A stretch of DNA of 64,000 bases, taken from Mucilaginibacter sp. Lineage in GTDB: Bacteria; Bacteroidota; Bacteroidia; Sphingobacteriales; Sphingobacteriaceae. Below the pieces are notes generated by a model that saw nothing but the letters and a program-made list of their open reading frames with translations, searched no databases and was not told the origin of the DNA. The translations under genes were made by a program, and so were the position numbers. The DNA is taken from contig DASZYQ010000022.1 in assembly GCA_035545315.1 (NCBI GenBank), forward strand, positions 11,913 to 75,912, in the 5' to 3' direction. Shown here piece after piece: positions 1 to 64,000 of the stretch (positions within the stretch are counted from its first letter, which is position 1; every line of letters begins with the position of its first letter).

Positions 1-1023
1 ATTAATTTTGGCACAAAGGTAAACGATGTGAGCTTTCACCAGGTTGACGAATTCACGGGGAATCCCCAGGACCGCAACTTTGTGAACTGGGCGCCGCAGG
101 CTAATTTCCAGTACCGTTTTTCACAACAAAAATCGTTCAATATCGGCTATCGCGGCTACACCACCCAGCCTACGCTCGACCAGATCCAACCTATCCGCAT
201 CAATAACGACCCACTGAATATCGTGCTTGGTAACCCACAATTGACGCCCTCATTTACCAATAATTTTAATATCAATTACAATTCCTACAAAGTTATCACC
301 GGGCAGTACATTTGGCTTTACGCTAATTATTCGTTCACTACCAATCCTATCATGAACGATATTACATACGATCCCTTGTCGGGCAAAAGCACAAGCCAGT
401 ATTTCAACCGGCCGGGCAGGCAGAATTCCAATTTCTTTGTGGGAGCTAACTTCGACCGCAAGTTCGAAAAAGCAGGTTTCAGCGCAGGTTTCAATATGAA
501 TGCCAACGGCAATATTTACTATAACCTGGTTAATGACGAAATCAATATGACCAAAACCTATACCCTCAACCCCGGGATAAATTTTTCAAAGTACAAGGAA
601 AAGAAAATAGAATTCTATCTCAATGCCGGCCCCACCTATACATTTAGTCAATCGTCGTTACAACCACTGGCTAATAACAATGGCTGGGGCGCACGGGGCG
701 ACAGCCATATAGCAATCTTCCTGCCCTGGAAATTCCAGATAGGGACCGATGACAATTATCAATACTCGGCGCCTACCCAATCGTTCAACACAAGCTTCAG
801 TAAACTGTTGATCAATGCATTCCTGATCAAAACCTTCCTGAAGCAGGACAATTTGAAATTTACGCTTTGGGGCAACGACCTGCTCAACCAGGACATCGGC
901 TTCCGGCGGAGCGCTAACGCAAACCTGATCACGCAGAACAGCTATACCACCCTGCGCCGGTACGTGATGTTCACGATAGACTATGAATTTACTAAAATGG
1001 GCGGCGCCCAAAGCAAAAAATAA
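1..1023 (+). CDS. Outer-membrane beta-barrel protein (TonB-dependent-receptor-like), C-terminal part; 5' truncated by window edge
   Basis: Frame is open from base 1 (INFGTKVNDVSFHQ...); alternating aromatic beta-strands; GNPxLxP motif (LGNPQLTPSFTN); C-terminal RRYVMFTIDYEF; followed by a GLPGLI gene. Confidence 0.8.
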   Translation: MNFGTKVNDVSFHQVDEFTGNPQDRNFVNWAPQANFQYRFSQQKSFNIGYRGYTTQPTLDQIQPIRINNDPLNIVLGNPQLTPSFTNNFNINYNSYKVITGQYIWLYANYSFTTNPIMNDITYDPLSGKSTSQYFNRPGRQNSNFFVGANFDRKFEKAGFSAGFNMNANGNIYYNLVNDEINMTKTYTLNPGINFSKYKEKKIEFYLNAGPTYTFSQSSLQPLANNNGWGARGDSHIAIFLPWKFQIGTDDNYQYSAPTQSFNTSFSKLLINAFLIKTFLKQDNLKFTLWGNDLLNQDIGFRRSANANLITQNSYTTLRRYVMFTIDYEFTKMGGAQSKK

Positions 1024-1027
1024 AGTT

Positions 1028-1801
1028 ATGAAAAGGTTATTTACTATCATACTTAGCTTCCTGACCTGCTGCGGTGCGTTTGCCCAGCACGCACATTTTA
1101 CGGTTAACGGCACCATTGAATTTGAAAAGAAAGTGAACATGTATGCCATTATCCAGAAGTCGATCAACAAGGATAATGAGACCTGGTACGGTCCTGCTCT
1201 TGACGCGTACAAAAAATCACAGCCGCAATTTAAGGTGCTTAAAAGCACGCTGTCGTTTGAGAACAACAAAACTATTTTTACCCCCGTGGAAGAGGATATC
1301 GTCTCGAACAACGGATTTTTTTCTAACAATCCGATGGTTACCCAGAATAACGTTGTTTATTCGGACCTGACAAACCATACGGTCGTGGCCCAGAAAAAGG
1401 TATTTGATGAAACTTTCCTGTTGAAAGACAGCCTGCGCAAGATCAAATGGAAAATAACCAACGAAACACGTGAAATTGCCGGTTACACCTGCCGCCGGGC
1501 GAACGGTTTGATGATGGACTCGATCTACGTAGTTGCCTTTTACACGACAGACATACCGGTATCGGGAGGCCCTGAATCATTCAATGGCCTGCCAGGCATG
1601 ATACTTGAAGTAGCCCTGCCGCACGAAAATGTGATATGGATGGCTACCAAAATAACCGACATGACCCTCGCACCAAATGTACTAATACCGCCTAAAAAAG
1701 GTAAGCCCGCTGATGTCAAAGGTTTCAGGGCGACCCTGCAGGCGGCGTTTAAGGATTGGGGCGACGAAGCGCCGTTTTACTCAAAAGCATTCTCTTTGTA
1801 A
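1028..1801 (+). CDS. GLPGLI family protein
   Basis: Signal peptide MKRLFTIILSFLTCCGAFAQ from ATG 1028; motifs WKITNETREIAGYTCRRA and GGPESFNGLPGMILE. Confidence 0.9.
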   Translation: MKRLFTIILSFLTCCGAFAQHAHFTVNGTIEFEKKVNMYAIIQKSINKDNETWYGPALDAYKKSQPQFKVLKSTLSFENNKTIFTPVEEDIVSNNGFFSNNPMVTQNNVVYSDLTNHTVVAQKKVFDETFLLKDSLRKIKWKITNETREIAGYTCRRANGLMMDSIYVVAFYTTDIPVSGGPESFNGLPGMILEVALPHENVIWMATKITDMTLAPNVLIPPKKGKPADVKGFRATLQAAFKDWGDEAPFYSKAFSL

Positions 1802-1881
1802 AACACACAGCAACTTGCTGAAAAATATATTTTTGTTTGGAAGATGCTGGTTAACAGCGCCTAAGCGAAATTTGCAAGCCC

Positions 1882-2085
1882 ATGCGAATTACACGAACAT
1901 TTCTCGCAACAGTTATAACCGCCTGCAGCTATATACAAACTTATTATGGCCCCGTGATCCAGTCGATCGTGGTGCGAGACCCATGGCCGGGCGACGAAAA
2001 TATTGCCTCGGGCGGCCGCAGAGAATACACCGGCCTCAGCCTGGCTAACCTGATCCAGGCCCACTGGTTTATCTACGTTCAGTGA
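1882..2085 (+). pseudogene. Possible gene remnant (fragment reminiscent of a papain-like cysteine protease C-terminus)
   Basis: 67-aa ORF with a protein-like VITACSY...SIVVRDPWP segment; no convincing start context; family resemblance is from recall only. Confidence 0.2.
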
Positions 2086-2198
2086 CTTCTTATTATGGCA
2101 AAAACTATCCAAATGGATTATTGACCAGCCGCTTAAATGAAGGTAATTTTATTTAACAGAACATGCCCGATGATCGTTAGTTAGTAAGTTGACCGGAT

Positions 2199-2232
2199 GC
2201 CGGCCTTCCCCAGGGCCGGTATTCATTTTTTA
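2199..2232 (+). terminator. Intrinsic terminator-like hairpin
   Basis: CCGGCC-ttccccag-GGCCGG stem followed by attcaTTTTTTT. Confidence 0.5.
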
Positions 2233-2351
2233 AAGAACGGCGCAGCTTCTTAACATATTTTAACCCCTTCTTTTCGTATTGTAACAGTAATATGCAAAAA
2301 TCATCTTATTACTGTTTTACTTATTAACTTAGGCCGACGGACAAACCCTTC

Positions 2352-4022
2352 ATGAAAAAGACACTTTCCCTGTTGCTCGCTGTAAGCCTGCTGCATACTT
2401 GCCTTTCCGCACAACTTTTGGAAGAAAAGAAGAAATTTACCCGTGCGGATACACTGCGCGGTATGCTTACGCCCCTGCGCACTTGTTACGACATTAATTA
2501 CTATCACCTCGACGTTAAATTCGATATCGATAAAAGGTTTATAAGCGGCAGCAATCTTTTCAAATTCACCGCTACGCAAGATTTCAAAAAACTGCAATTT
2601 GACCTGTTTGCCAACCTGAAAGTTGAAAAGGTGGTCTATAAAGATCATGAATTGCCCTTTAAACGCGAATTCAATGCTGTATTCGTTACCTTCCCCAAAA
2701 CCATAAAAAAAGGGAGTCGGGAGGAATTTACCGTTTATTACTCGGGCCATCCAACCATCGCAAAAAATGCGCCCTGGGATGGCGGCGTAGTATTTACCAT
2801 CGATTCAGCAAGCGGAAAGCCCTGGGTAGCCACCGCCTGCGAAGGCATTGGCGCCAGTATTTGGTGGCCGAATAAGGATCATTTAAGCGACGAGGTAGAC
2901 AGTATGCTTATTAGTGTGAGCGTGCCAACCGGGTTGAAAGATGTTTCTAATGGCCGTCTGCGCAAGGTGACCGACCTTGGCGATGGCTATACCCGGTTCG
3001 ACTGGTTTGTGGCAAACCCCATCAATAATTACGATGTTGCAGCCAACATTGCCGACTACACCGAATTTACAGATAGCTACGACGGTGAAAAAGGCAAACT
3101 CGACCTTGATTACTGGGTATTACCTTCCGACCTGGATAAAGCGAAAAAACAATTCGCTGCCAATGTAAAGCCCATGCTCAAATCATTCGAATATTGGTTT
3201 GGGCCCTACCCATTTTATGAAGACAGCTATAAATTGGTCGAAACACCTCACCTGGGTATGGAGCACCAAAGCGCGGTTGCATACGGCAACCATTTTCAAA
3301 ACGGTTATTTAGGTTACGACCTTTCAGGAACCGGCTGGGGAAAGGACTGGGACTACATTGTGGTGCATGAGAGCGGGCATGAATGGTTCGGGAATAACAT
3401 TACAGCTAAGGACCTGGCTGATATGTGGATACACGAAGGCTTTACCTGCTACTCCGAATCGCTTTTTGTGGAAAGCCAGCACGGTAAGCAAGCTGCACAG
3501 GAATACATCTATGGATTACGCCGGGGTATAGCCAACAAACATCCCGTGGTCGGCATTTACAATGTTAACAAAGAAGGCTCGGAGGATATGTATTCCAAGG
3601 GCGCCGTATTGCTGAATATGGTTCGTACCATTATCAATAACGACGACAAATGGCGCGATATACTGCGGGGCCTGAACAAGACTTTTTATCACCAGACCGT
3701 AACTTACAACGACATTATCGGCTACATCAATAAGCAGGCCGGGATGGATCTTTCGCCGGTATTCGACCAGTATTTGCATTATGCTAAGCTACCGACGTTA
3801 CAGGTTAACTGGCAAAATGGCAAGCCGTCGATCAGGTGGATAGCTAACGCCAAAGGCTTCATCATGCCGGTGCTGGTAAGGGTGAAAGGCGGCGAATATC
3901 AATTTATTTCCCCTACGACGGTAGCGAAAACTTTTGATATACCAGGCGCTACGAAAGAAAACCTGCAGGCGGACAACTTTGATTACTATATCCTGCTGTC
4001 GGGAATTAATAAAGGCTATTAA
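2352..4022 (+). CDS. Secreted M1 family zinc aminopeptidase (paralog 1)
   Basis: Signal peptide; LGMEHQ exopeptidase-type motif; HESGHEWFGN...WIHEGF (HExxH-18-E); YSKG catalytic Tyr region. Confidence 0.92.
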   Translation: MKKTLSLLLAVSLLHTCLSAQLLEEKKKFTRADTLRGMLTPLRTCYDINYYHLDVKFDIDKRFISGSNLFKFTATQDFKKLQFDLFANLKVEKVVYKDHELPFKREFNAVFVTFPKTIKKGSREEFTVYYSGHPTIAKNAPWDGGVVFTIDSASGKPWVATACEGIGASIWWPNKDHLSDEVDSMLISVSVPTGLKDVSNGRLRKVTDLGDGYTRFDWFVANPINNYDVAANIADYTEFTDSYDGEKGKLDLDYWVLPSDLDKAKKQFAANVKPMLKSFEYWFGPYPFYEDSYKLVETPHLGMEHQSAVAYGNHFQNGYLGYDLSGTGWGKDWDYIVVHESGHEWFGNNITAKDLADMWIHEGFTCYSESLFVESQHGKQAAQEYIYGLRRGIANKHPVVGIYNVNKEGSEDMYSKGAVLLNMVRTIINNDDKWRDILRGLNKTFYHQTVTYNDIIGYINKQAGMDLSPVFDQYLHYAKLPTLQVNWQNGKPSIRWIANAKGFIMPVLVRVKGGEYQFISPTTVAKTFDIPGATKENLQADNFDYYILLSGINKGY

Positions 4023-4032
4023 TTAAACCACC

Positions 4033-5694
4033 ATGATAAAAAAAGTCTCCCTTCTCACATTAACAGGGGCATTAATCTGCTCGATAGCCTCGGCACAATT
4101 GGGCGCTGATAAAGAAACCTTTACCCGCGCCGATTCGCTGCGTGGATATATGTCGCCGCTGCGCACCTGCTACGATATTAACTTTTATCACCTCGACATC
4201 AAATTCGATATTGATAATAAGTTCATAAGCGGCAACGTACTGTTCAAATTCACGGCAACGACGGACTTTAATAAGCTTCAGTTCGACCTGTTCTCGAACC
4301 TGAAGGTTGAGAAAGTAGTTTATAAGGGGCAGGAATTGCCCTACACCCGGGAATTTAATGCCGTGTTCATTACCTTCCCGCAGATGATAGAAAAGGGCAG
4401 CAAAGATGAGTTTACGGTTTACTATTCCGGAAATCCGACCATTGCGAAGCGCGCACCCTGGGACGGCGGCGTAGTGTTCACCAAAGATTCGGTGGGTAAT
4501 CCATGGGTGGCTACTGCCTGCCAGGGCATGGGAGCCAGCGTATGGTGGCCCGACAAAGACCAGCAGGAAGATGAGGTGGACAGCGCCCTGATCAGTATCA
4601 GTGTGCCGAAGGGCTTGCAGGATGTTTCAAACGGCTGCCTGCGCAAGGTGACTAATTTGAAAGACGGCTATACCCGCTACGACTGGTTTGTGGCCAACCC
4701 GATCAATAATTACGATATCGAAGCCAATATTGGCGTTTATGGCCATTTTTCTGAAGTCTATAACGGCGAAAAAGGAAAACTGACCATGGATTTCTGGCCG
4801 CTGAGGTCCGATTTGGAGAAAGCCAAAAAATGGTGGCCCCGGGATGCCAAGCGTATGCTTGAGGCTTTTGAATACTGGTTCGGGCCATATCCTTTTTACG
4901 AGGATGGTTACAAGCTGATCGAGGCGCCGCATTTAGGCATGGAACATCAGAGCGGCACGGCTTACGGCAATCACTTTCAAAATGGCTACCTGGGCCGCGA
5001 CCTATCCGGCACCGGCTGGGGCCTGAAATGGGATTTCATTACGGTGCACGAAAGCGGGCACGAATGGTTCGGCAACAATATTACTTCCAAAGATTTGGGC
5101 GATATGTGGATACACGAAGGGTTCACCAACTACTCAGAGTCGCTGTTCATCGAGAAATTCTATGGTAAGCAGGCCGGGCAGGAATATGTGCACGGCACAC
5201 GTTTCCTGATCCAAAACGACAAGCCTATCGTCGGTCCGTACAACGTAAACAAGGAAGGCTCAAGCGACATGTATTACAAAGGCGGCAACCTGCTGAACAT
5301 GGTGCGCACGATTATTAATGATGACGAAAAATGGCGCGACATCCTGCGCGGACTGAATAAGACTTTTTACCATAAAACGGTCACATACGATGATATTATC
5401 AATTACATCTGCGACCAATCGGGTAAAGACCTTAAGCCGGTGTTCGATCAGTACCTGCATTACCGCAATTTGCCGATACTGGAATTTATGAACGATCGCA
5501 AAGGTGTATTAACCTGCCGCTGGCAATCGAACGTCAAAGGATTTAATATGCCTGTGCGCGTGAGGGTAAAAGGCGGCGAGTATCAGTTCATCAAACCGAC
5601 CTCGCGTTTTACACCAGTCAATATCGACGGGGCTACGAAGGATAATGTAGAAGTGGATACCTTCAATTATTACATCGGAGTGTTGGTGGACTAA
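4033..5694 (+). CDS. Secreted M1 family zinc aminopeptidase (paralog 2)
   Basis: Same motifs (LGMEHQ, HESGHEWFGN, WIHEGF, YYKG); colinear with the upstream paralog; 10-bp gap. Confidence 0.92.
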   Translation: MIKKVSLLTLTGALICSIASAQLGADKETFTRADSLRGYMSPLRTCYDINFYHLDIKFDIDNKFISGNVLFKFTATTDFNKLQFDLFSNLKVEKVVYKGQELPYTREFNAVFITFPQMIEKGSKDEFTVYYSGNPTIAKRAPWDGGVVFTKDSVGNPWVATACQGMGASVWWPDKDQQEDEVDSALISISVPKGLQDVSNGCLRKVTNLKDGYTRYDWFVANPINNYDIEANIGVYGHFSEVYNGEKGKLTMDFWPLRSDLEKAKKWWPRDAKRMLEAFEYWFGPYPFYEDGYKLIEAPHLGMEHQSGTAYGNHFQNGYLGRDLSGTGWGLKWDFITVHESGHEWFGNNITSKDLGDMWIHEGFTNYSESLFIEKFYGKQAGQEYVHGTRFLIQNDKPIVGPYNVNKEGSSDMYYKGGNLLNMVRTIINDDEKWRDILRGLNKTFYHKTVTYDDIINYICDQSGKDLKPVFDQYLHYRNLPILEFMNDRKGVLTCRWQSNVKGFNMPVRVRVKGGEYQFIKPTSRFTPVNIDGATKDNVEVDTFNYYIGVLVD

Positions 5695-5695
5695 T

Positions 5696-5729
5696 GCCTC
5701 ACCCCAACCCCTCTCCACGGGAGAGAGGC
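5696..5729 (+). repeat. REP-like element
   Basis: GCCTCACCCCAACCCCTCTCCACGGGAGAGAGGC: CCxCACCCxAACCC leader plus purine/pyrimidine hairpin; related copy in opposite orientation at 6557-6590. Confidence 0.65.
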
Positions 5730-5801
5730 TAAATTTCTTTACTATCCCTGCAACCTTTTCCATAAACCGGCGTCTTATTGGGTGTAAAACAACCAAAGAC
5801 C

Positions 5802-6512
5802 ATGAAAATATTGATCAGATCAATGCTGGCGCTCCTGCTCGTTGCGGGAACGTCGTACGCATTTGCGCAGCGGGTGGAAGACCGCCATCTAAGCGGGTTT
5901 AATGCTATTGATGTAGGCGGGCCATATGATGTGCAGCTTACCCAGGGAAATAACGAATCAGTTAAAGTGCAGGCTCCGGATGAGGTAATGGACCATATCA
6001 TTACCGAGGTAGTAAACGGCACGCTGAAAATATACAATAAACACGACGATGGTTTCCATTGGAACGACCTGTTCGGCCACCATAGAAAGATCTTGGTATA
6101 CGTTACCGCCAAAACGGTGAACAGTATAGTAGTGTCAGGTTCGGGCGATGTGGCCTTCAGGGATGGCATTCACAGCGATAAAATGACTTTGCGCGTATCA
6201 GGCTCGGGCGATGTGAACGGCAGGTTAGAAGTGAAGACGCTTGAGGTTGGTATTTCCGGCTCGGGCGACGTAAGCATATCCGGCCATGCGGAAACCTCGG
6301 CTGTACGCGTTAGCGGTTCGGGCGATTATAAAGCACATAACCTGATCACCTCCAATACCGACGTGCATGTAAGCGGCTCAGGCGATGCGTCGATCTATGC
6401 CAGTAATAAAGTGGATGCTTCGGTGTCCGGTTCAGGTGATATTCACTATGCAGGCAACCCGAAAAGCGTTTATAAGTCCAAATCGGGCAGCGGAGATATA
6501 GGCGGGGATTAA
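5802..6512 (+). CDS. Head GIN domain / DUF2807 putative adhesin-like beta-helix protein
   Basis: Signal peptide from ATG 5802; many SGSGD(V/I) repeats. Confidence 0.88.
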   Translation: MKILIRSMLALLLVAGTSYAFAQRVEDRHLSGFNAIDVGGPYDVQLTQGNNESVKVQAPDEVMDHIITEVVNGTLKIYNKHDDGFHWNDLFGHHRKILVYVTAKTVNSIVVSGSGDVAFRDGIHSDKMTLRVSGSGDVNGRLEVKTLEVGISGSGDVSISGHAETSAVRVSGSGDYKAHNLITSNTDVHVSGSGDASIYASNKVDASVSGSGDIHYAGNPKSVYKSKSGSGDIGGD

Positions 6513-6513
6513 A

Positions 6514-6590
6514 GCCCCCTCTCTAAAGTCTCCAAGCGCCTTAGGAAGATTCTATAAAACCCTCCCCTCCGGGGAGGGTTTGGGTGGGGC
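6514..6590 (-). repeat. REP-like doublet between convergent genes; probable bidirectional terminator
   Basis: AAACCCTCCCC-TCC-GGGGAGGGTTT perfect 11-bp stem plus GGGTGGGGC tail; truncated partner GCCCCCTCTCTAAAGTCTCC at 6514. Confidence 0.65.
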
Positions 6591-6592
6591 CA

Positions 6593-7609
6593 CTATTTTA
6601 TCGTCGCTATCTTCCTTCTTCCCAAATCATACGTCACCCTGAAGGCCTCCTGGTTGCTGGTAAAGCCGGGCGTGCGGTGTATGCTGAGAACGAATTGCCC
6701 GGTTAGTCCTCTTGCCCGAAAGGCGTCCCAGATGATATCCAGCCGGTTATAAAACTTCTTTTCGTAAAAGGCGTCGCCATAGTAGATGGTGCTGCCCTGC
6801 CCTGCATAAAACTCATCGAACAGCGCAAACTGGTGCCAGCCCAGGTAAACACTGGCTACGAAACCCTTGGGCAGGTTAAGCCCGGTTAAGCCGCGTGTCC
6901 GCTGGATCGACATCATGGCGCCCGCCTCAACCGACAGCGAATCGAGGAAGGTTTTATGGCTGAAATCCATGCCTATCCGCAACTGGGCGCCCCCGTTGTC
7001 GGTTATTGGATCATCAACCGTAGCGGAACCTGCATCATGCAGTAAGAGAAAATAATAGGTCGCATAAAACGGGTTAAAGGCCGATGGTCGGTACCTGCCC
7101 TGCGAACCGAACAAGAACTGCTCGCGCGCAGTAGCGGTTTGCCGGCTCACCCAATCGATCCAACCCATTTCCATCCAATGGTCGTCCTGGTATCGTGCCA
7201 TTAGCCCTTCGATATTGGGGCGGTAATACATAAGCGTATCATTCAGCAATGCGCGCGGGTAGTTCGATATCAGCCCCTCGCGTGGGAATTCACCGGCGTC
7301 AAAAAGCCAGTGTTTGCCGGTAAAACTATAGTACGCAATCGGGTTTGCCTTTAGAAAATAAGGCTGCGCCCCAAATTCGTGTATCGCGTTGGTGCCCACG
7401 ATAAAGTGGTTCATGCTGTCGATGTTCAGGCCGAAGTCCAACGCAGTGCGGGTACCCGAATACGTGCGCGATCGGGCCACAAAGTCCTTGTATTCCCGGT
7501 TATCCAAAAAGCCGAGGCCCCTAAAATCAACGTCGAGCGTGGTTTGCGCTATCGCTGCGGCGCCCGTCAGGAAAGTAAGAAAAAAGAGTAAGTATAATTT
7601 TTTGATCAT
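6593..7609 (-). CDS. Hypothetical outer-membrane beta-barrel protein
   Basis: Signal peptide ending AIA-Q; aromatic-rich amphipathic strands; 9 bp downstream of the GT39 gene. Confidence 0.7.
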   Translation of the reverse strand: MIKKLYLLFFLTFLTGAAAIAQTTLDVDFRGLGFLDNREYKDFVARSRTYSGTRTALDFGLNIDSMNHFIVGTNAIHEFGAQPYFLKANPIAYYSFTGKHWLFDAGEFPREGLISNYPRALLNDTLMYYRPNIEGLMARYQDDHWMEMGWIDWVSRQTATAREQFLFGSQGRYRPSAFNPFYATYYFLLLHDAGSATVDDPITDNGGAQLRIGMDFSHKTFLDSLSVEAGAMMSIQRTRGLTGLNLPKGFVASVYLGWHQFALFDEFYAGQGSTIYYGDAFYEKKFYNRLDIIWDAFRARGLTGQFVLSIHRTPGFTSNQEAFRVTYDLGRRKIATIK

Positions 7610-7618
7610 GCAATATGC

Positions 7619-9337
7619 TTATTCGACGGTTAAATTTATGATCCGGCTGTTCTTGCTACCGCTGAAAGGGTCGGTACGCAGTGAAAACAACACCGTGTAT
7701 TTACCTCTCTGCGCCGGCGCCGCAAATTTAAAGGTATAATTTGCTTTTTGGCCCGGCTGAAGTTCAATTCGGTGAAAATCGTCGTCCGATGCCTGTACTG
7801 CTATTTCCGCGCCGTCTTTAAACGTACAAGCCTCCAGCGCCACATGGTGTTCATAACCCCTATTGCTGAAACTTATTGCGAACGGATACGGATTTGCTAT
7901 TTGCAGGTTGAACGTCACTTCTTTTCCGGCAGCGGTATGCCGATCGGTCTGATCGGTTTCTATTTTTACCTTCTGGTAGGTCCGCACATCGTTTACCCAG
8001 CCGCCATACCATTTGCCGGCGGCCGTGTTCAGCGTGTCGGCCGAGATGCCGTTTACCGGGTGCTTCGTCAGGAAGTAAGCTTTTTTGCGTTGCATACTAT
8101 CCTCGATGGGCCAGATATCGAATTGCGTCAATCGATAGTATTTTGAGTCGTAGTCGAAACCTTTCGTGCTATTGGTATAGAAATCGTACTTCGATGGATT
8201 CTGAAAACCTTCGTCCATGATCACGTAGTTATTTCCGGCTTTTTCTCTTACGGCTTGCGCCCACCGCTTAAATCCATACTGGCTTTTCACCTGGCCTACC
8301 AGGCTGATCGGCGGCAGGCCGGCGATTATGGAAACCCGCACGAAAACAATAAATACAATATTGATCCATGCCAGCCGGGCAAACCATATCCGTTCTTTTC
8401 CCTCCTGCTTAAAATGGATGAGCGTGAGCATGGCCAGCGGCGCAAAGGCGATGAGCGTCCATTGCGGCTGTACCTCGCCATGGGCGCTGCTGACCAGGAA
8501 AAATACAAAGGTGCCTATACCATTTACCAGCAGGCAGCGAATGAACGCGTCTTTTACCTTTACGGAAAACGCTTTGTAGAACAGGAACCAGCCTATCAGC
8601 GGACCGGCCATCAGCAACTGGCCGGGGAAATAGGTCCAGGTTTGGGAGAAGCTGTAATGGGCGGTGGATTGCTCAAACAAATGGTAATTAACCGATGGAT
8701 AACCATGGCTTACCTGCCACAAAATATGCGGGATGAACAGGATAACCGATACTACGACGATCAGCCAGAAAGACTTCCTGCCCAGTAGCTTTAAATTAGC
8801 CAGCAGCGTAAACCCGACCAGCAATATGCCATGGTATTTGCTGTACAGCAGGCAGGCAATGATGACCGCCAGCAATAGCGCCCATTTGAACTTGTCGTCC
8901 TCCGCATATCTCTGATAGACGAAATAGAACAGCACCGTGAACAGGAACAGCGGTGCATCGGGCGTGGTCATGAAGCCGTAGAGGTGGAAAATGAAGATAC
9001 CTGCAACGACGAGGATAAACCATTTGGCCTGCACACCATATTTTTTGACGATGAGCCACAGCACATACAGCGATAGAGTACTCGACAACACCGTCATGAT
9101 CCGCACACCGAACTCGCTGTGCACCAAACTGTCGCCAATGCGGATAAAGATGGCCACCATGGGCGGGTGGTCGAAATAGCCCCAGTCGAGGAAGCGCGAA
9201 TACAGCCAGTAGTAGGCCTCGTCAGCGTGGATCTCCTGCACGTACGCCTGCAGCAGGTTCAGCGCCGTCCAGCACAACAGGAAATACAGGATAGGCTTGT
9301 TTGATCGTGGCGCTGTATCGGTTGCTGACAATGGCAT
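7619..9337 (-). CDS. Glycosyltransferase family 39 (ArnT/PMT-like) with soluble C-terminal Ig-like domain
   Basis: DEAYYW, WGYFDHPPM, TPDAPL, SKYHG motifs; about 11 TM segments; ATG 9337 supported by the promoter at 9352-9359. Confidence 0.88.
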   Translation of the reverse strand: MPLSATDTAPRSNKPILYFLLCWTALNLLQAYVQEIHADEAYYWLYSRFLDWGYFDHPPMVAIFIRIGDSLVHSEFGVRIMTVLSSTLSLYVLWLIVKKYGVQAKWFILVVAGIFIFHLYGFMTTPDAPLFLFTVLFYFVYQRYAEDDKFKWALLLAVIIACLLYSKYHGILLVGFTLLANLKLLGRKSFWLIVVVSVILFIPHILWQVSHGYPSVNYHLFEQSTAHYSFSQTWTYFPGQLLMAGPLIGWFLFYKAFSVKVKDAFIRCLLVNGIGTFVFFLVSSAHGEVQPQWTLIAFAPLAMLTLIHFKQEGKERIWFARLAWINIVFIVFVRVSIIAGLPPISLVGQVKSQYGFKRWAQAVREKAGNNYVIMDEGFQNPSKYDFYTNSTKGFDYDSKYYRLTQFDIWPIEDSMQRKKAYFLTKHPVNGISADTLNTAAGKWYGGWVNDVRTYQKVKIETDQTDRHTAAGKEVTFNLQIANPYPFAISFSNRGYEHHVALEACTFKDGAEIAVQASDDDFHRIELQPGQKANYTFKFAAPAQRGKYTVLFSLRTDPFSGSKNSRIINLTVE

Positions 9338-9351
9338 GGCGTTATTGTGCC

Positions 9352-9359
9352 CAAATGTA
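9352..9359 (-). promoter_or_regulatory. Bacteroidota housekeeping -7 element
   Basis: TACATTTG matches TAnnTTTG, 14 nt upstream of the GT39 ATG. Confidence 0.6.
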
Positions 9360-9399
9360 GCGATTGTAGGCGATTGGTAGCGCCTGCTGCACCTGAGAT

Positions 9400-9494
9400 G
9401 CCATTTTGGGGCACTTTTGAGCACATTTGGAACACTTTCGAGCTTTTTTTAAGCACTTTTCGTGCACTTTGGAGCCATTTTAGCGCACTTTGGA
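9400..9494. repeat. Degenerate 10-11 bp tandem repeat, consensus GCACTTTKGA
   Basis: Nine units in 95 bp, each with a T-tract. Confidence 0.75.
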
Positions 9495-9643
9495 ACCCGA
9501 AATTGTGCCGTAACTACTTATATTACAGCAACTTACATTAAAATCAAAGAACTTTGCCTTTTGTTATTTTTTCTGCGATATACAACAGGCCCTAACCTTA
9601 CAAGATACGAAAAATTTGGGGGATTTGGAAGGGGAAGTTTGTG

Positions 9644-10078
9644 TCAATGGTCGGGCGCAGCCACTTGACCGGGCGGTAATAAAATGCTCATCAAATTGCA
9701 CAACAACATGACAAAGGCGCTTGATACCCACAGCCAATATCCTAAGCTATGGCTAACGATTTTACTTGGAAGGCCTGCTTCATTAGTAGTTACTGTATGG
9801 AAGAACAAAAATGAAACAGCGATCAACCCTGCGAACAGGCTGCTCAATAATGATAGTTTTGGGCTTTTATTCCATTTGACCCATGAAACCAGAAGAAGGG
9901 GATTTGCAAGCCATATTAAATTACTCACGCCCGAAATTAGCCCTAGCGGGCCAAAAACTAAAGCTAAAAAACCTAATCCGCAAACCCCGGCATCTGTACA
10001 AAACGATGGAAGAAACAGAGCAAAAACAAAAAGAGCAATGCTTAACCACCGGAGGCCTTTTATAACGATTTGGTGCAT
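9644..10078 (-). CDS. Hypothetical membrane protein (about 4 TM)
   Basis: Hydrophobic helices; WLANP and GYWLW motifs; AT-rich relative to flanks. Confidence 0.7.
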   Translation of the reverse strand: MHQIVIKGLRWLSIALFVFALFLPSFCTDAGVCGLGFLALVFGPLGLISGVSNLIWLANPLLLVSWVKWNKSPKLSLLSSLFAGLIAVSFLFFHTVTTNEAGLPSKIVSHSLGYWLWVSSAFVMLLCNLMSILLPPGQVAAPDH

Positions 10079-10157
10079 TTTGTTTGGCGATAGTTTTTAA
10101 ACCGCAGATAAAGTTCCTCTCCGCTGTCCATGGTCTCCAAAGAAGACTACATACATG

Positions 10158-10337
10158 CTAGACCACGTCATTTTTCTTAGTTCCTCTTTTGGGGATTTTT
10201 ATAAATACAAATATAATTAGAACAGCACCGCCTAATTGAATAAGATACTTATAGATGCTTTGATATTGTGGAAACCAATTTGGTATCACAAGGAGCGCAA
10301 ATCCAACCCATAAATTTGCCTTATTGTAAATTTTCAT
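10158..10337 (-). CDS. Small hypothetical membrane protein (2 TM, 59 aa)
   Basis: MKIYNKANLWVGFALLVIPNW...LGGAVLIIFVFIKIPKRGTKK; two hydrophobic segments and a basic tail; ATG 10337 preferred over GTG 10364. Confidence 0.55.
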   Translation of the reverse strand: MKIYNKANLWVGFALLVIPNWFPQYQSIYKYLIQLGGAVLIIFVFIKIPKRGTKKNDVV

Positions 10338-10367
10338 ACCGTCAATAAAGAATTTACTTCCCACGCT

Positions 10368-10449
10368 GTCCGTAGTCTCCCGACTACGGACCTATATGCA
10401 TGTAGTCTCAGACTACATGCATAGCCGTTCGAAGTCAGAGACTTCGAAC
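10368..10449. repeat. Cluster of three perfect REP-like palindromes
   Basis: GTCCGTAGTC-tccc-GACTACGGAC; TATGCATGTAGTC-tca-GACTACATGCATA; GTTCGAAGTC-aga-GACTTCGAAC. Confidence 0.85.
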
Positions 10450-10465
10450 AACGTCAAATAATATT

Positions 10466-12652
10466 TCATTTCCCCAGCGCAAACGCCACATAACTATCCC
10501 CCGATTGCGTATGCAGCTTTCCGCCCCCGCAGGCGATCACCAAATATTCCTTCCCCGCAATATCGTACACCGCGGGCGTGGCAAAACCGGCTGCGGGCAG
10601 TGTGGCTTCCCAAAGCAACTTGCCGTCGCGCTTGTTAAAGGCCCGTATCTTGCCGTCTTTGGTAGCGGCGATAAACACCACTCCTCCTGCTGTCACTACC
10701 GGGCCGCCATAGTTCTCGGTACCGGTATTGGGCCGTCCGGGCTGTGCGAAGGCAGGGTCGTTGCCCAACGGTATGCGCCAAACCATTTTGCCGGTATTCA
10801 GGTCCACAGCGTTCAGCGTGCCCCAGGGCGGCGATATGGCCGGGTAGCCTTCCTTGCTCAGGAATTTATTGTAGCCCGCCATCTCGTATGGAATATCCTG
10901 GTACGGGTCGATGTTTTTGTGTTCGGGCACAAAAGCCGTTTTCCCGGTAGTTTTGTTTTGCGTAATGAAGGCTATGATGGCCTGCCGTTCCTGCGCGCTC
11001 AGTTGTTTGAACGACGGCATCATCCGGCGGCCATTTTGCAGTAGCGAGTCGATCTGCTTGTCTTTATACTTCTTTTCGATACTGATCAGCGAAGGGTAAT
11101 TGCCGGACCCTTCGCGGTTGCGGCCGTGGCAGGTCATACAATTGGCAAGAAACAACCGTTGGCCCGCCTGTTCGAAATCTTCATTCTTTGGCACATTGGC
11201 ATTGCTCTGCGATTCGATCATACTCATCACCCAGGCCATTTCGTTGGCGTTGATGTACATAATCCCGGTGGTTGGGTCGTAAGCCGGACCGCCCCACTCC
11301 GCACCCCCGTCGAACCCGGGGAATATGACCGACGGCTTTTTACCCGGCGGCAAAAACATGCTGCCATAGCGGTAGCCTTTCAGCCGCTGCAGTACCTCGG
11401 CTTTGGAATCGGCGGACAGGTAAGGATTGATGTCCTTGTCGGTCAGCGTTTGCCGGGCAAAAGGCACCGGCAAGGTGGGTATGGGTTGCGTCGGCCAGGG
11501 TTTTTCACCCGCCAGCTCTGAATTGGTAGGCACCGGCGTTTCCTTCACGGGAAACAGTGGCTTCCCGGTCAACCTGTCGAGCACAAAAATAAACCCGTGC
11601 TTGGTGGGCTGCGCCACCGCGTCGATCATTTTGCCGTCGTGCTTCACCGTCACCAGTACCGGAGCGGTCGGCAGGTCCTTATCCCACAGGTCGTGGTGTA
11701 TCACCTGGTAATGCCATATCCTTTTGCCGGTGGCGGCATCCAGCGCTATCACGCAGTTGGCGAACAAGTTGGCGCCTTTGCGCTTTCCGCCATAAAAGTC
11801 ATACACCGCCGACCCGGTCGGCACAAAAAGCATCCCGCTTTTTTCGTCCATGCTAAAACCCGACCAGCTATTGGCCGAACCGATATATTTATAAGCCTCA
11901 GGGTCTTCCCAGGTATTATAACCAAATTCGCCGGGGTAGGGTATGGTGTGAAATATCCATTTCAGCCTGCCGGTACGCACATCATAAGCGCGAACATGGC
12001 CCGGCGCGGCGTCGGCAGTCTCGTTCACACGGCTGCCCACGATGTACAGGTCCTTATAAATTATACCCGGCGAGGTAGCCGTGATGTACATATTTTTGGT
12101 GTCGCGACCCAGGTCGTTATGCAGATCGATCTTGCCGCCGTCGCCAAAAGTCGTGATGAGGTCGCCGGTCAGCGCGTTTACCTCGTAAACGGCCGAACCC
12201 GCGCAATACAGTATACGCTTATCCTTGCCGTCCTCCCAATACGTAACACCGCGGTTATTGTTCATCCCAAAGCTCCCCGCCGCCGAATTCGTATTGCCTG
12301 TCGGGTCGAATATCCAGCGCTGCTCGCCCGTGGCCGCATTCACCGCGAACAGCCGCAGTTTCGGCGTAGTGCCATATAAAAGGCCATTAGCTACGATGGG
12401 ACTGCATTGTATCTGCGAAAAATATTTTACGTCGGCATCGCCGGTGTGGTACGTCCAGGCTACCTGCAGGTTTTTGACATTGGCTGTATCGATCTGGGTT
12501 AGCTTGGAATAGTGCTGTGCCGCCTTCGAGCCGCCGGAAACCCGCCAGAAACTGTCGCCTGAATATAAAACCGAATTATCCGAAGTATGCGATCTGCAGG
12601 AAAATAAAGCAGCGGCGGCCAGGAATAACGCCGCCCGTTTGGGGTTGATCAT
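10466..12652 (-). CDS. PQQ-dependent dehydrogenase (glucose/quinate-type) lipoprotein with inserted cytochrome c domain
   Basis: Lipobox LFSC; Trp-docking propeller motifs (LQVAWTY, HHDLWDKDLP, GGAEWGG, ENYGGP); heme motif CMTCH with RMMPSF Met ligand. Confidence 0.9.
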   Translation of the reverse strand: MINPKRAALFLAAAALFSCRSHTSDNSVLYSGDSFWRVSGGSKAAQHYSKLTQIDTANVKNLQVAWTYHTGDADVKYFSQIQCSPIVANGLLYGTTPKLRLFAVNAATGEQRWIFDPTGNTNSAAGSFGMNNNRGVTYWEDGKDKRILYCAGSAVYEVNALTGDLITTFGDGGKIDLHNDLGRDTKNMYITATSPGIIYKDLYIVGSRVNETADAAPGHVRAYDVRTGRLKWIFHTIPYPGEFGYNTWEDPEAYKYIGSANSWSGFSMDEKSGMLFVPTGSAVYDFYGGKRKGANLFANCVIALDAATGKRIWHYQVIHHDLWDKDLPTAPVLVTVKHDGKMIDAVAQPTKHGFIFVLDRLTGKPLFPVKETPVPTNSELAGEKPWPTQPIPTLPVPFARQTLTDKDINPYLSADSKAEVLQRLKGYRYGSMFLPPGKKPSVIFPGFDGGAEWGGPAYDPTTGIMYINANEMAWVMSMIESQSNANVPKNEDFEQAGQRLFLANCMTCHGRNREGSGNYPSLISIEKKYKDKQIDSLLQNGRRMMPSFKQLSAQERQAIIAFITQNKTTGKTAFVPEHKNIDPYQDIPYEMAGYNKFLSKEGYPAISPPWGTLNAVDLNTGKMVWRIPLGNDPAFAQPGRPNTGTENYGGPVVTAGGVVFIAATKDGKIRAFNKRDGKLLWEATLPAAGFATPAVYDIAGKEYLVIACGGGKLHTQSGDSYVAFALGK

Positions 12653-12729
12653 TGAAATGTCAATTAAGGTAATTGGATTGACGCTAATTTATAACATTAA
12701 TTACTATTGTAGAACAATTTAAAGCCGTT

Positions 12730-13185
12730 ATGAACCCGCAGATCGATACCCTGAAAAAAATACGCGCCTTTTTACTTGAAGGCATTAAGGACCTGACCAC
12801 CGAACAACTGAACAAAATACCTGAAGGTTTTAACAATAATATCATCTGGAACCTGGGACACCTGGTAGCCGCGCAGCAGGGCATGTGTTACAAAAGGGCG
12901 AACCTGGCGCCGCACATCAGCGACGAATTTTGGGAGAAATTCCGCACCGGCAGTAAACCCAGCAGTTACATTGGCGCCGACGAGATCGCAAAGATCAAAA
13001 ACCTGTTACTACATACCATGGACGAGTTGGATGCCGACTATAACAAGGGCATTTTCGGAAACTACACTGCCTGGAGCACCCGTTACGGAGTGGAAATACC
13101 ATCGATAGAAGACGCGCTGAAATTTCTGCCTTTCCACGAGGGATTGCATACGGGTGTGATTTCGACGATGAGGAAACTGCTGTAA
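12730..13185 (+). CDS. DinB family protein
   Basis: NNIIWNLGHL and FHEGLHTG metal-binding His motifs; 151 aa. Confidence 0.88.
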   Translation: MNPQIDTLKKIRAFLLEGIKDLTTEQLNKIPEGFNNNIIWNLGHLVAAQQGMCYKRANLAPHISDEFWEKFRTGSKPSSYIGADEIAKIKNLLLHTMDELDADYNKGIFGNYTAWSTRYGVEIPSIEDALKFLPFHEGLHTGVISTMRKLL

Positions 13186-13204
13186 CCTCCTAAAGAATCT
13201 GAAT

Positions 13205-13240
13205 CAACAAAAAACCCGGCGTAACCGGGTTTTAATATTT
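13205..13240. terminator. Bidirectional intrinsic terminator; copy 1 of a direct repeat
   Basis: AAAACCCGG-cgtaa-CCGGGTTTT between convergent genes; first 28 nt identical to 16540-16567. Confidence 0.85.
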
Positions 13241-13261
13241 TAAAGACCCTCCGATGCATGA

Positions 13262-13672
13262 TCATTTCACCACGATGGCCTCATTCAGCACCACATCGCT
13301 TAAAAATCCGGTGCACACGCCCTTCACCATTATCGTCGAATCGTGCATTCGTGGTTTACTGCCGGGCTTCAGGGTACAAAATACATTGGCAAACGGGTCG
13401 CCGCTTTTTAGCGTCAGGGTAATATCACCTTCCTGGTCTTTTTCCTTTTTCAGCACCACACCTTTTATCTCGATGGCCTTGTTTAAATACCTGGCATTGG
13501 CACTTTTTTCATTAGCCTCATAGTCTTTTACGATACGCGCTGCTGATACCACCAGTGCATTTTCATCGGCAACGTTCCGGTGATGCGTTTTTGAATACTG
13601 AAAAACATAATACCACCCGCCTGACAACACGACCAGGAACAGGGCGGCCAAACCTAATAAGATCTTTTTCAT
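13262..13672 (-). CDS. Membrane-anchored OB-fold (tRNA_anti-like) protein
   Basis: N-terminal TM from ATG 13672; YEANEKSANARYLNKAIEIKGVV ... VKGVCTGFLSDVVL. Confidence 0.8.
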   Translation of the reverse strand: MKKILLGLAALFLVVLSGGWYYVFQYSKTHHRNVADENALVVSAARIVKDYEANEKSANARYLNKAIEIKGVVLKKEKDQEGDITLTLKSGDPFANVFCTLKPGSKPRMHDSTIMVKGVCTGFLSDVVLNEAIVVK

Positions 13673-13676
13673 AGCT

Positions 13677-14612
13677 CTACCATTTATTTGATACGTCTTT
13701 GTGTTTCGCCACGGTAAACACCCTTGATATATTGAACCCGAAGTGTACGCCGCCGTTGGCCCAGCGCCCGTCGGTTTGTGTAATAAAACTCTTTTCGTTG
13801 ATGCCCGTCGAATTGGTAAAAAATAACTGGAATACGTGGCCGCCGGTCTCGATATCGAAGCCAACCGATGCCGCGTTATAATATCCTGCCAGGCGCTGAA
13901 ACTGATAATAATATTCGCCGGTAAGGTTTACCCTTTTGGATATCCTCAGCCGGAAACCTGATCCGACCGAATAATAATCGTTAGGCATGCTTGAAGTAGA
14001 TACAATATTGTAGTGCACCATCGTAGGTGAAAATTGCAATGAAAAATAATCGCCGAATTTGCGGGCCAGCAACACCTGGTTCACGTAGGCCAGGTGGTCC
14101 GAATAATTGACCTGGTAGGGTTGCGGCTGATCTTTCAAAGTCGTAAGCACGGTCGTCGATACGATGCTGACCGACAAAGGCATATTCACCTTACCCGTCG
14201 ACTGGCGCAGTACCCGGTATTTAAAAAAACCATCGAACTCTTTATTGTAGGTACTTCGGCCGATCCCGACCTCCAACCGGTTGGATATCCCGTAATCCAT
14301 GCCGATGCGCAAAGTGGCCTGGTCGAGGCCATAAAAATTGTACGAACCCGAATTGACCATGCCAAAGCGGTGCGATATTTTCAGATCTAATATCCCCGCA
14401 CCCGTATTCTCGATGGATTGCCCGTTGATGATACGGGTGGTCTTAAATATCGACGTCGTTATATCCGTTTTATCCGTCTTTTCTTTTTTATCCTGGGCGT
14501 CCTGCATTTTGAACAAATCGACATTTTGGCCATGCAACTTCAAAAAAGTAACGACCAATACAAGCAGCATCGCCCCTCCGCGACGACTCACCGCACACCG
14601 CACCGCTCTCAT
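13677..14612 (-). CDS. DUF5777 family outer-membrane beta-barrel protein
   Basis: FKTTRIINGQS, ISHRFG, YGLDQATLRIG, DIETGGHVFQLFFTN, HFGFNISRVF motifs. Confidence 0.8.
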   Translation of the reverse strand: MRAVRCAVSRRGGAMLLVLVVTFLKLHGQNVDLFKMQDAQDKKEKTDKTDITTSIFKTTRIINGQSIENTGAGILDLKISHRFGMVNSGSYNFYGLDQATLRIGMDYGISNRLEVGIGRSTYNKEFDGFFKYRVLRQSTGKVNMPLSVSIVSTTVLTTLKDQPQPYQVNYSDHLAYVNQVLLARKFGDYFSLQFSPTMVHYNIVSTSSMPNDYYSVGSGFRLRISKRVNLTGEYYYQFQRLAGYYNAASVGFDIETGGHVFQLFFTNSTGINEKSFITQTDGRWANGGVHFGFNISRVFTVAKHKDVSNKW

Positions 14613-14615
14613 ACC

Positions 14616-15155
14616 TTACTCGTATTTGCAATTAACCGAAATCTCAGCCTCTTCCGCTATTTTGGTACCGATATACAGGCCTGTTATACCATAGTCTTTT
14701 ATTTTTATCTTGAATACCCCGCTAATGGCCGGCTTACCCCCGGTAATCTCCATGACGCCCTTGGTGGCCACTTTTTGTGAAACACCGTGTATGGTCAATG
14801 TCCCGTCCACATTCACCGGGTATTTGCCGTCCTTCGAAAAATCGATGGAGGAAGCATTGGTCACATAACCCCTGAATTCTGCCTTGGGGATCTTCGAACT
14901 TTCCAGGTAGTTCTCATTAAAATGGTCCTCCATTAACTGGTTTGGAAACTTAAAACTTTTGATCAGTGCGCTAAACACGATCTGGCCGGTTTTGTCGACC
15001 ATTTTGCTGTCGACCTGGTTATTCACGGCTACGACATTCTCCAACGGACTGCTTGCGTTGAATTTGATCTGGCCGGTTTTGGTAGAAAATAGTTTTTGGG
15101 CATGCACCTGCAGGCAGGCGCCTGCCAGGGCAAGGAACAGGATGGGCTTTTTCAT
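14616..15155 (-). CDS. YceI family lipid/isoprenoid-binding protein
   Basis: Signal peptide; LMEDHFNENYLES..PKAEF and GTLTIHGV motifs. Confidence 0.9.
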   Translation of the reverse strand: MKKPILFLALAGACLQVHAQKLFSTKTGQIKFNASSPLENVVAVNNQVDSKMVDKTGQIVFSALIKSFKFPNQLMEDHFNENYLESSKIPKAEFRGYVTNASSIDFSKDGKYPVNVDGTLTIHGVSQKVATKGVMEITGGKPAISGVFKIKIKDYGITGLYIGTKIAEEAEISVNCKYE

Positions 15156-15167
15156 AGTTTTAGGGTT

Positions 15168-15542
15168 CTAGTTATTAGGGGTACCGTTATTGATCCATGT
15201 TTGAATAGTTTTTATCTGGCACGACGAAAGCTGTACTGCATTTAAAGGCATAGCCGCAATCCCGCCTGTGTGGCTGATCGAATTCATTAACTGGCCATTG
15301 GCTGCATAAACCTTTAGCCCGGCGTAGGTATCAAGTTTTATCCCGCCGCCCGCCGCAGCCGAGCCGCCATGACAGCTATAACAATTGGCGCTTAAAATGC
15401 CGGTTACGGTGGCGCTGTAAGTAACGCTCGCTACATTGCAGCCGCTGGTTGAATTGGATTGCGGGTACGACAGGTTCGCATGGTCGTAGTAGCAACCTGT
15501 TGCCAGCAACGATATCGATACGAGGGTGATCAAATATTTCAT
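15168..15542 (-). CDS. Mono-heme cytochrome c lipoprotein
   Basis: Lipobox LATGC from ATG 15542; CYSCH heme motif; distal AMP Met. Confidence 0.85.
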   Translation of the reverse strand: MKYLITLVSISLLATGCYYDHANLSYPQSNSTSGCNVASVTYSATVTGILSANCYSCHGGSAAAGGGIKLDTYAGLKVYAANGQLMNSISHTGGIAAMPLNAVQLSSCQIKTIQTWINNGTPNN

Positions 15543-15553
15543 TGCCACGATCG

Positions 15554-16303
15554 TTATTGCGGGCAGCCGCTGTTCAGCCATTTGGTTATTTGCGTTACCT
15601 GGCAATCGGGTAGCTTGCCCGACTGCGGCATATTCATAGCTGAGCTTGCCGAGGTATAATTAATAGCATTAAGAAATGTTGCTTTTAATGACGTGCCTGC
15701 CGCTTTTGCGCTGGCGTAGTTACTCAGGACAACGTTGCCCGAACCGGGCGCAACGCCATGGCAGCCGTTGCAATAGGTGGCGAATATTTGCGATATGCCG
15801 TTAGTATAAGTGGTCTTGGTGGTATCGCAGGTAGTTATTGTACAGGTATTGTTCGTGGCGCCTTCGGTTATCCATTTGGAGATGGTAGCCAGTTGGGCCG
15901 ATGTTAATTGCGGCGAATTTCGCGGCGGCATTTCACCATCGGTAATGATCTTGTAATACTTGCTCTCGCCGGGATTACCCGGTGAGATCCCCCGCATAAT
16001 GTTGTTGTAGTTGGTCAACACCAGGTCTTCCTGCGCTGACGCAGCGTCGTGGCAGCCGGGACTTGCACAATAGGTTTGAAATAAGGGCAATACGTCGGTT
16101 TGAAAACAAACGCCGCTGGAAGAGGTCGTACCGGAACCCGTTCCACTGCCGGTGCCGGACCCACTACCCGAATTCGAGCCGGTGCCTGATGTATTTCCAG
16201 AAGTTCCGCTTGCGGAGGGTTTGATCACGTCGTGCGTACAGGAATATAGCACGACAAATAAAACAGCGATTAACGCTGCTAAAATTAACAGGGGCTTTTT
16301 CAT
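15554..16303 (-). CDS. Di-heme cytochrome c lipoprotein with Gly/Ser/Thr tether
   Basis: Lipobox LYSC; GSGSGTGSGTGSG linker; CASPGCH (CX4CH) and CNGCH motifs, each followed by an MP motif. Confidence 0.85.
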   Translation of the reverse strand: MKKPLLILAALIAVLFVVLYSCTHDVIKPSASGTSGNTSGTGSNSGSGSGTGSGTGSGTTSSSGVCFQTDVLPLFQTYCASPGCHDAASAQEDLVLTNYNNIMRGISPGNPGESKYYKIITDGEMPPRNSPQLTSAQLATISKWITEGATNNTCTITTCDTTKTTYTNGISQIFATYCNGCHGVAPGSGNVVLSNYASAKAAGTSLKATFLNAINYTSASSAMNMPQSGKLPDCQVTQITKWLNSGCPQ

Positions 16304-16361
16304 TGGTTTTCGTAGGTTAAATTTTCTACGTGTATCCCTTCCAAAATCATCGATCCCGGTT

Positions 16362-16388
16362 GTAATACATTTAGAATAAATGTATTAC
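16362..16388. promoter_or_regulatory. Operator-like perfect inverted repeat upstream of the cytochrome operon
   Basis: GTAATACATTTA-gaa-TAAATGTATTAC. Confidence 0.6.
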
Positions 16389-16539
16389 GGGCACGGTAAC
16401 AGGAAAGTTACAATTTAACTAACGAAACATTTTATACTAAATTATATCGAGTTATGAAATTTTTTAAGCACAGGACAAAAAAGCAAATGCGCATAAGTTA
16501 ATAATTAGATCAATTGCTAAGTTATACGCTGGTTTTGGG

Positions 16540-16574
16540 CAACAAAAAACCCGGCGTAACCGGGTTTAATATTT
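16540..16574 (-). terminator. sucB terminator; copy 2 of the direct repeat
   Basis: CAACAAAAAACCCGGCGTAACCGGGTTTAATATTT; gives a U-tract on the minus strand downstream of the sucB stop. Confidence 0.85.
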
Positions 16575-16609
16575 AATCAGCGAAATCTTACAATCATTAT
16601 AATCAACCG

Positions 16610-18232
16610 TCAGACGCCTAACAGCAGCCTTGCCGGGTCTTCCAATAATTGCTTTACGCGTACCAGGAAGCTTACCGATTCGCGCCCGTCGATGATGCGG
16701 TGGTCGTACGACAGCGCTACATACATCATCGGCCTGATCACCACCTGTCCATTCACTGCTACAGGGCGCTCGATGATATTGTGCATACCCAAAATAGCCG
16801 ACTGCGGCGAATTGATGATTGGCGTCGACATCATTGAGCCAAACACACCCCCATTGGTAATGGTGAAGGTTCCTCCTGTCATCTCCTCGATGGTCAGCTT
16901 ATTATCCCGCGCCTTAACCGCCAAAGCAGCCACAGCTTTTTCAATGTCGGCCAGGCTCATGCTGTCAGCGTTGCGGATAACCGGAACTACCAGCCCTTTC
17001 GGCGCTGAAACGGCAATCGAAATGTCGGCAAAATTGCTGTACACGACTTCCTCACCCTCAATACGCGCGCCTACCGCCGGCCATTCCTTCAATGCCTCGC
17101 AAACGGCTTTGGTAAAGAACGACATAAAGCCCAGGCCCACGCCATGTTTTTCTTTGAATTTATCCTTGTATTTGGCGCGCAGCTCCATGATCGGCGACAT
17201 ATCCACCTCGTTAAAGGTGGTCAGCATAGCCGTCTCATTCTTCACTGTAACCAGCCTGCGTGCCACCGTTTTGCGCAGCGGCGACATTTTCTCTCTGCGT
17301 TCCCTGGAGTCCAGAGTTTTCGGAGCAGCGACTTCCGGCTTCAGACCTCCGGCTTCAGACTTCTGACCTCCGACTTCCGACTTCAATCTTCCTCCCTGCG
17401 GGTTTTCGGATACCATGTCGGCGGTAACGGCGGTCATCGCATCGGCCTTCGTAATCCTGCCGCCAACGCCTGTACCGGCTATATCTTTAGCAGCAATGCC
17501 TTTTTCATCTAATATCTTCGCAGCCGCAGGCGATGGTGTTCCTGAAGCGTAAGTCTTTTCTGTAGTAGCAGGCGCAGGGGCGACGGCAGTTTGCTGTACT
17601 GGCGCCCCTGTCGTTGGGGCCGGAGCGGCTGCAGCGTCTGCACCTTCAATAGTGCAAACCACAGCGCCAATAGGCAGCACATCGCCTTCTTTCGCAATAG
17701 TTTTTAATGTTCCGGCTTTTTCGGCGGTCAGCTCAAAAGTAGCTTTGTCCGATTCGAGCTCAGCAATGGCTTCGTCCATAGCTACCTGTTCGCCGTCCTT
17801 TTTCAGCCAGCGCGACAAAGTCACCTCGTTGATCGATTCGCCAACGGGGGGCACTTTTACCTGCAACGAACCGCCTTCGCCCGTCACAGGAACGGCCACA
17901 GCAGGCGCAGGGGCCGGTGCGTTGGCCACGACTTCGGGCTGAGGGTGCGATGCAGCAGGCTGTGCCGGTGCGGCTTCCTTAACCGGGGCAGCGGCGCCAC
18001 CTTCATCAATGCTCGCCACCACGGCGCCGATAGCCAGCGTGTCGCCCTCGTTGGCCACAGTTTTCAAAGTCCCCGCTTTTTCGGCAGTCAGCTCAAAGGT
18101 AGCCTTGTCCGATTCGAGTTCGGCAATTACCTCGTCCATAGCAACGCTGTCGCCGTCTTTTTTCAGCCAGCGCGAAAGGGTTACCTCGGTTATCGACTCG
18201 CCCACCGGCGGAACTTTTATTTCTAAACTCAT
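16610..18232 (-). CDS. sucB: 2-oxoglutarate dehydrogenase E2 (dihydrolipoyl succinyltransferase) with two lipoyl domains
   Basis: Two ELESDKAT lipoyl motifs; E3-binding domain [12 protein letters not shown]; catalytic DHRIIDG. Confidence 0.97.
17330..17385. repeat. Eight-unit heptamer repeat inside the sucB linker
   Basis: GACTTCC GGCTTCA GACCTCC GGCTTCA GACTTCT GACCTCC GACTTCC GACTTCA; encodes [18 protein letters not shown]. Confidence 0.85.
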
Positions 18233-18243
18233 AGTAGTGTAGG

Positions 18244-18278
18244 TTTTACGTATTACGTTGGACGTTTTACGTTTATGG
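18244..18278. repeat. Degenerate heptamer repeat in the sucA-sucB gap
   Basis: TTTTACG TATTACG TTGGACG TTTTACG TTTATGG, 11 nt upstream of the sucB ATG. Confidence 0.65.
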
Positions 18279-18314
18279 GTCGTAAGTTTAATAATGTTCA
18301 GTCAATTCAACGTA

Positions 18315-21116
18315 TTAATCAGCGGCCACTTTAGCCATTTTAGCGGTTGTTCTTTTTACGTTTTTTTCCAATTGCTCGCCTGCAGGCGACTCGAACGCTT
18401 TGCTGATAATGTGCAACTGCTGAGCGGCATGCTGCTTGGCAAAACCGGTAGCCGTGCTGGCGCTCGCATTGCGCGATATTACATCCAACTGCAGCTCGCT
18501 TTTGCGGAAAGTACGGCACATATATGGCCAAGCGCCCATATTTTCCGGTTCTTCCTGCGTCCAGAAAAATTCCATCGCTTTGCTGTATTTGGCCTTGATC
18601 TTCAGCATCTGCTGCTCAGGAGTTGGATAAAGCTGTTCAACACGTACAACGGCCACATCCTTCCGTTCGTCGGTCTGCTGCTTTTCCAGCAATTCGTAAT
18701 ACAATTTACCCGAAACGAACAGCACACGTTTTACCTTTTTAGGATCGGCATAATTATCGTCGATCACTTCCTGGAAATGCCCTTCGGTAAAATCTTCCAG
18801 CGGAGAAACGCATTTTGGCGCACGTAACAGGCTCTTTGGCGTAAAAATGATCAGCGGTTTGCGGAACTCACGGTGCAATTGCCTTCTTAAAACATGGAAG
18901 AAATTGGCCGGCGTGGTACAATTGGCTACCTGGATATTGTTGTCGGCGCAAAGCTCCATAAAGCGTTCGATGCGTGCCGACGAATGCTCCGGCCCCTGGC
19001 CTTCATAACCATGAGGTAGCAGCATCACCAAACCGTTGCCGCGCTGCCATTTGGTTTCGGCGCTGGCCACGTATTGGTCGACAATGATCTGCGCGCCGTT
19101 AAAGAAGTCGCCGAACTGTGCTTCCCAAATGGTCAGCGAATTGGGATTGGCCAGTGCATAACCATATTCAAAACCCAAAACGCCATATTCGGATAACAGC
19201 GAATTGTATATGCTGAATTTAGCTCCGGTGCCCAAAGTTTCCAGCGGTGTGTACTCTTCTTCCGAATCGACCAGGGTCAAAACAGCATGGCGATGCGAGA
19301 ATGTGCCGCGCTTTACGTCCTCACCGCTCAATCGGACCGAATGCCCTTCTTTCAGCAGCGTTCCGTAAGCCAGCAATTCGCCCATAGCCCAGTCAAAACT
19401 ATGCGTCTTATTAACCATTTTGCTGCGCTCGTCGAAAAGTTTTTCGATCTTTTTGAAAAATTCCTTGTCTTTGGGCAGCGTGGTTATTTTTTTGCCTATG
19501 TCGAGCAGTTCTTCTTGGGATACCCCGGTTTTAACCGGTGTGCCGAAGTCCTGGCTTGTGGCGAGGTGTAATCCCTCCCATGCGCCCTCGAACATATGAA
19601 TGCTCTCGGTAAATTTTTCCTCCGCCTTAGATTCGTCCAGCTTTTGCTGCAGCAGGTCGCGGAAGTTTTTTTCCATTATTTTGGCCTGGTCAGCGTTGAT
19701 AGTTCCCTGCTCCAGCAAGTGCTGGTAATAAATATCGCGCGGGTTAGGATGCGCCTCGATAGCCTTGTACAATAAAGGCTGTGTGAATTTCGGCTCGTCC
19801 GACTCGTTATGACCATACCTGCGGTAACACAGGATGTCGATGAATACATCGTCGTGAAACGTCTGGCGGTATTCCATCGCCAGGTTGATGGTATAAACCA
19901 ATGCTTCTACATCATCGCCGTTTACGTGGAAAACAGGCGAAAGCACCGTTTTTGCGATGTCCGTACAATAAGTGCTCGACCGCGCGTCCTTATAGTTGGT
20001 CGTAAAACCGATCTGGTTATTGATCACGAGGTGAATGGTGCCTCCGGTGCGGTAACCTTCCAGCTTTTCCATCTGCAGCACTTCGTAAACAATACCCTGG
20101 CCCGCCACCGAGGCGTCGCCATGGATCAGTATCGGCGCTATGCTTGAATAATCATTGGCGTATTTGAAGTCGATCTTGGAACGGGTAAGGCCTTCCACCA
20201 CCGGATCGACCGCTTCCAGGTGCGATGGGTTCGGGCAAAGACTCAAGTGAACATTTTTGCCGTTTTTGGCTACTATATCTGTTGAATAACCCAGGTGGTA
20301 TTTTACATCGCCGCCCATGCCTGCTTCCGCATCGTAGTTTTTACCCTCAAACTCAGAGAATATCTCCTTATAGGTTTTTTCCATGATGTTGGCCAGCACG
20401 TTCAATCGCCCGCGATGCGCCATACCTATCACAAATTCCTGTATGCCAAGTTCCGCCCCCTTTTGGATAACGGAGTCGAGCGCGGGTATCAACGCCTCGG
20501 CGCCTTCCAGTGAAAAACGCTTCTGACCAAGAAATTTGGTACCGAGGAAATTCTCAAATATCACCGCATGGTTCAGCTTATCCAGCATGCGCAATTTTTC
20601 TTCGGTCGTAAACGAAGGCGTGTTGCGCCTGCTTTCCATCCGGTCTTCGAACCATTTGGTCTTGATAGGATTGCGGATGTACTTGTATTCGGCGCCGATG
20701 GACTGGCTATAGGTTTGTTCCAGCACCTCACGAATGTCGCGCAATTTGGCAGGCCCCAATCCCAGCTCGACACCGGCATTAAACACCGTGTCCATATCCG
20801 ACTCTTCCAGTCCGAAAGTTTCGAGCTCTTTGCCCGGATAATACTTGCGCCGTTCGCGTACGGGGTTGGTTTTGGTAAACAAATGCCCCCGGCTGCGGTA
20901 ACCGTTGATCATGTTCAGCACATTGATCTCCTTCAGGATATGCTCCGGCGTTTCTCCGCCGCCGGCTGCTGCCGCGGGCGTTTCGTGACCGAAATCAAAA
21001 CCTTCGAAGAACTTTTGCCAGCCATAATCGACTGAGGCGGGGTCTTGTTTGTACGATTCGTATAAAGAATTAATGTAGGCAGCGTTTCCGCTGTTAATAT
21101 AATTGTGGGAATCCAT
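18315..21116 (-). CDS. sucA: 2-oxoglutarate dehydrogenase E1
   Basis: KRFSLEG, GMAHRGRLN, HGDASVAGQG TPP motif, WEAQFGDF, LLPHGYEGQGPEHSS. Confidence 0.98.
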   Translation of the reverse strand: MDSHNYINSGNAAYINSLYESYKQDPASVDYGWQKFFEGFDFGHETPAAAAGGGETPEHILKEINVLNMINGYRSRGHLFTKTNPVRERRKYYPGKELETFGLEESDMDTVFNAGVELGLGPAKLRDIREVLEQTYSQSIGAEYKYIRNPIKTKWFEDRMESRRNTPSFTTEEKLRMLDKLNHAVIFENFLGTKFLGQKRFSLEGAEALIPALDSVIQKGAELGIQEFVIGMAHRGRLNVLANIMEKTYKEIFSEFEGKNYDAEAGMGGDVKYHLGYSTDIVAKNGKNVHLSLCPNPSHLEAVDPVVEGLTRSKIDFKYANDYSSIAPILIHGDASVAGQGIVYEVLQMEKLEGYRTGGTIHLVINNQIGFTTNYKDARSSTYCTDIAKTVLSPVFHVNGDDVEALVYTINLAMEYRQTFHDDVFIDILCYRRYGHNESDEPKFTQPLLYKAIEAHPNPRDIYYQHLLEQGTINADQAKIMEKNFRDLLQQKLDESKAEEKFTESIHMFEGAWEGLHLATSQDFGTPVKTGVSQEELLDIGKKITTLPKDKEFFKKIEKLFDERSKMVNKTHSFDWAMGELLAYGTLLKEGHSVRLSGEDVKRGTFSHRHAVLTLVDSEEEYTPLETLGTGAKFSIYNSLLSEYGVLGFEYGYALANPNSLTIWEAQFGDFFNGAQIIVDQYVASAETKWQRGNGLVMLLPHGYEGQGPEHSSARIERFMELCADNNIQVANCTTPANFFHVLRRQLHREFRKPLIIFTPKSLLRAPKCVSPLEDFTEGHFQEVIDDNYADPKKVKRVLFVSGKLYYELLEKQQTDERKDVAVVRVEQLYPTPEQQMLKIKAKYSKAMEFFWTQEEPENMGAWPYMCRTFRKSELQLDVISRNASASTATGFAKQHAAQQLHIISKAFESPAGEQLEKNVKRTTAKMAKVAAD

Positions 21117-21142
21117 GTCGAATCCTGTCTAAAAAATCGCTA

Positions 21143-21150
21143 CAAAAGTA
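21143..21150 (-). promoter_or_regulatory. -7 promoter element for sucAB
   Basis: TACTTTTG matches TAnnTTTG, 26 nt upstream of the ATG. Confidence 0.55.
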
Positions 21151-21365
21151 ACTATATCCGATTGTAAACTTGGTAATTTATTTTTCAAAAGGCAAGCGTA
21201 AGCGGGTTTTGAGGCTGAATGCTTAAAAAATGCGGTATGTTTTATACCGATTGGTACGATTCTGGTGTTTTTTCGATGCGGATTTTAGGGCCGGTCAAAC
21301 CGAAGAAGTCTGTCTAATCGGCATTTTTTTTTGCGGGGGAATTTAATCGAGCCCATATTTGGGAG

Positions 21366-22676
21366 TCAGACGGTTACCAGTTGGTCGCTGCTATCCGGCA
21401 GCCACGTATTAATAAAGTCGCTTTCCGTTTCCAGGTCATCAGCTTCTTTTACACCTGTAAAGAATTTACTGTCGCGTGTATCGTTTGCGACACCTGCCAC
21501 AAATGCCCAGTTCCCCCAATTGCTCGCCGGTGAATAGTCGATAAGCTTTTCTTCGAAATATAAAGCCCCATTCGTCCAGTCGACCTTCAGGTTGCCGATT
21601 AAAAACGCAGCCACTGCCTGGCGCTTAAAATTATTAATGTAGCCGGTGGCATTCAGTTTGTGCATGGCGGCGTCAACAAAAGGCACGCCTGTATTACCGT
21701 TTTTCCATTGCTCAAAAAGCTCCTGCTGGTTTGGGGCGACTTCCGGCGCTTCGTCTTTAAATCCCTGCGGTCTGAAAAACTGCCTGCCATATTTTTTAAA
21801 CATGAAACGAAAATAGTCCCGCCACAGCAACTCAAGTATCAGCGGCAAATTGGAGGCATGCGTATGATTGGTCCGCTTCATGGCTTCGTGGTATACCATC
21901 CGCTGCGAAAGACAACCCAGCGATATCCATGCCGACAACCGTGAAGGGTTGTCATTATGATGCTTTGAATATCTATTCGGTTGATTGGGCTCCAGGCCTT
22001 CGATATAATGGCGTAACTGATCTAATGCCGTCGTTTCACCGCCCCGGTAATGAAAATCCGCACGGGGATCCTCTGCCGGTTCGGTCAAACCGAGGTCTGC
22101 CAACGTTGGAATTGCACCTGCGTCTGTAATTTCCGGCACACTGATATGCACCGGCGTTTCGAAACACGGTCTCACCTCGCTGTCGCGTTCTACCTTCTTT
22201 TTAAATGTACCGAAGCTGTCGGGTATATCCTTGATAGGGAAAGGCAGGTCCTCCTTATGATAGAGCGTATGGCCGATAAAGTGTTTCAGGTTTAGTTTGA
22301 TCTTCCATAGCGCAGCCTCTACCGCTTCGGATATTTCGGTCTCTTCGTACGCCACCTCGCGGTGATGGTAAACCTCGCTTACCTGGTATTGCTGCGCGAG
22401 TTGAGGCAATACCTCTGCAGGGTCGCCGATGCGGACCACAAGATCGCCGCCGAGCTTCCGGAGGTTGTCGCGCAGGTCGGCCACCGACTCCAGCAGGAAA
22501 CGGGCACGAATATTGCCCGTCCTGAGCGTTCCGGCTGGGGTGCGCTTAAAATAAAATGGGTCGATGCAATATACCGGGAGCACTTTATCGGCTTTGCGCA
22601 AAGCCTCTGACAATATTTCGTTATCATGAACCCGCAGGTCGTTTCGAAACCAAACCAATATTGTTTTCTCACTCAT
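21366..22676 (-). CDS. DASH-family cryptochrome (divergent)
   Basis: WFRNDLRVHDN, HHREVAYEE, ELLWRDYF, LIDYSPASNWGNW motifs. Confidence 0.85.
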   Translation of the reverse strand: MSEKTILVWFRNDLRVHDNEILSEALRKADKVLPVYCIDPFYFKRTPAGTLRTGNIRARFLLESVADLRDNLRKLGGDLVVRIGDPAEVLPQLAQQYQVSEVYHHREVAYEETEISEAVEAALWKIKLNLKHFIGHTLYHKEDLPFPIKDIPDSFGTFKKKVERDSEVRPCFETPVHISVPEITDAGAIPTLADLGLTEPAEDPRADFHYRGGETTALDQLRHYIEGLEPNQPNRYSKHHNDNPSRLSAWISLGCLSQRMVYHEAMKRTNHTHASNLPLILELLWRDYFRFMFKKYGRQFFRPQGFKDEAPEVAPNQQELFEQWKNGNTGVPFVDAAMHKLNATGYINNFKRQAVAAFLIGNLKVDWTNGALYFEEKLIDYSPASNWGNWAFVAGVANDTRDSKFFTGVKEADDLETESDFINTWLPDSSDQLVTV

Positions 22677-22795
22677 AATACCTTAAACGGAAGATGCGCC
22701 GATCGGTTAACCCGCAAATTTGCATTTTTTTGGGCGAAAGCGTAAATGCCCCCGATTATTTGACACGGGAGCAACATTTGACCTTATCACCGGGT

Positions 22796-22840
22796 ATTGA
22801 CAATGCGACATTTTATCCCTACATTTGGTAAAATTGTCGC
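22796..22840 (+). promoter_or_regulatory. TA operon promoter with overlapping inverted repeat
   Basis: TTG (22797-99), 20-nt spacer, TACATTTG (22820-27); arms GCGACATTTTA and TAAAATTGTCGC flank the -7 box. Confidence 0.65.
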
Positions 22841-22842
22841 TA

Positions 22843-23307
22843 ATGAGAACGGTAGAAAAAAAGAGAAAAGCAGCAACGCCATTAAGCCTCATCAGCCTTT
22901 TAGGCGGCGAAAGCATCGTCAATCACCCTGTCCGTTCCGAGTTCGACCTGATATCGCTCAGTAACGAAGGCCTTTCTAAAGCCTCGGTCGATGCGCTGGT
23001 GGACCACCTCGGCATCTCGCGCAAAGCATTTTCCGAAAACATCCTGGATATTTCTGTAAAAACCCTGGAGCGTAAAAAAATTACGGACAAGCTGGATAAG
23101 CGCACTTCGTCGCACGTGATCGAAATCGCCAAAGTAGTTGAACATGCATTTGAAGTGTTTGAAGATGAGGACAGCGTAAAACAATGGCTCAACACAGCCA
23201 ACCGCGCTCTCGGTGGTATTAAGCCAATCGACCTGTTTTATATTCCCACGGGCCTGGGTCTTGTGGACGATATTTTAGGGCGCATCGAATACGGCGTTTA
23301 TTCGTGA
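22843..23307 (+). CDS. Xre/MbcA/ParS-type antitoxin
   Basis: N-terminal Xre-like HTH (LGISRKAFSENILDISVKTLER); C-terminal AFEVFEDEDSVKQWLNTANRALGGIKPIDL...ILGRIEYGVYS. Confidence 0.92.
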   Translation: MRTVEKKRKAATPLSLISLLGGESIVNHPVRSEFDLISLSNEGLSKASVDALVDHLGISRKAFSENILDISVKTLERKKITDKLDKRTSSHVIEIAKVVEHAFEVFEDEDSVKQWLNTANRALGGIKPIDLFYIPTGLGLVDDILGRIEYGVYS

Positions 23308-23786
23308 TGATCGTATTCAGGATAGCCAAATCAGAAGACCGTGTGCGTGATCTGTCCGGCTACGGCGCGTTCAGAAACGGCGGCCGGTGGAACAGCAAGG
23401 GCACTTATATGCTGTATACCAGCATGAATAGCTCGCTCGCGTACCTGGAGAGTCTGGTGCATTTTGATGAATCCTTTTTTCCTCCCAATCTCTTCGTTGC
23501 CGCCATCCAGCTACCCGATGATGACAAATTGATCTATACATTACCCGTCAAAAATTATCCCAAAGAGTGGCAGTTGCCCGAGAATTCCGAAAACAAAACG
23601 ATCGGCGACAGGTGGATACATGAACGGAAATACCTGGCTTTTAAAGTGCGGTCGGCCGTAAACCCATCGGAATATAATTTCCTGCTGAACCCGCTTTATC
23701 CGGATTACAACGATTTAGTAAAGATCGCTTCGATCGAGGCATTGAAAACGGATGCGAGGCTAAGGAAGCCTAATTCTTATATCTAA
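23307..23786 (+). CDS. RES domain toxin (MbcT/ParT-like NAD+ phosphorylase/ADP-ribosyltransferase family)
   Basis: FRI...GGRWNSKG...YTS...LAYLESLVH...RSAV...LLNP; TGATG stop/start overlap with the antitoxin. Confidence 0.92.
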   Translation: MIVFRIAKSEDRVRDLSGYGAFRNGGRWNSKGTYMLYTSMNSSLAYLESLVHFDESFFPPNLFVAAIQLPDDDKLIYTLPVKNYPKEWQLPENSENKTIGDRWIHERKYLAFKVRSAVNPSEYNFLLNPLYPDYNDLVKIASIEALKTDARLRKPNSYI

Positions 23787-24030
23787 GCACTTTTGAACAC
23801 GCGAAACGTAGGTATTATGAATACCACATATATTGCTTACCTTTAAAAAGTCATATCGCAGCTTGGTTTAAGGGCTTGTTGCAGGCAGCTTCTTCGGAAG
23901 CATGCCGATGGATTCAGAAAAAACGACATCGCGTTGGCGGCACGAACACCTATGATTGTCGCGGTTTTTACGGGCTCGGTTTTTACGCATTTTTATAAAA
24001 CAGCAATACATTTTTTATTGTTGAGCATAA

Positions 24031-24936
24031 ATGAGAATATTACTTGCCGGAGTAAACAGCTATGTCGGCCGACGCCTCATCCCCTTTTTAGCTGAAATGG
24101 GGCACGAAGTAATTTGTCTGGTCCGCGACAAGAGCCTGTTTGGTATGCACAAGGCCGTCCCCGGTAAAGTAACGACCATTGCCGGCGACTTGCTCCGCGC
24201 ACAAACGCTCACCTCTTTTCCCAAAGATATCGATGCCGCCTTTTACCTGGTAAACAGCTTGTCGCATACATCAGGGTTTGCCGGGTTAGAGGCGCTTTGC
24301 GCCCGTAATTTTACCGACGAGCTAAACAAGACCGAATGCAGGCAGGTGATCACCCTTAGCGGGATACATCGTCATTCGTCACCGGCTGCTTCGTCACGCC
24401 AGCATGTTGAAGAAATTCTCGTTACCGGTAAAGCGGCGCTTACCGTGCTGCGAACAACTATGGTGATCGGTCAGGGAAGCATGGTCATGCAGCTGCTGAA
24501 TGCCATCACTGGTAAGGATACCATCATCGTGTCGCAAAACTGGCTAAAAGCATACAGCCAGCCTATTTTTGTGAATGATTTGCTGGCATACCTGGAAGCC
24601 TGCGTACTGAATGAAAAAACCTACGACCGTAAGTTCGAGATCGGCGGCCCGGATGTTTTACCTTTGCGGCAAATGATACTTACCTATATCGCTTTTCACA
24701 AACGAAACAAACCGCATATCATTACGGTTCCACTGCTCACACCGGCCATGTCGTCGTACCTGCTGAACATATTGGCGCCGGTTAGTTATACCATGGCCAA
24801 AAGCATTGTCGAAGACCTGGAGTACAATAATATTTGCCGCGATAACTCGATAAAAACCATCATCCCCAGGCATTGCGTAAATTTTAAAAGATCGCTTAGT
24901 TTGTCTGAGCAAGCGCCCGAGCCGGTGTATAATTAA
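24031..24936 (+). CDS. Atypical NAD(P)-binding SDR/epimerase-like protein
   Basis: Rossmann start RILLAGVNSYVGRRL, VICLVRD, AAFYLVNS, FEIGGPDVL. Confidence 0.75.
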   Translation: MRILLAGVNSYVGRRLIPFLAEMGHEVICLVRDKSLFGMHKAVPGKVTTIAGDLLRAQTLTSFPKDIDAAFYLVNSLSHTSGFAGLEALCARNFTDELNKTECRQVITLSGIHRHSSPAASSRQHVEEILVTGKAALTVLRTTMVIGQGSMVMQLLNAITGKDTIIVSQNWLKAYSQPIFVNDLLAYLEACVLNEKTYDRKFEIGGPDVLPLRQMILTYIAFHKRNKPHIITVPLLTPAMSSYLLNILAPVSYTMAKSIVEDLEYNNICRDNSIKTIIPRHCVNFKRSLSLSEQAPEPVYN

Positions 24937-25877
24937 TGCGTCTGTCTATGCCTGTTAAGAGTTCTGCTAAAAAAAAGCCGGGAATCCTGATAACCGGCGG
25001 AAGTGGCCATATCGGTAAGCTGCTAACGGACGAATTGCTTTTGCAGGGTTATAAGGTCAGTCAACTAAACCGAAAACCGGGTACCGGCAATAGGGTTAAG
25101 AACTGGGTATGGGACGTGGCAAAAGGCCAGATCGATGAGCGCTGCGTCGAGGGGATCGATATCGTGGTGCACCTTGCGGGCGAGAGTATCGCCGGTAAAA
25201 AGTGGACTGCCAAGCGCAAAAAGGCGATCGTAGACAGCCGGACAAAGTCAATCGAACTGTTGTACCGGGCTATGCAAAATAAGGCGAACAAGATAAATAC
25301 CATTATATCCGCTTCTGCCATAGGTTATTACGGCGACAGGGGCGATGAATTATTAAGCGAGGATGCCGCGCCGGGCAAGGGTTTTATGGCCGACTGCTGC
25401 ATCGCCTGGGAAAAAGCTGTCGATGAAGGGCGGCCGCTCGGCGTGCGTATCGTGAAATTCCGTACAGGCGTAGTACTCGACAAAAACAGCGGCGCTTTAC
25501 CCCAGTTAGCCAAACCTGTTAAACTGCTGGCCGGCTCGCCGCTTGGCAGCGGCCGTCAATGGGTACCCTGGATACATTGGCGCGATGCGGTAAAAATGTA
25601 CATTTACGCCATCGAAAATATCCATCTTACCGGAACTTATAATATGGTATCGCCGGAGCCTGTTACCAACGCAACCCTGGTAAAGGAAATTGCCCAGCGG
25701 CTGCATAAACCGCTGTGGCTTCCGAATGTTCCCGCTTTTATGCTGAAGCTGCTGCTGGGCGAAATGAGCGACATGGTTTTGTACAGCACCAAAGTATCGG
25801 CCCAAATGATCGTGGCCGACGGTTTTCAGTTTGAATACCCAAACCTGGCGGGCGCGCTTAAAGAAATTTATGGCTGA
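24936..25877 (+). CDS. TIGR01777-family (YfcH-like) epimerase/oxidoreductase
   Basis: ITGGSGHIG, HLAGESIAGKKWT, SASAIGYYG, GSGRQWVPWIH; TAATG coupling to the upstream gene. Confidence 0.9.
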   Translation: MRLSMPVKSSAKKKPGILITGGSGHIGKLLTDELLLQGYKVSQLNRKPGTGNRVKNWVWDVAKGQIDERCVEGIDIVVHLAGESIAGKKWTAKRKKAIVDSRTKSIELLYRAMQNKANKINTIISASAIGYYGDRGDELLSEDAAPGKGFMADCCIAWEKAVDEGRPLGVRIVKFRTGVVLDKNSGALPQLAKPVKLLAGSPLGSGRQWVPWIHWRDAVKMYIYAIENIHLTGTYNMVSPEPVTNATLVKEIAQRLHKPLWLPNVPAFMLKLLLGEMSDMVLYSTKVSAQMIVADGFQFEYPNLAGALKEIYG

Positions 25878-27183
25878 TAGACCGCTGATCAATATTTTTT
25901 GGTTCAGGCGCGACCTGCGGCTGAACGACAACGCCGGGTTGTACCATGCACTGAAAGGCCCCAACCCGGTGCTATGCCTGTTCATTTTCGACCGCAATAT
26001 ATCGGATAGATTAGAAGACCGGGACGATGCGCGGGTAACGTTTATTCATCAAACCATTGAGGAACTGAACAATAGCCTGCGCGGCCAGGGCTCCGGCTTG
26101 CTGGTAAAATATGAAACGGCCGGACATGCGTGGGAAGAAGTTCTGAAAGACTATAGTATAGGGACCGTTTACACCAACCACGACTACGAGCCTTACGCAC
26201 AGGAGCGCGATGACGCGATAGCGAAAAAACTGGAAGATCGGGGCATCGGCTTAAAGACTTTTAAGGACCAGGTGATCTTTGAAAAAGACGAGGTGGTAAA
26301 AGATGACGGTAGACCATATACCGTTTACACGCCTTACCAGCGCAAATGGCACCAAAAGCTGGAGGCGTTTTACCTGGAATCTTATCCTGCTGAAAAATAC
26401 CTGCGTAATCTTTATCAACACGAGCCGCTGCCCATCCCGTCACTCCGGTCGATGGGCTTTGAAAAAAGCGAACAGCAATTTCCGGGCAAGCATTATAAGG
26501 ATATAATAAAAGATTATGCAAAGACGAGAGATTACCCGGGCACGCGGGGAACGTCGCACATTGGCCTGCACTTAAGGTTCGGTACGGTAAGTATAAGGGA
26601 ACTGGCAGGCAAGGCGAACCATTATACTGATAAAACCTGGCTGAACGAACTGATATGGCGGGAGTTTTATATGATGATCCTGTATCATTTCCCTAAAACG
26701 GCCGGCCATGCATTTAAACCGGAATACGACCGGATAAAATGGGTAAACGACGAAGCGCAATTTACGGCCTGGTGCGACGGGCGAACGGGCTACCCGCTGG
26801 TGGATGCCGGCATGCGCGAGCTTAACGCAACCGGCTACATGCATAACCGCGTGCGGATGGTCGTCGCCAGCTTTTTGACCAAGGACCTGCTGATCGACTG
26901 GCGCTGGGGCGAACGGTATTTTGCGCGTAAGCTGCTGGATTATGAAATGGCCAGCAACGTGGGCGGCTGGCAATGGGCGGCCGGATCGGGAACGGACGCG
27001 GCGCCCTATTTCCGCATATTTAACCCGGATTCGCAGTTAAAAAAGTTCGACCCGGAACTGTCCTATATTAAAAAATGGGTCCCGGAGTATGCTGATTTTG
27101 GCAAGTATCCGAAACCCATTATCGATCATGCATTCGCGCGGGAGCGTTGCCTGGAGGTGTTTAAGTCCGCCCTGCAACAATAG
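25870..27183 (+). CDS. phrB: Class I CPD deoxyribodipyrimidine photolyase
   Basis: WFRRDLRLNDN, ELIWREFY, GRTGYPLVDAGMREL, MHNRVRM, SNVGGWQW, PYFRIFNP; ATG 25870. Confidence 0.93.
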   Translation: MADRPLINIFWFRRDLRLNDNAGLYHALKGPNPVLCLFIFDRNISDRLEDRDDARVTFIHQTIEELNNSLRGQGSGLLVKYETAGHAWEEVLKDYSIGTVYTNHDYEPYAQERDDAIAKKLEDRGIGLKTFKDQVIFEKDEVVKDDGRPYTVYTPYQRKWHQKLEAFYLESYPAEKYLRNLYQHEPLPIPSLRSMGFEKSEQQFPGKHYKDIIKDYAKTRDYPGTRGTSHIGLHLRFGTVSIRELAGKANHYTDKTWLNELIWREFYMMILYHFPKTAGHAFKPEYDRIKWVNDEAQFTAWCDGRTGYPLVDAGMRELNATGYMHNRVRMVVASFLTKDLLIDWRWGERYFARKLLDYEMASNVGGWQWAAGSGTDAAPYFRIFNPDSQLKKFDPELSYIKKWVPEYADFGKYPKPIIDHAFARERCLEVFKSALQQ

Positions 27184-27191
27184 TGTACTAT

Positions 27192-28112
27192 TTAAGGAGT
27201 AACATCGGTGATAGTAAAATCAAATCTCATACATCCGAAAGCAGGAACATTATTTACTATACCTGTCTGAATAGTATTTCCGTACGCGAGGGCTGAAGGT
27301 ACAAGCATTGAAATAACGGCGCCTTTGGTAGCTTTTTGTAAACCTTCCTGTACCCCCAGGACAAAATCTGTTACAGCCCGCGACGAAGCAGTAGTAATAC
27401 CGGAGTTATCAACCTCCGCATTATTAAGCAGTCTTGCATTGTAGGTAAAAGTGACCGTCGAATTCTCGGTGATCGGATCAGTTCCCGTGCCTGCTGTAGT
27501 TATCTTGTACCATAACCCATCAGCGGTTTTCGTATATCCGGTTAACCCTTGCGAAGTCATGTAACTTTGTATCACCATGTCGTCGTACGCAGCCTGGTCG
27601 TTAATGATCTCGACCGTTACATCCAGGCACTGGTTGCCCGCTATCCTGCCGTTTGCCACTGAACTGCTGCCGCTTCCCACACCACTACGGCCATAAGCCA
27701 GGTGCGAGGGTATCAGTAACCGCGCCTTAGCGCCTTTATACTTCAGTATGTTATGAACGGCCAGCGCCAGTCCGCTGGGCACTATGTGGCCGACGTAACC
27801 AAAATAGTGGTTAATCATGGTGTCGGCAACTGTGTATTTGCCGTCGAACGTCCTGATGGTGTATACATACGATATTACGCTCGGCCAGTCCAGCGCCGGG
27901 CCGCTGCCGGCATTCATCACCTGGTAATAAATACCGGTGGTATCGCCCCCGCTGGTATCTCTCTTCATCGCGCCGGCCAGGCCGTTGGCGGCCATATAGC
28001 TTTGTATCTGCTGCTGGTCGTATTGTTTTATATCGGGCTCAACCTTGTCCCTGCGGCACGAAACCAAACCAATAGCAAAAAGTGATAAGAGGGTAATTAG
28101 CGTTTGTTTCAT
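27192..28112 (-). CDS. Two-domain FKBP-type PPIase lipoprotein
   Basis: Lipobox LVSC; two LLIPSHLAYG/MLVPSALAYG motifs. Confidence 0.85.
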   Translation of the reverse strand: MKQTLITLLSLFAIGLVSCRRDKVEPDIKQYDQQQIQSYMAANGLAGAMKRDTSGGDTTGIYYQVMNAGSGPALDWPSVISYVYTIRTFDGKYTVADTMINHYFGYVGHIVPSGLALAVHNILKYKGAKARLLIPSHLAYGRSGVGSGSSSVANGRIAGNQCLDVTVEIINDQAAYDDMVIQSYMTSQGLTGYTKTADGLWYKITTAGTGTDPITENSTVTFTYNARLLNNAEVDNSGITTASSRAVTDFVLGVQEGLQKATKGAVISMLVPSALAYGNTIQTGIVNNVPAFGCMRFDFTITDVTP

Positions 28113-28117
28113 TTATA

Positions 28118-28615
28118 TCAATTCGTTACACCGTAAAGTTGTATATCAAAATCAAGTATGGCATTGGCCGGCAGACCCAACTGTGGCTGGGGATACGGGC
28201 CGTAGGCATACCGCGAGGGTATCAGCAGCCTTACAATACCACCCGGCTGTATCTTGGGAATTCCAAGCTGCCAGCCAAGTATCACCTGCTGAAGCGTGTA
28301 TGAAGGATGAAAATTGTTCGTCGCCGTAAAAACCTGCTGCGTGGTAAGCAGCCGGCCGGTATCGCCCACAGTTATTTGCGTCGAATTGGTAAATAACTGG
28401 CTTCCCTGGCCGGGTTGCAAAACGATGTAATAAACACCGCTCGTATCCGAAACCCGTTGTGCCTTGCCTGTCAAATTATTCTGCGCTATAAAATCCTGCA
28501 CAATCTTGTCATCCTTGGCCGCCTGTATTTTGTATTGCGCCAGGTCGCTGTTTGATTTTGTACAACTAGCGATAACCGCGCACATAAACAATATCGGTAA
28601 CAGCCACTTAACCAT
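28118..28615 (-). CDS. FKBP-type PPIase lipoprotein
   Basis: Lipobox IASC; VILGWQLG, LLIPSRYAYG, LPANAILDFDIQL. Confidence 0.9.
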   Translation of the reverse strand: MVKWLLPILFMCAVIASCTKSNSDLAQYKIQAAKDDKIVQDFIAQNNLTGKAQRVSDTSGVYYIVLQPGQGSQLFTNSTQITVGDTGRLLTTQQVFTATNNFHPSYTLQQVILGWQLGIPKIQPGGIVRLLIPSRYAYGPYPQPQLGLPANAILDFDIQLYGVTN

Positions 28616-28631
28616 CTAAATTTTCAACCGG

Positions 28632-28639
28632 CAAAGTTA
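28632..28639 (-). promoter_or_regulatory. -7 promoter element for the FKBP pair
   Basis: TAACTTTG, 16 nt upstream of ATG 28615. Confidence 0.55.
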
Positions 28640-28817
28640 TTGTTTTATTCTGCAAAAACGACAGGTTAACACTTTTTAACAAATACGCATAAAACATGCC
28701 TTTGCTACACCCAATCGCAGATTTTAAACGCCTGGAAACGTGATTTATTTTGCGCGAAAAGCGCTATAAGAATCTTATCTGCTGTTACTTTACAGGTATT
28801 TGGAAGATGAAAAGGGA

Positions 28818-28890
28818 GTGTCATCCTGAGCTTGCTGAAGGGTGGAGCATACGGCCTGCCTGCCATGGTTCGACAGGCTCACCATGACAC
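28818..28890. repeat. REP-like long imperfect palindrome (GTCATCCTGAGC...GCTCACCATGAC type)
   Basis: GTGTCATCCTGAGCTTGCTGAA ... TTCGACAGGCTCACCATGACAC; arms are complementary. Confidence 0.75.
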
Positions 28891-28908
28891 CACAGACACC
28901 TGTGGTCT

Positions 28909-29355
28909 TTATTCCGGCTTATAGTTATTGGTGAGCTTATTGATCTTTTTGAGCATATCCACCAGGTACTGTTTGTCGCTGTCGCTGATGTGCCGGTTCA
29001 GGTAATTATTGAACTGCTTTACCACCCCGCGCGCCAGGTGCCGTTTCTCCTTGCCCAGGTCGGTGAGGTATATCTTCACCGAACGTTTATCGCCCTGGTT
29101 CGATTCGCGGTAGATCAGCCCGGTTTTTTCCAGTTGGTTCAGCATCCGCGAAAGGCTGGTCGACTTTAAGCCAAGCAATGCCGCGGCCTGGGAAACGGTT
29201 GTGCCTTCAGTTTCGTCGATATTGATCAATAAATAACCGATAGATTGCGTAATGCCGAAGTCGATAACTAACTGGTTATAACGGTTGGCCATGGTTTGCC
29301 AGACTATTTTTACCAAATAGTCTATTGTTTCCTGGTGTCTGATATTCTGGGCCAT
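28909..29355 (-). CDS. MarR family transcriptional regulator
   Basis: wHTH SQAAALLGLKSTSLSRMLNQLEKTGLIYR..DKRSVKIYLTDLG. Confidence 0.92.
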   Translation of the reverse strand: MAQNIRHQETIDYLVKIVWQTMANRYNQLVIDFGITQSIGYLLINIDETEGTTVSQAAALLGLKSTSLSRMLNQLEKTGLIYRESNQGDKRSVKIYLTDLGKEKRHLARGVVKQFNNYLNRHISDSDKQYLVDMLKKINKLTNNYKPE

Positions 29356-29409
29356 AAAGTCCAAACATATCGATTACGTGATTATTATGCAAATGGTTCG
29401 TGGTTATTG

Positions 29410-29502
29410 TAGTCCATAGACCATGGTCGATAGCCGACAGCGTACAAGATTCATAACTGCCCCCAATTTAGCCATGGACTATGGGCCATCGGCCATGGAC
29501 TA
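29410..29502. repeat. Heptamer-arm hairpin between ggt and marR
   Basis: Left arm TAGTCCA TAGACCA TGGTCGA TAGCCGA; right arm TGGACTA TGGGCCA TCGGCCA TGGACTA (reverse-complement family). Confidence 0.75.
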
Positions 29503-29506
29503 AAAA

Positions 29507-31198
29507 CTAATACCCCATCGCTGTATCATCCCCGCGCGGGTCGGCGCCGCTCTGGTAAGTACCGTCGGGCATCACCAGGATTGCATCCACCCGGCCGCTT
29601 GGTCCCTCGGGTGTTGTTTTATAGCCCTTTTGCGCTAATATGCTTTGGGTGGCTTCGTTCAGCGCGCCGCTTTCGACGTAGACAACATCGGGCAGCCACT
29701 GGTGATGGAAACGTTTCGAGCTTACGGCCTGCTGCATATCCTGTTTAAACTCGATCACGTCCAGAATGGTCTGAAAAACCGATGTGATGATGGTAGCGCC
29801 CCCCGGAGTACCGACAACCATGAACAGCTTTCCATCTTTTTCTACGATCGTCGGCGTCATGGACGACAGCATGCGCTTGTTTGGCTGTATGCTGTTGGCC
29901 TTACCCCCTACCAGGCCGAACATGTTGGGCACGCCCGGCTTGGAGCTAAAGTCGTCCATTTCGTTATTGAGCAGGAAGCCCGCGCCCTTAACGAATATCC
30001 GCGAACCGAAAGATCCGTTGAGCGTCGTTGTGATAGAAACAGCGTTCCCTTCCGCATCTACTATTGAATAATGCGTTGTCTGGTCACTTTCATACCCGGC
30101 AAATTTGCCGGGTTGTATGCTGGCGCTTGGCGTCGCTTTATCCCAGGTGAAAGTGCTCATGCGCGATGCGTTGTAAGCCGGGTTGAGCAAACTGTCGACG
30201 GGCACCTTATAAAAATCCGGATCACCCAGGTACTTTGACCTATCGGCGTACACCCTGCGCTCCGCCTCAACCATCAGTTGTACTGTCGAATCGCGGTTGT
30301 AACCCCAGCGGCTCAGCGGGTATTTTTCAACCATTTGCAGCAGTTGCAGTAAGGCTATACCCCCGCTTGACGGCGGCGGCATGGTTATCATTTTATATCC
30401 CTTGTAGCTGCCGGTAAGCGCCTTACGCCATACGGCATGGTAGTTTTCCAGGTCCTGCTTTGAGATGAGACCTTTGCCGCTCTGCATTTCGGCCACTATT
30501 TCATCGGCCACTTTGCCGCCATAAAACCCCTCACGGCCCTTGTCACGTATTTGCTCCAGCGTTTTGGCCAGATCTTCCTGCACCAGCAGGTCGCCTTCCT
30601 TCCATGGGCTATCCTTTAATAAATAATTCTCGCCCGGGTTGCGCATTTTGAAATCTTTGGCTCCCGAGTTAAGATCATTGGCCAGTCTTTTGGTAATCCG
30701 AAAGCCATTCCGCGCCAGGTCGATGGCAGGCTGCACAAGTTGTTCCCATTTCAGCCGGCCGTACTTGCGATGCGCCTGGACCATACCGTCAACCGAACCC
30801 GGCACGCCCGATGCCTGGCGGGTCGATAAACTCATTCCCGGTATCACGTTACCGGCCGAATCGAGGTACATATTCCGGCTTGCCAGGGCGGGCGCTTTTT
30901 CACGAAAATCAAGCGTGTTCGTTATACCTCTTGCCGAACGGTAAACCATAAACCCGCCGCCGCCGATATTGCCCGCCTCGGGATGGGTTACTTCCAATGC
31001 AAATTGAACCGCCACCGCCGCATCGGCGGCGTTACCGCCCTTCTTCAATATATCCAGGCCCACCTTTGAGGCAGCAGGGTAAGCACAAACCACCATACCC
31101 TTCCGGTAGCCTTGGGCATGTGCGAGGGTTGTGTAAGTGAAAAAGCAAATGCATAAAAACAAGGCCGGTACAGCCCTGCGGCTAAAAAGATATCCCAT
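29507..31198 (-). CDS. ggt: Gamma-glutamyltransferase
   Basis: GGNAADAAVA, AGNIGGGGF, DFREKAP, catalytic TTHYS, NNEMDDF, RMLSSMTP, GADPRGD. Confidence 0.96.
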   Translation of the reverse strand: MGYLFSRRAVPALFLCICFFTYTTLAHAQGYRKGMVVCAYPAASKVGLDILKKGGNAADAAVAVQFALEVTHPEAGNIGGGGFMVYRSARGITNTLDFREKAPALASRNMYLDSAGNVIPGMSLSTRQASGVPGSVDGMVQAHRKYGRLKWEQLVQPAIDLARNGFRITKRLANDLNSGAKDFKMRNPGENYLLKDSPWKEGDLLVQEDLAKTLEQIRDKGREGFYGGKVADEIVAEMQSGKGLISKQDLENYHAVWRKALTGSYKGYKMITMPPPSSGGIALLQLLQMVEKYPLSRWGYNRDSTVQLMVEAERRVYADRSKYLGDPDFYKVPVDSLLNPAYNASRMSTFTWDKATPSASIQPGKFAGYESDQTTHYSIVDAEGNAVSITTTLNGSFGSRIFVKGAGFLLNNEMDDFSSKPGVPNMFGLVGGKANSIQPNKRMLSSMTPTIVEKDGKLFMVVGTPGGATIITSVFQTILDVIEFKQDMQQAVSSKRFHHQWLPDVVYVESGALNEATQSILAQKGYKTTPEGPSGRVDAILVMPDGTYQSGADPRGDDTAMGY

Positions 31199-31415
31199 AA
31201 AAAGGTTTGCTAACTGATCGCACAAATTAAATATTTTTCACTTAAATGCAACCTTTAGCACCGGGCGATCGTCTGTTAAAAACATAAATATCATTTTACG
31301 CGTTATGCATATTATAATAATTTTTACGCTTGTTTATCAATAATTTACATATTATAATTACGACTATTAGCCAATAAATCTCAGAAACTACCGTTATTTG
31401 CAATAAACTATTATT

Positions 31416-31922
31416 ATGAAAAAAGCTATCTTCTACCTTCTTATTGTAAGCACATTTTTACTGATCGATACCCGTTCAAAAGCGCAGGAATACAAGCCCA
31501 ACTACCAGTATGCCGTCGGGTTGAAATTCGGGGGTTATGAAAACGGATTGTCGGGCAAATATTTCATGACCGATAATACATCCCTTGAGGCCGAACTCGG
31601 CTTTCGTTCACATGGCCTGGTTGTAACCGGGTTATATGAGTTTAACCAACAAGCGTTTGGCGTGGAAGGGTTCCGCTTTTTTTACGGCTTTGGCGCGCAC
31701 GTCGGCGGTGTCGGCCCGGGTTATTACCGCAGGTTCAACGGCGACTCCGAATTATATGTAAACAACCAGATATTGCTCGGCGCCGACGGCGTTTTGGGCT
31801 TGGAATATGTGATACCCAAATCACCCATTGCTGTTAGTTTCGATCTTGACCCGCGCATCGAACTGGCGACGGGACCATTTTTTGATATAGCGCCCGGCTT
31901 AGGGATAAAATATTGCTTTTAA
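31416..31922 (+). CDS. Small outer-membrane beta-barrel hypothetical protein
   Basis: Signal peptide ending SKA-Q; amphipathic strands; C-terminal GIKYCF. Confidence 0.75.
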   Translation: MKKAIFYLLIVSTFLLIDTRSKAQEYKPNYQYAVGLKFGGYENGLSGKYFMTDNTSLEAELGFRSHGLVVTGLYEFNQQAFGVEGFRFFYGFGAHVGGVGPGYYRRFNGDSELYVNNQILLGADGVLGLEYVIPKSPIAVSFDLDPRIELATGPFFDIAPGLGIKYCF

Positions 31923-31924
31923 TT

Positions 31925-32009
31925 GAATAGGTTGATTGAGTTGGATTAAGTTGATTAGGTTAGCCAACTATTCAACTTAATCAACTACTCAACTCAATCA
32001 ACTTAATCA
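31925..32009. repeat. Imperfect palindrome of 8-10 bp units between convergent genes
   Basis: AGTTGATT-like units on the left; AATCAACT-like units on the right. Confidence 0.7.
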
Positions 32010-32010
32010 T

Positions 32011-35000
32011 CTACCTTCCAATGATCACCTTCTTTGTATAGACTTTGCTGTTCAGTAATAATTTCAGCACGTAGGTTCCGGGCGGAAGGCTGCTTGTATC
32101 GATTGTCGTGCTGAAATTTCCCTGCGATAAGGACTGTGTAACAGAGTAGCTGTTCTCACCCTTCGCGTTGATCATCGACAGTACCATATCTTCAGCCTGT
32201 TTTGCCGCGAAAACAATGTTGAGCTGGCCATTTGCCGGCACGGGGAATACCGCCAGGCCGATATCGTTATTTGAGCCGGTGTTGGGGGATACATAAACGA
32301 AATTATCCGATTGCGCCACGCAGCCGTTATCAAGCGTAACAAAAACCTTGTAATTACCGCTTTGCATGGGCGAATAAGATTGTCCGGATGCATCGTTAAT
32401 TTGCTTGCCATCCAGGTACCATTGATTGTTCGATGAAAAATTCGAGTTCAAAACAGTACCGTTTTGAGTTATAGACGGTGTTATCACCTGTACCGCCTGT
32501 TTTTCTGCCGATGCGCAGCCGGGGCTGCGTAGTTTCATGTCGTAGAAAAAGTAATAGAAGTTCTTATAATAAGCCGTGTCCGTTGCGGATGTAGCCGTAT
32601 TGCCGGTAATGCTGAACACATCGCCTATTTTGAAAGGATAGCCTGTTACGCCTCCGTTGCTGCGGTAAATAGTGGCATTGGCATCGTACGTGGCGGTGAT
32701 AGAATAACTTCCGGCCGCGGGCAGCAATAAGTTGAGATTGTACACCTGGCCCTGGTCGGTCGGATCGTTGGTTTGAACGCCGGGTTGCGGATTGCTGCGC
32801 GTTGCCACCGCATCGATAGTCGCCGATGAAACGACCTGCCCGTTCGGGTCGGCTACGCTGAAAGTGATCTGCCCCGGGTAGCCGATATATAAGCGGGCGC
32901 TTTCAATAATAACAGGAATGCGGGTAAATACGTTTACCGATGGCGTAAACTGGTTATACCCGCCTGCTGGAAAAGCGTTTTTCGACACCGGGCCGACCGA
33001 CCCGCTGAAGTCATTCAGGCCGGCATAATACGTGTTGTTAACAGGCGCCTGCGTTGTTACCGCGGGCGAACCATAGGCGAACGGAATAGTATCCGCAGCG
33101 TTATGATACCACAATACCTCGCCGTCACCCGTACCTTCCAGTAACCAGGAATTGCTGCTGTTGCAGTAATTTGCGGTAAGCGCGCCGGCAACGGTCGGGG
33201 CCGGGGTGGTAACCGTGTCCGTTATGGAATTATTTGCGGTTACGGGGTCGTTCGCAAGATTGGTTGCGGCTTTAATAATATAAACTGAACCTGGGCTGAT
33301 GTTAAAAGTATTGGTAAAAGTAAAATTATCGGTTGCCGCCGGTGCGAGCGTTCCGGTGTAGGTTTGGTTAAATGTAGTTACTATGTTATTCGGGGCTGTT
33401 ATAGCTACAACCACGGGAATATTGGTCAAGGCCGTACTTCCGTAATTTTTCAGGGTTACCGTTACCGGCACCGCACCGGAACATTGACCGTTTGAGGTCG
33501 GGCTTACCACGGCGACAGCCCCCGCATCCACACTCGCCTGTACGAATTGCACACGGTAATCCTGCGTCTCCCCTTTGGAATAACTGCCGCAGGGTTTAAT
33601 GGTCGAGGTATCGCTGGTTTCGGCGAGCACAACGCGCATCAGGCTATAGTTCCCCGCGATTACCGAGCCGGGAACAGTAATGTTAGTTGTATAGGTGCCG
33701 GTTCCGTTAATCACACCGGTCGTCGCCACAAGTTCCGCCGGTTCAAATACGCCGTCTCCGTTCCAATCGATAAACACCTTCGCCGCCTTATTGAAATTAG
33801 CGCCGCAGGTACCCAATGTTAAACTCAGCGGGTATGTTTTGTACTGCTCAAGCTGTACCGTCAGGTTGGTATAATCGGAATAAGTTGTACAGCCTGCGGG
33901 AGGCGTATTGCTGATATTCGACAGGGTGACATTATTGATCCTCGAATCTGCGCCCGATAGCGGGGCCGACGCGCAAAAAGCCGAACCCCCAATTCCCGTT
34001 ACGACAATCGAATAGGCCTGCGTGCCTGACTGGAGTGTGCCTTTGTGCGACACGGTAATGGTATAGGCCCTGCCCGGCACAGCGCCGGCGACATAAACCT
34101 GTTCGACATTATCGCGGATATTATCGCCGGTGGTTGCCGGCGCCGCCGGATTGTTATAGTCCAGCACCCAGGGAAAATAGGTGTTTGCGCCATCGCTGAT
34201 ACGAATATCCAGGTCGTTTACCAATTTCGGCGTACGGCTGTTGACCGTGCCGTCGGGCGTCTGCGATCCCGGTGGATCGGTCCATGATATGGTCGCCATC
34301 AGCGGGCCGTTGCCCGACGCTACCACGTTAATGGTTTGCGTTTGCCCCTGCGACAGTGTATTTTCCTTCACCATGCTTTTGGTACCGTTATCCGTTAGCA
34401 CCTGGGCGGCCTTTTTTGTATCCAAAAGTCCCCATCCGTAGATATAATCGGGCCCGGGGTTCCCCGCATCAAAAGCGGTATGACAGGCCAGCCCCTTCAG
34501 CGTAGCGGCGCGCATAAAACTGCCCGCATTTTTTTTCGCATAATATTCCTGCAAAAGATAAAGCGAGCCCGTAATGTTAGGTGTTGCCTGTGACGTGCCC
34601 GAAAAGGTAATATAGTTTGCAGGCCCGGCGCTGCCGGTCGACAGCACATTAAGACCATTGCCCACCACGTCGGGTTTGATACGCCCGTCATCGGTGGGGC
34701 CTTCACTGCTAAAATAGGTTATGCTGATGCCGGAAGAACTGACCGGGCCGTTGGGCAACGGGTTTACAGCGCCCACCGTCAGGATATTTTTAGCGTTGCC
34801 GGTACTGCTAATACAATCGTAGCTATTATTGCTGCTGATGCCGGCCGGCCGCGGGCCTTTGTCGACAATAGTCGGGTCTGTTGCGCTTTTGTATCCGTAA
34901 TAATCTTGCCCAACAGGCGGGCCGGTGTCAGCCCGCGCATTACCGGCAGCCTCCAGGATAAGATAATATGGGGCGCTATAGGCTATCTGGTCCCATTGCT

Positions 35001-35745
35001 GTGTGCGCTGGCCGTAAAAGCCGAAGGTATAGTCAACCGTGTCGCCAGGCAGCCCGTACCACTCCCAGCGGCTTTGCCCATCATTATAGTTCCAGCCTGC
35101 CTGGTCGCCGTAGGAGTGATTGGACAGAAGCAGATTTGGCGCTTCGCCGCTCATTTCAGCTACGTCGTTGTTAAAGTCATACGACAAAAGCGTCGACGCG
35201 TTGAAGGCCATACCTTTTGCCGGCGGATAGACACCTTTGGCCAGCATAGTGCCGCTAACGTGCGTGGCATGATCGATGATGGTGGAAGAATCCTTCCAGG
35301 TAATGGTTTTGCCCGCAAACTCCTGGTGCTGTTTGTAAACGGACCCGCCGTCCCATATTGCCAATTTGTTGTTCAAAAACGAGCTTGAACCCGACAGGTT
35401 CAAACCAAGCGCACCGCCGGGCTGAACCGCGTTGGTGCTGGTAGTAGCGGCCGAAATAACGTTATCGTCGGTAGCGAGAAATACCGGGAAACCGCGTTGG
35501 TTTACTCCCTGCAAAACCACGATACCGCCTTTTTTGGTTTTCCTGCTAATCATCCAGTTATGGATCCGGGCCAGGTTAAGCGCCCTTTGATGAGCAGCGG
35601 TATAGGACGCGGCGGCTTTTGCCGAAAGATCGTTAAGTTTTCGCCTGTTAGTATCGGTAACCAGTTTTTTCTGCTGGCCGAAAGCCCGGCCGCAGATGGC
35701 CGACAGGGATAACAATATGACCAGCGATGGTAAATATTTCCTCAT
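32011..35745 (-). CDS. S8 subtilisin-like serine peptidase with GEVED and Ig-like domains and a T9SS C-terminal sorting domain
   Basis: Triad IWDGG / DHATHVSGT / SGTSQATP; GPTDDGRIKPD; KGETQDY (GEVED-like); C-terminal AVFPVPA...YTKKVII. Confidence 0.92.
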   Translation of the reverse strand: MRKYLPSLVILLSLSAICGRAFGQQKKLVTDTNRRKLNDLSAKAAASYTAAHQRALNLARIHNWMISRKTKKGGIVVLQGVNQRGFPVFLATDDNVISAATTSTNAVQPGGALGLNLSGSSSFLNNKLAIWDGGSVYKQHQEFAGKTITWKDSSTIIDHATHVSGTMLAKGVYPPAKGMAFNASTLLSYDFNNDVAEMSGEAPNLLLSNHSYGDQAGWNYNDGQSRWEWYGLPGDTVDYTFGFYGQRTQQWDQIAYSAPYYLILEAAGNARADTGPPVGQDYYGYKSATDPTIVDKGPRPAGISSNNSYDCISSTGNAKNILTVGAVNPLPNGPVSSSGISITYFSSEGPTDDGRIKPDVVGNGLNVLSTGSAGPANYITFSGTSQATPNITGSLYLLQEYYAKKNAGSFMRAATLKGLACHTAFDAGNPGPDYIYGWGLLDTKKAAQVLTDNGTKSMVKENTLSQGQTQTINVVASGNGPLMATISWTDPPGSQTPDGTVNSRTPKLVNDLDIRISDGANTYFPWVLDYNNPAAPATTGDNIRDNVEQVYVAGAVPGRAYTITVSHKGTLQSGTQAYSIVVTGIGGSAFCASAPLSGADSRINNVTLSNISNTPPAGCTTYSDYTNLTVQLEQYKTYPLSLTLGTCGANFNKAAKVFIDWNGDGVFEPAELVATTGVINGTGTYTTNITVPGSVIAGNYSLMRVVLAETSDTSTIKPCGSYSKGETQDYRVQFVQASVDAGAVAVVSPTSNGQCSGAVPVTVTLKNYGSTALTNIPVVVAITAPNNIVTTFNQTYTGTLAPAATDNFTFTNTFNISPGSVYIIKAATNLANDPVTANNSITDTVTTPAPTVAGALTANYCNSSNSWLLEGTGDGEVLWYHNAADTIPFAYGSPAVTTQAPVNNTYYAGLNDFSGSVGPVSKNAFPAGGYNQFTPSVNVFTRIPVIIESARLYIGYPGQITFSVADPNGQVVSSATIDAVATRSNPQPGVQTNDPTDQGQVYNLNLLLPAAGSYSITATYDANATIYRSNGGVTGYPFKIGDVFSITGNTATSATDTAYYKNFYYFFYDMKLRSPGCASAEKQAVQVITPSITQNGTVLNSNFSSNNQWYLDGKQINDASGQSYSPMQSGNYKVFVTLDNGCVAQSDNFVYVSPNTGSNNDIGLAVFPVPANGQLNIVFAAKQAEDMVLSMINAKGENSYSVTQSLSQGNFSTTIDTSSLPPGTYVLKLLLNSKVYTKKVIIGR

Positions 35746-35968
35746 TTAAGCTGCCGGATAAAACAAATTGTAACCCTTCTTCGTAAAATACGTTTGCTTG
35801 TACTCATTTTCCATAGATAATGTTTCTATTTCCGTTTGCCGGAATAGTTTTTGCACGACAAGATAAGGAACGCGGGCTAAAGTATTAAATAAAAGAGTCC
35901 GGCCGGAATAGCTAATTAATCAGTAATGCGAGGAAAAAACTTTGTATTAATATTACGGCAGGAATAAT

Positions 35969-35976
35969 TAAATTTG
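35969..35976 (+). promoter_or_regulatory. -7 promoter element for the small peptide gene
   Basis: TAAATTTG, 28 nt upstream of ATG 36005. Confidence 0.55.
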
Positions 35977-36004
35977 TAACATTGATTACTCAATACTCTG
36001 AAAA

Positions 36005-36214
36005 ATGAAACTGAAGGCCGGACTTAGTGTGTTAGTGTTGATCCTGATAAGTGTCACTACGGCTCATGCCCAGGGTTTGCCCTGCGGCGGTGACGACCCG
36101 GACGCTACTTGCCCGCTTGATACCTGGGTGATCGTGCTGGTTATCGCTGCTTCTGTTTTCGCAGCTTACCGCTTATTTCGCAAACAAAAAGCTGCAGGTT
36201 CTCCCGGCAATTAA
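36005..36214 (+). CDS. Small exported peptide with PID-CTERM-like (PLD) sorting signal
   Basis: Signal peptide to AHA|Q; core QGLPCGGDDPDATC; PLD + TM helix + RKQK. Confidence 0.8.
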   Translation: MKLKAGLSVLVLILISVTTAHAQGLPCGGDDPDATCPLDTWVIVLVIAASVFAAYRLFRKQKAAGSPGN

Positions 36215-36567
36215 TCGTATATTCCTTTCTGTAAATCTCCCTTATCACGGGCATCTGTGTGTCATCAAAGGGTATGTAAGCCATATCTGCTAATGGGCAA
36301 ATCATCGCTTATAAAAAGCTATAACGCAACCTCTCCGCGCTGTTTTCGAAGAAAAAAAATCACGAGATAGCCTTCGGGCTGTTAATATCGCCGGCTTGTC
36401 TTTTTTATATCACACTTATTATCAAGTTATTATATCGTCTATTTAACTTAAAAGAAATTTCTTTACCCAAATGGAACATTTTACGTAAATTTATTCGTAT
36501 AAAACCGTCGTAGATTATGTGCGAATGATTAGCGGTAAGCGAGTTTTTGCAGGTACACCGATATACG

Positions 36568-39516
36568 ATGAAGAGAGTTTTACTTTTTTTACTGTTGTCC
36601 CTATTTGTATTGTCAACCCAACGGGCGCGGGCGGGCACTACCTATACCTGGGCGGGCGGCAGCAGCGGCGCCTGGACAACTTCGGCAAACTGGTCGCCGA
36701 GCACGGGGTACCCCGGCAGTTCAGGCAGCTCCGATATCGCCGTAATTAACACCAGCAACGCTACGATAACTTTGAGTAGCACTATTACCATCGCACAGCT
36801 TAAAACAACCAATTACGGCGTAAGCGGGATAACGATTAGCGTAAACAGCGGCACAACGCTCAATATTGGTTCGGGCGTCAGCACATCGCAGCCTTCCAGC
36901 GCTGCGGTTAGTTTTACATTCTCCGGATCGGGTGCTTTCGCAATCAGCGGAACGGTAAGCGCGGGCTATAACTCGTCCTTTGCTATTTCGTCGGGCACCA
37001 CCGTCTACTTTAATTCGAATGCAGTGATGGACGAGAGCACCAGCAATCCCCATGGCAATTTGACCAACGCCGGTACGCTCAATATCATGTCGGGATGTAC
37101 CTTTAAGTTCGGCGATTTCTCGTCGCTAACCAATTCGGGCACCATGCGCTCCTATGGTTCGACATTTACTTTCAGTGGCAGCGGAACTCCTGCCAATTTG
37201 ATGACCAATACAGGCACCTATACCGACCATGGTTCCACATTTACCATCAGCGGTCAAAACAGCGCCTTTCAAAACTCAAGTTCATCGTCGTTAGCCTACC
37301 TGCATGGCACTAAGATCAATTTTACGAGCACCAATAATAACATGAGCCTGACCAACGCGGGTATGGTCATCGCTGATTCCTCGGCTTCTATAAGCCTGGG
37401 TACCTATAACTGCCCGCTGACTAATACGGGCACATTTTATGCGGGCGGATCGAATAATCCTTGTACGATCAACCTAACCGGCCAGGGTTCCAATATCAAC
37501 AATTCGGGCACCTTTTATGTTGGTTCAACCTCAGGCATTACCATATCAGGGTACCAGGCGTATTTGAATAATGCCAGCACAGGCTTTTTTATATTTCAGT
37601 CGGACAGCTACGGTTCAGGCTACCTGGGGGCCGTTCCATCAACATCGGTGGGACTAATTACCGGCACCTACCAGGTACAACGATACATCACCGGCGGCAG
37701 CCCGGCCTATCGCGGCTACCGGATGTTTTCGTCACCCGTGTACACGAGCACGGTAAGCAGCAATAAGATTTACAGCTTGAATTATGTAAAAGCATCGTCG
37801 TTGGTTACCGGCAGCGGCGGCACTTCCGGAGGTTTTGACAAAGCCGGCAATCCAAGTCTGTACCTCTACCGCGAAAATATCGCCTATTCAAACGCCACAT
37901 TCATATCGGGCAATTTCAGGGGCATAGCCAATATCGCGAGTGCGCCAAGCTATACTATGGATACGGATGGCGGGACATATGATATCCCCGTAGGCAACGG
38001 CTTCCTGTTCTGGTTCAGGGGCGACCGGACTACCAACCTTGCCAATAAATATACACCCGGAACATCTGCAGAAAGCGTAACCATGACCGCTACAGGCAGC
38101 CTTAACCAGGGTTCATATACGGTACACGACTGGTATACGCCCTCATCGTCTAATCTCGGCTATACAACTACCTCAGGCAATACGACCGTGCGGGGCGACA
38201 ACCTGGTCGGCAATCCTTACCCAAGTTCCATCGACTGGGAAACATTTCAAACAACCACTTCGACATCAGGCATATACGGCGTAAACGTAGGTAATACGAT
38301 CTATGTGCTTAACCCGGTGAACCAAAACTACGGCGCCTATATCAAAGGCGGCGGCGGGGTTGGGACCAATAATGCAACGAACGTTATTGCAAGCGGCCAG
38401 GGCTTTTTTGTGGTGGCTACCGGAACAGGCGCACAACTGATCTTTAACGAGACGGCCAAAACTGCCACGCAAAATACCGGTGTGCAACTTTTTATGGGCA
38501 CGCCTGCGGGCAATTTAGCAAGCAATGCGTTCATCAGGCTGAAGATGAGCCTGGATACCGTCAATACAGACGAGTTGCTGCTGCGGTTTGATAACAGCGC
38601 ATCGGTGATTTATTCAGGAGCTTACGACGGTGAATATAAGCAGGGATTTGGCAAGGTAAGCCTGGCCAGCCTATCGGCCGACAGCGTGGCCCTGGCGATT
38701 AACACAGTGCCATATCCTAAAACAAGTGAAGCTATAAAACTATCGGTATTGGCAAGAACCGATGGGATATACCAGCTAAGCCTGGTACAGGTAAACCAAG
38801 TGCCGCAGTTGTACGACATCTGGCTGAAAGACAATTACACAAAAGATTCGGTTGACCTGCGGCCCAATCCGGTTTACAGCTTTAACATTTACACTGCCGA
38901 TCCGGCAAGTTACGGGTCTGGCCGCTTTAGCCTTGTTATACGCCAAAACCCGGCTTATGCTTACCAACTGATCAATTTTAACGCTGCGAAAGTACAGGAT
39001 CAGCCGCAGGTGCTGGTATCCTGGCAAACCATGAACGAGGCGAATTATACCAACTTCGCGGTTGAGCGCAGTACGGACAGTGGGAAAACATTCAACATCA
39101 TCGGCAACATAGCTGCAACAGGCGCCGGGAACTATAGTATAACCGACAAGTTTCCCGTTATGGGAGCGAACCTGTACAGGTTGAAACAACAGGATATAAA
39201 CAACACTATCACCTATTCGGACGTGGTGAAAGTGATGTATCCCAACCCCGCAGGTTTGACCGCGGGCAATTTCTCCGTGTATCCTAATCCTGCCGGAAAT
39301 ACCCTTAACCTGGTCATCAACACCAGCACTGCAAGTACGGGAAGTTATAATATCAGTATCGTCAATGCACTTGGGCTTACAGTAAAACAAGCAACCGTTT
39401 CTCAGCCTGCATGGCAGGGCGCAGTAAACGATCTGCCCCCGGGAACCTATACGGTTCGGATACTGGACAACAAGAACAACATTGAATTAGGCAGCAGTCG
39501 CTTTGTTAAACTATAA
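36568..39516 (+). CDS. T9SS type A cargo surface protein 1 (beta-helix-like N-terminus)
   Basis: Signal peptide from ATG 36568; WAGGSSGAWTTSANW cap; S/T/G/N-rich repeats; shared YRGYR-SSPV / NLVGNPYPSSIDW core; YPNP CTD. Confidence 0.85.
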   Translation: MKRVLLFLLLSLFVLSTQRARAGTTYTWAGGSSGAWTTSANWSPSTGYPGSSGSSDIAVINTSNATITLSSTITIAQLKTTNYGVSGITISVNSGTTLNIGSGVSTSQPSSAAVSFTFSGSGAFAISGTVSAGYNSSFAISSGTTVYFNSNAVMDESTSNPHGNLTNAGTLNIMSGCTFKFGDFSSLTNSGTMRSYGSTFTFSGSGTPANLMTNTGTYTDHGSTFTISGQNSAFQNSSSSSLAYLHGTKINFTSTNNNMSLTNAGMVIADSSASISLGTYNCPLTNTGTFYAGGSNNPCTINLTGQGSNINNSGTFYVGSTSGITISGYQAYLNNASTGFFIFQSDSYGSGYLGAVPSTSVGLITGTYQVQRYITGGSPAYRGYRMFSSPVYTSTVSSNKIYSLNYVKASSLVTGSGGTSGGFDKAGNPSLYLYRENIAYSNATFISGNFRGIANIASAPSYTMDTDGGTYDIPVGNGFLFWFRGDRTTNLANKYTPGTSAESVTMTATGSLNQGSYTVHDWYTPSSSNLGYTTTSGNTTVRGDNLVGNPYPSSIDWETFQTTTSTSGIYGVNVGNTIYVLNPVNQNYGAYIKGGGGVGTNNATNVIASGQGFFVVATGTGAQLIFNETAKTATQNTGVQLFMGTPAGNLASNAFIRLKMSLDTVNTDELLLRFDNSASVIYSGAYDGEYKQGFGKVSLASLSADSVALAINTVPYPKTSEAIKLSVLARTDGIYQLSLVQVNQVPQLYDIWLKDNYTKDSVDLRPNPVYSFNIYTADPASYGSGRFSLVIRQNPAYAYQLINFNAAKVQDQPQVLVSWQTMNEANYTNFAVERSTDSGKTFNIIGNIAATGAGNYSITDKFPVMGANLYRLKQQDINNTITYSDVVKVMYPNPAGLTAGNFSVYPNPAGNTLNLVINTSTASTGSYNISIVNALGLTVKQATVSQPAWQGAVNDLPPGTYTVRILDNKNNIELGSSRFVKL

Positions 39517-39967
39517 GCGATTCTTTCTGCGGCCCGTAATCAGTGCAATCCAACACTTCCGGTTTGATACCTAATATATCTCCTTCAAAGCTTAGGACGG
39601 CCAAGCCAGGGCAGGTCGGCGATGCCAGGTTTACTAAATTCTTACCTCGCTTTAACCGCGCATTCCCTTAAGACCGTTTTGCGCCGGAAACAAGAAAACG
39701 CCTACTTGGCTATAGCTTTGGGCTAGTTTTTTCTCAACATATTAACATTAAACACGTTTTGCGATTCTGAAAACTGGCCGGCAAGTTTTTTCGTAGCGGG
39801 AAAAAAAACCAAAACAAATTAACTATTATTATAATATTAACTATTATTACCCGCCCATAATAATCAACTTAACATATACGAAATAAAATACATAAATACA
39901 GTTAGTTAAGTTTCCATAAAAGACTATTACATATAACCTAAAGCAAAAAATAATCGTACAAAAAGGA

Positions 39968-39975
39968 TATATTTG
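39968..39975 (+). promoter_or_regulatory. -7 promoter element for cargo gene 2
   Basis: TATATTTG, 26 nt upstream of the TTG start. Confidence 0.5.
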
Positions 39976-40001
39976 GGTCCAAATACTCAAATCGGGTTAT
40001 A

Positions 40002-43000
40002 TTGAAAAGACTTTTTTTGTATTTGGGGTTCATCAACCTGCTCTTATCGGCCCCCCGTTTTACATTCGGGGCGGTGCCTAATATCAGGTATACTCCATCA
40101 ACCAACACCTTAACACTTGGTACGGCATTTTCTATCACGCCTTCCAATACCGGCGGCTCTGTTACAACCGGCAGTTATGCGCCTATTTATTCGTTTGCGA
40201 CAGTGTCAAGTCCGTGGGATGTAACGGTGGATGCTTCAGGGAATGTGTACACTGTCAGCGAAAGCGGCAATACCCTGATCGAAATATCGCCGACAGGCAC
40301 CAAAACGACTTTATATTCAGGCTTGAGTACGCCCACCGGCGTTGCAATCGATAGCAGGGGTAATATCTATGTATCCAATTTCGGCTCGGGCCAGGTGTTG
40401 AAATTTGACTCGTCGGGCAACTTGTTGGCCACTATCAACGGTTTTAACCAGCCTTACGGCATTTCCTTTGATTCGTCCAACAACGCTTATGTTGCTGATG
40501 CCGGCGATAATGTGGTATACGAGATTACCGCGGGCACTACAACGGTCAGTACTTATGCAAGCGGATTGACGAGTCCGTATGGGACAGCCGTGGATGCATC
40601 GGGAAACCTTTACGTGTCCCAATATACTGCAAACAACCTTGTTAAGATCACGCCTGCGGGTGTAAAAACAACTTTTGCAGCCGGTTTTAATGCGCCGCGC
40701 CAACTCGGCATGGACGCATCAGGAAATATTTATGTAGCGGATTATGGCAACAATGCTATAAAGAAAGTGACATCTGCGGGAGTTGTATCAACGATAACCC
40801 AGGCAAGCGGGCTCAACGCGCCACGCTCTGTACAGCCCGACGCGTCCGGGAGCTTATATATCGCCGATTATGGCAGCGGCGCCATCAAAAAGGTAGCCGT
40901 CACAGGCTGGACGATTAGCGCGACGCTGCCCGACGGTCTGACATTTAATACATCAACAGGAAAGATCTCAGGTACGCCAACGGTTACATTCACTACGACT
41001 ACTTATACGGTTATTGCATACAATACCAGCGGGAAAGCGTCAACAACAATAACCTTATCGTGTTCGCAATCCACAATGGACTGGAAGGGTACAACATCGA
41101 GCGCATGGGCAACTACCACTAACTGGAGCCCGAACGGCACGCCCAACCAGTATACTGCTGTACGTATCGGATCAAACGTAACCTTTACCAATCAGCCTAC
41201 CCTTAGCTCGAACACAACGGTAAGCTCGATAACGTTCGGTACTATCAAAACGGCTACTTTAACAATAGCATCGGGAGCTACATTAACGATAAATGACAAT
41301 CTAACCATTAACTCGACGGGTACGCCAACTATAACCGGCAGCGGAACAGCGGCAGTTGCAATGGCGCCCGGCTCGATCATTAACATAACAAACGCCAGCG
41401 CTAAACTGACTTTAACATCGCCGCTTTCATTTACGCTTCAATCAGACGCTACGGGCGATGCATCGATAGGCCAGCTTGCCAGCACGACCGCTATAACGGG
41501 TAGCGCCGCCAGCTCGATCAATGTCGAACGCTACCTTAGCGGCGGCAGCCTGAGCTACAGGGGATACCGGCTTTTATCGTCGCCGGTATATGTCGGGCAG
41601 GATACCCACAGTAATAACGTGGAAGGACTGAATTACCTGATCAGCTCCATGTACCTTACGGCAACCACTACTACAGGAGGATTTGACAATACGGCTGCCG
41701 CTAACCCGAGCCTGTACCTTTTCAGGGAAAACCTGGTCAGCCCGACAAGCACTTTTACCGGCGGCAATTACCGTAGCGTCAACGCAATTAATAATACGCC
41801 AAACTACAATTACACACTTGATGGCGATGGCACCGGAAACTATGTCCCGGTAGGAAACGGCTATCTATGCTTTGTCAGAGGCAACAGGGCTTCGACTTCC
41901 TTCGCTAGTGAGACTTCAGTAGCCTACGTACCACAGGCTGTTACACTTAGCGCCAGCGGGACGTTAAATATGGGCCAGGTAACCGTTAAGGACTGGTTTA
42001 CACCAACGTCATCAAATTTAAGCTACACAGCCGCTTCGCCTTATGCCGGTTTCAACCTGGTTGGAAACCCTTATGCAAGCTCGATCGACTGGGATAATTT
42101 TCAAACAAGCTCATCCACGACAGGCATTTACGGCAGCAATGTCAGCAGCACGATATACGAGCTGGACCCGATTACAAAAAACTATGGGTCTTACATGTCG
42201 GGCTCAGGCGGCATCGGAAGCGCTACCTTTGTAAGCAATATAATAGCAAGCGGGCAGGGTTTTTTCGTATTGGCAACATCCGGATCGGGACAGTTAGTTT
42301 TCAACGAGTCAGCCAAGACAACTTCACAGAACACGCAGGGTTCGACGTTGCTGATGTCCAAACAGCCGGTAGCGGCAGCAAACATGCAATACCTGCGCTT
42401 ACAAATCGGCGAAGGCAGTGTAAGGGATCAAACCCTGATAAGGTTTAACAGCCAGGCCAGCACCGATTTCAGCTACGCGATCGATGCACCGTATAAAACC
42501 GGTTATGGAGCCGTAAGCCTGGCAACGCGATCAAGCGATAACGTCGATCTGTCGATCAATACCGTGCCACTGCCGAAACCGAAAAGCGAATCTATCAGGC
42601 TGAATGTAAATGCCAGTAAAGACGGTATTTATAGTTTAGCAATTATCGATATCGTGTCGGTTCCGCAGCTCTTCGACATATGGCTGATGGACGCCTATAC
42701 AAAAGACTCGGTCGACATGCGCCATAACAAAAGCTACAGCTTTAATATTTATAAAAGCGATAGCGCAAGCTTTGGGCCAAAGCGTTTTACGCTCGTGATA
42801 CGCCAAAACCCGGCCTATGCCTACAGGCTGCTCAGCTTTACAGGCCAAAAAGTGCAGAATGAGCAGCAAACCGAGCTTTTGTGGAAGACCGAAAACGAGG
42901 GCAATTACACCTATTTCACCGTTCAGCGAAGCATCGACAACGGGAAGACTTATGACGACCTTGGCTCGGCTAATGCTGCCGGCAGCGGACAATACAGCCT

Positions 43001-43385
43001 TATGGATAAAAATCCTTTTGCCACAGGACCAAATTATTACCGCTTAAAGCAAATTGATTTCAACGGCGACATTACTTATTCTAACATTGTTGTTGTGGGG
43101 TTTGCCAACCAGGCTAACGGCATATATACAGATAATCTGAGCATATACCCGAACCCGGTAAACAGCATGATCAATTTGTCCATAAAACAGCAATCGTCTG
43201 ATAATACTACAAATTACGACATTAAGATCACAAACAGTTCGGGGCTTGTCGTAAAGGAGGTAACATCTTCACAACCTTCATGGCAGGGCAGCATTAATAA
43301 CCTCGGGCCCGGAACCTACATCGTTACCGTTGTCGACAATAAAACGAAAGGCGCGGTAGGCCAAACTAAGTTTATCAAGCTATAG
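40002..43385 (+). CDS. T9SS type A cargo surface protein 2 (NHL beta-propeller plus putative Ig domain)
   Basis: TTG start; six NHL-like repeats (PxGxAxDxxGNxYV); LPDGLTFNTSTGKISGTPT Ig motif; shared core; YPNP CTD. Confidence 0.87.
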   Translation: MKRLFLYLGFINLLLSAPRFTFGAVPNIRYTPSTNTLTLGTAFSITPSNTGGSVTTGSYAPIYSFATVSSPWDVTVDASGNVYTVSESGNTLIEISPTGTKTTLYSGLSTPTGVAIDSRGNIYVSNFGSGQVLKFDSSGNLLATINGFNQPYGISFDSSNNAYVADAGDNVVYEITAGTTTVSTYASGLTSPYGTAVDASGNLYVSQYTANNLVKITPAGVKTTFAAGFNAPRQLGMDASGNIYVADYGNNAIKKVTSAGVVSTITQASGLNAPRSVQPDASGSLYIADYGSGAIKKVAVTGWTISATLPDGLTFNTSTGKISGTPTVTFTTTTYTVIAYNTSGKASTTITLSCSQSTMDWKGTTSSAWATTTNWSPNGTPNQYTAVRIGSNVTFTNQPTLSSNTTVSSITFGTIKTATLTIASGATLTINDNLTINSTGTPTITGSGTAAVAMAPGSIINITNASAKLTLTSPLSFTLQSDATGDASIGQLASTTAITGSAASSINVERYLSGGSLSYRGYRLLSSPVYVGQDTHSNNVEGLNYLISSMYLTATTTTGGFDNTAAANPSLYLFRENLVSPTSTFTGGNYRSVNAINNTPNYNYTLDGDGTGNYVPVGNGYLCFVRGNRASTSFASETSVAYVPQAVTLSASGTLNMGQVTVKDWFTPTSSNLSYTAASPYAGFNLVGNPYASSIDWDNFQTSSSTTGIYGSNVSSTIYELDPITKNYGSYMSGSGGIGSATFVSNIIASGQGFFVLATSGSGQLVFNESAKTTSQNTQGSTLLMSKQPVAAANMQYLRLQIGEGSVRDQTLIRFNSQASTDFSYAIDAPYKTGYGAVSLATRSSDNVDLSINTVPLPKPKSESIRLNVNASKDGIYSLAIIDIVSVPQLFDIWLMDAYTKDSVDMRHNKSYSFNIYKSDSASFGPKRFTLVIRQNPAYAYRLLSFTGQKVQNEQQTELLWKTENEGNYTYFTVQRSIDNGKTYDDLGSANAAGSGQYSLMDKNPFATGPNYYRLKQIDFNGDITYSNIVVVGFANQANGIYTDNLSIYPNPVNSMINLSIKQQSSDNTTNYDIKITNSSGLVVKEVTSSQPSWQGSINNLGPGTYIVTVVDNKTKGAVGQTKFIKL

Positions 43386-43588
43386 TTTCCGGTCAAAACA
43401 TCGTTACTCCTAACCTAATTTTCAAAAAGCGTTTTAAGACCGTTCAGAGGCAGCTTATTAACTTAAGATTAAAAAAATCGTAACCATAACGCAACATACT
43501 ATAAATCAGCAACTAAACACGCGTTAGCAGCTAATAATTTTTCGAATTATTTAAACCTAATGACGCTTCACCACGTAAAAAGAACCGT

Positions 43589-46500
43589 GTGCTGCTGATA
43601 TTAGTTTTGAAAAAGGTATTAAATAAAGTCATGTTCGCCGCCCTGCTACTGACCTTTGTCGCAGGGAAAACCTTTGCTGCAACCTACGACTGGGTAGGCA
43701 CCAGCGCGACAAGCGGTGTTTACAACTGGAACAACAGGCTGAACTGGCAGGTAGGCGGCGTAACCGCGACGACTATTCCAGGTGCGGCTGATATAGTACG
43801 GATAGCGGTCAATGCTTATGCGAACGACCCGACTATTACGGATGCGGAATCCTGCGCGTCGATCATCTTCGGCGTTTACGACAATTTTACGCTGACTGTG
43901 AACGGCACCCTGACGGTGAGCGGCGATATTACGCAGAATAACGACCCCAACTTTTACCAGTACACTACTTTAGCCGGCACAGGCACCATTAGCTGCAAGA
44001 ACTTTTACCTTGGCGACAACACCATGCCCAGTACCGGTATTGGGGTAGTTAACAACGTAAGCTGCCAGGTAACTCAAATGACCATCAATGGCAACCTGGT
44101 TTTAAACGCGGTTGGCAACAGCACCTCCGATGGCATTGTGTATCCGTATTTCTCGCTGGACGCGAATAAGCTGACTTTATACGGCCAAATAAAAACAACC
44201 ACATACAGTAATCCGCTTTCGGAAGGCGTTGGCGACCCTAACTACCCAGGCATCGGCCTGTTCCAAATGGATAGCGGCATTGCAGCTACAACGCTTGAAT
44301 TACTGAACAGCGCCCCTATTCTGACTCCCGTCACTACCGGCTTTACCGTCGACTTTACCAACAACGGAGCCGGGGCCGGAACCGTGATCTATGATGCAAC
44401 TTCGGGAACGCAAACGGTTTATACAACCGGTACCAGCGGCCTTGGCATTAACAATTATAATTACGATTACCTCACTTTTGCCGGGGCAAGCACAAAAACC
44501 CTGGTAGGCGGCGCCTTAACGGTGGGCTCCGACTGGACCACCGGCGGAACGGGTACCGTCGACCTTGCGACGAACAATCCGACCATAACCGTGTCGGACA
44601 ACTGGGTGAACTCGACGAATGTTACGCAGGGATCAGGCAGCATAACGCTGACGAACATCCTGCAAAACAACAGCAATACCATAACTTTAGGATCGGGCGG
44701 CCTAACCGTGGGAAATATCCTTCAGATAAATTTCGGGGCCGTTAATGCCGGTTCAGGTACGGTAACCGTAAACGGCATCTTTCAGAACAACAGCGGAACA
44801 TTTAAGTGCGGATCGGGCAATGTCATCCTTAAAAGCACCTATCAAAACAGCGGTACTTTTACCGCCGGAACAGGGACGGTATATTTTTCCGGCGCATCGC
44901 AAATTCTGCAGGACAACAGCGCGGCCGGCACGGTATTTAATAAAGTTACTTTTAATGGCAGCGGTACGGCGACCATGAGTGCAGGAGTCGGAAATTTCGC
45001 GGTATCGAGCAGCGGCGTGCTTACCGTTACCAGCCCGGCCGCGTTATCGGCCGGAAGCGCTTCTGCCGCTTATCTTACCTTAAAATCAGACGCTACAGGG
45101 TCGGCCACCATCGCGGCCATGTCGGGCACGGCCAGTATCAGCGGATTTGTAAATGTTCAGCGATACATAACCGGCGGCAGCCTCACCTATCGGGGTTATC
45201 GCCTGCTTTCCTCGCCCGTAAATGCGGGAACTGTAGGTACAAACAAGGTTTTCAGTCTTAATTATCTTAAAAGCTCGTGCTATCTTACCGGATCGACAGG
45301 AACAACAGGGGGCTTCGACAAGACGGGCAACCCTACGATTTATTTATATCGCGAGAATGTGACCCCGACCAACAGCAATTTTATTGCCGGCAATTTCAGG
45401 GGCATTAACAATATCACGGCCTCACCGGGTTATCAACTGGACGGCGAGATCGGAACTTTCAATATTCCTGTTGGAGACGGCTATTTATTTTATTTCAGAG
45501 GTAACCGGAGTACAAGCCTGGCCAGTAAGACAGTCTCGCCTTATGCTACGCCCGAAAACACCACTTTAGTCACAACGGGCAACCTGAACCAGGGACAGGT
45601 GACCGTTAAGGACTGGTATACGCCGACCTCCGCGAACCTCGGATACACTGTTTCGGCCGGGAATACAGCCGTAAGGGGCTTTAACCTGGCAGGTAATCCC
45701 TATGCCAGCTCCATTAACTGGGATACTTACAATACGACCTCTACAACTACAGGTATCTATGCTTCAAGCGTCGGTCCAACCATTTACGTGCTTGACCCCG
45801 TCACCAGGAACTACGGTGCCTACACCAAAGGAAGCGGCGGCATCGGAACACACAACGCAACCAATGTATTAGTTAGCGGACAGGGCTTTTTTGTGCTGGC
45901 CAGCAGCGCCGGGGCCAAACTGATCATCAATGAATCGGCAAAGGTAAATACGCAACTTACAGGAGCCAGCCTGCTGATGGGCAAGCCGCCGGTGGATGTT
46001 GGCAATATGCAGTATGTGAGGCTTGATATGATCAAAGACTCGGTCAATTACGATGACATACTTATCCGTTTCGACGGGAGCAGCACGGCTGCGTACTCGC
46101 CCGATGAAGATGCGGAATATAAACAGGGTAACGGACAGGAAAACCTGGCGAGTTTATCGAGCGACAACGTGCCGCTGGCCATAAACGTGCAGCCATTACC
46201 CAAAAATGGTACCGTTGTACCGTTGTCAGTATCGGCTGTGAGCGATGGAAATTACCAGATGAACCTAAAAAGTATTACCGGGTTGCCCATGCTTTTCGAT
46301 ATAACACTTGTCGATACTTACACCAACACTTCAACCGACTTACGCGAAAATCCGATCTATAACTTCAGCATTGCAAAAAGCGACACCAATAGCTTTGGCA
46401 GCAAACGATTTAAGCTGATCTTCGGCCAGAATAAGTCTTATGCATACCGCCTGCTCAACTTTACAGCCGAAAAGCTGGAGAATGCTGCCGGCAAACAAGT

Positions 46501-47002
46501 GGAGCTGGTTTGGAAAACGGAAAACGAGGCCAATTATACCACGTTTACGGTAGAGCGCAGTACCGACAACGGCGCCACTTTCCAGGTGGTAGGCAGCAGG
46601 CTGTCGAGTGACCTGGGCGTTTACAGTCTTGTCGACCATAACCCGTCCGATGGCCTGAATCTTTACCGCCTGAAACAGCAGAATATTAATGACAGCGTTA
46701 CCTATTCAAAACTGGTACAGATAGCGTATGGCCCTTTATCCAACACACTAACCGGTAATATAAATGTATACCCCAACCCTGTAAACAGCATGCTTAACCT
46801 GTCGGTAACGTCGAACCCCAATGCCGGCAGCTATAATATCAGGATAACTAACAGTTCCGGCCTGGTTGTAAAGGAAGCCAATGTATCTCAACCTACCTGG
46901 CAGGGCAACGTAAGTAACTTGCTTTCGGGCAGCTACTTCATCCAGGTTGTAAACAATAAAGACCAGACCCTGGTAGGAAAAGCCAAATTCGTAAAAATGT
47001 AA
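43589..47002 (+). CDS. T9SS type A cargo surface protein 3 (passenger-like beta-helix N-terminus)
   Basis: GTG 43589 or ATG 43631 start; YDWVG...NWNNRLNW cap; shared core; YPNP CTD ending KAKFVKM. Confidence 0.85.
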   Translation: MLLILVLKKVLNKVMFAALLLTFVAGKTFAATYDWVGTSATSGVYNWNNRLNWQVGGVTATTIPGAADIVRIAVNAYANDPTITDAESCASIIFGVYDNFTLTVNGTLTVSGDITQNNDPNFYQYTTLAGTGTISCKNFYLGDNTMPSTGIGVVNNVSCQVTQMTINGNLVLNAVGNSTSDGIVYPYFSLDANKLTLYGQIKTTTYSNPLSEGVGDPNYPGIGLFQMDSGIAATTLELLNSAPILTPVTTGFTVDFTNNGAGAGTVIYDATSGTQTVYTTGTSGLGINNYNYDYLTFAGASTKTLVGGALTVGSDWTTGGTGTVDLATNNPTITVSDNWVNSTNVTQGSGSITLTNILQNNSNTITLGSGGLTVGNILQINFGAVNAGSGTVTVNGIFQNNSGTFKCGSGNVILKSTYQNSGTFTAGTGTVYFSGASQILQDNSAAGTVFNKVTFNGSGTATMSAGVGNFAVSSSGVLTVTSPAALSAGSASAAYLTLKSDATGSATIAAMSGTASISGFVNVQRYITGGSLTYRGYRLLSSPVNAGTVGTNKVFSLNYLKSSCYLTGSTGTTGGFDKTGNPTIYLYRENVTPTNSNFIAGNFRGINNITASPGYQLDGEIGTFNIPVGDGYLFYFRGNRSTSLASKTVSPYATPENTTLVTTGNLNQGQVTVKDWYTPTSANLGYTVSAGNTAVRGFNLAGNPYASSINWDTYNTTSTTTGIYASSVGPTIYVLDPVTRNYGAYTKGSGGIGTHNATNVLVSGQGFFVLASSAGAKLIINESAKVNTQLTGASLLMGKPPVDVGNMQYVRLDMIKDSVNYDDILIRFDGSSTAAYSPDEDAEYKQGNGQENLASLSSDNVPLAINVQPLPKNGTVVPLSVSAVSDGNYQMNLKSITGLPMLFDITLVDTYTNTSTDLRENPIYNFSIAKSDTNSFGSKRFKLIFGQNKSYAYRLLNFTAEKLENAAGKQVELVWKTENEANYTTFTVERSTDNGATFQVVGSRLSSDLGVYSLVDHNPSDGLNLYRLKQQNINDSVTYSKLVQIAYGPLSNTLTGNINVYPNPVNSMLNLSVTSNPNAGSYNIRITNSSGLVVKEANVSQPTWQGNVSNLLSGSYFIQVVNNKDQTLVGKAKFVKM

Positions 47003-47029
47003 AAATCCCTTCCGCGCAGCAGAAGGGAT
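47001..47029. terminator. Terminator hairpin between convergent genes
   Basis: ATCCCTTC-cgcgcagca-GAAGGGAT with a preceding A-run. Confidence 0.6.
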
Positions 47030-47064
47030 CCGTCAAACAATAAAATATATGAGGAAAGTTAACT

Positions 47065-47682
47065 TCAGGATCTCCTCATCTGCCCTACATTAAGCTGGTC
47101 GATAATACCGTCAACAACTTTGGGCAGGTCCTCAATGTTTTTCTGCGGGTTCTTATGTACTTCGCCTACGCCGAAACCACGCCATACTACACGCTTGGTA
47201 CGCGTATCGATCAGGTCGATGATGATGGTACCTTCTTTATAATGTTCTTTGTCGACCGCAGTCATGCCGCCATAGTAGGTGCCGCCAAATGCATAATATG
47301 GATTGTACCATCCACCCCAGCCCCAGCCCCACCCTAAGCCAAAGCCCCAGCCGGGATAAAACCCGCTGCTGCCGTAATAAGTAGGGTAATAAACATCTTT
47401 GACACCGCGGCCCACGGTTGCTGTGTAAGTTACGAGCAGATCGGGATCCCCCTGGTCCATGCGCAAGCCTTTGGCTGTTAGCGAAGCAATAGCGGCGTCC
47501 TTAATCCTAAGGTCGGCCTGCGACGCCTGCCTGCTTTTACCGGCCGGAGGCAGCCACGCAAAAGAGCGATACCCGCTCATGTTGGTTTTGTTAAGCCCGG
47601 CGGTATAATAATTGTAACTGCTGCAGCCGGGTAGCGTTGCAGATATAGCACATGCAAGCGCCAAATATATTAATGTCTTCAT
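47065..47682 (-). CDS. DUF4136 lipoprotein
   Basis: Lipobox LPGC; YRSFAW, PDLLVTY, YKEGTIIIDLID...VVWRG. Confidence 0.88.
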   Translation of the reverse strand: MKTLIYLALACAISATLPGCSSYNYYTAGLNKTNMSGYRSFAWLPPAGKSRQASQADLRIKDAAIASLTAKGLRMDQGDPDLLVTYTATVGRGVKDVYYPTYYGSSGFYPGWGFGLGWGWGWGGWYNPYYAFGGTYYGGMTAVDKEHYKEGTIIIDLIDTRTKRVVWRGFGVGEVHKNPQKNIEDLPKVVDGIIDQLNVGQMRRS

Positions 47683-47746
47683 AGCTATTTTCCCCTTATA
47701 TCACTTAGACAGTTTTAGCGAATATGGTTTAATCAAAAATAATTTT

Positions 47747-49396
47747 TTATGATAAATATTTACCTACTATCGGCATCCTTCTGCCCATACCGAACGCTTT
47801 CGGCGACACCCTTAATATTGGCGGCGTCTGGTACCTTTTATGCTCGGCGATATTGACCAGGCGCAGTACACGGCGAACCGTCTTTTCATCGAATCCCATC
47901 CTTATGATCTCGCCCGACGAACACCGGTTCTCGATATATTGCAGCAATATCGGGTCCAAAACATCGTACTCAGGCAGCGAATCGGTATCCTTCTGGTTTG
48001 GCCGCAATTCTGCCGATGGCGGTTTTACGATGGTGTTTTCAGGGATGATCTCGCGCTTACGGTTAATAAATCTCGCCAGCTCGAACACCTGGGTCTTGTA
48101 GACATCGCCTATCACCGAAATGCCCCCGCACATATCCCCGTATAAGGTTCCGTAACCCACCGCCGCTTCGCTTTTGTTGGATGTGTTTAATAAGATGTAG
48201 CCAAATTTATTGCACATCGCCATCAAAATCACGGCGCGGCTGCGCGACTGTATATTTTCTTCGGCAATATTGAACGGCAGGCTGCTGAACTGGGGGTGTA
48301 ATGCAGCCTCAAATGCTTCCGTAATCTCCCTGATCGGGATTACCTCGTGCATACAGCCTATATTTTTTACCAGGTCTTCGGCGTCCTTTACCGAGTGGTC
48401 GCTTGAAAAGCGCGATGGAAGCAAAACCGCCATTACATTCTGCGGGCCGAGCGCCTCGGCCGCCAGGGCGCATACCACCGCCGAGTCGATACCGCCCGAT
48501 AAGCCCAGGATAGCCTTGGTAAAACCCGATTTATAAAAGTAATCCCTTATGCCGAGTATTAATGCGTGGTGTATCTGTTCGATGTTGCTTTGCCGTTCGG
48601 TCTGTATCGTCGCAGCTTGCAACGGCTTTATCTCAGCTTTATCTTCAAGCGTATAATAGGTAACAGCCTCTTCAAAATAGGGCAGCTCATCAACCAGCCC
48701 GCCTTTATTATCGAACACCAGCGATCCTCCATCAAAAATCAATTCCGTTTGCGCACCCACGTGGTTTACGTAAAGCAATGGCAGGTTATATCTTTTCGCA
48801 TTATCGCCTAAGATATCGATCCGCTCTTCATCGTGATTATACGCAAATGGCGATGCAGCGATATTGATCATCACATCAGGCTTCTCCGTGATGAGTACGT
48901 CCATTGGCCGTGTAACGTAAAGCGGATTTTCTAGTGTGTTCCACAGGTCTTCACAGATCGTTAGCGCGATGCGATGACCTTTGAAATCGATACATTTAAA
49001 ATCCGTGGACGGCTCGAAATAACGATATTCATCAAAAATGTCGTAGTTAGGGAGCAAGGCCTTGTTCACAACGGCTTTAACTTCGCCATTTTCGATAAAA
49101 TAGGCCGAGTTATTAAGCTCCTTACCAATCTTTTTATTGTTATACGTTGGCAGACCGATAATACACGCTATACCGCGGCATTCCTGCGCTATCTTCTTAG
49201 CCGCTTCCCCGCACAGATCGATAAACTCCTTAAACTCTAAAAAGTCACGCGAAGGATAACCGCATACGCACAATTCGGCAAACACAACCAGGTCGGCATT
49301 CTGTTCCTTTGCGCGATGGATGTGGCTTATAATTTTAGCCGTATTCGATTCAAAATTACCGACGTGATAGTTTAACTGTGCCAGTGCGATCTTCAT
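47747..49396 (-). CDS. nadE: Glutamine-dependent NAD+ synthetase
   Basis: Nitrilase-type glutaminase triad (FAELC, NKALLP, TICEDLW); LGLSGGIDS; ENIQSR; KPPSAELRP. Confidence 0.96.
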   Translation of the reverse strand: MKIALAQLNYHVGNFESNTAKIISHIHRAKEQNADLVVFAELCVCGYPSRDFLEFKEFIDLCGEAAKKIAQECRGIACIIGLPTYNNKKIGKELNNSAYFIENGEVKAVVNKALLPNYDIFDEYRYFEPSTDFKCIDFKGHRIALTICEDLWNTLENPLYVTRPMDVLITEKPDVMINIAASPFAYNHDEERIDILGDNAKRYNLPLLYVNHVGAQTELIFDGGSLVFDNKGGLVDELPYFEEAVTYYTLEDKAEIKPLQAATIQTERQSNIEQIHHALILGIRDYFYKSGFTKAILGLSGGIDSAVVCALAAEALGPQNVMAVLLPSRFSSDHSVKDAEDLVKNIGCMHEVIPIREITEAFEAALHPQFSSLPFNIAEENIQSRSRAVILMAMCNKFGYILLNTSNKSEAAVGYGTLYGDMCGGISVIGDVYKTQVFELARFINRKREIIPENTIVKPPSAELRPNQKDTDSLPEYDVLDPILLQYIENRCSSGEIIRMGFDEKTVRRVLRLVNIAEHKRYQTPPILRVSPKAFGMGRRMPIVGKYLS

Positions 49397-49463
49397 AAAC
49401 AGATGATAACAATTTGCTTATGCTAATGTGCGTTAAAAATTTAATTTTGCTAAAACAACCAAA

Positions 49464-50498
49464 ATGGCTTTTAACCCGCCCAAAGCAACACAAATTTACC
49501 TAATTTTTCTGACCAGTTTAATATTAGCAGCCTGCGGGCGTTGCAAAAACCCTGATGTAAGTAATATTGACGTAAAAGTTACAATCGAGCGCTTCGACCA
49601 CGACCTGGATAAAATGCGTACCGGATCGATGGAACAGCAGGCAGATTTTATGAAGAAAAAGTACGGCGATTTTTACCGCAATTATATGGCGATACTTCCG
49701 GCCGGCAGCACAAGGGATACCGGCTATTTTAAAGCACTGCGATCGGTATTCAAAAGCCCCGATTATATGGCGCTTAAACATGCTGTCGATTCGGTTTATC
49801 CCAATATGGATAAGCAAACGGCCGATCTGACCAAAGCCTTCAAGTATATCAAATACTATTATCCCAATATCAAGGTGCCGAAGTTTTACGCGTATTTTTC
49901 AGGATTTGCGGCGCAAACCTCTAATGGCGACGGCTACTTTGGTATAGGCCTTGACATGTTCCTTGGCGCTAACTCCAAATTTTACCCGGCGCTGGTGCAG
50001 AGTATTCCACACTATCTATCCAGGCATTTCACACCGGAATATATCGTTCCGCGCGTGGTAGATGGCATTGCCCGTGCAGATATGTTTCCCGAGACCGATT
50101 CGAACAAAACATTGCTGTCGCATATGATATATAACGGTAAGATCCTATATTTTATGGATCGCGTTCTGCCCGATGTCGCCGATTCGGTTAAGATAGGCTA
50201 CACACCGCAGCAGATGAAATGGTGCGACGATTTCAAATCGCAAATCTGGGGCTATTTCCTGGGCGAAAACCTGCTTTACGAAACGGATTACCAGAAGTAC
50301 CAAAAATATTTGGGTGAAGCGCCGTTCACGCCCGGCCTTGGAGAAAAAAACGAATCCGCTCCGAAACTTGGCGTATGGACCGGCTGGCAGATCGTTCGTC
50401 AATATATGGATAAACATCCCGAAGTGACCCTGCAGCAACTGATGGCCGACCACGACGCGCAGAAGATATTGAATGGGTCAAGGTACAGGCCGAAATAG
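49464..50498 (+). CDS. gldB: Gliding motility lipoprotein GldB
   Basis: Lipobox LAAC; IERFD, IGLDMFLG, MIYNGKILY, EAPFTPGL...SAPKLGVWTGWQIVRQYM; divergent from nadE. Confidence 0.88.
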   Translation: MAFNPPKATQIYLIFLTSLILAACGRCKNPDVSNIDVKVTIERFDHDLDKMRTGSMEQQADFMKKKYGDFYRNYMAILPAGSTRDTGYFKALRSVFKSPDYMALKHAVDSVYPNMDKQTADLTKAFKYIKYYYPNIKVPKFYAYFSGFAAQTSNGDGYFGIGLDMFLGANSKFYPALVQSIPHYLSRHFTPEYIVPRVVDGIARADMFPETDSNKTLLSHMIYNGKILYFMDRVLPDVADSVKIGYTPQQMKWCDDFKSQIWGYFLGENLLYETDYQKYQKYLGEAPFTPGLGEKNESAPKLGVWTGWQIVRQYMDKHPEVTLQQLMADHDAQKILNGSRYRPK

Positions 50499-50501
50499 GA
50501 G

Positions 50502-50535
50502 ATAGTGATTTGAGACTGGTGATTAGTGATTAGCC
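50502..50535. repeat. Degenerate heptamer repeat after gldB
   Basis: ATAGTGA TTTGAGA CTGGTGA TTAGTGA TTAG. Confidence 0.6.
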
Positions 50536-50584
50536 GCGGCCAGCAAAATCAGAAAATCAAATAAAACAGCGGCCCGGACAAACA

Positions 50585-50615
50585 AAAACGCCCCGAATTT
50601 CGGGGCGTCTTCTTT
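50585..50615. terminator. Bidirectional terminator
   Basis: ACGCCCCGA-att-TCGGGGCGT flanked by A- and T-rich tails, between convergent genes. Confidence 0.75.
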
Positions 50616-50632
50616 ATACCGTCTTTTAATTC

Positions 50633-50848
50633 TTATTTCAAAATATCATAGATAAATCTAAGACAGAGGCCCGCGCCGGTCACCAGGATGATATCGGAGA
50701 TATGTGTATACATAGCCGAAATATGAGTATAGTTGGCCTGGTCGCCAATGAAGCGGAAATATAGTCCCACTACGGATACCACAACTGCCAGGATCAAAAA
50801 AAGATAATGGCGTTCTGCGTTGGCTTCTTCTGTCGAATTTGTGTTCAT
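50633..50848 (-). CDS. Small two-TM hypothetical membrane protein
   Basis: Two hydrophobic helices; TATATTTG -7 element at 50866-50873. Confidence 0.7.
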   Translation of the reverse strand: MNTNSTEEANAERHYLFLILAVVVSVVGLYFRFIGDQANYTHISAMYTHISDIILVTGAGLCLRFIYDILK

Positions 50849-50935
50849 AGAGATTACTGTTTGGGCAAATATAGAAATGTTTAATGAAAAAAAATCAATT
50901 AGTTTAACGTTTTGTTCCCGCCATGGTATTTAACT

Positions 50936-53134
50936 TTACCAGCTGATCTCCACCTTTTCGTTCCCGCTTACAAAACATTCAACACGCCCTTTTTTACGCC
51001 TGGCTTCTACTGTTTTTCCTCCCGCGGTTATGCTTACTTGCGGAAGCTTTTTACCATTCTTTACAATTAGGGCCACCCTGCACTGCAAACGACTATCACC
51101 TTTTAAATTAAAGCTGGCCGTTTTATTTTTTAACGAAAAATTCCCGGCCGGATAGTCTGAAAAGATGATAATATCCTCGTCGTGCGTTTTAAAATAGTGC
51201 CGGGGCAATATGCCAAAAGCATTGCCCGCCCCATAAACTTCCTGGCCCACGCTGCCGCATTTTTCCCAGCCGTCGTGCAGGTCTTCTACCGCTATCCACA
51301 AGTTTTGATCCAGCTCGCCGACCTTCGGTTTTTCTTCCAGCATATCCGCGGGAAGCATCGGCGGATAATAATAAACCGCGCGGTTAACGAGGTGTTTGAT
51401 ATATTCAGCACATAGCATTCTAACCGATGACGAGATGTCTGCGCCTTCTGCATGATACAGGTAATCGTGCAATGCGCAAAATACTTCCTGCTCTTCGTAA
51501 ACCGCCGAATATGGTGCGTCATTCAAAGGAAATAAAGTAAAAAACGACGGGAAATTCTTACCATAGCCATAGTTACAGTCCCAAAGCCGGGTATTACGAA
51601 AAACATTTGCAAGGCATAAATAGCTTAGATCCAGGTAATCTTCATTTTTGGTTATTTTATACAGCCTAAGCAAGGCTCCTGCCGCAAAAGCGGTATTATT
51701 AGCCTGGTAAAACAGTTCGAAGCCTAAACCCATTAAACTTTTAGCCGCCCTTTCTGCTTCCGCCAGATATTTATCTTCATCTGTTAGCTCATACGCCTGC
51801 AGCATTACATGGGCATACAGGCCGGCAACATCCTTTTCACCGCCCTTTCCAGGCTGAGTTTCAGCTTTTATTACCTCGAGCGTTTCCATCTGGTAAAATA
51901 CGGGCCAGCGGTATTTAAAATGATGAGCAACCTTCATGGCGTAGCCAACAGAATCCGTAAAAAGCTGCTTTGCCACTTTATCGCCCTTTAACGCCAGCCG
52001 CGACAGGTTAAGCAGCGGGTGATGCAGGTACCATGAATCCATAACGTTTGGGTTTTTCTGCTCTTCTTCGCCTTCCAGCTTGTCTTTTGCTGCGGGCAGC
52101 CAGCGCATTATGGTGTGCAGCTTCCTGTCATAAAATTCAGGCAGGTTCTCTCTTATTTTGTCGACCACCGGCAGATCACAGCCGTTCCACTCGCAATAAT
52201 CGACCAACGGCAGCAGTACCGCAAGTTGCACCATGATCTCGGGCGGCGTATCGTAGTCGCACACATAAGCATTAAAATATGCCTTCCCTTTTACCTGCGA
52301 CCAGCAGCCGGGGCTTTCCGTAAGATCTTTTAAACCTTTATCCAAAATTTCAAGCCAGTTATGAAAAGTCGTTTCAGGTGTAGGCAACTGCAGGTAAGCC
52401 GTTGCCAGCATGTCAAGAAATTGCCTGGTCGTCGAGGGCTCATCGTCCGGCACACGTTGATCAAAAACGACGATCGCATCAGAAATTATAATCTCCTTGT
52501 CTGCCGCCAGGGGTTTTTGCTTGACGGTCGGAGGCAGGGCGAACCCCAGTTCTGGCCATTGGCCGCCCACCGTGTTGGCGCACGATGTTTCGGTTTGCTG
52601 ACAATAATCCGCAAGTGCGGTCAGGTTTTGCAGGTATAATAATGACCCGGCTTTGGGCCTTGTCATGCTAAAATAAAGCAACCCCGACCTACTTCCAACC
52701 TGGCTTACATGAACTTGCCCCGCGGTATTCTCAGGATTCCCGTTTTTGCCGGGAATGACGATATCCCTTGGCCAAAACGGGATCAAAAGCTCGGTACGCG
52801 GCCTTAAGGTGGTTGTATAACGAAGCAGAGGGAAGTCGCCGCCATCGGGCCACCTTACCGCCACATTAAATTCGCCGATGACGGAACTGAGCGAAATGTT
52901 GATACCATCCTTGTCTCTTCTCTTTTGTCTTATGGTCAATTCGCCATCCGGCGCATACGCCGGGCGGAAAACTATCCGGCCGCCATTGTCCCATTCAGCC
53001 ATGATCCAAAGCGAGTCGGCAGTACTAAATATTTTGAAAGTAAATCCCCTGGTTTCCGTAGTGTAAATACAGGCCAGGTCTTCGTCTGCAAAAGCGTCGC
53101 CTGCCGCGGCGGCCCATGGTGATATTCCGTTCAT
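50936..53134 (-). CDS. Conserved-looking hypothetical cytoplasmic protein, possible (alpha/alpha)6 glycosidase-like core
   Basis: 732-aa ORF, no signal peptide; helical segments such as LYAHVMLQAYELTDEDKYLAEAERAA and LLRLYKITKNEDYL recall six-hairpin repeats; downstream of GH130. Confidence 0.7.
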   Translation of the reverse strand: MNGISPWAAAAGDAFADEDLACIYTTETRGFTFKIFSTADSLWIMAEWDNGGRIVFRPAYAPDGELTIRQKRRDKDGINISLSSVIGEFNVAVRWPDGGDFPLLRYTTTLRPRTELLIPFWPRDIVIPGKNGNPENTAGQVHVSQVGSRSGLLYFSMTRPKAGSLLYLQNLTALADYCQQTETSCANTVGGQWPELGFALPPTVKQKPLAADKEIIISDAIVVFDQRVPDDEPSTTRQFLDMLATAYLQLPTPETTFHNWLEILDKGLKDLTESPGCWSQVKGKAYFNAYVCDYDTPPEIMVQLAVLLPLVDYCEWNGCDLPVVDKIRENLPEFYDRKLHTIMRWLPAAKDKLEGEEEQKNPNVMDSWYLHHPLLNLSRLALKGDKVAKQLFTDSVGYAMKVAHHFKYRWPVFYQMETLEVIKAETQPGKGGEKDVAGLYAHVMLQAYELTDEDKYLAEAERAAKSLMGLGFELFYQANNTAFAAGALLRLYKITKNEDYLDLSYLCLANVFRNTRLWDCNYGYGKNFPSFFTLFPLNDAPYSAVYEEQEVFCALHDYLYHAEGADISSSVRMLCAEYIKHLVNRAVYYYPPMLPADMLEEKPKVGELDQNLWIAVEDLHDGWEKCGSVGQEVYGAGNAFGILPRHYFKTHDEDIIIFSDYPAGNFSLKNKTASFNLKGDSRLQCRVALIVKNGKKLPQVSITAGGKTVEARRKKGRVECFVSGNEKVEISW

Positions 53135-53223
53135 CTTTTACCCGGTTCAAGTCAATATGCGTACTATTAACAGAACACTTATTTAAACTGTTTGCAGACC
53201 GGCATCATTCCGATGTCTTTTGG

Positions 53224-54279
53224 TCACCGGCCTAAAGCAGCCAGTATTTCTTTTATGGAAAAATGAGCGCCGCAAACGAATTCGTCGGCGGCTCCATAAT
53301 AAAGGGTGATTGTGTCACCATCGGGCTCTGCAATGTGCCCGTTGGTAAATACTACATGGCCAAAAAAACCGCTTGTTTCGTATGTTTCCAGGGGTTCCAT
53401 AATGGGTTCATCGGTTCGCGCAATGACTTTAGAAGGATCTTTCAGGTCCAGCAAGAACGCTCCGAGACAATAACGGTGTTCTAACGTGGCACCGTGATAG
53501 ATCTCCAGCCAGCCCTTTTCGGTTTTGATAGGTGCGGCGCCCGCCCCAACGCGCGCGCTGTCCCACTTGCCTGCACGGGTTTTAATTATGCATTGGTGAT
53601 TGCCCCAATGGGTACCGTCGGGCGATTCGGCCAGCCAGATGTAATTGCCCCCGAGGTCGACGCTGCTGGGCCGATGTAACATGTAATAAAGACCATTGAT
53701 CTTTTCTTCAAATATGGCGCAGTCCTTATTATGCGGCGGCAGGATCAGGCCATGTGATCTGAAATTTTTCCAGTCGGCTGTAGTTTTCATGCCAACGGCG
53801 ACACCGCTTTCAGAAACGGCGGTAAAGGTGAGGTAATATTGTCCTTCAAGAAATGTCACACGGCAATCCTCTACGCCGAACGTTTGCAACGGGCCTTGTC
53901 CGAATATTTTTTTATAGCCCTCGGGCTCATAAAATTTAATTCCATCGTCGCTGCAAAGCAACCGCAAATGGGATAGCGTGGTTAAATAGTCTATTCCCTT
54001 ATATCTTATAACACGCGCGTCAGTCGCTATCAGGTCGGCATCATTTAAGGGAATTTCCATAATCTGTGTTTCACCGTTTTCCTTCAATACCGGGAAGGAA
54101 ATATGGACTTCGCTTTGCTGCGGCCGTTCGGCAACACGTACCAGCAGCCATGTTTTATTCTGGAACCTGAATACGCCCGGATTGAGCAGACAGGCAATAT
54201 GCAGCCCGGCGCCGCTTGGCGGCAAATCTTTTGGCGACAATAAGGGATTTTGGGGAAACCGTTTGGCTATATCGGGCAT
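53224..54279 (-). CDS. Glycoside hydrolase family 130 mannoside phosphorylase (beta-1,2-mannobiose/oligomannan phosphorylase-like)
   Basis: NPGV, RVAERP, YLTTLSHLR, GVEDCRVT, NKD, HRPS, YHGA, VVFTNG, YYGAAD; by recall matches the Listeria Lin0857-type subgroup. Confidence 0.88.
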   Translation of the reverse strand: MPDIAKRFPQNPLLSPKDLPPSGAGLHIACLLNPGVFRFQNKTWLLVRVAERPQQSEVHISFPVLKENGETQIMEIPLNDADLIATDARVIRYKGIDYLTTLSHLRLLCSDDGIKFYEPEGYKKIFGQGPLQTFGVEDCRVTFLEGQYYLTFTAVSESGVAVGMKTTADWKNFRSHGLILPPHNKDCAIFEEKINGLYYMLHRPSSVDLGGNYIWLAESPDGTHWGNHQCIIKTRAGKWDSARVGAGAAPIKTEKGWLEIYHGATLEHRYCLGAFLLDLKDPSKVIARTDEPIMEPLETYETSGFFGHVVFTNGHIAEPDGDTITLYYGAADEFVCGAHFSIKEILAALGR

Positions 54280-54366
54280 AACTGTATTTTCAAACTAACA
54301 GCTATGCCCGACGGATTGTTGATTTCGGCCTCCGATAAAGTTCATTTAATGTTTTTCAAACCTGGC

Positions 54367-55248
54367 CTACTTCGCCGGCAGGTTACCGGGCCTTATCCGT
54401 TTTTTGTAATAAATGATCATCCGCCACGTAACCAATCCGACCACGATGAACATCCAAAGGTTGGCCAGAGCGACCGCGATGTCAATAAATACGGCCCAGC
54501 CGCTGAGCAAAGCAAGCCCAAGCCGTTGAGGAAAAGGAATGTTATAATCCGACGGGTCGCCGTTGGCCACTATCTCCTTTAATATGGCATCGTTCTGATA
54601 GAAATTTAGATTTACAACACTGAATTTAACCGCTTCATCTGTCGCGCGGTCGCCGATCTTTTTATCGACAACATCATCCTTGAGGTCGAGTACATCTGAC
54701 AGCTTTTTGATCACCACCTTGCCGCTTTTTTGTTGCGCCGACAGTTCCTCGCGATCTTCCAGTTTAAGCTGGTTGGACAGGTAATCCAGCGTCCGGTCGT
54801 CGATGTCCATTTTGCTCATATTGACATAAATAGCCATATGGCTTACTTTGGAGATAAAATCTTCCAGTTTATCCGACGGTACCCGTATGGTCATCTCAGC
54901 CGTGGTGTTATAGGCGGAGATGCGCATAACAGAGTCGTTGCTGATGTGCACATCCCTGGTCGAGCTGGCTGTTGATTGCACCTGGTGGTGCATGACCATG
55001 CCGCCAAATTGGTTTGTAAGCAATGCGATATCCTCTCCTACCTGCCGGACGTTCTTCACTTTAAAATTAATATCGGCCGTTTTAACTAATTTCTCAGTAA
55101 CGTTTTTATCAACGATGTCGTTCTCCGCTTTGGTTGAATCCGCCGATGAACTGTAGGATTTGGCGAGTTCAATATTTCCCGGCTTTCCTTTGCATGCCGC
55201 CAGCAGCCCGATTGCTGTGATCAGCACAATTAAATTTTTTCTTTTCAT
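54367..55248 (-). CDS. DUF4349 lipoprotein
   Basis: Lipobox LAAC; LVKTADINFKV, AEMTIRVPSDKL; C-terminal TM. Confidence 0.8.
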   Translation of the reverse strand: MKRKNLIVLITAIGLLAACKGKPGNIELAKSYSSSADSTKAENDIVDKNVTEKLVKTADINFKVKNVRQVGEDIALLTNQFGGMVMHHQVQSTASSTRDVHISNDSVMRISAYNTTAEMTIRVPSDKLEDFISKVSHMAIYVNMSKMDIDDRTLDYLSNQLKLEDREELSAQQKSGKVVIKKLSDVLDLKDDVVDKKIGDRATDEAVKFSVVNLNFYQNDAILKEIVANGDPSDYNIPFPQRLGLALLSGWAVFIDIAVALANLWMFIVVGLVTWRMIIYYKKRIRPGNLPAK

Positions 55249-55450
55249 GATCAGGACTTTGATTTGGTTCTTTAATTAATACCGGAAGAGCCAAATAGTA
55301 ACCCTAATTTGCCATAATTTAAAAAATAATATTTGCTAATTAATAATATTTAAAGAATTTTATTTCAACAAGCATCCACCGCGCAGAACGCATGGAAAAT
55401 AATTAAATAAGAGTGGTATTTATACTAATAGAAGCTGAAAGGTAACCCTC

Positions 55451-55487
55451 AAACAACAAAAGGCCTCCCGAAAAACGGGAAGCCTTT
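55451..55487 (-). terminator. atp operon terminator
   Basis: AAAGGC-CTCCCG-aaaaa-CGGGA-AGCCTTT with a U-rich tail on the minus strand. Confidence 0.7.
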
Positions 55488-55509
55488 GCATATCTTGAAG
55501 TGGCCATTC

Positions 55510-56388
55510 TTAACCTCCGAGCGCTGCAGCGCCGCTCACAATTTCCGTCAACTCGGTGGTGATAGCTGCCTGCCGTGCCTGGTTGTAGGATAATTTGAGC
55601 GACTTAAGCAGTTCACCGGCATTATCAGTCGCCTTGTCCATGGCGGTCATACGGGCGCCATGCTCAGAAGCATGCGAATCGAGCACCGCCTTATACAACT
55701 GTATCTTAATGTTTTTCGGGATCAATTGCGCCACAATCTCTTCCTGCGAAGGCTCGAGGATGTAATCGACCTGGTGGGCAGTATCAACCTTTTTCTCGGC
55801 TTTCGGAACAGGCAGCAATTGCTCGGTGGTCAGTATCTGTACCGCGGCATTCTTAAACTGGTTGTAAACCAACTCTACGCGATCGTACTCCCCTTTCAGA
55901 AAACCTTCCATGATAGCCTCGGTTACTTTCGACACATTCAGGAAATTCAGCTCGTTAAACAGCTCGTTGTTGTTACCGATCACGTTGTACTTGCGTTTCT
56001 GGTAATACTCCTGGCCCTTTTTGCCGATACCCACGATAGAAACATTTCCTGCTTTGAACTGGGCGTTGTATTTCTCAGCGATCAGGTTGTTGGCTGTTTT
56101 GATCGCGTTCATGTTAAAGGCGCCTGCCAAACCGCGGTTTGACGTTACCACCACGACCAGCACCTTATTAGGAATACGTTCCTGCAAAAAAGGCGATGAA
56201 CCGTCCTCAAGGCTGGCCGAAAGATTGGCCAGCATCTCCTTCAGCTTGTTGGCATAGGGACGCAACTGTAATATAGCATTGGTGGCACGCTTCAGCTTGG
56301 CTGCCGAAACCATCTTCATGGCCTTGGTGATCTGCTGCGTTGACGTTACCGACGCGATCCTGTTTCTTACTTCTTTTAAATTAGCCAT
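55510..56388 (-). CDS. atpG: ATP synthase F1 gamma
   Basis: QQITKAMKMVSAAKL, SNRGLAGAFN, SEHGARMTAMDKATDNA, RQAAITTEL. Confidence 0.98.
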   Translation of the reverse strand: MANLKEVRNRIASVTSTQQITKAMKMVSAAKLKRATNAILQLRPYANKLKEMLANLSASLEDGSSPFLQERIPNKVLVVVVTSNRGLAGAFNMNAIKTANNLIAEKYNAQFKAGNVSIVGIGKKGQEYYQKRKYNVIGNNNELFNELNFLNVSKVTEAIMEGFLKGEYDRVELVYNQFKNAAVQILTTEQLLPVPKAEKKVDTAHQVDYILEPSQEEIVAQLIPKNIKIQLYKAVLDSHASEHGARMTAMDKATDNAGELLKSLKLSYNQARQAAITTELTEIVSGAAALGG

Positions 56389-56390
56389 CT

Positions 56391-56526
56391 TTTGAGATTT
56401 GAGATTTGAGATTTGAGATTTGAGACAAAAGCCTCATTTATCAATATCTAATCTCTATTTTCCTATTATCTCTATAAGCTGTGAGCAAGTCAATCTCAAT
56501 ACTCACATCTCATATCTCACATCTAA
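56391..56526. repeat. Heptamer-arm hairpin in the atpA-atpG gap
   Basis: (TTTGAGA)x5 perfect at 56391-56425; complementary degenerate arm AATCTCA ATACTCA CATCTCA TATCTCA CATCTAA at 56492-56526. Confidence 0.85.
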
Positions 56527-58101
56527 TTAATACTTTCCAGCCAGTTCCTTAGCTACGGTATCCAGCACACCGGTTATCTGGTCGTCCAGCTTACCGGCTT
56601 TCAGGGCCGACAAGGTTTCAGGATGACGCATTTCCAGCTGCGACAGGTATTCGTTCTCAAATTCTTTGATCTTATTCACAGGCACGTTACGCATCAGGTT
56701 TTTGGTGCCTGCGTAAACGATAGCTACCTGCTTTTCAACCGACATCGGCGAATACTGGCCCTGCTTCAAAACCTCCACGTTACGCGAGCCTTTGTCTAAC
56801 ACGGTTTTGGTAGCAGCGTCAAGGTCGGAACCGAATTTCGAGAAAGCTTCCAGTTCACGGAACTGGGCCTGGTCGAGCTTAAGGGTACCGGCAACTTTCT
56901 TCATCGATTTGATCTGTGCGTTACCACCTACGCGCGATACCGAGATACCTACGTTGATGGCCGGGCGAACACCCGCGTTAAACAGGTTCGACTCAAGGAA
57001 TATCTGGCCATCGGTGATCGAGATCACGTTGGTCGGGATATAAGCCGATACGTCGCCCGCCTGGGTTTCGATGATCGGCAGCGCTGTAAGTGAACCGCCG
57101 CCTTTCACGATACCTTTGATCGATTCGGGCAGGTCGTTCATTGCCTGGGCGATGTCGTCGTTCTGGTTAATCTTAGCGGCACGCTCCAGTAAACGGCTGT
57201 GCAGGTAAAATACGTCGCCCGGGTATGCTTCGCGGCCCGGAGGGCGACGCAGCAGCAGCGACACCTCGCGGTAAGCCACAGCCTGTTTCGACAGGTCATC
57301 ATAGATGATCAATGCCGGACGACCGGTATCGCGGAAATACTCGCCGATAGCGGCGCCTGCAAAAGGTGCGAAGAACTGCATCGGCGCAGGGTCGGCAGCG
57401 CTGGCAGCCACTACAATGGTATAAGCCATAGCGCCGTTTTCTTCCAGTACGCGAACGATGTTCGCAACGGTAGAAGATTTCTGGCCGCAGGCCACGTATA
57501 TACATATTACCGGTTTCCCGGCAGCATGGAATTCTCTCTGGTTGATAATGGTATCGATGCAAACCGCGGTTTTACCGGTCTGGCGGTCGCCGATAACCAG
57601 CTCACGCTGTCCGCGGCCGATCGGGATCATAGCATCGATAGCCTTGATACCGGTTTGCAGCGGTTCGTTCACCGGCTGGCGGTAAATTACACCGGGAGCT
57701 TTGCGCTCCAAAGGCATTTCGTAGGTTTTACCCGAAATAGGGCCTTTGCCGTCTATCGGCTGGCCCAGGGTGTTCACCACGCGGCCCAGCATGCCTTCGC
57801 CTACGTTGATAGAAGCGATGCGCCTGGTACGCTTAATCGTATCGCCTTCCTTAACTTCGTCCGAAGGGCCCAGTAATACCACGCCCACGTTGTCCTCTTC
57901 CAGGTTAAGCACGATGCCCTGCAAGCCGTTCTCAAACTCAACGAGCTCACCCGACTGCACCTTAGTTAATCCGTAAACGCGGGCTATACCGTCGCCTACC
58001 TGCAGCACGGTGCCTACTTCTTCTAATTCAGATTCCGACTTGAAGCCCGATAATTGCTGGCGCAATATGGCTGATACTTCGTCTGGTCTTACCTCTACCA
58101 T
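56527..58101 (-). CDS. atpA: ATP synthase F1 alpha
   Basis: GDRQTGKT Walker A; [24 protein letters not shown]. Confidence 0.99.
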
Positions 58102-58129
58102 TTTTATTTTAATTAGAGTTTGTTTTCAA

Positions 58130-58678
58130 TTATTGATTTACCCCGCGGGCAAAATCGGTTCTTAATCTGTTTAAGCTGCTCGATATACTGGTGTCTATCT
58201 GCCTGTCGTCGAGCGTCAGGATAAACCCGCCTATCAGTTCAGGATTAACCTTGGTATGCAGTTCGATTGTACCGCCGGTAGCTTTCTGCAATTCGGCTGT
58301 TATCATCTTTTTGTTTTCTTCCGATAACGGCGACGCCGAAGTCACATAAGCCCTTTTGATGTTCCTGATAATATTGTATTGGTTAATGAACTCCCTTGCG
58401 GTGGCATATAAAACCTCCGAACGGCTCTTATTGATCATGATCCTGAAGAACGATTCGGTAATCTTGTTAACTTCTTTGCCAAAAATAGCTTCCAGTATCT
58501 TGATCTTCTTGTTATGGGCAATGATGGGGTTGGCCAGCACAGCCTGCAGCTGGTGGTTAGCCCGCAAAGTCTGCGTAAACAAACCCATATCCTTCCTGAT
58601 CTCTTCAAGCGCTTTCTTTTCCTCCGCGAGATCGATCAGCGATTTGGCGTACCTGGTTGCAACGGTTAATTCTGACAT
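58130..58678 (-). CDS. atpH: ATP synthase delta
   Basis: ATRYAKSL, NPELIGGFILTLDDRQIDTS. Confidence 0.96.
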   Translation of the reverse strand: MSELTVATRYAKSLIDLAEEKKALEEIRKDMGLFTQTLRANHQLQAVLANPIIAHNKKIKILEAIFGKEVNKITESFFRIMINKSRSEVLYATAREFINQYNIIRNIKRAYVTSASPLSEENKKMITAELQKATGGTIELHTKVNPELIGGFILTLDDRQIDTSISSSLNRLRTDFARGVNQ

Positions 58679-58687
58679 CTTTTTTTA

Positions 58688-58777
58688 TTTCGAATTTCGG
58701 ATTTACGATTTCGAATTTTTTATTGCTATCCAAATGTTCAACTTTCAAATTCGAAATTGAACATTTCGAAATTCGAC
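58688..58777. repeat. Heptamer-arm hairpin in the atpF-atpH gap
   Basis: TTTCGAA TTTCGGA TTTACGA TTTCGAA versus TTTCAAA TTCGAAA TTGAACA TTTCGAA ATTCGAC. Confidence 0.75.
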
Positions 58778-58778
58778 A

Positions 58779-59273
58779 TTATTTCAACTTTACTTCTTTA
58801 AGCAGATCTGCCACCAAAGCGTCCTGCTTTTTCTGATCTTCGAATTGCTTGCGCAATACTTTTTCAGCTATTTCAATAGACAAAGTCGCTACCTGGTTCT
58901 TGACGTCGGCCATAGCGATCGCCTTCTGGTTCTCGATCTCGACCTTTGCCAGTTCTATCATGCGCGCGCCTTCCTTTTGTGCCGAATCTTTTGCCTCGTT
59001 CACAATCATATCCTTCATCTGGCGTGCCTCTTTCAGTATCAGGTCGCGCTCGATACGCGCCTGCTTCAGCAACTCATCATTTTCGTTGGTCAGGCGCTGC
59101 ATCTCTTCTTTTGCAGCTTCGGCCATTGAAAGTGCGCTTTCAATAGATTTTTCACGTTCGCTTATAGCGCCCAGGATCGGCTTCCAGGCATACTTGCCCA
59201 GTATGAAGATCAATATCGCAAAGCAGACTGTTGTCCAGAAAACCAACCCTATGCTTGGGGTAACTAAATCCAT
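58779..59273 (-). CDS. atpF: ATP synthase F0 b
   Basis: N-terminal TM PSIGLVFW, AWKPILGAISERE, coiled coil. Confidence 0.97.
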   Translation of the reverse strand: MDLVTPSIGLVFWTTVCFAILIFILGKYAWKPILGAISEREKSIESALSMAEAAKEEMQRLTNENDELLKQARIERDLILKEARQMKDMIVNEAKDSAQKEGARMIELAKVEIENQKAIAMADVKNQVATLSIEIAEKVLRKQFEDQKKQDALVADLLKEVKLK

Positions 59274-59355
59274 TTTTTCAAGATTTGAAAGTTGAGATTG
59301 TGACCGTTTCGGCCTCCCATCTCATGTCTATAATTAATAAAGTTAATTTTAAAAG

Positions 59356-59382
59356 AAGCCCGGAGCCAACCGCTCCGGGTTT
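59356..59382 (-). terminator. Internal terminator/stabilising hairpin after atpE
   Basis: CCCGGAGC-caacc-GCTCCGGG followed by CTTCTTTT on the minus strand. Confidence 0.65.
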
Positions 59383-59387
59383 ACTTT

Positions 59388-59636
<249 letters not shown>

Positions 59637-59677
59637 TTAATTTAAAACGTGTATATTAATAGATAATTAATTCGAAA

Positions 59678-60733
59678 TTAATGGTGCTCCATAATGGCCA
59701 TGCCGATAAACAAGGCCGAAAGGAGTGTAAAAATATAAGCCTGCAAAAAGGCAATCAGCACTTCTATCACATCCATAAACACCACGAAGCCCACCGAAAC
59801 CGGCGAGATCCAAAGCGTACCGAAAATAAAGATAAGAGAGATAAGGCTCAAAGCAACAATGTGTCCCGCCGTCATGTTAGCGAACAAACGTATCATTAAC
59901 GCGATAGGCTTCGAGAAAATCCCCACGATTTCAACTATCCACATAATTGGAAGTATCCAGAAAGGCACGTCGGGTAAAAAAATGTGCTTCCAGTAATATT
60001 TGTTCCCGTTCAGGTTCACCACAAATAGAATGATCACCGCCAGCGTGCCGGTTACCGCTATATTACCCGTAAGATTGTAACCTGCGGGGAAAAACGGCAC
60101 TATACCCAAAAGATTGTTTACGAGAATGAAAAAGAAAACAGTAAGCAGCAGCGGCATAAAACGCGTATACTTATAGCCCATGTTCGGGATGGCGACGTCA
60201 TCGCGGATAAAAACTATCAGCGGCTCCATAAACGATTGCAGGCCTTTCGGAGCCCGGTTGGTACGTTTTTTATACGCCGACGAAACGGATAAGAATACCA
60301 GCAACAACACGGCGCACGACAAAAACAAGCTTATAACATTCCGGGTAATGGAAAAGTCCCATACCTTTTTGCTGGCGTCCTCGTCAACTTTGCCGGAAGC
60401 GTCGACAACTTTGACCTTATTGCCTTCCAGTTTATAGCTGTACTTTGCACCTGCATATACAGCGCCTTCCTGCTCAATCTGCTTTGATGAAAATATATCA
60501 AAACCCTTATCGGTATATAAAATAACCGGAAGCCCTATCGTGGTCTTGCCGAGCACCGGCCACGAGTGCGAATCGCCGATGTGCTCCAGTATCGCCTCTT
60601 TGGCCACTTCCTTAGGATCTTTGGCGCCCTCCTCGGCGGAAGCTGATTTTGAAAATGGGGCAGCGAGTAAAAAAAACGCGCAAATTAAGAGAATGTTAAA
60701 AATTTTTGATTTCAAAATCGTGCCGCTTGCCAT
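59678..60733 (-). CDS. atpB: ATP synthase F0 a (long Bacteroidota type)
   Basis: APKGLQSFME, TGNIAVT, LMIRLFANMTAGH, QAYIFTLL. Confidence 0.97.
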   Translation of the reverse strand: MASGTILKSKIFNILLICAFFLLAAPFSKSASAEEGAKDPKEVAKEAILEHIGDSHSWPVLGKTTIGLPVILYTDKGFDIFSSKQIEQEGAVYAGAKYSYKLEGNKVKVVDASGKVDEDASKKVWDFSITRNVISLFLSCAVLLLVFLSVSSAYKKRTNRAPKGLQSFMEPLIVFIRDDVAIPNMGYKYTRFMPLLLTVFFFILVNNLLGIVPFFPAGYNLTGNIAVTGTLAVIILFVVNLNGNKYYWKHIFLPDVPFWILPIMWIVEIVGIFSKPIALMIRLFANMTAGHIVALSLISLIFIFGTLWISPVSVGFVVFMDVIEVLIAFLQAYIFTLLSALFIGMAIMEHH

Positions 60734-60748
60734 CTAAATTGAAGTTTT

Positions 60749-61135
60749 CTACCTTAAATTTTTGTGCCGCAAGTTACGGAGCAAAATGTAAACTTCAAAG
60801 AGCATATTTAATAAATATATATAAAAAAAATCGGCCAGAAAAACGTACTTATTTACCTTATTTTTCATCGAATAGATAACTATAAAGAATATGCATGCCA
60901 ATATTTTTATTGTTGTACTTGCAAGGAAAGCCTGTACATAAAAATCCTTATTCTTCTTTTGAACGATGAGAATTAAAACAAGCCCCAGGAAGGTAATGCC
61001 CGATATAAGAAAGAACATAAGCCAGAAATGCGGCACAAGCCACTCGGCTTCTCCATTGTACTGCATGGCGGCGGGAGCAATGGCCAGCAAGGCTATAAAC
61101 AGCAGGTAGGCAAGTATAGAGGGTAGTACTTTCAT
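60749..61135 (-). CDS. ATP synthase accessory membrane protein (AtpI-like, 4 TM)
   Basis: Four TM helices directly upstream of atpB. Confidence 0.75.
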   Translation of the reverse strand: MKVLPSILAYLLFIALLAIAPAAMQYNGEAEWLVPHFWLMFFLISGITFLGLVLILIVQKKNKDFYVQAFLASTTIKILACIFFIVIYSMKNKVNKYVFLADFFYIYLLNMLFEVYILLRNLRHKNLR

Positions 61136-61145
61136 TATTTTTTTT

Positions 61146-61177
61146 GATTACACCGATTTTTGATTGATTACACCGAT
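61146..61177. repeat. Direct repeat GATTACACCGAT x2
   Basis: Copies at 61146-61157 and 61166-61177. Confidence 0.7.
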
Positions 61178-61183
61178 CTCAGA

Positions 61184-61411
61184 TCAGTCCTTGTTTTTTA
61201 ATGAAGCTATTACCAGGTAAATGGAGATCATGACGCCTGAAAGTGATAGTATGGCCGTTACCCACTTTACTCCGTGGTTGGCCCATTGGTCGATCTTGTA
61301 ACCGCCCCAGGTAAATAAGCCGATGATCACAATCATCTGGAAACCCATGCCGGTGTATTTCACATAATTGTTCAGAGGCCTGCCGTTATCATCGGGTTTA
61401 TTTTTAAGCAT
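61184..61411 (-). CDS. AtpZ/AtpI family ATP synthase accessory protein
   Basis: KYTGMGFQM...GGYKIDQW, two TM; ATG 61411. Confidence 0.88.
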   Translation of the reverse strand: MLKNKPDDNGRPLNNYVKYTGMGFQMIVIIGLFTWGGYKIDQWANHGVKWVTAILSLSGVMISIYLVIASLKNKD

Positions 61412-61583
61412 CCGCAAATCTATTAATTTTTTCGGCTCCCGCTGTCGTCCTGCCCATTATCTGTTGAAAGAGAAATAATTAGCACGCAGCCTGCCCTTAC
61501 AAAAGGTGCGGGCCGATAAACTAAATTAGCCCAAACTGAAGTTATTTAGTAAATTAGCGAGGCTTTTAAACTACGGTTATAAC

Positions 61584-64000
61584 TTGAGGCGCATTTCTGA
61601 AACTACCATCCTGAAACGATTATTTATTCCCGTTTTATTACTGCTGGCGGGATGCTCGCTCGAAAAACAAACCGGTTTTAACCGCGCCATGCAAAATCTT
61701 ACGGCGCATTACAATATTCTTTTTGATGCCAATGAAATATTAAGGTTAAAACAGCAAAGCTATGCCCTGTCGTTTGTCGACTCGTATAGCCAAATATTAA
61801 GCGTGTACCAGGATACCGCAGCAAAGGGAACAGCGCCCGATAAGGACCTGGAGGAAGCAAAAGTCAAAGCAGGAAAGATCATCAATGTTAAAGAACAAAG
61901 CCATTATTTAGGCGACGCTTATTTAGTACTCGGCAAAGCCGATTATCTCGAAGGCGATTATTTTGATGCGGTCGAATTCTTCAGCTATGTTATCCGGTCT
62001 TTTAAAGATCAGCCCAAGCTGACCGAGGAAGCGTTAGCCTGGAAAACGCGTTCGCTCCTCTACCTCAATCAACTGCCGCAAGCCAAATCGGTTATCGACA
62101 GCGCCATACAGGGAATAGTTAAAAAGACGCCGAAAGCGACAATAACGAATATATACGCCGCTAAGCTGCAATACGATATCGATGTACAGGATTACGAAGA
62201 CGGCGAGGCAATGGCTAAAAAAGCCATCCATTATTGTAGTGAAAAGAGCCTGAAGTTGCGCTGGACCTTTATACTGGCGCAATTACAGGAGCTTGATAAT
62301 AAAACCGCCGATGCTTATAAAAATTATACGAGTATTGTGAACAGCAATGCGCCGTTCGAAATGGCGTTTAATGCAAGCCTGAACCGCATCCGGATAGATG
62401 AGAACCAGAGCGGCATCCGGGTGAGCAGGATAGACCGGCTGAAAGCGCTTTTAAAAAACGAGAACAATAAAGATTTTATCGACCAGGTGTATTTTCAGAT
62501 CGGCGAACTTTATTATGCCGGTAAAGACGTCGGCAACGCAATAAAGAATTATCGCCTGTCGGTCCGCACCAGCCGGAAAAACCAAAACCAAAAAGGACTT
62601 TCGTACCTGCGCCTTGCCGATATTTTTTTTAAGGATAAGGCTGATTATGTAGCCGCCAAGAAATATTACGACAGTACGCTGCTCAACCTGTCGCCTACGT
62701 TCCCGGGATACCAGATGATCCAGAAGAAAAGCAACAACCTGCAACTGCTGGCCGACCGGTTCGGGATCATTGCCAGGGAGGACACGCTGCAGATGCTGGC
62801 TAAACTGGACGATAAGGCCCGGGCCGCGAAAATAGACGCCCTGGTTAACGCCGACATTCTGCAGCAGCAGCAATCCGCGGGACAGCTTGACAATTATAAC
62901 AACTCACCATCGCCGGCAGGTCCTTCAGCCGGCGGGGGAAGCGCCTTTTATTTTTACAACTCAAACGCGGTAAGTACAGGGTATAACGACTTTAAGCGAC
63001 GATGGGGCAACCGCAAACTGGAGGACAACTGGCGGCGCAGCAACCGGGCAAGCAGCGATATTACCAGTAATGCGGCGCAGAATACGGACCCCGATGCACC
63101 GGCCGACCAAACCGTTCGGGGTAAGGGGGCAAATACCGCCGGAAATTACCGCCAGCAATTAATTAAAAATATTCCCCTTACACCGGAGATGCTTGCGCAA
63201 TCCAACACGCGCATCTACAACGCTTATTTCGATATCGCTAATTTTTACCGCGATGTAATGGGCGACAAGCCTGAGGCGATAGCAACGTACGAACTGCTGC
63301 TTGCGCGTTTCCCGGATACACAGGATAAGCCGGCGATCTATTATAACCTTTACCGTCTTTACAGTGATATCGACAAGCAAAAATCGGATTACTACAAAGC
63401 CCTGTTGCTGAAAAATTATGCCGACACCCCTTTCGCCAAGATTATCGTCGATCCTAACTATGCGTCGAGGCTAAACGATGCCGACGCTCAATTGAACGAA
63501 TCGTATAACCAGGTCTACGACCAGTATGCTAAAGCGGATTATAAAGGCGCTATCGCCAGCATCGACGACCTTCAGCAGCGTTACCCGAACAATAAGTGGT
63601 CGGCGCAATTGGCTTACCTGCGCGCGATCTCGGCCGGGCACCTGGAAAAGTTCGATCCATTTAAAAACGACCTGCAGCAAATTGTTGCTAAATACCCGGA
63701 TGACAAACTCGTTACGCCATTAGTCAAGCAGCACCTGGCATATTTAGATGCGCACAAAGACGCTATGTCTGTGAGGCCGTTCGTATTAACGGATAAAGAC
63801 CCCAATGAAGAGCCGTTTGTGCCGCCTGTGGCACCCGACGAGGCACAACAAGCCGCCATCAGGTATAATAATATTGTCGCCGAGCACCAGGCCGAGGCAG
63901 TGAGGCAAGCCGAAGCAGCCAGGCAGGCTGCGGCATTAAAACAGCAGGCAGCCAAACCCGTTCCGGAAAATACCGTAGCCACCAACCCGGCTGCAAATAC
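61584..64000 (+). CDS. sprE: SprE/PorW-type TPR lipoprotein of the type IX secretion system; 3' truncated; not in the supplied ORF track
   Basis: Translated by hand from TTG 61584: ...LFIPVLLLLAGC-SLEKQTGFNRAMQNLTAHYNILF; the same frame at 62940 gives SAFYFYNSNAVSTGYNDFKRRWGNRKLEDNWRR; TPR-like helices; in-frame checked at sampled positions. Confidence 0.8.
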   Translation, partial: MRRISETTILKRLFIPVLLLLAGCSLEKQTGFNRAMQNLTAHYNILFDANEILRLKQQSYALSFVDSYSQILSVYQDTAAKGTAPDKDLEEAKVKAGKIINVKEQSHYLGDAYLVLGKADYLEGDYFDAVEFFSYVIRSFKDQPKLTEEALAWKTRSLLYLNQLPQAKSVIDSAIQGIVKKTPKATITNIYAAKLQYDIDVQDYEDGEAMAKKAIHYCSEKSLKLRWTFILAQLQELDNKTADAYKNYTSIVNSNAPFEMAFNASLNRIRIDENQSGIRVSRIDRLKALLKNENNKDFIDQVYFQIGELYYAGKDVGNAIKNYRLSVRTSRKNQNQKGLSYLRLADIFFKDKADYVAAKKYYDSTLLNLSPTFPGYQMIQKKSNNLQLLADRFGIIAREDTLQMLAKLDDKARAAKIDALVNADILQQQQSAGQLDNYNNSPSPAGPSAGGGSAFYFYNSNAVSTGYNDFKRRWGNRKLEDNWRRSNRASSDITSNAAQNTDPDAPADQTVRGKGANTAGNYRQQLIKNIPLTPEMLAQSNTRIYNAYFDIANFYRDVMGDKPEAIATYELLLARFPDTQDKPAIYYNLYRLYSDIDKQKSDYYKALLLKNYADTPFAKIIVDPNYASRLNDADAQLNESYNQVYDQYAKADYKGAIASIDDLQQRYPNNKWSAQLAYLRAISAGHLEKFDPFKNDLQQIVAKYPDDKLVTPLVKQHLAYLDAHKDAMSVRPFVLTDKDPNEEPFVPPVAPDEAQQAAIRYNNIVAEHQAEAVRQAEAARQAAALKQQAAKPVPENTVATNPAAN

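Follow-up and report, generated by a model that had tools for sequence, protein, structure and literature searches.

Outer-membrane beta-barrels encoded with c-type cytochromes are known from MtrCAB, PioAB/MtoAB, Geobacter Pcc and Cyc2. In the MtrCAB type, a barrel of approximately 20-26 strands can enclose a cytochrome, and the periplasmic and extracellular cytochromes are deca- or octahaem wires (8-10 haems), whereas in Cyc2 cytochrome and porin form a single polypeptide; MtrB has 26 strands and Cyc2 approximately 16. Bacteroidota dominate degradation in soil, freshwater and sea, and to our knowledge there is no account of whether they deliver electrons to the outer membrane or the cell surface, or by what means. 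A secreted lipid binder of the YceI family is genetically coupled to a cytochrome in the BcnA-LcoA system of Burkholderia cenocepacia (yceI-yceJ of E. coli), and the proposed model holds that this cytochrome, an inner-membrane b561, redox-cycles a lipocalin-held quinone so as to act on envelope lipids (PMC9113575). In the extracytoplasmic Cbp2D/Cbp2E system of Cellvibrio japonicus, one domain that resembles YceI and binds quinone (X158) is combined with two single-haem c-type domains (X183/X132), and an isolated cytochrome domain gives electrons to LPMOs (PMC8981238). FoxE of Rhodobacter ferrooxidans SW2 (PDB 5mab/5mvo) is a dihaem c-type cytochrome and Fe(II) oxidoreductase (PMC10654088).

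The locus analyzed here lies in a 64,000-nt stretch of DNA (the window) from the soil bacterium Mucilaginibacter sp. (GCA_035545315.1, DASZYQ010000022.1). An open reading frame check located five genes, g1 to g5, on the minus strand at positions 13262-16303, with intergenic gaps of 11, 12, 3 and 4 bp (g1-g2, g2-g3, g3-g4 and g4-g5, respectively). The preliminary description of this region had claimed five same-strand genes, 4-12 bp apart, for a di-heme lipoprotein on a long Gly/Ser tether, a mono-heme lipoprotein, a YceI protein, an outer-membrane barrel of the DUF5777 family and a TM-anchored OB-fold protein. The common strand, the close spacing and all five assignments hold, the last on the evidence given below, but the gaps range from 3 to 12 bp. 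An intrinsic terminator hairpin of 28 nt, AAACCCGGTTACGCCGGGTTTTTTGTTG on the minus strand (16540-16567), closes the upstream sucAB unit after sucB, and a copy with 100% identity (13205-13232, minus strand; family D3) follows g5 at the end of the operon. The recurrence of the same hairpin after sucB and after g5 indicates that the five genes constitute their own transcription unit.

The first gene, g1 (15554-16303, minus strand; 249 aa), encodes a FoxE-like dihaem c-type cytochrome lipoprotein, with Pfam matches to PSCyt1 (33.2 bits, cut-off 22) and Cytochrome_CBB3 (42.6 bits). Its lipobox, LYSC, ends in the lipid-bearing Cys22 and is followed by an invariant His24 and by a Gly/Ser/Thr tether (residues ~29-63) that appears disordered in the AlphaFold2 model (pLDDT <50, against 80 overall); low-complexity tethers of 20-60 residues recur among g1 orthologues. 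The first domain carries a CX4CH motif, CASPGCH (C79/C84/H85), and not CXXCH, followed by M125-P126, while the second carries CNGCH, a CXXCH motif (C178/C181/H182), followed by M225-P226. Each motif keeps its two Cys, its His and its distal Met-Pro invariant across 35 g1 orthologues with 29-76% identity. The adjacent g2 (15168-15542, minus strand; 124 aa from MKYLIT) encodes a monohaem c-type cytochrome lipoprotein with lipobox ATGC and haem motif CYSCH, followed by Met-Pro. Its Pfam scores fall just short of threshold (PSCyt1, 20.7 bits versus a cut-off of 22; Cytochrome_CBB3 likewise slightly below), and its assignment also draws on its orthologues, in which the N-terminus CYYD..LxYP is conserved and CXXCH and CX4CH swap at one and the same position. 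Haem motifs number two in g1, one in g2 and one to three in orthologues, and the genome encodes a CcsA-type maturation system.

Among sequences of solved structures, the g1 family profile matches FoxE (5mab; E=2.7e-5, 27 bits) as its sole solved relative, whereas the single g1 sequence reaches only E=0.045. A Foldseek search with the apo model of g1 returned no solved structure at E <1, and no chain named Cbp2D or X183 was among the listed matches of g1 to solved-structure sequences. Both proteins have two haem domains with Met as distal ligand (PMC10654088) and share the motifs ILPLF, C..CH, LTTY..IM, PG.P.S, RMP and WI.QGA; the cytochromes of the operon are remote kin of FoxE. The two differ in that FoxE, from Proteobacteria, is soluble in the periplasm and its gene accompanies foxY and foxZ, while g1 is a tethered lipoprotein, has CX4CH as its first motif and is encoded with YceI, barrel and OB-fold proteins. 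Counterparts of FoxY (a PQQ protein) and FoxZ (a membrane transporter) were not found, as no PQQ or DMT family recurs near the barrel across 83 loci. A PQQ dehydrogenase-cytochrome gene (10466-12652), located 600 bp away and separated from the operon by an opposite-strand gene, was considered as a FoxY-like partner and rejected because its position is not conserved.

The g3 product (14616-15155, minus strand; 179 aa) is a predicted soluble periplasmic protein of a divergent YceI subfamily. It matches PF04264 at 54.8-55.4 bits (1.2e-14, cut-off 23.7), below the 114-177 bits of the four canonical YceI proteins of this genome, and carries a signal of the signal-peptidase-I type that ends in VHA before QK; orthologue signals end in xAQ before K. 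Its only match among solved-structure sequences is the YceI chain 5ixg (E=0.006). The searched literature yielded nothing relevant on YceI in Bacteroidetes or Flavobacterium, and no occurrence of the term DUF5777. At the distal end of the operon, g5 (13262-13672, minus strand; 136 aa from MKKILL) encodes an OB-fold protein of the tRNA_anti-like family (PF12869; 65.4 bits, 5e-18, cut-off 23.5), and its single N-terminal TM helix places it outside the cytoplasm, where it would not bind tRNA. Solved-structure searches found no relative of g5. Across 59 sequences, the family has a single conserved Cys, in a CTG motif, and no conserved His or Tyr, and we rejected a CcmE-like haem chaperone role on the latter ground.

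Between them, g4 (13677-14612, minus strand; 311 aa) matches DUF5777 (PF19089) over HMM positions 1-247 of 247 (299.5 bits, 2e-89, cut-off 23.1), and its AlphaFold2 model (pLDDT 74.5) is a 12-stranded beta-barrel whose nearest folds are FapF, NanC, OmpG and NalP. Strand alternation places R82, R102, K131, K185, R221, R297 and several Asp/Glu in the lumen, a charged interior unlike that of a lipid channel. Invariant His, Asp and Tyr residues lie near both rims, and the invariant positions include H81-R82-F83 and H259, in an ETGGH turn. A haem or metal site built from the invariant histidines is unsupported: the alternation pattern puts H81 and H259 in lipid-facing register at opposite membrane interfaces, and the two would thus not ligate the same haem. 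Fusions were sought with the barrel region embedded in an artificial concatenated query of 684 aa, taking only proteins of at least 376 aa as candidates. No cytochrome Pfam domain was present in the 52 clusters of DUF5777 proteins of that length, no haem motif in 13 long sequences inspected, and long open frames from six genomes comprised separate genes with no cytochrome-barrel fusion. The long DUF5777 proteins include tandem double barrels and two natural YceI-DUF5777 fusions (P0164, P0169), in which YceI is placed at the periplasmic N-terminus of the barrel.

The preliminary description had proposed a neighborhood survey of DUF5777 genes and had named rare co-occurrence with cytochromes as evidence against a module. 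In the 83 loci surveyed (80 species plus the three DUF5777 copies of this genome), the barrel has a cytochrome nearby in 74, so that co-occurrence is not rare; YceI is likewise close to it in 74 loci and the OB-fold protein in 58. The order is stereotyped, running dihaem cytochrome, monohaem cytochrome, [OB], YceI, barrel and [OB]. The linkage of barrel, cytochrome, YceI and OB-fold genes is not due to chance, and the five-gene set is conserved across aerobic Bacteroidota. DUF5777 occurs in 127 of 301 complete Bacteroidota genomes, often in several copies, with a strong family bias: some families have it in 45/49 or 15/16 genomes, others in 0/63 or 0/14. Directly upstream and on the same strand, six loci encode a T9SS-secreted PKD/cupredoxin protein.

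This 4.9-Mb genome, which has seven YceI genes, contains three paralogous DUF5777 modules, among them the window operon, and YceI adjoins all three DUF5777 genes. Each DUF5777 gene also has a redox protein at its side: the c-type cytochromes in the window, a Rieske lipoprotein in the C41 paralogue, and cytochromes with FeS and NrfD proteins in the C8 paralogue. In the latter type, a cytochrome lipoprotein and a barrel stand beside a Tat FeS protein, an NrfD protein and a class I cytochrome c, an arrangement retained in 8 of 11 further loci. The C8 FeS protein scores best against DsrO (183 bits) and is QrcC-like, and the NrfD protein is DsrP/QrcD-like, although both fall below every equivalog cut-off. 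In DsrO/DsrP and QrcC/QrcD, periplasmic FeS and NrfD-type subunits connect menaquinone with cytochromes of the periplasm. The C8 proteins recall the quinone modules of DsrMKJOP, Qrc and alternative complex III. This likeness belongs to the C8 operon and not to the window operon, and it comes without a catalytic or multihaem subunit. The window operon itself lacks a quinol dehydrogenase, and no gene for a surface redox protein lies nearby.

Compared with these described systems, the locus shares with porin-cytochrome conduits a barrel encoded with cytochromes and, in its C8 paralogue, a link to an inner-membrane quinol module. In contrast to the MtrCAB type, g4 has 12 strands and the operon three single-haem domains; unlike in Cyc2, cytochromes and barrel are encoded separately, and the conduits have no counterpart of the YceI or OB-fold partner. 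With a 12-stranded barrel like FapF and NanC, three haems in the operon and no multihaem wire, the porin-cytochrome analogy was rejected. The trans-envelope relay suggested in the preliminary description hence survives as a conserved, uncharacterized envelope redox module but not in its analogy to those conduits, and the YceI quinone relay that it offered as an alternative fits better. In BcnA-LcoA the cytochrome is of the b561 type, whereas the window operon combines c-type lipoproteins with an outer-membrane barrel and an OB-fold anchor, and contains neither a cytochrome b561 nor any other membrane cytochrome. Cbp2D, in turn, is a single secreted multidomain protein with CBM2 and no barrel, while the window module consists of separate genes and has no carbohydrate-binding part.

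An envelope redox module is well supported by the gene order, the redox partners of all three paralogues, the quinone link of C8 and the YceI-barrel fusions. Most likely, the operon moves electrons at the outer membrane, though not as a classical porin-cytochrome wire. The more specific reading, to which we assign slightly less than an even chance, is that the five genes form an outer-membrane-associated electron-transfer module working through a YceI-held quinone and FoxE-like cytochromes. Sequence analysis supports the gene set and its conservation, the signals of topology, the homology to FoxE, the link of a paralogue to a quinone module and the fusions of YceI with the barrel; from these we infer haem and quinone occupancy, docking, direction of flow and end acceptor. 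Under this reading, g1 and g2 would provide three lipid-anchored His/Met haem domains, one of them attached through CX4CH, and would pass single electrons to or from the respiratory chain on its periplasmic side. The YceI protein would dock where the 12-stranded barrel faces the periplasm and hold an isoprenoid lipid, most likely menaquinone/menaquinol, as redox partner of the cytochromes at the outer membrane; the quinone in this class is menaquinone, not ubiquinone. The barrel would act as membrane anchor or gate of the complex and not as a sheath around a cytochrome, with g5 as an accessory tether. Overall, electrons would move between the quinone/cytochrome pool on one side and outer-membrane lipids or surface acceptors on the other. 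Against this reading, the potential of His/Met class-I-type haems usually lies far above that of menaquinone. Reduction of YceI-bound menaquinone by the cytochromes would therefore be uphill, leaving quinol-to-cytochrome flow or radical chemistry as the only easy routes. The lack of a quinol dehydrogenase in the operon, the charged lumen of the barrel and the divergence of its YceI weigh against it as well.

At the genomic level, BcnA-LcoA is defined by its pairing of YceI with a cytochrome (PMC9113575), and the operon could instead encode a Bacteroidota analogue of that system, an envelope antioxidant in which YceI captures peroxidized or radical lipids or holds quinol and cytochromes c replace b561 as electron source. 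The YceI chain 5ixg as only solved match of g3, a dihaem cytochrome c peroxidase (CCP_MauG) neighbor in six loci, the presence of the module in some Bacteroidota families and absence from others, and the ECF sigma factor, Usp-like and Crp/Fnr-type genes adjoining the C41 paralogue are all consistent with it, and peroxyl radical reduction by ferrous cytochrome c is thermodynamically easy. We nevertheless consider it doubtful, since it leaves unexplained the dedicated outer-membrane barrel, the T9SS cupredoxin partners and the paralogue tied to a quinone module with multihaem neighbors, and the module is linked to neither a cytochrome b561 nor an aldehyde reductase. That the only solved relative of g1 is an Fe(II)-oxidizing dihaem cytochrome (PMC10654088), that the barrel has a charged lumen with invariant His/Asp/Tyr near both rims, and that CusB/CusA-type genes and TonB receptors are neighbors in four loci each could point to a barrel that admits Fe, Mn or Cu ions as a small polar channel, with the cytochromes oxidizing or reducing them in the periplasm to serve uptake or detoxification. 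Homology of cytochrome domains does not fix the substrate, however; YceI and the OB-fold protein would have no role, metal-related neighbors are rare, and neither a Fur-type context nor a metal transporter shows conserved association with the module, making this account distinctly unlikely.

A true trans-outer-membrane conduit would have the g1 tether or the g2 N-terminus thread the barrel and display haem at the surface, or barrel histidines bind haem. The 12-stranded structural neighbors FapF and NalP do pass extended polypeptide, the low-complexity tethers of g1 orthologues would suit such threading, and SprB surface repeats occur as fusion partners of some CX4CH domains. LES-dependent Bacteroidota surface lipoproteins carry an acidic export consensus after the lipid Cys (PMC5080379), which g2 orthologues, often acidic at +4 to +8, resemble; many of them are more acidic here than the window protein, as in CYYDVEEE. 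In the window, by contrast, the post-Cys residues of g1 (C-T-H-D-V) and g2 (C-Y-Y-D-H-A-N) include one acidic residue each and match neither C-X-K-(D/E)2 nor S-D-D-D-D at +2 to +6, leaving surface exposure unsupported; the opposed, lipid-facing H81 and H259 could not share a haem, and the long DUF5777 proteins screened include no cytochrome-barrel fusion. A conduit is thus highly unlikely. Still further from probable, we regard a non-redox role in lipid/isoprenoid transport or outer-membrane maintenance, with haem-less cytochrome-like domains, as extremely unlikely: the subthreshold Pfam scores of g2, the atypical CX4CH of g1 and the lack of a significant solved-structure match to the g1 model would accord with it, but invariance of the haem-motif and Met-Pro residues across the 35 orthologues, the interchange of CXXCH and CX4CH in g2 orthologues and the Rieske and FeS partners of the paralogues speak against it.

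Returning to the electron-transfer module, a bolder version, speculative and on the whole unlikely, would have YceI ferry menaquinol across the periplasm to the barrel, where the FoxE-like cytochromes would oxidize it and pass the electrons to redox proteins of the outer membrane or displayed by the T9SS. Such a shuttle would represent a wiring of the diderm envelope, widespread in aerobic Bacteroidota, in place of the multihaem wires that Shewanella and Geobacter use. If an electron route exists here, it would bear on extracellular redox chemistry, including iron and humic turnover, superoxide production and the electron supply of surface copper or haem enzymes, and on envelope oxidative-stress defense. 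Three large families whose role is vague or unknown would then gain a function, namely DUF5777, the mini-cytochromes of the PSCyt1/FoxE-like type and a YceI subfamily.

Approximately 100 nt upstream of the g1 start lies a perfect inverted repeat, GTAAC-N6-GTTAC (16396-16411, minus strand), a candidate operator or promoter element with a single match within the 64-kb window. As a regulon marker it was rejected, showing no genome-wide enrichment (six sites versus four for the reversed control). The repeat is also kept upstream of g1 orthologues in two Mucilaginibacter relatives.

Five ORFs on the minus strand (13262-16303), as the preliminary description had it, make up the operon, and the gaps separating them measure 11, 12, 3 and 4 bp instead of the 4-12 bp reported there. 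The first two genes encode the candidate cytochromes: g1 (15554-16303, 249 aa) matches the Pfam families PSCyt1 (33.2 bits) and Cytochrome_CBB3 (42.6 bits), and g2 (15168-15542, 124 aa from MKYLIT) matches the same two families slightly below their cut-offs. They are followed by a YceI gene (g3, 14616-15155, 179 aa; 1.2e-14), a full-length DUF5777 gene (g4, 13677-14612, 311 aa; 2e-89) and a gene for a tRNA_anti-like OB fold (g5, 13262-13672, 136 aa from MKKILL; 5e-18). NCBIfam searches with the five proteins returned sub-threshold matches only (for g1, the LIC11213 lipoprotein family among others), and the nearest homologues carry the name Mucilaginibacter. The same 28-nt terminator hairpin, CAACAAAAAACCCGGCGTAACCGGGTTT on the plus strand, with a T-run, follows both sucB (16540-16567) and g5 (13205-13232), and g1-g5 are therefore predicted to form an independent transcription unit downstream of sucAB. 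These paired identical hairpins could stem from insertion of g1-g5 as a cassette behind sucB, or a repetitive terminator could have been used twice. About 100 nt upstream of g1 (16396-16411) stands the perfect inverted repeat GTAAC-N6-GTTAC. It is retained ahead of the orthologous operon in two Mucilaginibacter relatives (L006 and L007) and may be an operator; genome-wide, the repeat is not enriched.

We examined the conservation of this gene set in 80 loci, the best DUF5777 matches from contigs representing one genome per species, which span the Sphingobacteriales, Chitinophagales, Saprospirales, Cytophagales and Flavobacteriales, as well as environmental 'Bacteroidales' MAGs, together with the three copies in the genome containing the window (G000). 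ORFs were called in each locus and all neighbors were clustered blindly. The co-occurrence of DUF5777 with cytochromes, proposed earlier, was borne out: a cluster of 134 cytochromes is present in 74 of the 83 loci, a figure that, like those following, applies to this orthologous group and not to all DUF5777 proteins, because the 80 loci are the closest orthologues. YceI is found near DUF5777 in as many loci (74/83), the OB-fold protein in 58/83 (a count leaving out the window's own g5, missed by ORF calling), a LytTR response regulator in 38/83 and a propeller/Y_Y_Y/His_kinase sensor in 32/83. Gene order is stereotyped, with a protein of ~240 aa bearing one CX4CH and one CXXCH motif, a monohaem protein of ~125 aa, YceI and the barrel, and the OB gene located either ahead of YceI or behind the barrel. 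The gene combination in the operon exceeds chance. Of 301 complete Bacteroidota genomes sampled, 127 encode DUF5777. The frequency differs sharply between families (45/49, 15/16 and 17/22 in certain ones, 0/63 and 0/14 in certain others), and none of 14 control genomes has the gene. These data support a conserved operon with two c-type cytochrome lipoproteins, a periplasmic YceI protein, a 12-strand outer-membrane barrel and an anchored OB-fold protein as its predicted products. In one Mucilaginibacter MAG (L007, 4943-8831) the cytochrome pair is doubled, in the order dihaem, monohaem, YceI, dihaem, monohaem, barrel and OB.

The two haem motifs initially assigned to g1 are both present, but the first, CASPGCH, is of the CX4CH and not the CXXCH type. 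Both cytochromes carry a lipobox on sequence reading (LYSC in g1, followed by ~35 Gly/Ser/Thr residues, and ATGC in g2). Among 35 g1 orthologues with 29-76% identity, the lipid Cys, C79/C84/H85, M125-P126, C178/C181/H182, M225-P226, three more Cys and a WI..GA helix are invariant. So is His24, two residues past the lipidated Cys (C-x-H; 35/35), though the sequence beyond it is a variable, low-complexity tether of ~20-60 residues that is disordered in the structure model; this His may serve in docking or sorting or as a ligand. Orthologues of g2 retain CYYD.(E/A)E.LYP immediately past the lipid Cys, and in them CXXCH and CX4CH alternate at one position. The g1-family profile identified a single solved relative, FoxE (5mab, E=2.7e-5), with which the family shares the motifs ILPLF, C..CH, LTTY..IM, PG.P.S, RMP and WI.QGA. 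The foxEYZ operon encodes FoxE, a dihaem Fe(II) oxidoreductase (PMC10654088). Foldseek searches with the apo g1 model gave no significant match, the top hits being OmcF and cytochrome c6 (E ~2), and a CcsA-type cytochrome c maturation gene is present in G000.

Signals in the remaining proteins comprise a signal-peptidase-I site in g3, whose orthologues end their signal in xAQ|K, a signal peptide in g4 and a single N-terminal TM helix in g5. The g5 family conserves a single Cys, located in a CTG motif, but neither His nor Tyr; a solved relative was not found. The AlphaFold model of g4, built from a 41-sequence alignment (pLDDT 74.5), is 12-stranded; its turns on the periplasmic side are short and its outer loops longer. 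Its Foldseek neighbors are FapF, NanC, OmpG and NalP (TM-scores 0.4-0.68, identity 8-13%), and the modeled fold is that of a generic 12-14-strand barrel. Among the residues that stay invariant even in paralogues sharing 29% identity are H81-R82-F83, where strand 1 reaches its outer end, and H259, within the periplasmic turn ETGGH, together with K131, Q137, K185, R221, Y234, N267 and R297. Strand alternation would direct the charged residues to the lumen, making it polar, and would place H81 and H259 in the lipid-facing register at opposite interfaces. Ligation of a bis-His haem by these two residues is consequently unlikely on the model, in which they look more like lateral docking points.

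A search for fusions with a barrel-region query (candidates of at least 376 aa) yielded 52 clusters. Approximately 36 of these are tandem double DUF5777 barrels in single ORFs of 569-660 aa (P0121-P0155, from Panacibacter and others); the same arrangement is seen at L132 (2873-4693) and in genome G001 of the locus sample. Such sequences suggest that the barrels may work as side-by-side pairs. Two further clusters, P0164 (456 aa) and P0169 (460 aa), are natural YceI-DUF5777 fusions, in which a short linker connects an N-terminal YceI to the conserved segment at the start of the barrel domain, [FY]K..R.IN.QS.E. Since outer-membrane barrels have their N-terminus in the periplasm, these proteins put YceI at the periplasmic face of the barrel, and they support a predicted association between the two. 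No cytochrome-barrel fusion was found among the 52 clusters of DUF5777 proteins of at least 376 aa.

The genome harbors three DUF5777 and seven YceI genes, and each of the three barrels adjoins one of the three most divergent YceI copies. On contig C41 (L004, G000:C41:198000-214000, 5293-9309, plus strand), genes for an ECF sigma factor and an OMP_b-brl_2 protein precede YceI and DUF5777, behind which a Rieske [2Fe-2S] lipoprotein stands in for the cytochromes. Next come a Usp-like gene (a weak Pfam match, below cut-off) and a Crp/Fnr-type gene. The paralogous ten-gene cluster on contig C8 (L005, G000:C8:280000-296000, 3119-10454, minus strand) begins with genes for a YceI-like lipoprotein, a CX4CH lipoprotein and DUF5777. 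These are followed by genes for a class I cytochrome c, a 327-aa lipoprotein and a small Tat-signal protein, and then by those for a Tat 4Fe-4S protein whose best NCBIfam match is DsrO (183 bits), ahead of TtrB and QrcC, an NrfD protein matching DsrP and QrcD best, and lastly a 301-aa anchored protein. In 8 of 11 further loci of the C8 type, drawn from 10 genomes, the cytochrome lipoprotein and barrel adjoin the FeS/NrfD/anchored-protein/cytochrome c set, and two loci add hexa- and heptahaem cytochromes. Judging from the neighbors of the G000 paralogues, three kinds of electron carrier accompany the YceI/barrel pair, which supports a redox context for the pair in all three copies and a putative link of a related DUF5777 form to a quinone module. 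These carriers and the quinone-interacting membrane module provide the strongest argument that the DUF5777 family may function in electron transfer.

The operon belongs with known envelope systems in which c-type cytochromes have either an outer-membrane barrel or YceI as their partner. The preliminary analogy to porin-cytochrome complexes does not hold for the Mtr, Pio or Pcc type, which barrel size and haem number exclude. In contrast to Cyc2, the genes are unfused and the barrel has 12 strands. The cytochromes are homologous to FoxE, but neither FoxY nor FoxZ is conserved with the module. Closest in predicted working are BcnA-LcoA and Cbp2D, in both of which a YceI domain partners extracytoplasmic cytochromes, although the cytochrome b561 of BcnA-LcoA is absent here. 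Members of the YceI family have polyisoprenoids or ubiquinone-8 as ligands, according to work cited in PMC9113575 and PMC8981238. Taken together, the sequence evidence makes an outer-membrane-associated redox module the probable general reading of the operon. In the mechanism we envisage, the g1 and g2 cytochromes would exchange electrons with the respiratory chain, YceI would offer an isoprenoid quinone at the barrel, and the barrel would act as anchor or gate of the complex and not as a sheath around a cytochrome. Sphingobacteriia use menaquinone, and thermodynamics argue for flow from quinol to cytochrome, or for radical chemistry, over flow from cytochrome to menaquinone. The specific YceI-quinone mechanism is advanced tentatively, as a plausible scheme falling somewhat short of an even chance. 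'DUF5777' had zero mentions in the 8.4 million papers and preprints searched, and searches of the YceI literature likewise gave no match to the module; there is a real chance that its mechanism is new.

Neighboring genes offer three hints of the end acceptor, each drawn from a handful of loci. In six Saprospiraceae/Lewinellaceae loci, among them L031 (1562-5470), the gene for a T9SS-secreted PKD/cupredoxin protein (cluster c11) immediately precedes the cytochrome genes in the same orientation, hinting at surface acceptors. The protein is ~1300 aa long and combines PKD domains with two cupredoxin domains of the plastocyanin/azurin type. A neighboring cytochrome c peroxidase in six loci hints at oxidant defence, and metals are hinted at by the FoxE homology combined with Cus genes beside the module in four loci. 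Within the window, a 728-aa PQQ-dependent dehydrogenase lipoprotein (10466-12652, minus strand; PF01011 4e-191) has a cytochrome c domain (Cytochrome_CBB3 2e-12) inserted in its propeller. It lies 600 bp from the operon, beyond an opposite-strand DinB_2 gene, and is probably unrelated to it, because this placement is not kept in relatives; the enzyme is a possible electron donor to periplasmic cytochromes.

Follow-up and report, generated by a model that had tools for sequence, protein, structure and literature searches.

The window, a 64,000-nucleotide stretch of the genome of a Mucilaginibacter sp., holds a gene for a very small protein (P0001, here called the mini) that is divergent from an S8 protease gene and lies upstream of three tandem genes for T9SS cargo (Table 1). 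This arrangement had been described in the original prediction, and the domain matches agree with it: all three cargo genes carry Por_Secre_tail, and cargo 1 consists, from about residue 340 to its end, of a common stalk followed by a type A CTD.

Table 1. Positions of the mini gene, its parts and its neighbours in the window.
Feature	Position	Strand	Remarks
S8 subtilase with GEVED domain and T9SS CTD	32011..35745	-	Divergent neighbour
TAAATTTG, Bacteroidota-type -7 promoter motif (TAnnTTTG)	35969..35976	+	29 nt before the ATG
Mini-protein gene P0001, 69 aa	36005..36214, stop codon included	+	ORF translation
Sec/SPI signal peptide, aa 1-22, ending A-H-A	36005..36070	+	A22 in at least 90%; predicted cleavage
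Acidic 14-residue core QGLPCGGDDPDATC, Cys pair C27/C36	36071..36112	+	Probable disulfide loop
Signature P37-L38-D39	36113..36121	+	Equivalent of P-I-D in PID-CTERM
T40-W41 and hydrophobic membrane span TWVIVLVIAASVFAAYRLF	36122..36178	+	Span residues W41-F58
RKQK basic cluster (aa 59-62), variable 7-residue tail, stop codon	36179..36214	+	Family consensus LYRKQK
Cargo 1, T9SS, 982 aa from ATG	36568..39516	+	Alternative TTG start at 36547 possible
Cargo 2, T9SS: NHL propeller head, He_PIG Ig domain, stalk, CTD	40002..43385	+	
Cargo 3, T9SS: stalk family, CTD	43589..47002	+	
DUF4136 lipoprotein gene	47068..47700	-	Marks the mini's usual position

The mini reads MKLKAGLSVLVLILISVTTAHA-QGLPCGGDDPDATC-PLD-TWVIVLVIAASVFAAYRLF-RKQK-AAGSPGN, and every element of the anatomy first proposed for it (a signal peptide ending in AHA, a core with two Cys, PLD, a hydrophobic span and RKQK) is present in this translation. 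In close homologues Q23, C27, D31, C36, P37, L38, D39, W41, V42, L45 and L57 are invariant, and the run T40, W41, V42, I43, V44, L45 is nearly so; a wider set of 129 diverse sequences, each representing a single cluster at 50% identity, keeps P37 and D39 without exception and has A22, C27, C36, W41 and L57 in at least 90%. Because Q23 stands invariably and directly after the signal peptide, it fits the Bacteroidetes Q-rule, by which a Gln follows the signal peptide (PMC5837995, PMC10653852), and thereby a pyroglutamate N-terminus. The Cys pair co-varies, in keeping with a disulfide; the length of the Cys loop differs across the family, and the spacing between the Cys and PLD is not fixed, with CEVPLD, CPSPLD and CTTPLD forms all in existence.

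Resemblances of P0001 to other small membrane proteins were set aside. Its likeness to TatA/TatE (14.5 bits, where the cut-off is 104) reflects helix composition only, its match to FeoB-associated PF12669 (23.8 bits against a gathering threshold of 27) is confined to the helix, with no feoB in the gene maps of the 65 mini loci, and its matches to Smim3 and DUF5336 are likewise below threshold and limited to the helix.

Conservation, promoter and position of the mini gene

A word-indexed search recovered 85 homologues of 55-95 aa (E 1e-37 to 5e-9), whose organism-bearing source names are all Mucilaginibacter or Sphingobacteriales, and HMMER, run exhaustively over 1.84 billion representatives, recovered 258 clusters at E <=1e-3; the best 150 of these 258 clusters are all 54-113 aa long, and none of the 150 carries the mini as a tail on a larger protein. 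A family HMM finds matches in 114 of the 151 Mucilaginibacter genomes, and the median dN/dS is 0.17 (36 usable pairs), with a value of 0.12 between the window and its nearest fetched orthologue. The number of homologues, their presence across the genus and the low dN/dS place the mini far beyond chance: the 69-codon ORF is a genuine conserved gene under selection.

In its own genome the tail HMM finds a single copy of the mini. Some other genomes carry two, either in tandem or separately behind two consecutive cargo genes (L017, 1113-1565; L044, 6021-6505; L042, L043, L065 and L098). One such tandem pair has overlapping stop and start codons, and the pair in L098 has a dN/dS of ~1.1, unlike the rest of the family.

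The claim that the mini has its own promoter is supported by the presence of TAAATTTG ahead of it and by the position of this motif, since TAnnTTTG lies 26-36 nt upstream of the ATG in seven of seven loci of the window's clade, in which the flanking sequence differs. Over the window as a whole TAnnTTTG is not enriched (58 matches versus 50.9 expected), and no further plus-strand occurrence lies between TAAATTTG and cargo 1. With no second motif in that interval, TAAATTTG may drive transcription of the cargo genes together with the mini. No plus-strand terminator was found in the spacer between the mini and cargo 1 (36215-36567, 350 bp), which has counterparts of 367-489 bp elsewhere in the clade, and there is no Rfam match in 35600-36700.

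Throughout most of the genus the mini is encoded between the last cargo gene and the DUF4136 gene. The window has just 65 bp between cargo 3 and the DUF4136 gene, and no remnant of a mini at this usual place; the DUF4136-NadE-GldB-like synteny to the right of the array is the same in the window as in the rest of the genus. The window's clade has the mini relocated to the front of the array, with a conserved promoter motif of its own.

Two genes near the mini were considered as its partners and rejected: the S8 protease has a homologue in just 17 of the 65 loci and is a syntenic neighbour rather than a specific partner, and a membrane protein of ~375 aa is only occasional in the same 65 loci. 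Close relatives (L012-L014, L048, L050 and L059) have a multi-pass membrane protein of ~376 aa, with a weak MauE/DoxX-like match, between the S8 gene and the mini; it is absent from the corresponding interval of the window (35746-36004) and from the whole genome. In some relatives the mini is flanked by P0089/P0091, with a weak match to MauE, and by P0090; P0089 and P0090 have no significant likeness to each other, and P0089 is absent from the window's own genome.

Relationship to the PID-CTERM family

The comparison of the mini with PID-CTERM-type proteins, made at the outset, stands as regards homology and tripartite design and fails as regards the curated HMM. The PID_CTERM model NF046080, which spans 25 positions and has a cut-off of 26 bits, does not match P0001 (hmmscan at E <=10 gave TatA-like noise only), and a six-frame search of the genome with this model at E <=1 did not find the window ORF; minis of the PIDGG type, used as positive controls, score 36-46 bits. 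Conversely, the broad profile of the mini family (A2) picked up small PIDGG proteins of the same plan in other Bacteroidota families, and its hhalign comparison with nine PIDGG-type minis gave 98.7% (E 2.3e-16, 66 columns), a score that the signal peptide and helix inflate and that was obtained with minis first picked up by A2 itself, four of the nine passing NF046080, one being a near-copy, from a second locus, of one of these four, and four having been accepted on the PIDGG motif alone. Intermediate forms exist as well: CPIDGG minis and a PLDGG mini from a sister genus score 37-38 bits on NF046080.

The C-terminal tail of P0001 has the tripartite design of exosortase signals and, together with the signal peptide, makes up nearly the whole protein; it comprises P37-L38-D39, the hydrophobic residues 41-58 and RKQK at 59-62. 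On the basis of these comparisons, we read P0001 as a member of a divergent CPLDTW/Cys-loop subfamily of the PID-CTERM minis. With the minis recognized by NF046080 this subfamily shares a signal peptide ending in A-Q, a short head rich in Pro, Asp and Gly, the motif P-[IL]-D, a helix and a Lys/Arg cluster, as well as a total length of 60-90 aa, a location directly behind T9SS cargo and a tie to a short (~190 aa) exosortase. It differs from them in having C-P-L-D-T-W-V and a helix rich in Val, Ile and Leu where they have P-I-D-G-G and a helix rich in Ala and Gly, and in its basic motif, LYRKQK. Furthermore, a Cys pair is nearly universal in the family of the window mini, whereas PIDGG minis are mostly without Cys.

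The PID-CTERM family is listed in the database and unstudied, and a literature search returned nothing relevant naming XrtX, XrtY or PID-CTERM. No NCBIfam model in the release searched matches P0001; given this absence of an NCBIfam match and the single genomic copy of the tail, it does not qualify as a classical PEP-CTERM protein (TIGR02595) either. As the curated HMM misses the Mucilaginibacter form, at least 258 sequence clusters are left "hypothetical" or uncalled.

Stalk-family cargo and the exosortase XrtY

The association of the mini with T9SS cargo turned out to be much stronger than was first noted. Among 70 mini genes from 65 loci fetched across the genus, 60 lie directly behind a gene of the stalk family that is on the same strand and carries a T9SS CTD, at a median gap that by our own ORF calls is 11 bp. 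Six lie ahead of a cargo gene, as in the window, and these belong to the six fetched relatives of its clade; one lies behind another mini, and three are otherwise placed, including a CPLDSW mini in G135 that is flanked by the GT2 gene and xrtY. All large neighbours have in common the ~650 C-terminal residues of cargo 1, which we term the stalk; it is free of Cys and has no Pfam domain besides the CTD, and it is preceded by N-terminal heads that vary (beta-helix-like, NHL propeller and others). Cargo in the operons of another Bacteroidota family, described below, is distantly related to the stalk (E 1e-14 to 1e-16), and PID minis in two further families likewise follow genes that end in a T9SS CTD. 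Stalk-family T9SS cargo is the tightest partner of the mini.

The window's own genome encodes 16 PF18962 proteins, of which 10 belong to the stalk family, and one mini. Stalk-family genes occur at 36568-47002 in the window and on contigs C1, C5, C8, C28, C30 and C51 of the same genome (G000), and the 120 stalk homologues listed bear generic labels such as "T9SS type A sorting domain" and "trimeric autotransporter adhesin".

A check for exosortase-family genes, which the original prediction had proposed, found one on another contig: XrtY (G000:C4:78947-79429) is the sole member of this family in the genome, the assembly of which is 100% complete in 60 contigs. It scores 225 bits on NF046083 (cut-off 160) and 74 bits on the XrtX model. 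Its motifs YTCLG, NIARF and DHHT supply Cys, Arg and His, and judged by eye these residues would correspond to the triad that has been inferred for the exosortase family (bioRxiv 10.1101/2023.06.07.544157). The xrtY locus is a polysaccharide cluster with genes for a GT2, a WcaF-type acetyltransferase, a methyltransferase and a Wzy-like protein; the last, ~3 kb from xrtY, matches the XrtY-associated Wzy-like protein (NF046084) above cut-off, at 750 bits, and the GT2 beside xrtY does not match the model of the XrtY-associated glycosyltransferase. The GT2 gene upstream of xrtY shares 17 bp with it (G000:C4:77447-84985), and in about half the genomes of the genus the pair is a single frame of ~475 aa, a GT2-XrtY fusion. 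One genome (G084) has two copies of XrtY, each broken by a TAA stop.

In 401 genomes sampled across the phylum, XrtY exceeds its cut-off in the window's family only, and a second Bacteroidota family has sub-threshold relatives that score 115-133 bits. In three loci of this second family a large secreted protein, a PID-CTERM mini and an exosortase are encoded in that order on one strand, and the exosortases of these operons score 115-126 bits on XrtY versus 50-59 on XrtX. An XrtY-like gene is present in seven of the 21 genomes searched in this family and in all six of those with a mini. In G267 a true XrtX gene lies 18 bp from a PID mini.

All three partners (mini, XrtY and stalk) are present in 107 of the 151 Mucilaginibacter genomes and none of them in 26; the remaining 18, with mixed content, are mostly incomplete assemblies. 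Considering the mini and XrtY only, 111 genomes have both, three the mini alone, nine XrtY alone and 28 neither, such that this short exosortase accompanies the mini in 111 of 114 cases. Raw Fisher tests of co-occurrence give p ~1e-19, a value that we set aside in view of how few independent events the tree holds: on a SucA tree of 61 genomes the absences gather in two clades, and the minimum numbers of changes are five for the mini, six for XrtY and four for the stalk. Independent contrasts between XrtY and the mini go the same way three times, the opposite way never and show no change twice (p ~0.25), and those between the stalk and the mini go the same way four times and the opposite way never (p 0.125). 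The marker tree contains only three to four independent co-occurrence events, and the raw two-by-two table overstates the link to XrtY, the signal of which is weak after phylogenetic correction.

The exceptions run in both directions. Two genomes (G073 and G161) have an intact mini and cargo and, as checked directly, no exosortase of any type, and in a third genome of their clade (G070, an 89%-complete assembly) the stalk cargo is kept and neither mini nor XrtY was detected; G133, G093 and four of four genomes of a sister genus have XrtY and lack both mini and stalk. These cases indicate that the mini's primary tie is to the cargo family, and that XrtY is a frequent, not an obligate, partner. 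A genome of that sister genus (G422; L037, 721-1167 and 1389-1781) encodes, side by side, a 148-aa and a 130-aa secreted protein, both rich in Cys, which end in ...CNAPLDDSISILFVASAAFTFVFLRKQQK and ...ECGLDGQTWLF...FRKNKK, that is, in tails of the PLD- or GLD-helix-RKQ type. NCBIfam sorting-domain models do not match this pair, which may represent larger XrtY substrates with a PLD-like tail.

Possible roles of the mini and comparison with known systems

We lean, with somewhat better than even confidence, towards the view that the mini is a stand-alone sorting tail that is processed by XrtY and serves the stalk-family T9SS proteins, a view drawn from gene order and homology. The mini would be exported by Sec and cut by SPI after AHA, yielding a type I membrane peptide of 47 residues whose N-terminal Gln, judging from its position and the Q-rule, is probably cyclised. 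Its acidic 14-residue head would be closed by a C27-C36 disulfide on the outer surface of the inner membrane. XrtY would then recognise P-L-D, the helix and the basic cluster and remove the anchor. By analogy with ArtA, which removes the helix and leaves a lipid attached (bioRxiv 10.1101/2023.06.07.544157), the head would most likely be transferred to another molecule rather than released. The product, finally, would serve the stalk-family surface proteins, for example in their attachment or display. Processing by XrtY is likely, in view of homology, co-occurrence and operon linkage in relatives; the link between the mini and the stalk cargo is itself established by gene order, the mini being, presumably, almost always co-transcribed with the cargo.

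In favour of the sorting-tail view are the homology to PID-CTERM, the presence of a single XrtY together with its Wzy-like protein in the genome, the exosortase operons of relatives and the G135 locus. Against it stand the failure of NF046080 to match, the XrtY-free clade of G073, G161 and G070, and the lineages that have XrtY only. Unlike sorting signals with many substrates, moreover, the tail occurs once in the window's own genome and has no larger carrier among the best 150 of the 258 clusters, and the TWVIVL face of the helix and the LYRKQK motif are conserved beyond what is usual in sorting-signal helices. Any anchoring role of the mini is speculation. A specific version, in which XrtY, with the glycosyltransferase fused or next to it and the Wzy-like polymerase, transfers the acidic, disulfide-looped head to a lipid- or glycan-linked carrier and the envelope polymer so tagged anchors or docks the stalk cargo, we regard as unlikely; if true, it would be a counterpart of Porphyromonas A-LPS and would explain why a substrate that is all tail is translationally coupled to cargo.

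Several features that weigh against a sorting tail would be accommodated if the mini were an unprocessed, 47-residue micro-protein of the inner membrane that acts, by way of its conserved helix and juxtamembrane motifs, as a dedicated partner of the stalk cargo or of T9SS (as an escort, gate or stoichiometric regulator), the exosortase link then being indirect or for turnover only, which we consider possible, if doubtful. Stalk and mini change together in four of four independent contrasts, and are thus tied more tightly than mini and XrtY; G133, G093 and the sister genus (g19) lack both and retain XrtY, just as the clade of G073, G161 and G070 keeps mini and/or cargo without any exosortase. 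Gaps of ~11 bp, of the kind seen in translational coupling, fit stoichiometric co-expression, and both the absence of fusions of the tail to other cargo (best 150 of 258 clusters) and the strong conservation of the TWVIVL face and LYRKQK point the same way. However, the mini is homologous to PID-CTERM minis that are encoded in exosortase operons, an invariant P and D mark its membrane boundary, as they typically do in motifs recognised by proteases, minis without XrtY are rare in the genus (3 of 114, one of them from an incomplete assembly), and in G135 the mini adjoins xrtY.

The conserved Cys pair, the small, acidic head and, in the window's clade, the promoter ahead of the cargo array would also suit a free peptide of 14-17 residues, with a pyroglutamate and cyclised by the disulfide, that is cut by XrtY or another protease and acts as a diffusible regulator of the cargo island. 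We judge this reading, which the original prediction had put forward, highly improbable: no receptor or two-component genes are linked to the mini in the 65 loci, the sequence of the head and the length of its loop vary widely, the PIDGG relatives often have no Cys, and a periplasmic peptide would need an exporter too. Most genomes, in addition, presumably co-transcribe the mini behind cargo, an atypical layout for an autoinducer. Least probable of all, in our estimate, is that C36, which is conserved in at least 90% beside the motif, marks a signal of the MYXO-, JDVT- or CGP-CTERM-like kind, with Cys lipidation and cleavage by a CPBP/Rce1-like intramembrane protease and no exosortase involved. 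Tripartite signals with a Cys are proposed substrates of myxosortase (bioRxiv 10.1101/2023.06.07.544157; PMC11980579). Yet in the mini family the distance from Cys to PLD varies, the two Cys co-vary in a manner that fits a disulfide, and the homologous PIDGG minis are mostly without Cys; the neighbours of the mini included no CPBP gene, and the NCBIfam models for MYXO-, JDVT- and CGP-CTERM do not match P0001.

To our knowledge, no substrate-product pair has been biochemically defined for any bacterial exosortase. If the mini is indeed a sorting tail processed by XrtY, a substrate of 47 residues and its single cognate enzyme would offer about the simplest handle on the product of an exosortase. 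That minis pair almost obligately with a single family of T9SS surface proteins in two families of the class, with scattered cases elsewhere in the phylum, suggests a link, so far undescribed, between two systems of envelope sorting, and the natural lineages that are without one of the three partners provide ready-made comparisons.

The new elements are a genus-wide CPLDTW/Cys-loop subfamily that is invisible to the HMM, its association with XrtY in place of XrtX, the relocated gene of the window's clade, which has a promoter of its own, and the lineages in nature in which the three partners come apart. PID-CTERM is accompanied by exosortase X (NF046081) and the XrtX-associated protein (NF046082), whereas the window's genome has an unlinked XrtY and, as its best match to NF046082, one of 16 bits. 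That genome carries both components of the XrtY system (NF046083 and NF046084), and elsewhere XrtY occurs without mini or stalk cargo. With PEP-CTERM/XrtA and PGF-CTERM/ArtA the system shares a tripartite C-terminal signal and a polytopic enzyme with Cys, Arg and His, and XrtY, like many exosortases, is encoded within an exopolysaccharide locus. PEP-CTERM and PGF-CTERM tails, however, occur on many and usually large proteins, whereas in the window the tail is the whole protein and is present in one copy; the mini is also, unlike those signals, tied to the cargo of another secretion system, T9SS, of which we know no component that resembles it. In Porphyromonas gingivalis the sortase PorU attaches T9SS cargo to anionic LPS, and what the PorU/A-LPS system has in common with the mini is that it anchors to the surface proteins with the type A CTD, the same CTD that the neighbours of the mini bear.

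Follow-up and report, generated by a model that had tools for sequence, protein, structure and literature searches.

β-1,2-Mannosides are found in Candida cell walls, some bacterial glycans and parasite reserves. To our knowledge, the only bacterial enzymes known for these mannosides are GH130 members, and we know of no bacterial β-1,2-mannan reserve. Among the described systems, the Teth514_1785–1796 cluster of Thermoanaerobacter sp. X-514 contains two GH130_6 β-1,2-mannoside phosphorylases that differ in chain-length preference, and a role in GDP-mannose salvage has been proposed for it (PMC4264767). The residue roles of the GH130_4 enzyme Uhgb_MS are described in PMC12814180, which does not discuss the genomic setting of the enzyme; a subfamily-specific lid loop, with R88 and V89, caps its products at DP3. 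Abstracts on GH130 and GH65 offer precedent for switches from a carboxylate to a phosphate pocket, and according to its abstract GH65 holds both phosphorylases and hydrolases.

Here, we analyze a pair of genes from Mucilaginibacter sp., located in a DNA stretch of 64,000 nucleotides (the window), which encode a GH130 protein of 351 aa and a protein of 732 aa. For the family of the latter, our searches turned up neither a Pfam model nor a solved structure nor a published study.

Locus organization

The two genes were described in an earlier sequence-only reading as consecutive and on the same strand, and both open reading frames are present exactly where it placed them, 89 bp apart (Table 1). 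A terminator scan of this spacer detected no minus-strand stem with a T-run after it. We infer that the two genes are co-transcribed. Neither a consensus promoter nor a terminator was found in the region 5' of the GH130 gene. The N-termini, MPDIAKRFPQNPLLSPKDLPP... and MNGISPWAAAAGDAFADEDL..., show no basic n-region followed by a hydrophobic core on direct reading of the sequence, in agreement with the claim that neither protein has a signal peptide.

Table 1. Features of the gene pair (window positions).
Feature	Positions	Strand	Basis or remarks
GH130 subfamily 4 gene, 351 aa (P0002)	53224..54279	-	Predicted cytoplasmic β-1,2-mannobiose/-triose phosphorylase; PF04041 and PDB matches
732-aa protein gene (P0001)	50936..53134	-	ORF, stop codon included
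P0001 N-terminal β-sandwich, about aa 1–228	52451..53134	-	Model strands 22–225; invariant Y167, Q169
P0001 (α/α)6 barrel, about aa 229–650	51185..52450	-	Model helix pairs and Foldseek matches
P0001 C-terminal β-sandwich, about aa 651–732 and stop codon	50936..51184	-	Model strands 655–731
Spacer between GH130 gene and 732-aa gene, 89 bp	53135..53223	-	Terminator scan and sequence reading
Region 5' of GH130 gene, after DUF4349 gene, 87 bp	54280..54366	-	Sequence reading

The pair is flanked by DUF4349, atpG and atpA on one side, and by gldB, nadE and DUF4136 on the other. SusC/D, a transporter and a regulator are all absent within ~7 kb, so the locus is not a PUL, in line with the earlier reading, which called it not a typical one. 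Near the pair, we found neither a transporter nor a synthase for the substrate it is presumed to act on. In a congener, gldB adjoins DUF4349, with neither gene of the pair at that site.

The 351-aa protein is a predicted GH130_4 phosphorylase

The 351-aa protein matches the GH130 five-bladed propeller domain of Pfam (PF04041) with an E-value of 3.9e-45 (154.6 bits; cut-off, 26). Among solved structures, it is closest to Uhgb_MS (PDB 9EQQ, 9ERG and 9ERH; E 1e-154), which aligns end to end at roughly 70% identity as estimated by eye, and Lin0857 (PDB 5B0P) is matched with an E-value of 6e-88. Residues R48, R89, V90, E137, D138, K185, R203, N212 and R243 are equivalent to R47, R88, V89, E136, D137, K184, R202, N211 and R242 of Uhgb_MS. 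Thus, the β-1,2 specificity residues (R47 and E136 in Uhgb_MS) and the adjacent catalytic aspartate are kept as R48, E137 and D138, the latter two in the motif VEDCR, as are the basic phosphate-binding residues (K185, R203 and R243). The GH130_4 lid loop of ~48 residues is also kept, with residues 53–101 aligning to Uhgb_MS without gaps and both R89 and V90 present. In loop L2, P206 and E207 of Uhgb_MS are replaced by Val and Asp, so that the GDP-mannose transferase activity, a weak side reaction, may be different in the 351-aa protein.

The protein scores below the equivalog cut-offs of NCBIfam (385 bits against 550 for NF050092, and 189 against 450 for NF052550), indicating that it is a relative rather than a member of these equivalogs; the match to the Uhgb_MS structures is much closer. 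The sequence-only reading had assigned the protein to the Lin0857-type β-1,2 class, and the PDB matches and specificity residues refine this placement to GH130_4. Both lines of evidence point to the β-1,2 class and not to a β-1,4-specific enzyme. On these grounds, the 351-aa protein is predicted to be a β-1,2-mannobiose/-triose phosphorylase of GH130_4.

Sequence and predicted structure of the 732-aa protein

All four acidic and aromatic motifs noted previously are present in the 732-aa protein: MDSWYLHHP (365–373), GGEKDVAG (431–438), YEEQE (546–550) and GQEVYGAG (630–637). Among their positions, D366, W368, Y369, G432, E547, G630, Q631, Y634 and G635 do not vary across 50 homologues, and D435 and E632 are nearly invariant. 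The family comprises at least 707 representative clusters at 50% identity. No Pfam model scores over threshold with the 732-aa protein (C5-epim_C, 21.2 bits against 23.3; GH88, 14.4 against 26.6), NCBIfam returned no match, and a literature search found no paper on the family. Sequence searches of the PDB, using phmmer with the protein itself or hmmsearch with a 50-member profile, gave E-values of 0.007 or higher, with chance-level matches of single hairpins to LanC-like proteins and GH76, which we discarded. Since no described Pfam, NCBIfam or PDB family covers the protein, the earlier suggestion of a new CAZyme family is reasonable, although unproven.

The sub-threshold Pfam matches raise an alternative, in which the protein acts on a substrate other than a mannoside, such as a uronic-acid polymer, with C5-epimerase, GH88 or lyase-like chemistry and an indirect link to GH130. 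C5-epim_C is matched in 20 and GH88 in 19 of 50 members, a few relatives are labelled in UniRef and NCBI as "D-glucuronyl C5-epimerase C-terminal domain-containing" or "GH88", and a glucuronate isomerase gene adjoins the M. aquariorum locus. However, these matches lie below the curated cut-offs and span one helical hairpin of about 30–70 residues, and GH130 genes adjoin three separate branches of the family. A substrate other than a mannoside is thus very improbable.

An AlphaFold2 model of the 732-aa protein was obtained with high scores (pLDDT 95.0, pTM 0.95). It matches the β-rich N-terminus, helical-repeat middle and β tail that had been proposed from sequence, and the search for an (α/α)6 barrel with conserved acids was likewise positive. 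Paired helices extend across residues 232–646, with invariant residues at the helix starts. The residues conserved family-wide within the barrel are D366, W368, Y369, D435, Y476, E547, E617, D618, Q631 and Y634. A Foldseek search against the PDB gave 146 matches at E≤0.001, of which the best 50 are almost all six-hairpin enzymes. These include GH94, GH127, GH95, AGE, GH76 and GH116 barrels (E 1e-10 to 1e-6), all of them remote; GH94 phosphorylases, which have the same three-domain layout as the 732-aa protein, are numerous among the listed matches. As modelled, the 732-aa protein belongs to the six-hairpin (α/α)6 glycosidase-like superfamily.

The best barrel superpositions among the listed matches are those of the AGE family, namely the D-mannose isomerase 5X32 (TMt 0.59), YihS and cellobiose 2-epimerase. 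The 732-aa protein could accordingly be a sugar isomerase or epimerase that modifies either the mannose that GH130 liberates or the GH130 substrate at its reducing end. The partnering of a cellobiose 2-epimerase with the GH130_1 mannosylglucose phosphorylase is an established precedent for such an arrangement, and one paralogue of the 732-aa protein has a PfkB kinase and a ManC-like nucleotidyltransferase as its flanking neighbours. Yet its identity to AGE enzymes is just 8–13%. AGE enzymes are single-domain proteins with a His pair, whereas the 732-aa family has no invariant histidine, its sole conserved one (H372) being specific to the cytoplasmic class described below; the CBM96 modules and T9SS tails of secreted relatives are better explained by polymer cleavage. 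We therefore give an isomerase little credence.

Linkage of the two genes across genomes

The pairing of the two genes pointed out by the earlier reading recurs in other genomes, where the 732-aa family and this GH130 clade co-occur well above chance, both within and across phyla. A GH130_4 orthologue lies within 7 kb of a relative of the 732-aa protein in 37 of 80 loci and is not adjacent in the other 43. At least five arrangements of the linked pair were observed in these loci (tandem, divergent, convergent, reversed and spaced). GH130_4 is present in all seven carriers of the 732-aa family in a sample of 401 Bacteroidota genomes, compared to 10 of 394 non-carriers, and GH130 is present in 12 of 13 carriers and 24 of 138 non-carriers in a sample of 151 Sphingomonadaceae genomes, although the genomes within each sample are related to one another, such that Fisher values overstate the significance. 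The two genes are far apart in the remaining six carrier genomes of the Bacteroidota sample, and the seven loci of this sample with a non-adjacent GH130 gene revealed no conserved neighbour. In Sphingomonas, the operon order in one case is barrel-SDR-GH130, at an identity of only about 30% in both partners. Overall, three separate branches of the 732-aa family, in two phyla, adjoin GH130 genes. The 732-aa and 351-aa proteins very probably act in one pathway.

Secreted relatives and a change of residues in the barrel

Distant members of the 732-aa family bear signal peptides, CBM96 modules and T9SS tails, and they differ from the window protein at four barrel positions (344, 372, 477 and 479). 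Arg, His, Gln and Asn at these positions define a cytoplasmic class of 87 representatives. R344 is found together with Q477 in 96 representatives, of which 85 lack a signal-like N-terminus and 11 have one, according to a crude signal-peptide test. About 16 representatives, mostly signal-bearing, have N/D-x-E-H at the same positions and define a secreted class. Both classes retain D366, D435, E547, E617 and D618.

A 571-aa family, a remote secreted branch, is homologous to the secreted class (hhalign probability 96.5%, E 8e-10). The probability with the cytoplasmic-class profile is just 53%, and the homology is hence convincing only via the secreted class. The AlphaFold model of this family is poor (pLDDT 53). 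This secreted family, too, has an invariant glutamate at the position aligned to 477. In related genomes, the 571-aa family is sited in SusC-SusD-GH130_4-MFS loci; it is present in seven of the sampled GH130_4 genomes, all of which lack the cytoplasmic form, and its long forms were seen beside other GH130 genes at 8 of the 10 loci inspected. The occurrence of remote secreted relatives beside GH130_4 in SusC/D uptake loci points to external β-mannan breakdown as the ancestral theme and disfavours a purely internal role of the pair.

The replacement of E477 by glutamine, along with R344 and H372, fits at the level of sequence positions the pattern of GH94 and GH65, where a basic or polar phosphate pocket replaces the catalytic base. 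We infer that the difference between R344/H372/Q477/N479 and the secreted-class residues is a phosphorylase-versus-hydrolase switch, although the catalytic base of the secreted forms may be a residue other than E477. The cytoplasmic protein could instead be an ordinary glycoside hydrolase, an endo- or exo-β-mannosidase that trims imported or internal β-mannosides with water and passes di- and trisaccharides to GH130. The barrel fold and the five acids common to both classes are consistent with this function, the six-hairpin families among the best 50 of the 146 Foldseek matches are mostly hydrolases, and the linkage to GH130 fits equally well. However, hydrolysis beside a phosphorylase would dissipate the glycosidic bond energy, and it leaves the uniform loss of E477 and gain of R344 and H372 unexplained. 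We regard a hydrolase as rather unlikely, but worth keeping in view.

Genomic context and possible substrates

Many relatives of the 732-aa protein are located in general-stress gene islands, together with DUF892 (YciE/F-like), Mn catalase, SDR, DUF6766 and pyrophosphatase genes, while the window copy of the pair lies between housekeeping genes, outside any such island. The intracellular storage, osmolyte or GDP-mannose salvage role suggested in the earlier reading may apply; the hints of an internal or stress-related function come from genomic context, namely these islands and the ManC-like and PfkB neighbours of one paralogue. The alphaproteobacterial EcfG general-stress promoter (GGAAC-N16-17-CGTT) was considered upstream of the Sphingomonadaceae copies and rejected, with a loose match at best, in just 3 of 14. 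The substrate could be derived from imported fungal or bacterial β-1,2-mannan fragments, or from an internal stress-linked mannoside.

The stress islands could also reflect a synthetic pair, in which GH130, running in reverse or fed with GDP-mannose, would make short β-1,2-mannosides that a barrel transglycosylase extends or caps into a stress-protective or reserve sugar. GH130_4 enzymes do make mannobiose and mannotriose from mannose-1-phosphate and, weakly, from GDP-mannose (PMC12814180), but the authors of the Uhgb_MS study consider the transferase activity probably not physiological (PMC12814180). Furthermore, no glycosyltransferase recurs among the genes neighbouring the family, the window copy has its housekeeping setting, and the secreted relatives in uptake loci indicate breakdown. 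Synthesis thus seems a highly doubtful role.

Proposed mechanism

We tentatively propose that the two genes form a cytoplasmic β-mannoside-cleaving module and are inherited together, an explanation which, taken as a whole, falls somewhat short of an even chance. By homology, the 351-aa enzyme would use phosphate to split β-1,2-mannobiose and -triose into α-mannose-1-phosphate and mannose, its lid loop restricting substrates to two or three sugars. The fold, conserved residues and gene linkage suggest catalytic activity for the 732-aa protein, as a member of a previously undescribed three-domain (α/α)6 family whose branches are all associated with GH130. It would act upstream of GH130, trimming a longer or capped β-mannoside to di- and trisaccharides. 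Because the cytoplasmic form has glutamine in place of E477 and has gained the invariant R344 and H372, its cleavage would most likely use phosphate and not water. The pair would then constitute a two-phosphorylase, ATP-sparing route to mannose-1-phosphate, with a logic like that of Teth514_1788/1789. That the 732-aa protein is a phosphorylase is a plausible but not yet probable prediction from its sequence. A more specific scenario, in which the R-H-Q-N class is a new glycoside phosphorylase family derived from secreted β-mannan hydrolases and, with GH130_4, turns over an internal stress-linked β-1,2-mannoside in soil Bacteroidota and Sphingomonadales, as a bacterial counterpart of Leishmania mannogen, is improbable.

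The enzymes that act on longer β-mannans are still missing, and the 732-aa family, with its GH130 linkage in three branches and two phyla, is a concrete candidate for this role. If the proposed switch is true, it would provide a new phosphorylase scaffold for β-mannoside synthesis, as well as insight into how soil bacteria use β-mannoside under stress.

Comparison with known systems

The locus resembles the Teth514 cluster in combining a cytoplasmic short-chain β-1,2-mannoside phosphorylase with a second enzyme presumed to act on longer substrates, and in a product, mannose-1-phosphate, that can feed GDP-mannose (PMC4264767). However, the partner in Teth514 is another GH130, whereas that in the window has an unrelated (α/α)6 fold. 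The Teth514 cluster also contains an ABC transporter, GH5, a guanylyltransferase and GT4, while the window pair has no linked transporter or transferase.

The pairing of AGE enzymes with GH130_1 likewise places an (α/α)6 enzyme beside a GH130 phosphorylase, and AGE barrels superpose best (TMt 0.52–0.59). These enzymes are single domains of about 400 aa with a catalytic His pair, unlike the 732-aa protein, which has two extra β domains, an acid-rich centre and secreted CBM-bearing relatives.

The Leishmania mannogen enzymes (GT108 mannosyltransferase/phosphorylases), to which the earlier reading had alluded, carry out intracellular β-1,2-mannan turnover with the same mannose-1-phosphate chemistry, but GT108 proteins are β-propellers related to GH130, while the 732-aa protein is a barrel. 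In its predicted architecture, the 732-aa protein resembles the GH94 and GH65 phosphorylases of cellobiose, chitobiose, cellodextrin and maltose, which have an N-terminal β-sandwich, an (α/α)6 barrel and a C-terminal β domain. It differs from them in having no detectable sequence similarity, with 8–10% identity and an overall TM of only about 0.3 in the Foldseek comparison.

Genomic setting of the gene pair

The two genes are consecutive, separated by 89 bp, and encode a GH130 enzyme of 351 aa and a protein of 732 aa. One flank carries a DUF4349 membrane protein as well as atpG and atpA of ATP synthase; the other carries gldB, nadE and a DUF4136 lipoprotein. No SusC/D, transporter or regulator was found among their neighbours in the window, and neither translation, read directly, has a signal-peptide-like start. 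The nearest relatives are in Mucilaginibacter (96% identity to a protein from a Mucilaginibacter MAG); they and the window copy are surrounded by housekeeping genes. In a genome of the same genus, both genes are absent and gldB directly adjoins DUF4349, while a relative with 80% identity shares the window's insertion. The pair thus behaves as a two-gene unit. At this site, two DUF4349 genes stand in tandem in the genome without the pair, compared to one in the window.

Immediately downstream of the 732-aa gene, before a strong terminator, is a 71-aa ORF whose product is predicted to have two membrane helices. The closest related locus (L093) has it at 96% identity, though the large protein there is only 80% identical, and no counterpart was found in the remaining 79 loci.

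Coordinates of the features discussed (L-numbers are loci from other genomes)
Feature	Location	Position	Strand	Basis
351-aa ORF (GH130)	window	53224–54279	-	ORF
732-aa ORF (barrel protein)	window	50936–53134	-	ORF
71-aa ORF	window	50633–50848	-	ORF
Bidirectional terminator	window	50588–50608		
N-terminal beta-sandwich	732-aa protein	to about residue 228		AlphaFold2 model
(alpha/alpha)6 barrel	732-aa protein	to about residue 650		AlphaFold2 model
C-terminal beta-sandwich	732-aa protein	after about residue 650		AlphaFold2 model
Two tandem DUF4349 genes	L103	6782–8577		
Sphingomonas operon (barrel protein, SDR, GH130)	L099	9001–13179		
Sphingomonas operon (barrel protein, SDR, GH130)	L100	9001–13126		
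Barrel paralogue with ManC-like and PfkB flanks	L011	7884–12219		
SusC-SusD-GH130_4-MFS locus with secreted 571/592-aa protein	L123	3112–11834		
SusC-SusD-GH130_4-MFS locus with secreted 571/592-aa protein	L124	4381–13193		

Fold and family of the 732-aa protein

No Pfam or NCBIfam model reaches its threshold on the 732-aa protein, which has no significant sequence match in the PDB either, whether searched as a single sequence or as a 50-sequence profile. The sole signals come from one helical hairpin, with sub-threshold matches to C5-epim_C, GH88, GH127, LanC and GH76. The four motifs quoted in the sequence-only reading (MDSWYLHHP, GGEKDVAG, YEEQE and GQEVYGAG) are all present, with columns conserved across homologues. 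The AlphaFold2 model, built with 50 homologues (pLDDT 95.0, pTM 0.95), contains the (alpha/alpha)6 barrel that this reading had proposed to look for, between two beta-sandwiches. Foldseek against the PDB returned remote matches only (E 1e-10 to 1e-6, 8–13% identity), including GH94 phosphorylases, GH127, GH95, GH116 and GH76; for the barrel alone, isomerases and epimerases of the AGE family match best (target TM up to 0.59). These matches place the fold among those of carbohydrate enzymes, with no characterised family close by. Its fold class is known, but the 732-aa protein is a member of no described family.

Among the candidates scored, this barrel family numbers over 1700 clusters at 90% identity, and clustering at 50% gives 707 representatives. 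It is found in Sphingobacteriaceae and Chitinophaga relatives and in Sphingomonadales.

Association of the barrel family with GH130

We collected 80 barrel loci from species-representative genomes. A GH130_4 orthologue, 65–89% identical to the window GH130, lies within 7 kb in 37 of them. The GH130 gene may be tandem upstream, tandem downstream, divergent or convergent, or lie 1–4 kb away from the barrel gene; the pair is tandem in Mucilaginibacter aquariorum and divergent in Pedobacter cryoconitis. Pedobacter sp. GR22-6 has three barrel copies (L034, L045, L053), only one with GH130 nearby; two further genomes have two copies each.

Co-occurrence with this GH130 clade, proposed as a check in the sequence-only reading, is borne out by genome surveys. 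An even sample of 401 Bacteroidota genomes contains 7 with the barrel family and 17 with GH130_4; GH130_4 occurs in all 7 barrel carriers versus 10 of 394 non-carriers. In the Sphingomonas sp. Root241 operon, a barrel member only ~32% identical to the 732-aa protein comes first, followed by an SDR and a GH130 that is 30% identical to the window GH130 and nearest to Lin0857. Among 151 Sphingomonadaceae genomes, GH130 of this type is found in 12 of 13 barrel carriers versus 24 of 138 others. The Fisher values (6e-11 for Bacteroidota, 7e-8 for Sphingomonadaceae) overstate the case, as the sampled genomes are related and not phylogenetically independent. Despite this kinship, the co-occurrence recurs in two phyla. 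No report of a systematic pairing was found in the papers searched. In 7 of the 13 Sphingomonadaceae loci the SDR comes after the barrel gene, and the GH130 frame of one Sphingomonas operon (L100) is broken by a stop codon.

Secreted relatives

Distant barrel-family members (~30% identity, 760–1180 aa) bear signal peptides by a crude criterion; in some, CBM96 and type IX secretion tails are present as well. Relatives that have GH130_4 without the cytoplasmic barrel protein place it in a SusC-SusD-GH130-MFS locus, which also encodes a secreted protein of 571–592 aa with no Pfam match. These loci look like so far uncharacterised uptake loci for beta-1,2-mannan. The secreted protein is remotely homologous to the barrel family: the profile of this 571-aa family aligns with the secreted barrel class over 306 columns (hhalign probability 96.5%, E 8e-10), pairing DSWY with RDWWY, as well as the hairpins that follow.

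The 17 GH130_4 genomes of the Bacteroidota sample divide by partner into 7 with the cytoplasmic barrel form, 7 with the secreted 571-aa family (always within ~7 kb of GH130_4), none with both and 3 with neither. No member of the secreted family was found in the window's genome, which has three GH130 genes in total. In 8 of 10 loci checked, long forms of the secreted family (~1050 aa) from other Bacteroidota families (L125–L134) have one or two diverged GH130 genes within 6 kb. That three branches of one superfamily are GH130 partners is the strongest argument that these proteins would act on beta-mannosides.

Putative functional site and mechanism

Ten residues are conserved in all classes (D366, W368, Y369, D435, Y476, E547, E617, D618, Q631 and Y634) and sit at barrel-helix starts in the model. 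Positions 344, 372, 477 and 479 switch together between classes. The cytoplasmic class has R344, H372, Q477 and N479 (the exact set in 87 representatives; R344 and Q477 in 96, of which 85 lack a signal-like N-terminus). The secreted class, about 16 mostly signal-bearing representatives, has N or D at 344, a variable 372, E477 and H479, and the 571-aa family has an invariant Glu aligned with 477.

Phosphorylases are cytoplasmic. According to abstracts on GH130 and GH65, loss of a carboxylate with gain of Arg and His is the type of change that divides phosphorylases from hydrolases in those families. The loss of E477, the Arg/His gain and the cytoplasmic location of phosphorylases together lead us to prefer phosphorolysis slightly over hydrolysis, which we consider only a little less probable. 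Assuming that the switch residues form one pocket, we tentatively suggest that the 732-aa protein would cleave its substrate by phosphorolysis.

Possible physiological context

Many Sphingobacteriaceae barrel copies are in islands rich in stress-type genes. Across the 80 loci, the recurrent neighbours are DUF892 (YciE/F-like; 30), Mn catalase (23), DUF4142 (20), a DAO-Rieske oxidoreductase (20), SDR (19), an iron-permease-family protein (17), pyrophosphatase (12) and DUF6766 (10). One recurring island (L035, L038, L042, L048, L077) contains the DAO-Rieske oxidoreductase, DUF2938, GH130 and Mn catalase (opposite strand), then the barrel protein, the iron-permease-family protein, DUF2252, pyrophosphatase, DUF421 and DUF892, and looks like a general-stress gene set. 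A search for an alphaproteobacterial general-stress promoter upstream of the Sphingomonadaceae copies failed. One Chitinophagaceae-type paralogue, from a genome with two barrel copies, has genes for a ManC-like nucleotidyltransferase and a PfkB sugar kinase at its flanks, in keeping with the earlier idea that phosphorolysis of beta-1,2-mannosides supplies GDP-mannose (PMC4264767).

Comparison of the GH130 enzyme with characterised phosphorylases

The 351-aa protein is assigned to GH130 by Pfam (E 3.9e-45). With 385 versus 550 bits it falls short of the NCBIfam equivalog thresholds, and thus belongs to the subfamily without being an exact equivalog of those models. Among solved structures it is nearest to Uhgb_MS (9EQQ, 9ERG, 9ERH; E 1e-154), with which it aligns from end to end; Lin0857 comes second (E 6e-88). 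Uhgb_MS, a member of GH130_4, phosphorolyses beta-1,2-mannobiose and also builds mannobiose and mannotriose out of mannose-1-phosphate; as a GDP-mannose transferase it is ~1000-fold less active, and its authors regard this activity as possibly not physiological (PMC12814180). The beta-1,2 specificity residues are kept, which agrees with the initial placement among Lin0857-type beta-1,2 enzymes rather than beta-1,4-specific ones. Judged by sequence, this GH130 is a new member of an already characterised subfamily. It retains R48, R89, V90, E137, D138, K185, R203, N212 and R243, and so shares with Uhgb_MS every residue assigned a role in catalysis, in binding phosphate, in beta-1,2 specificity or in the lid that limits chain length (PMC12814180); the sole differences at named residues are P206 and E207 of loop L2.
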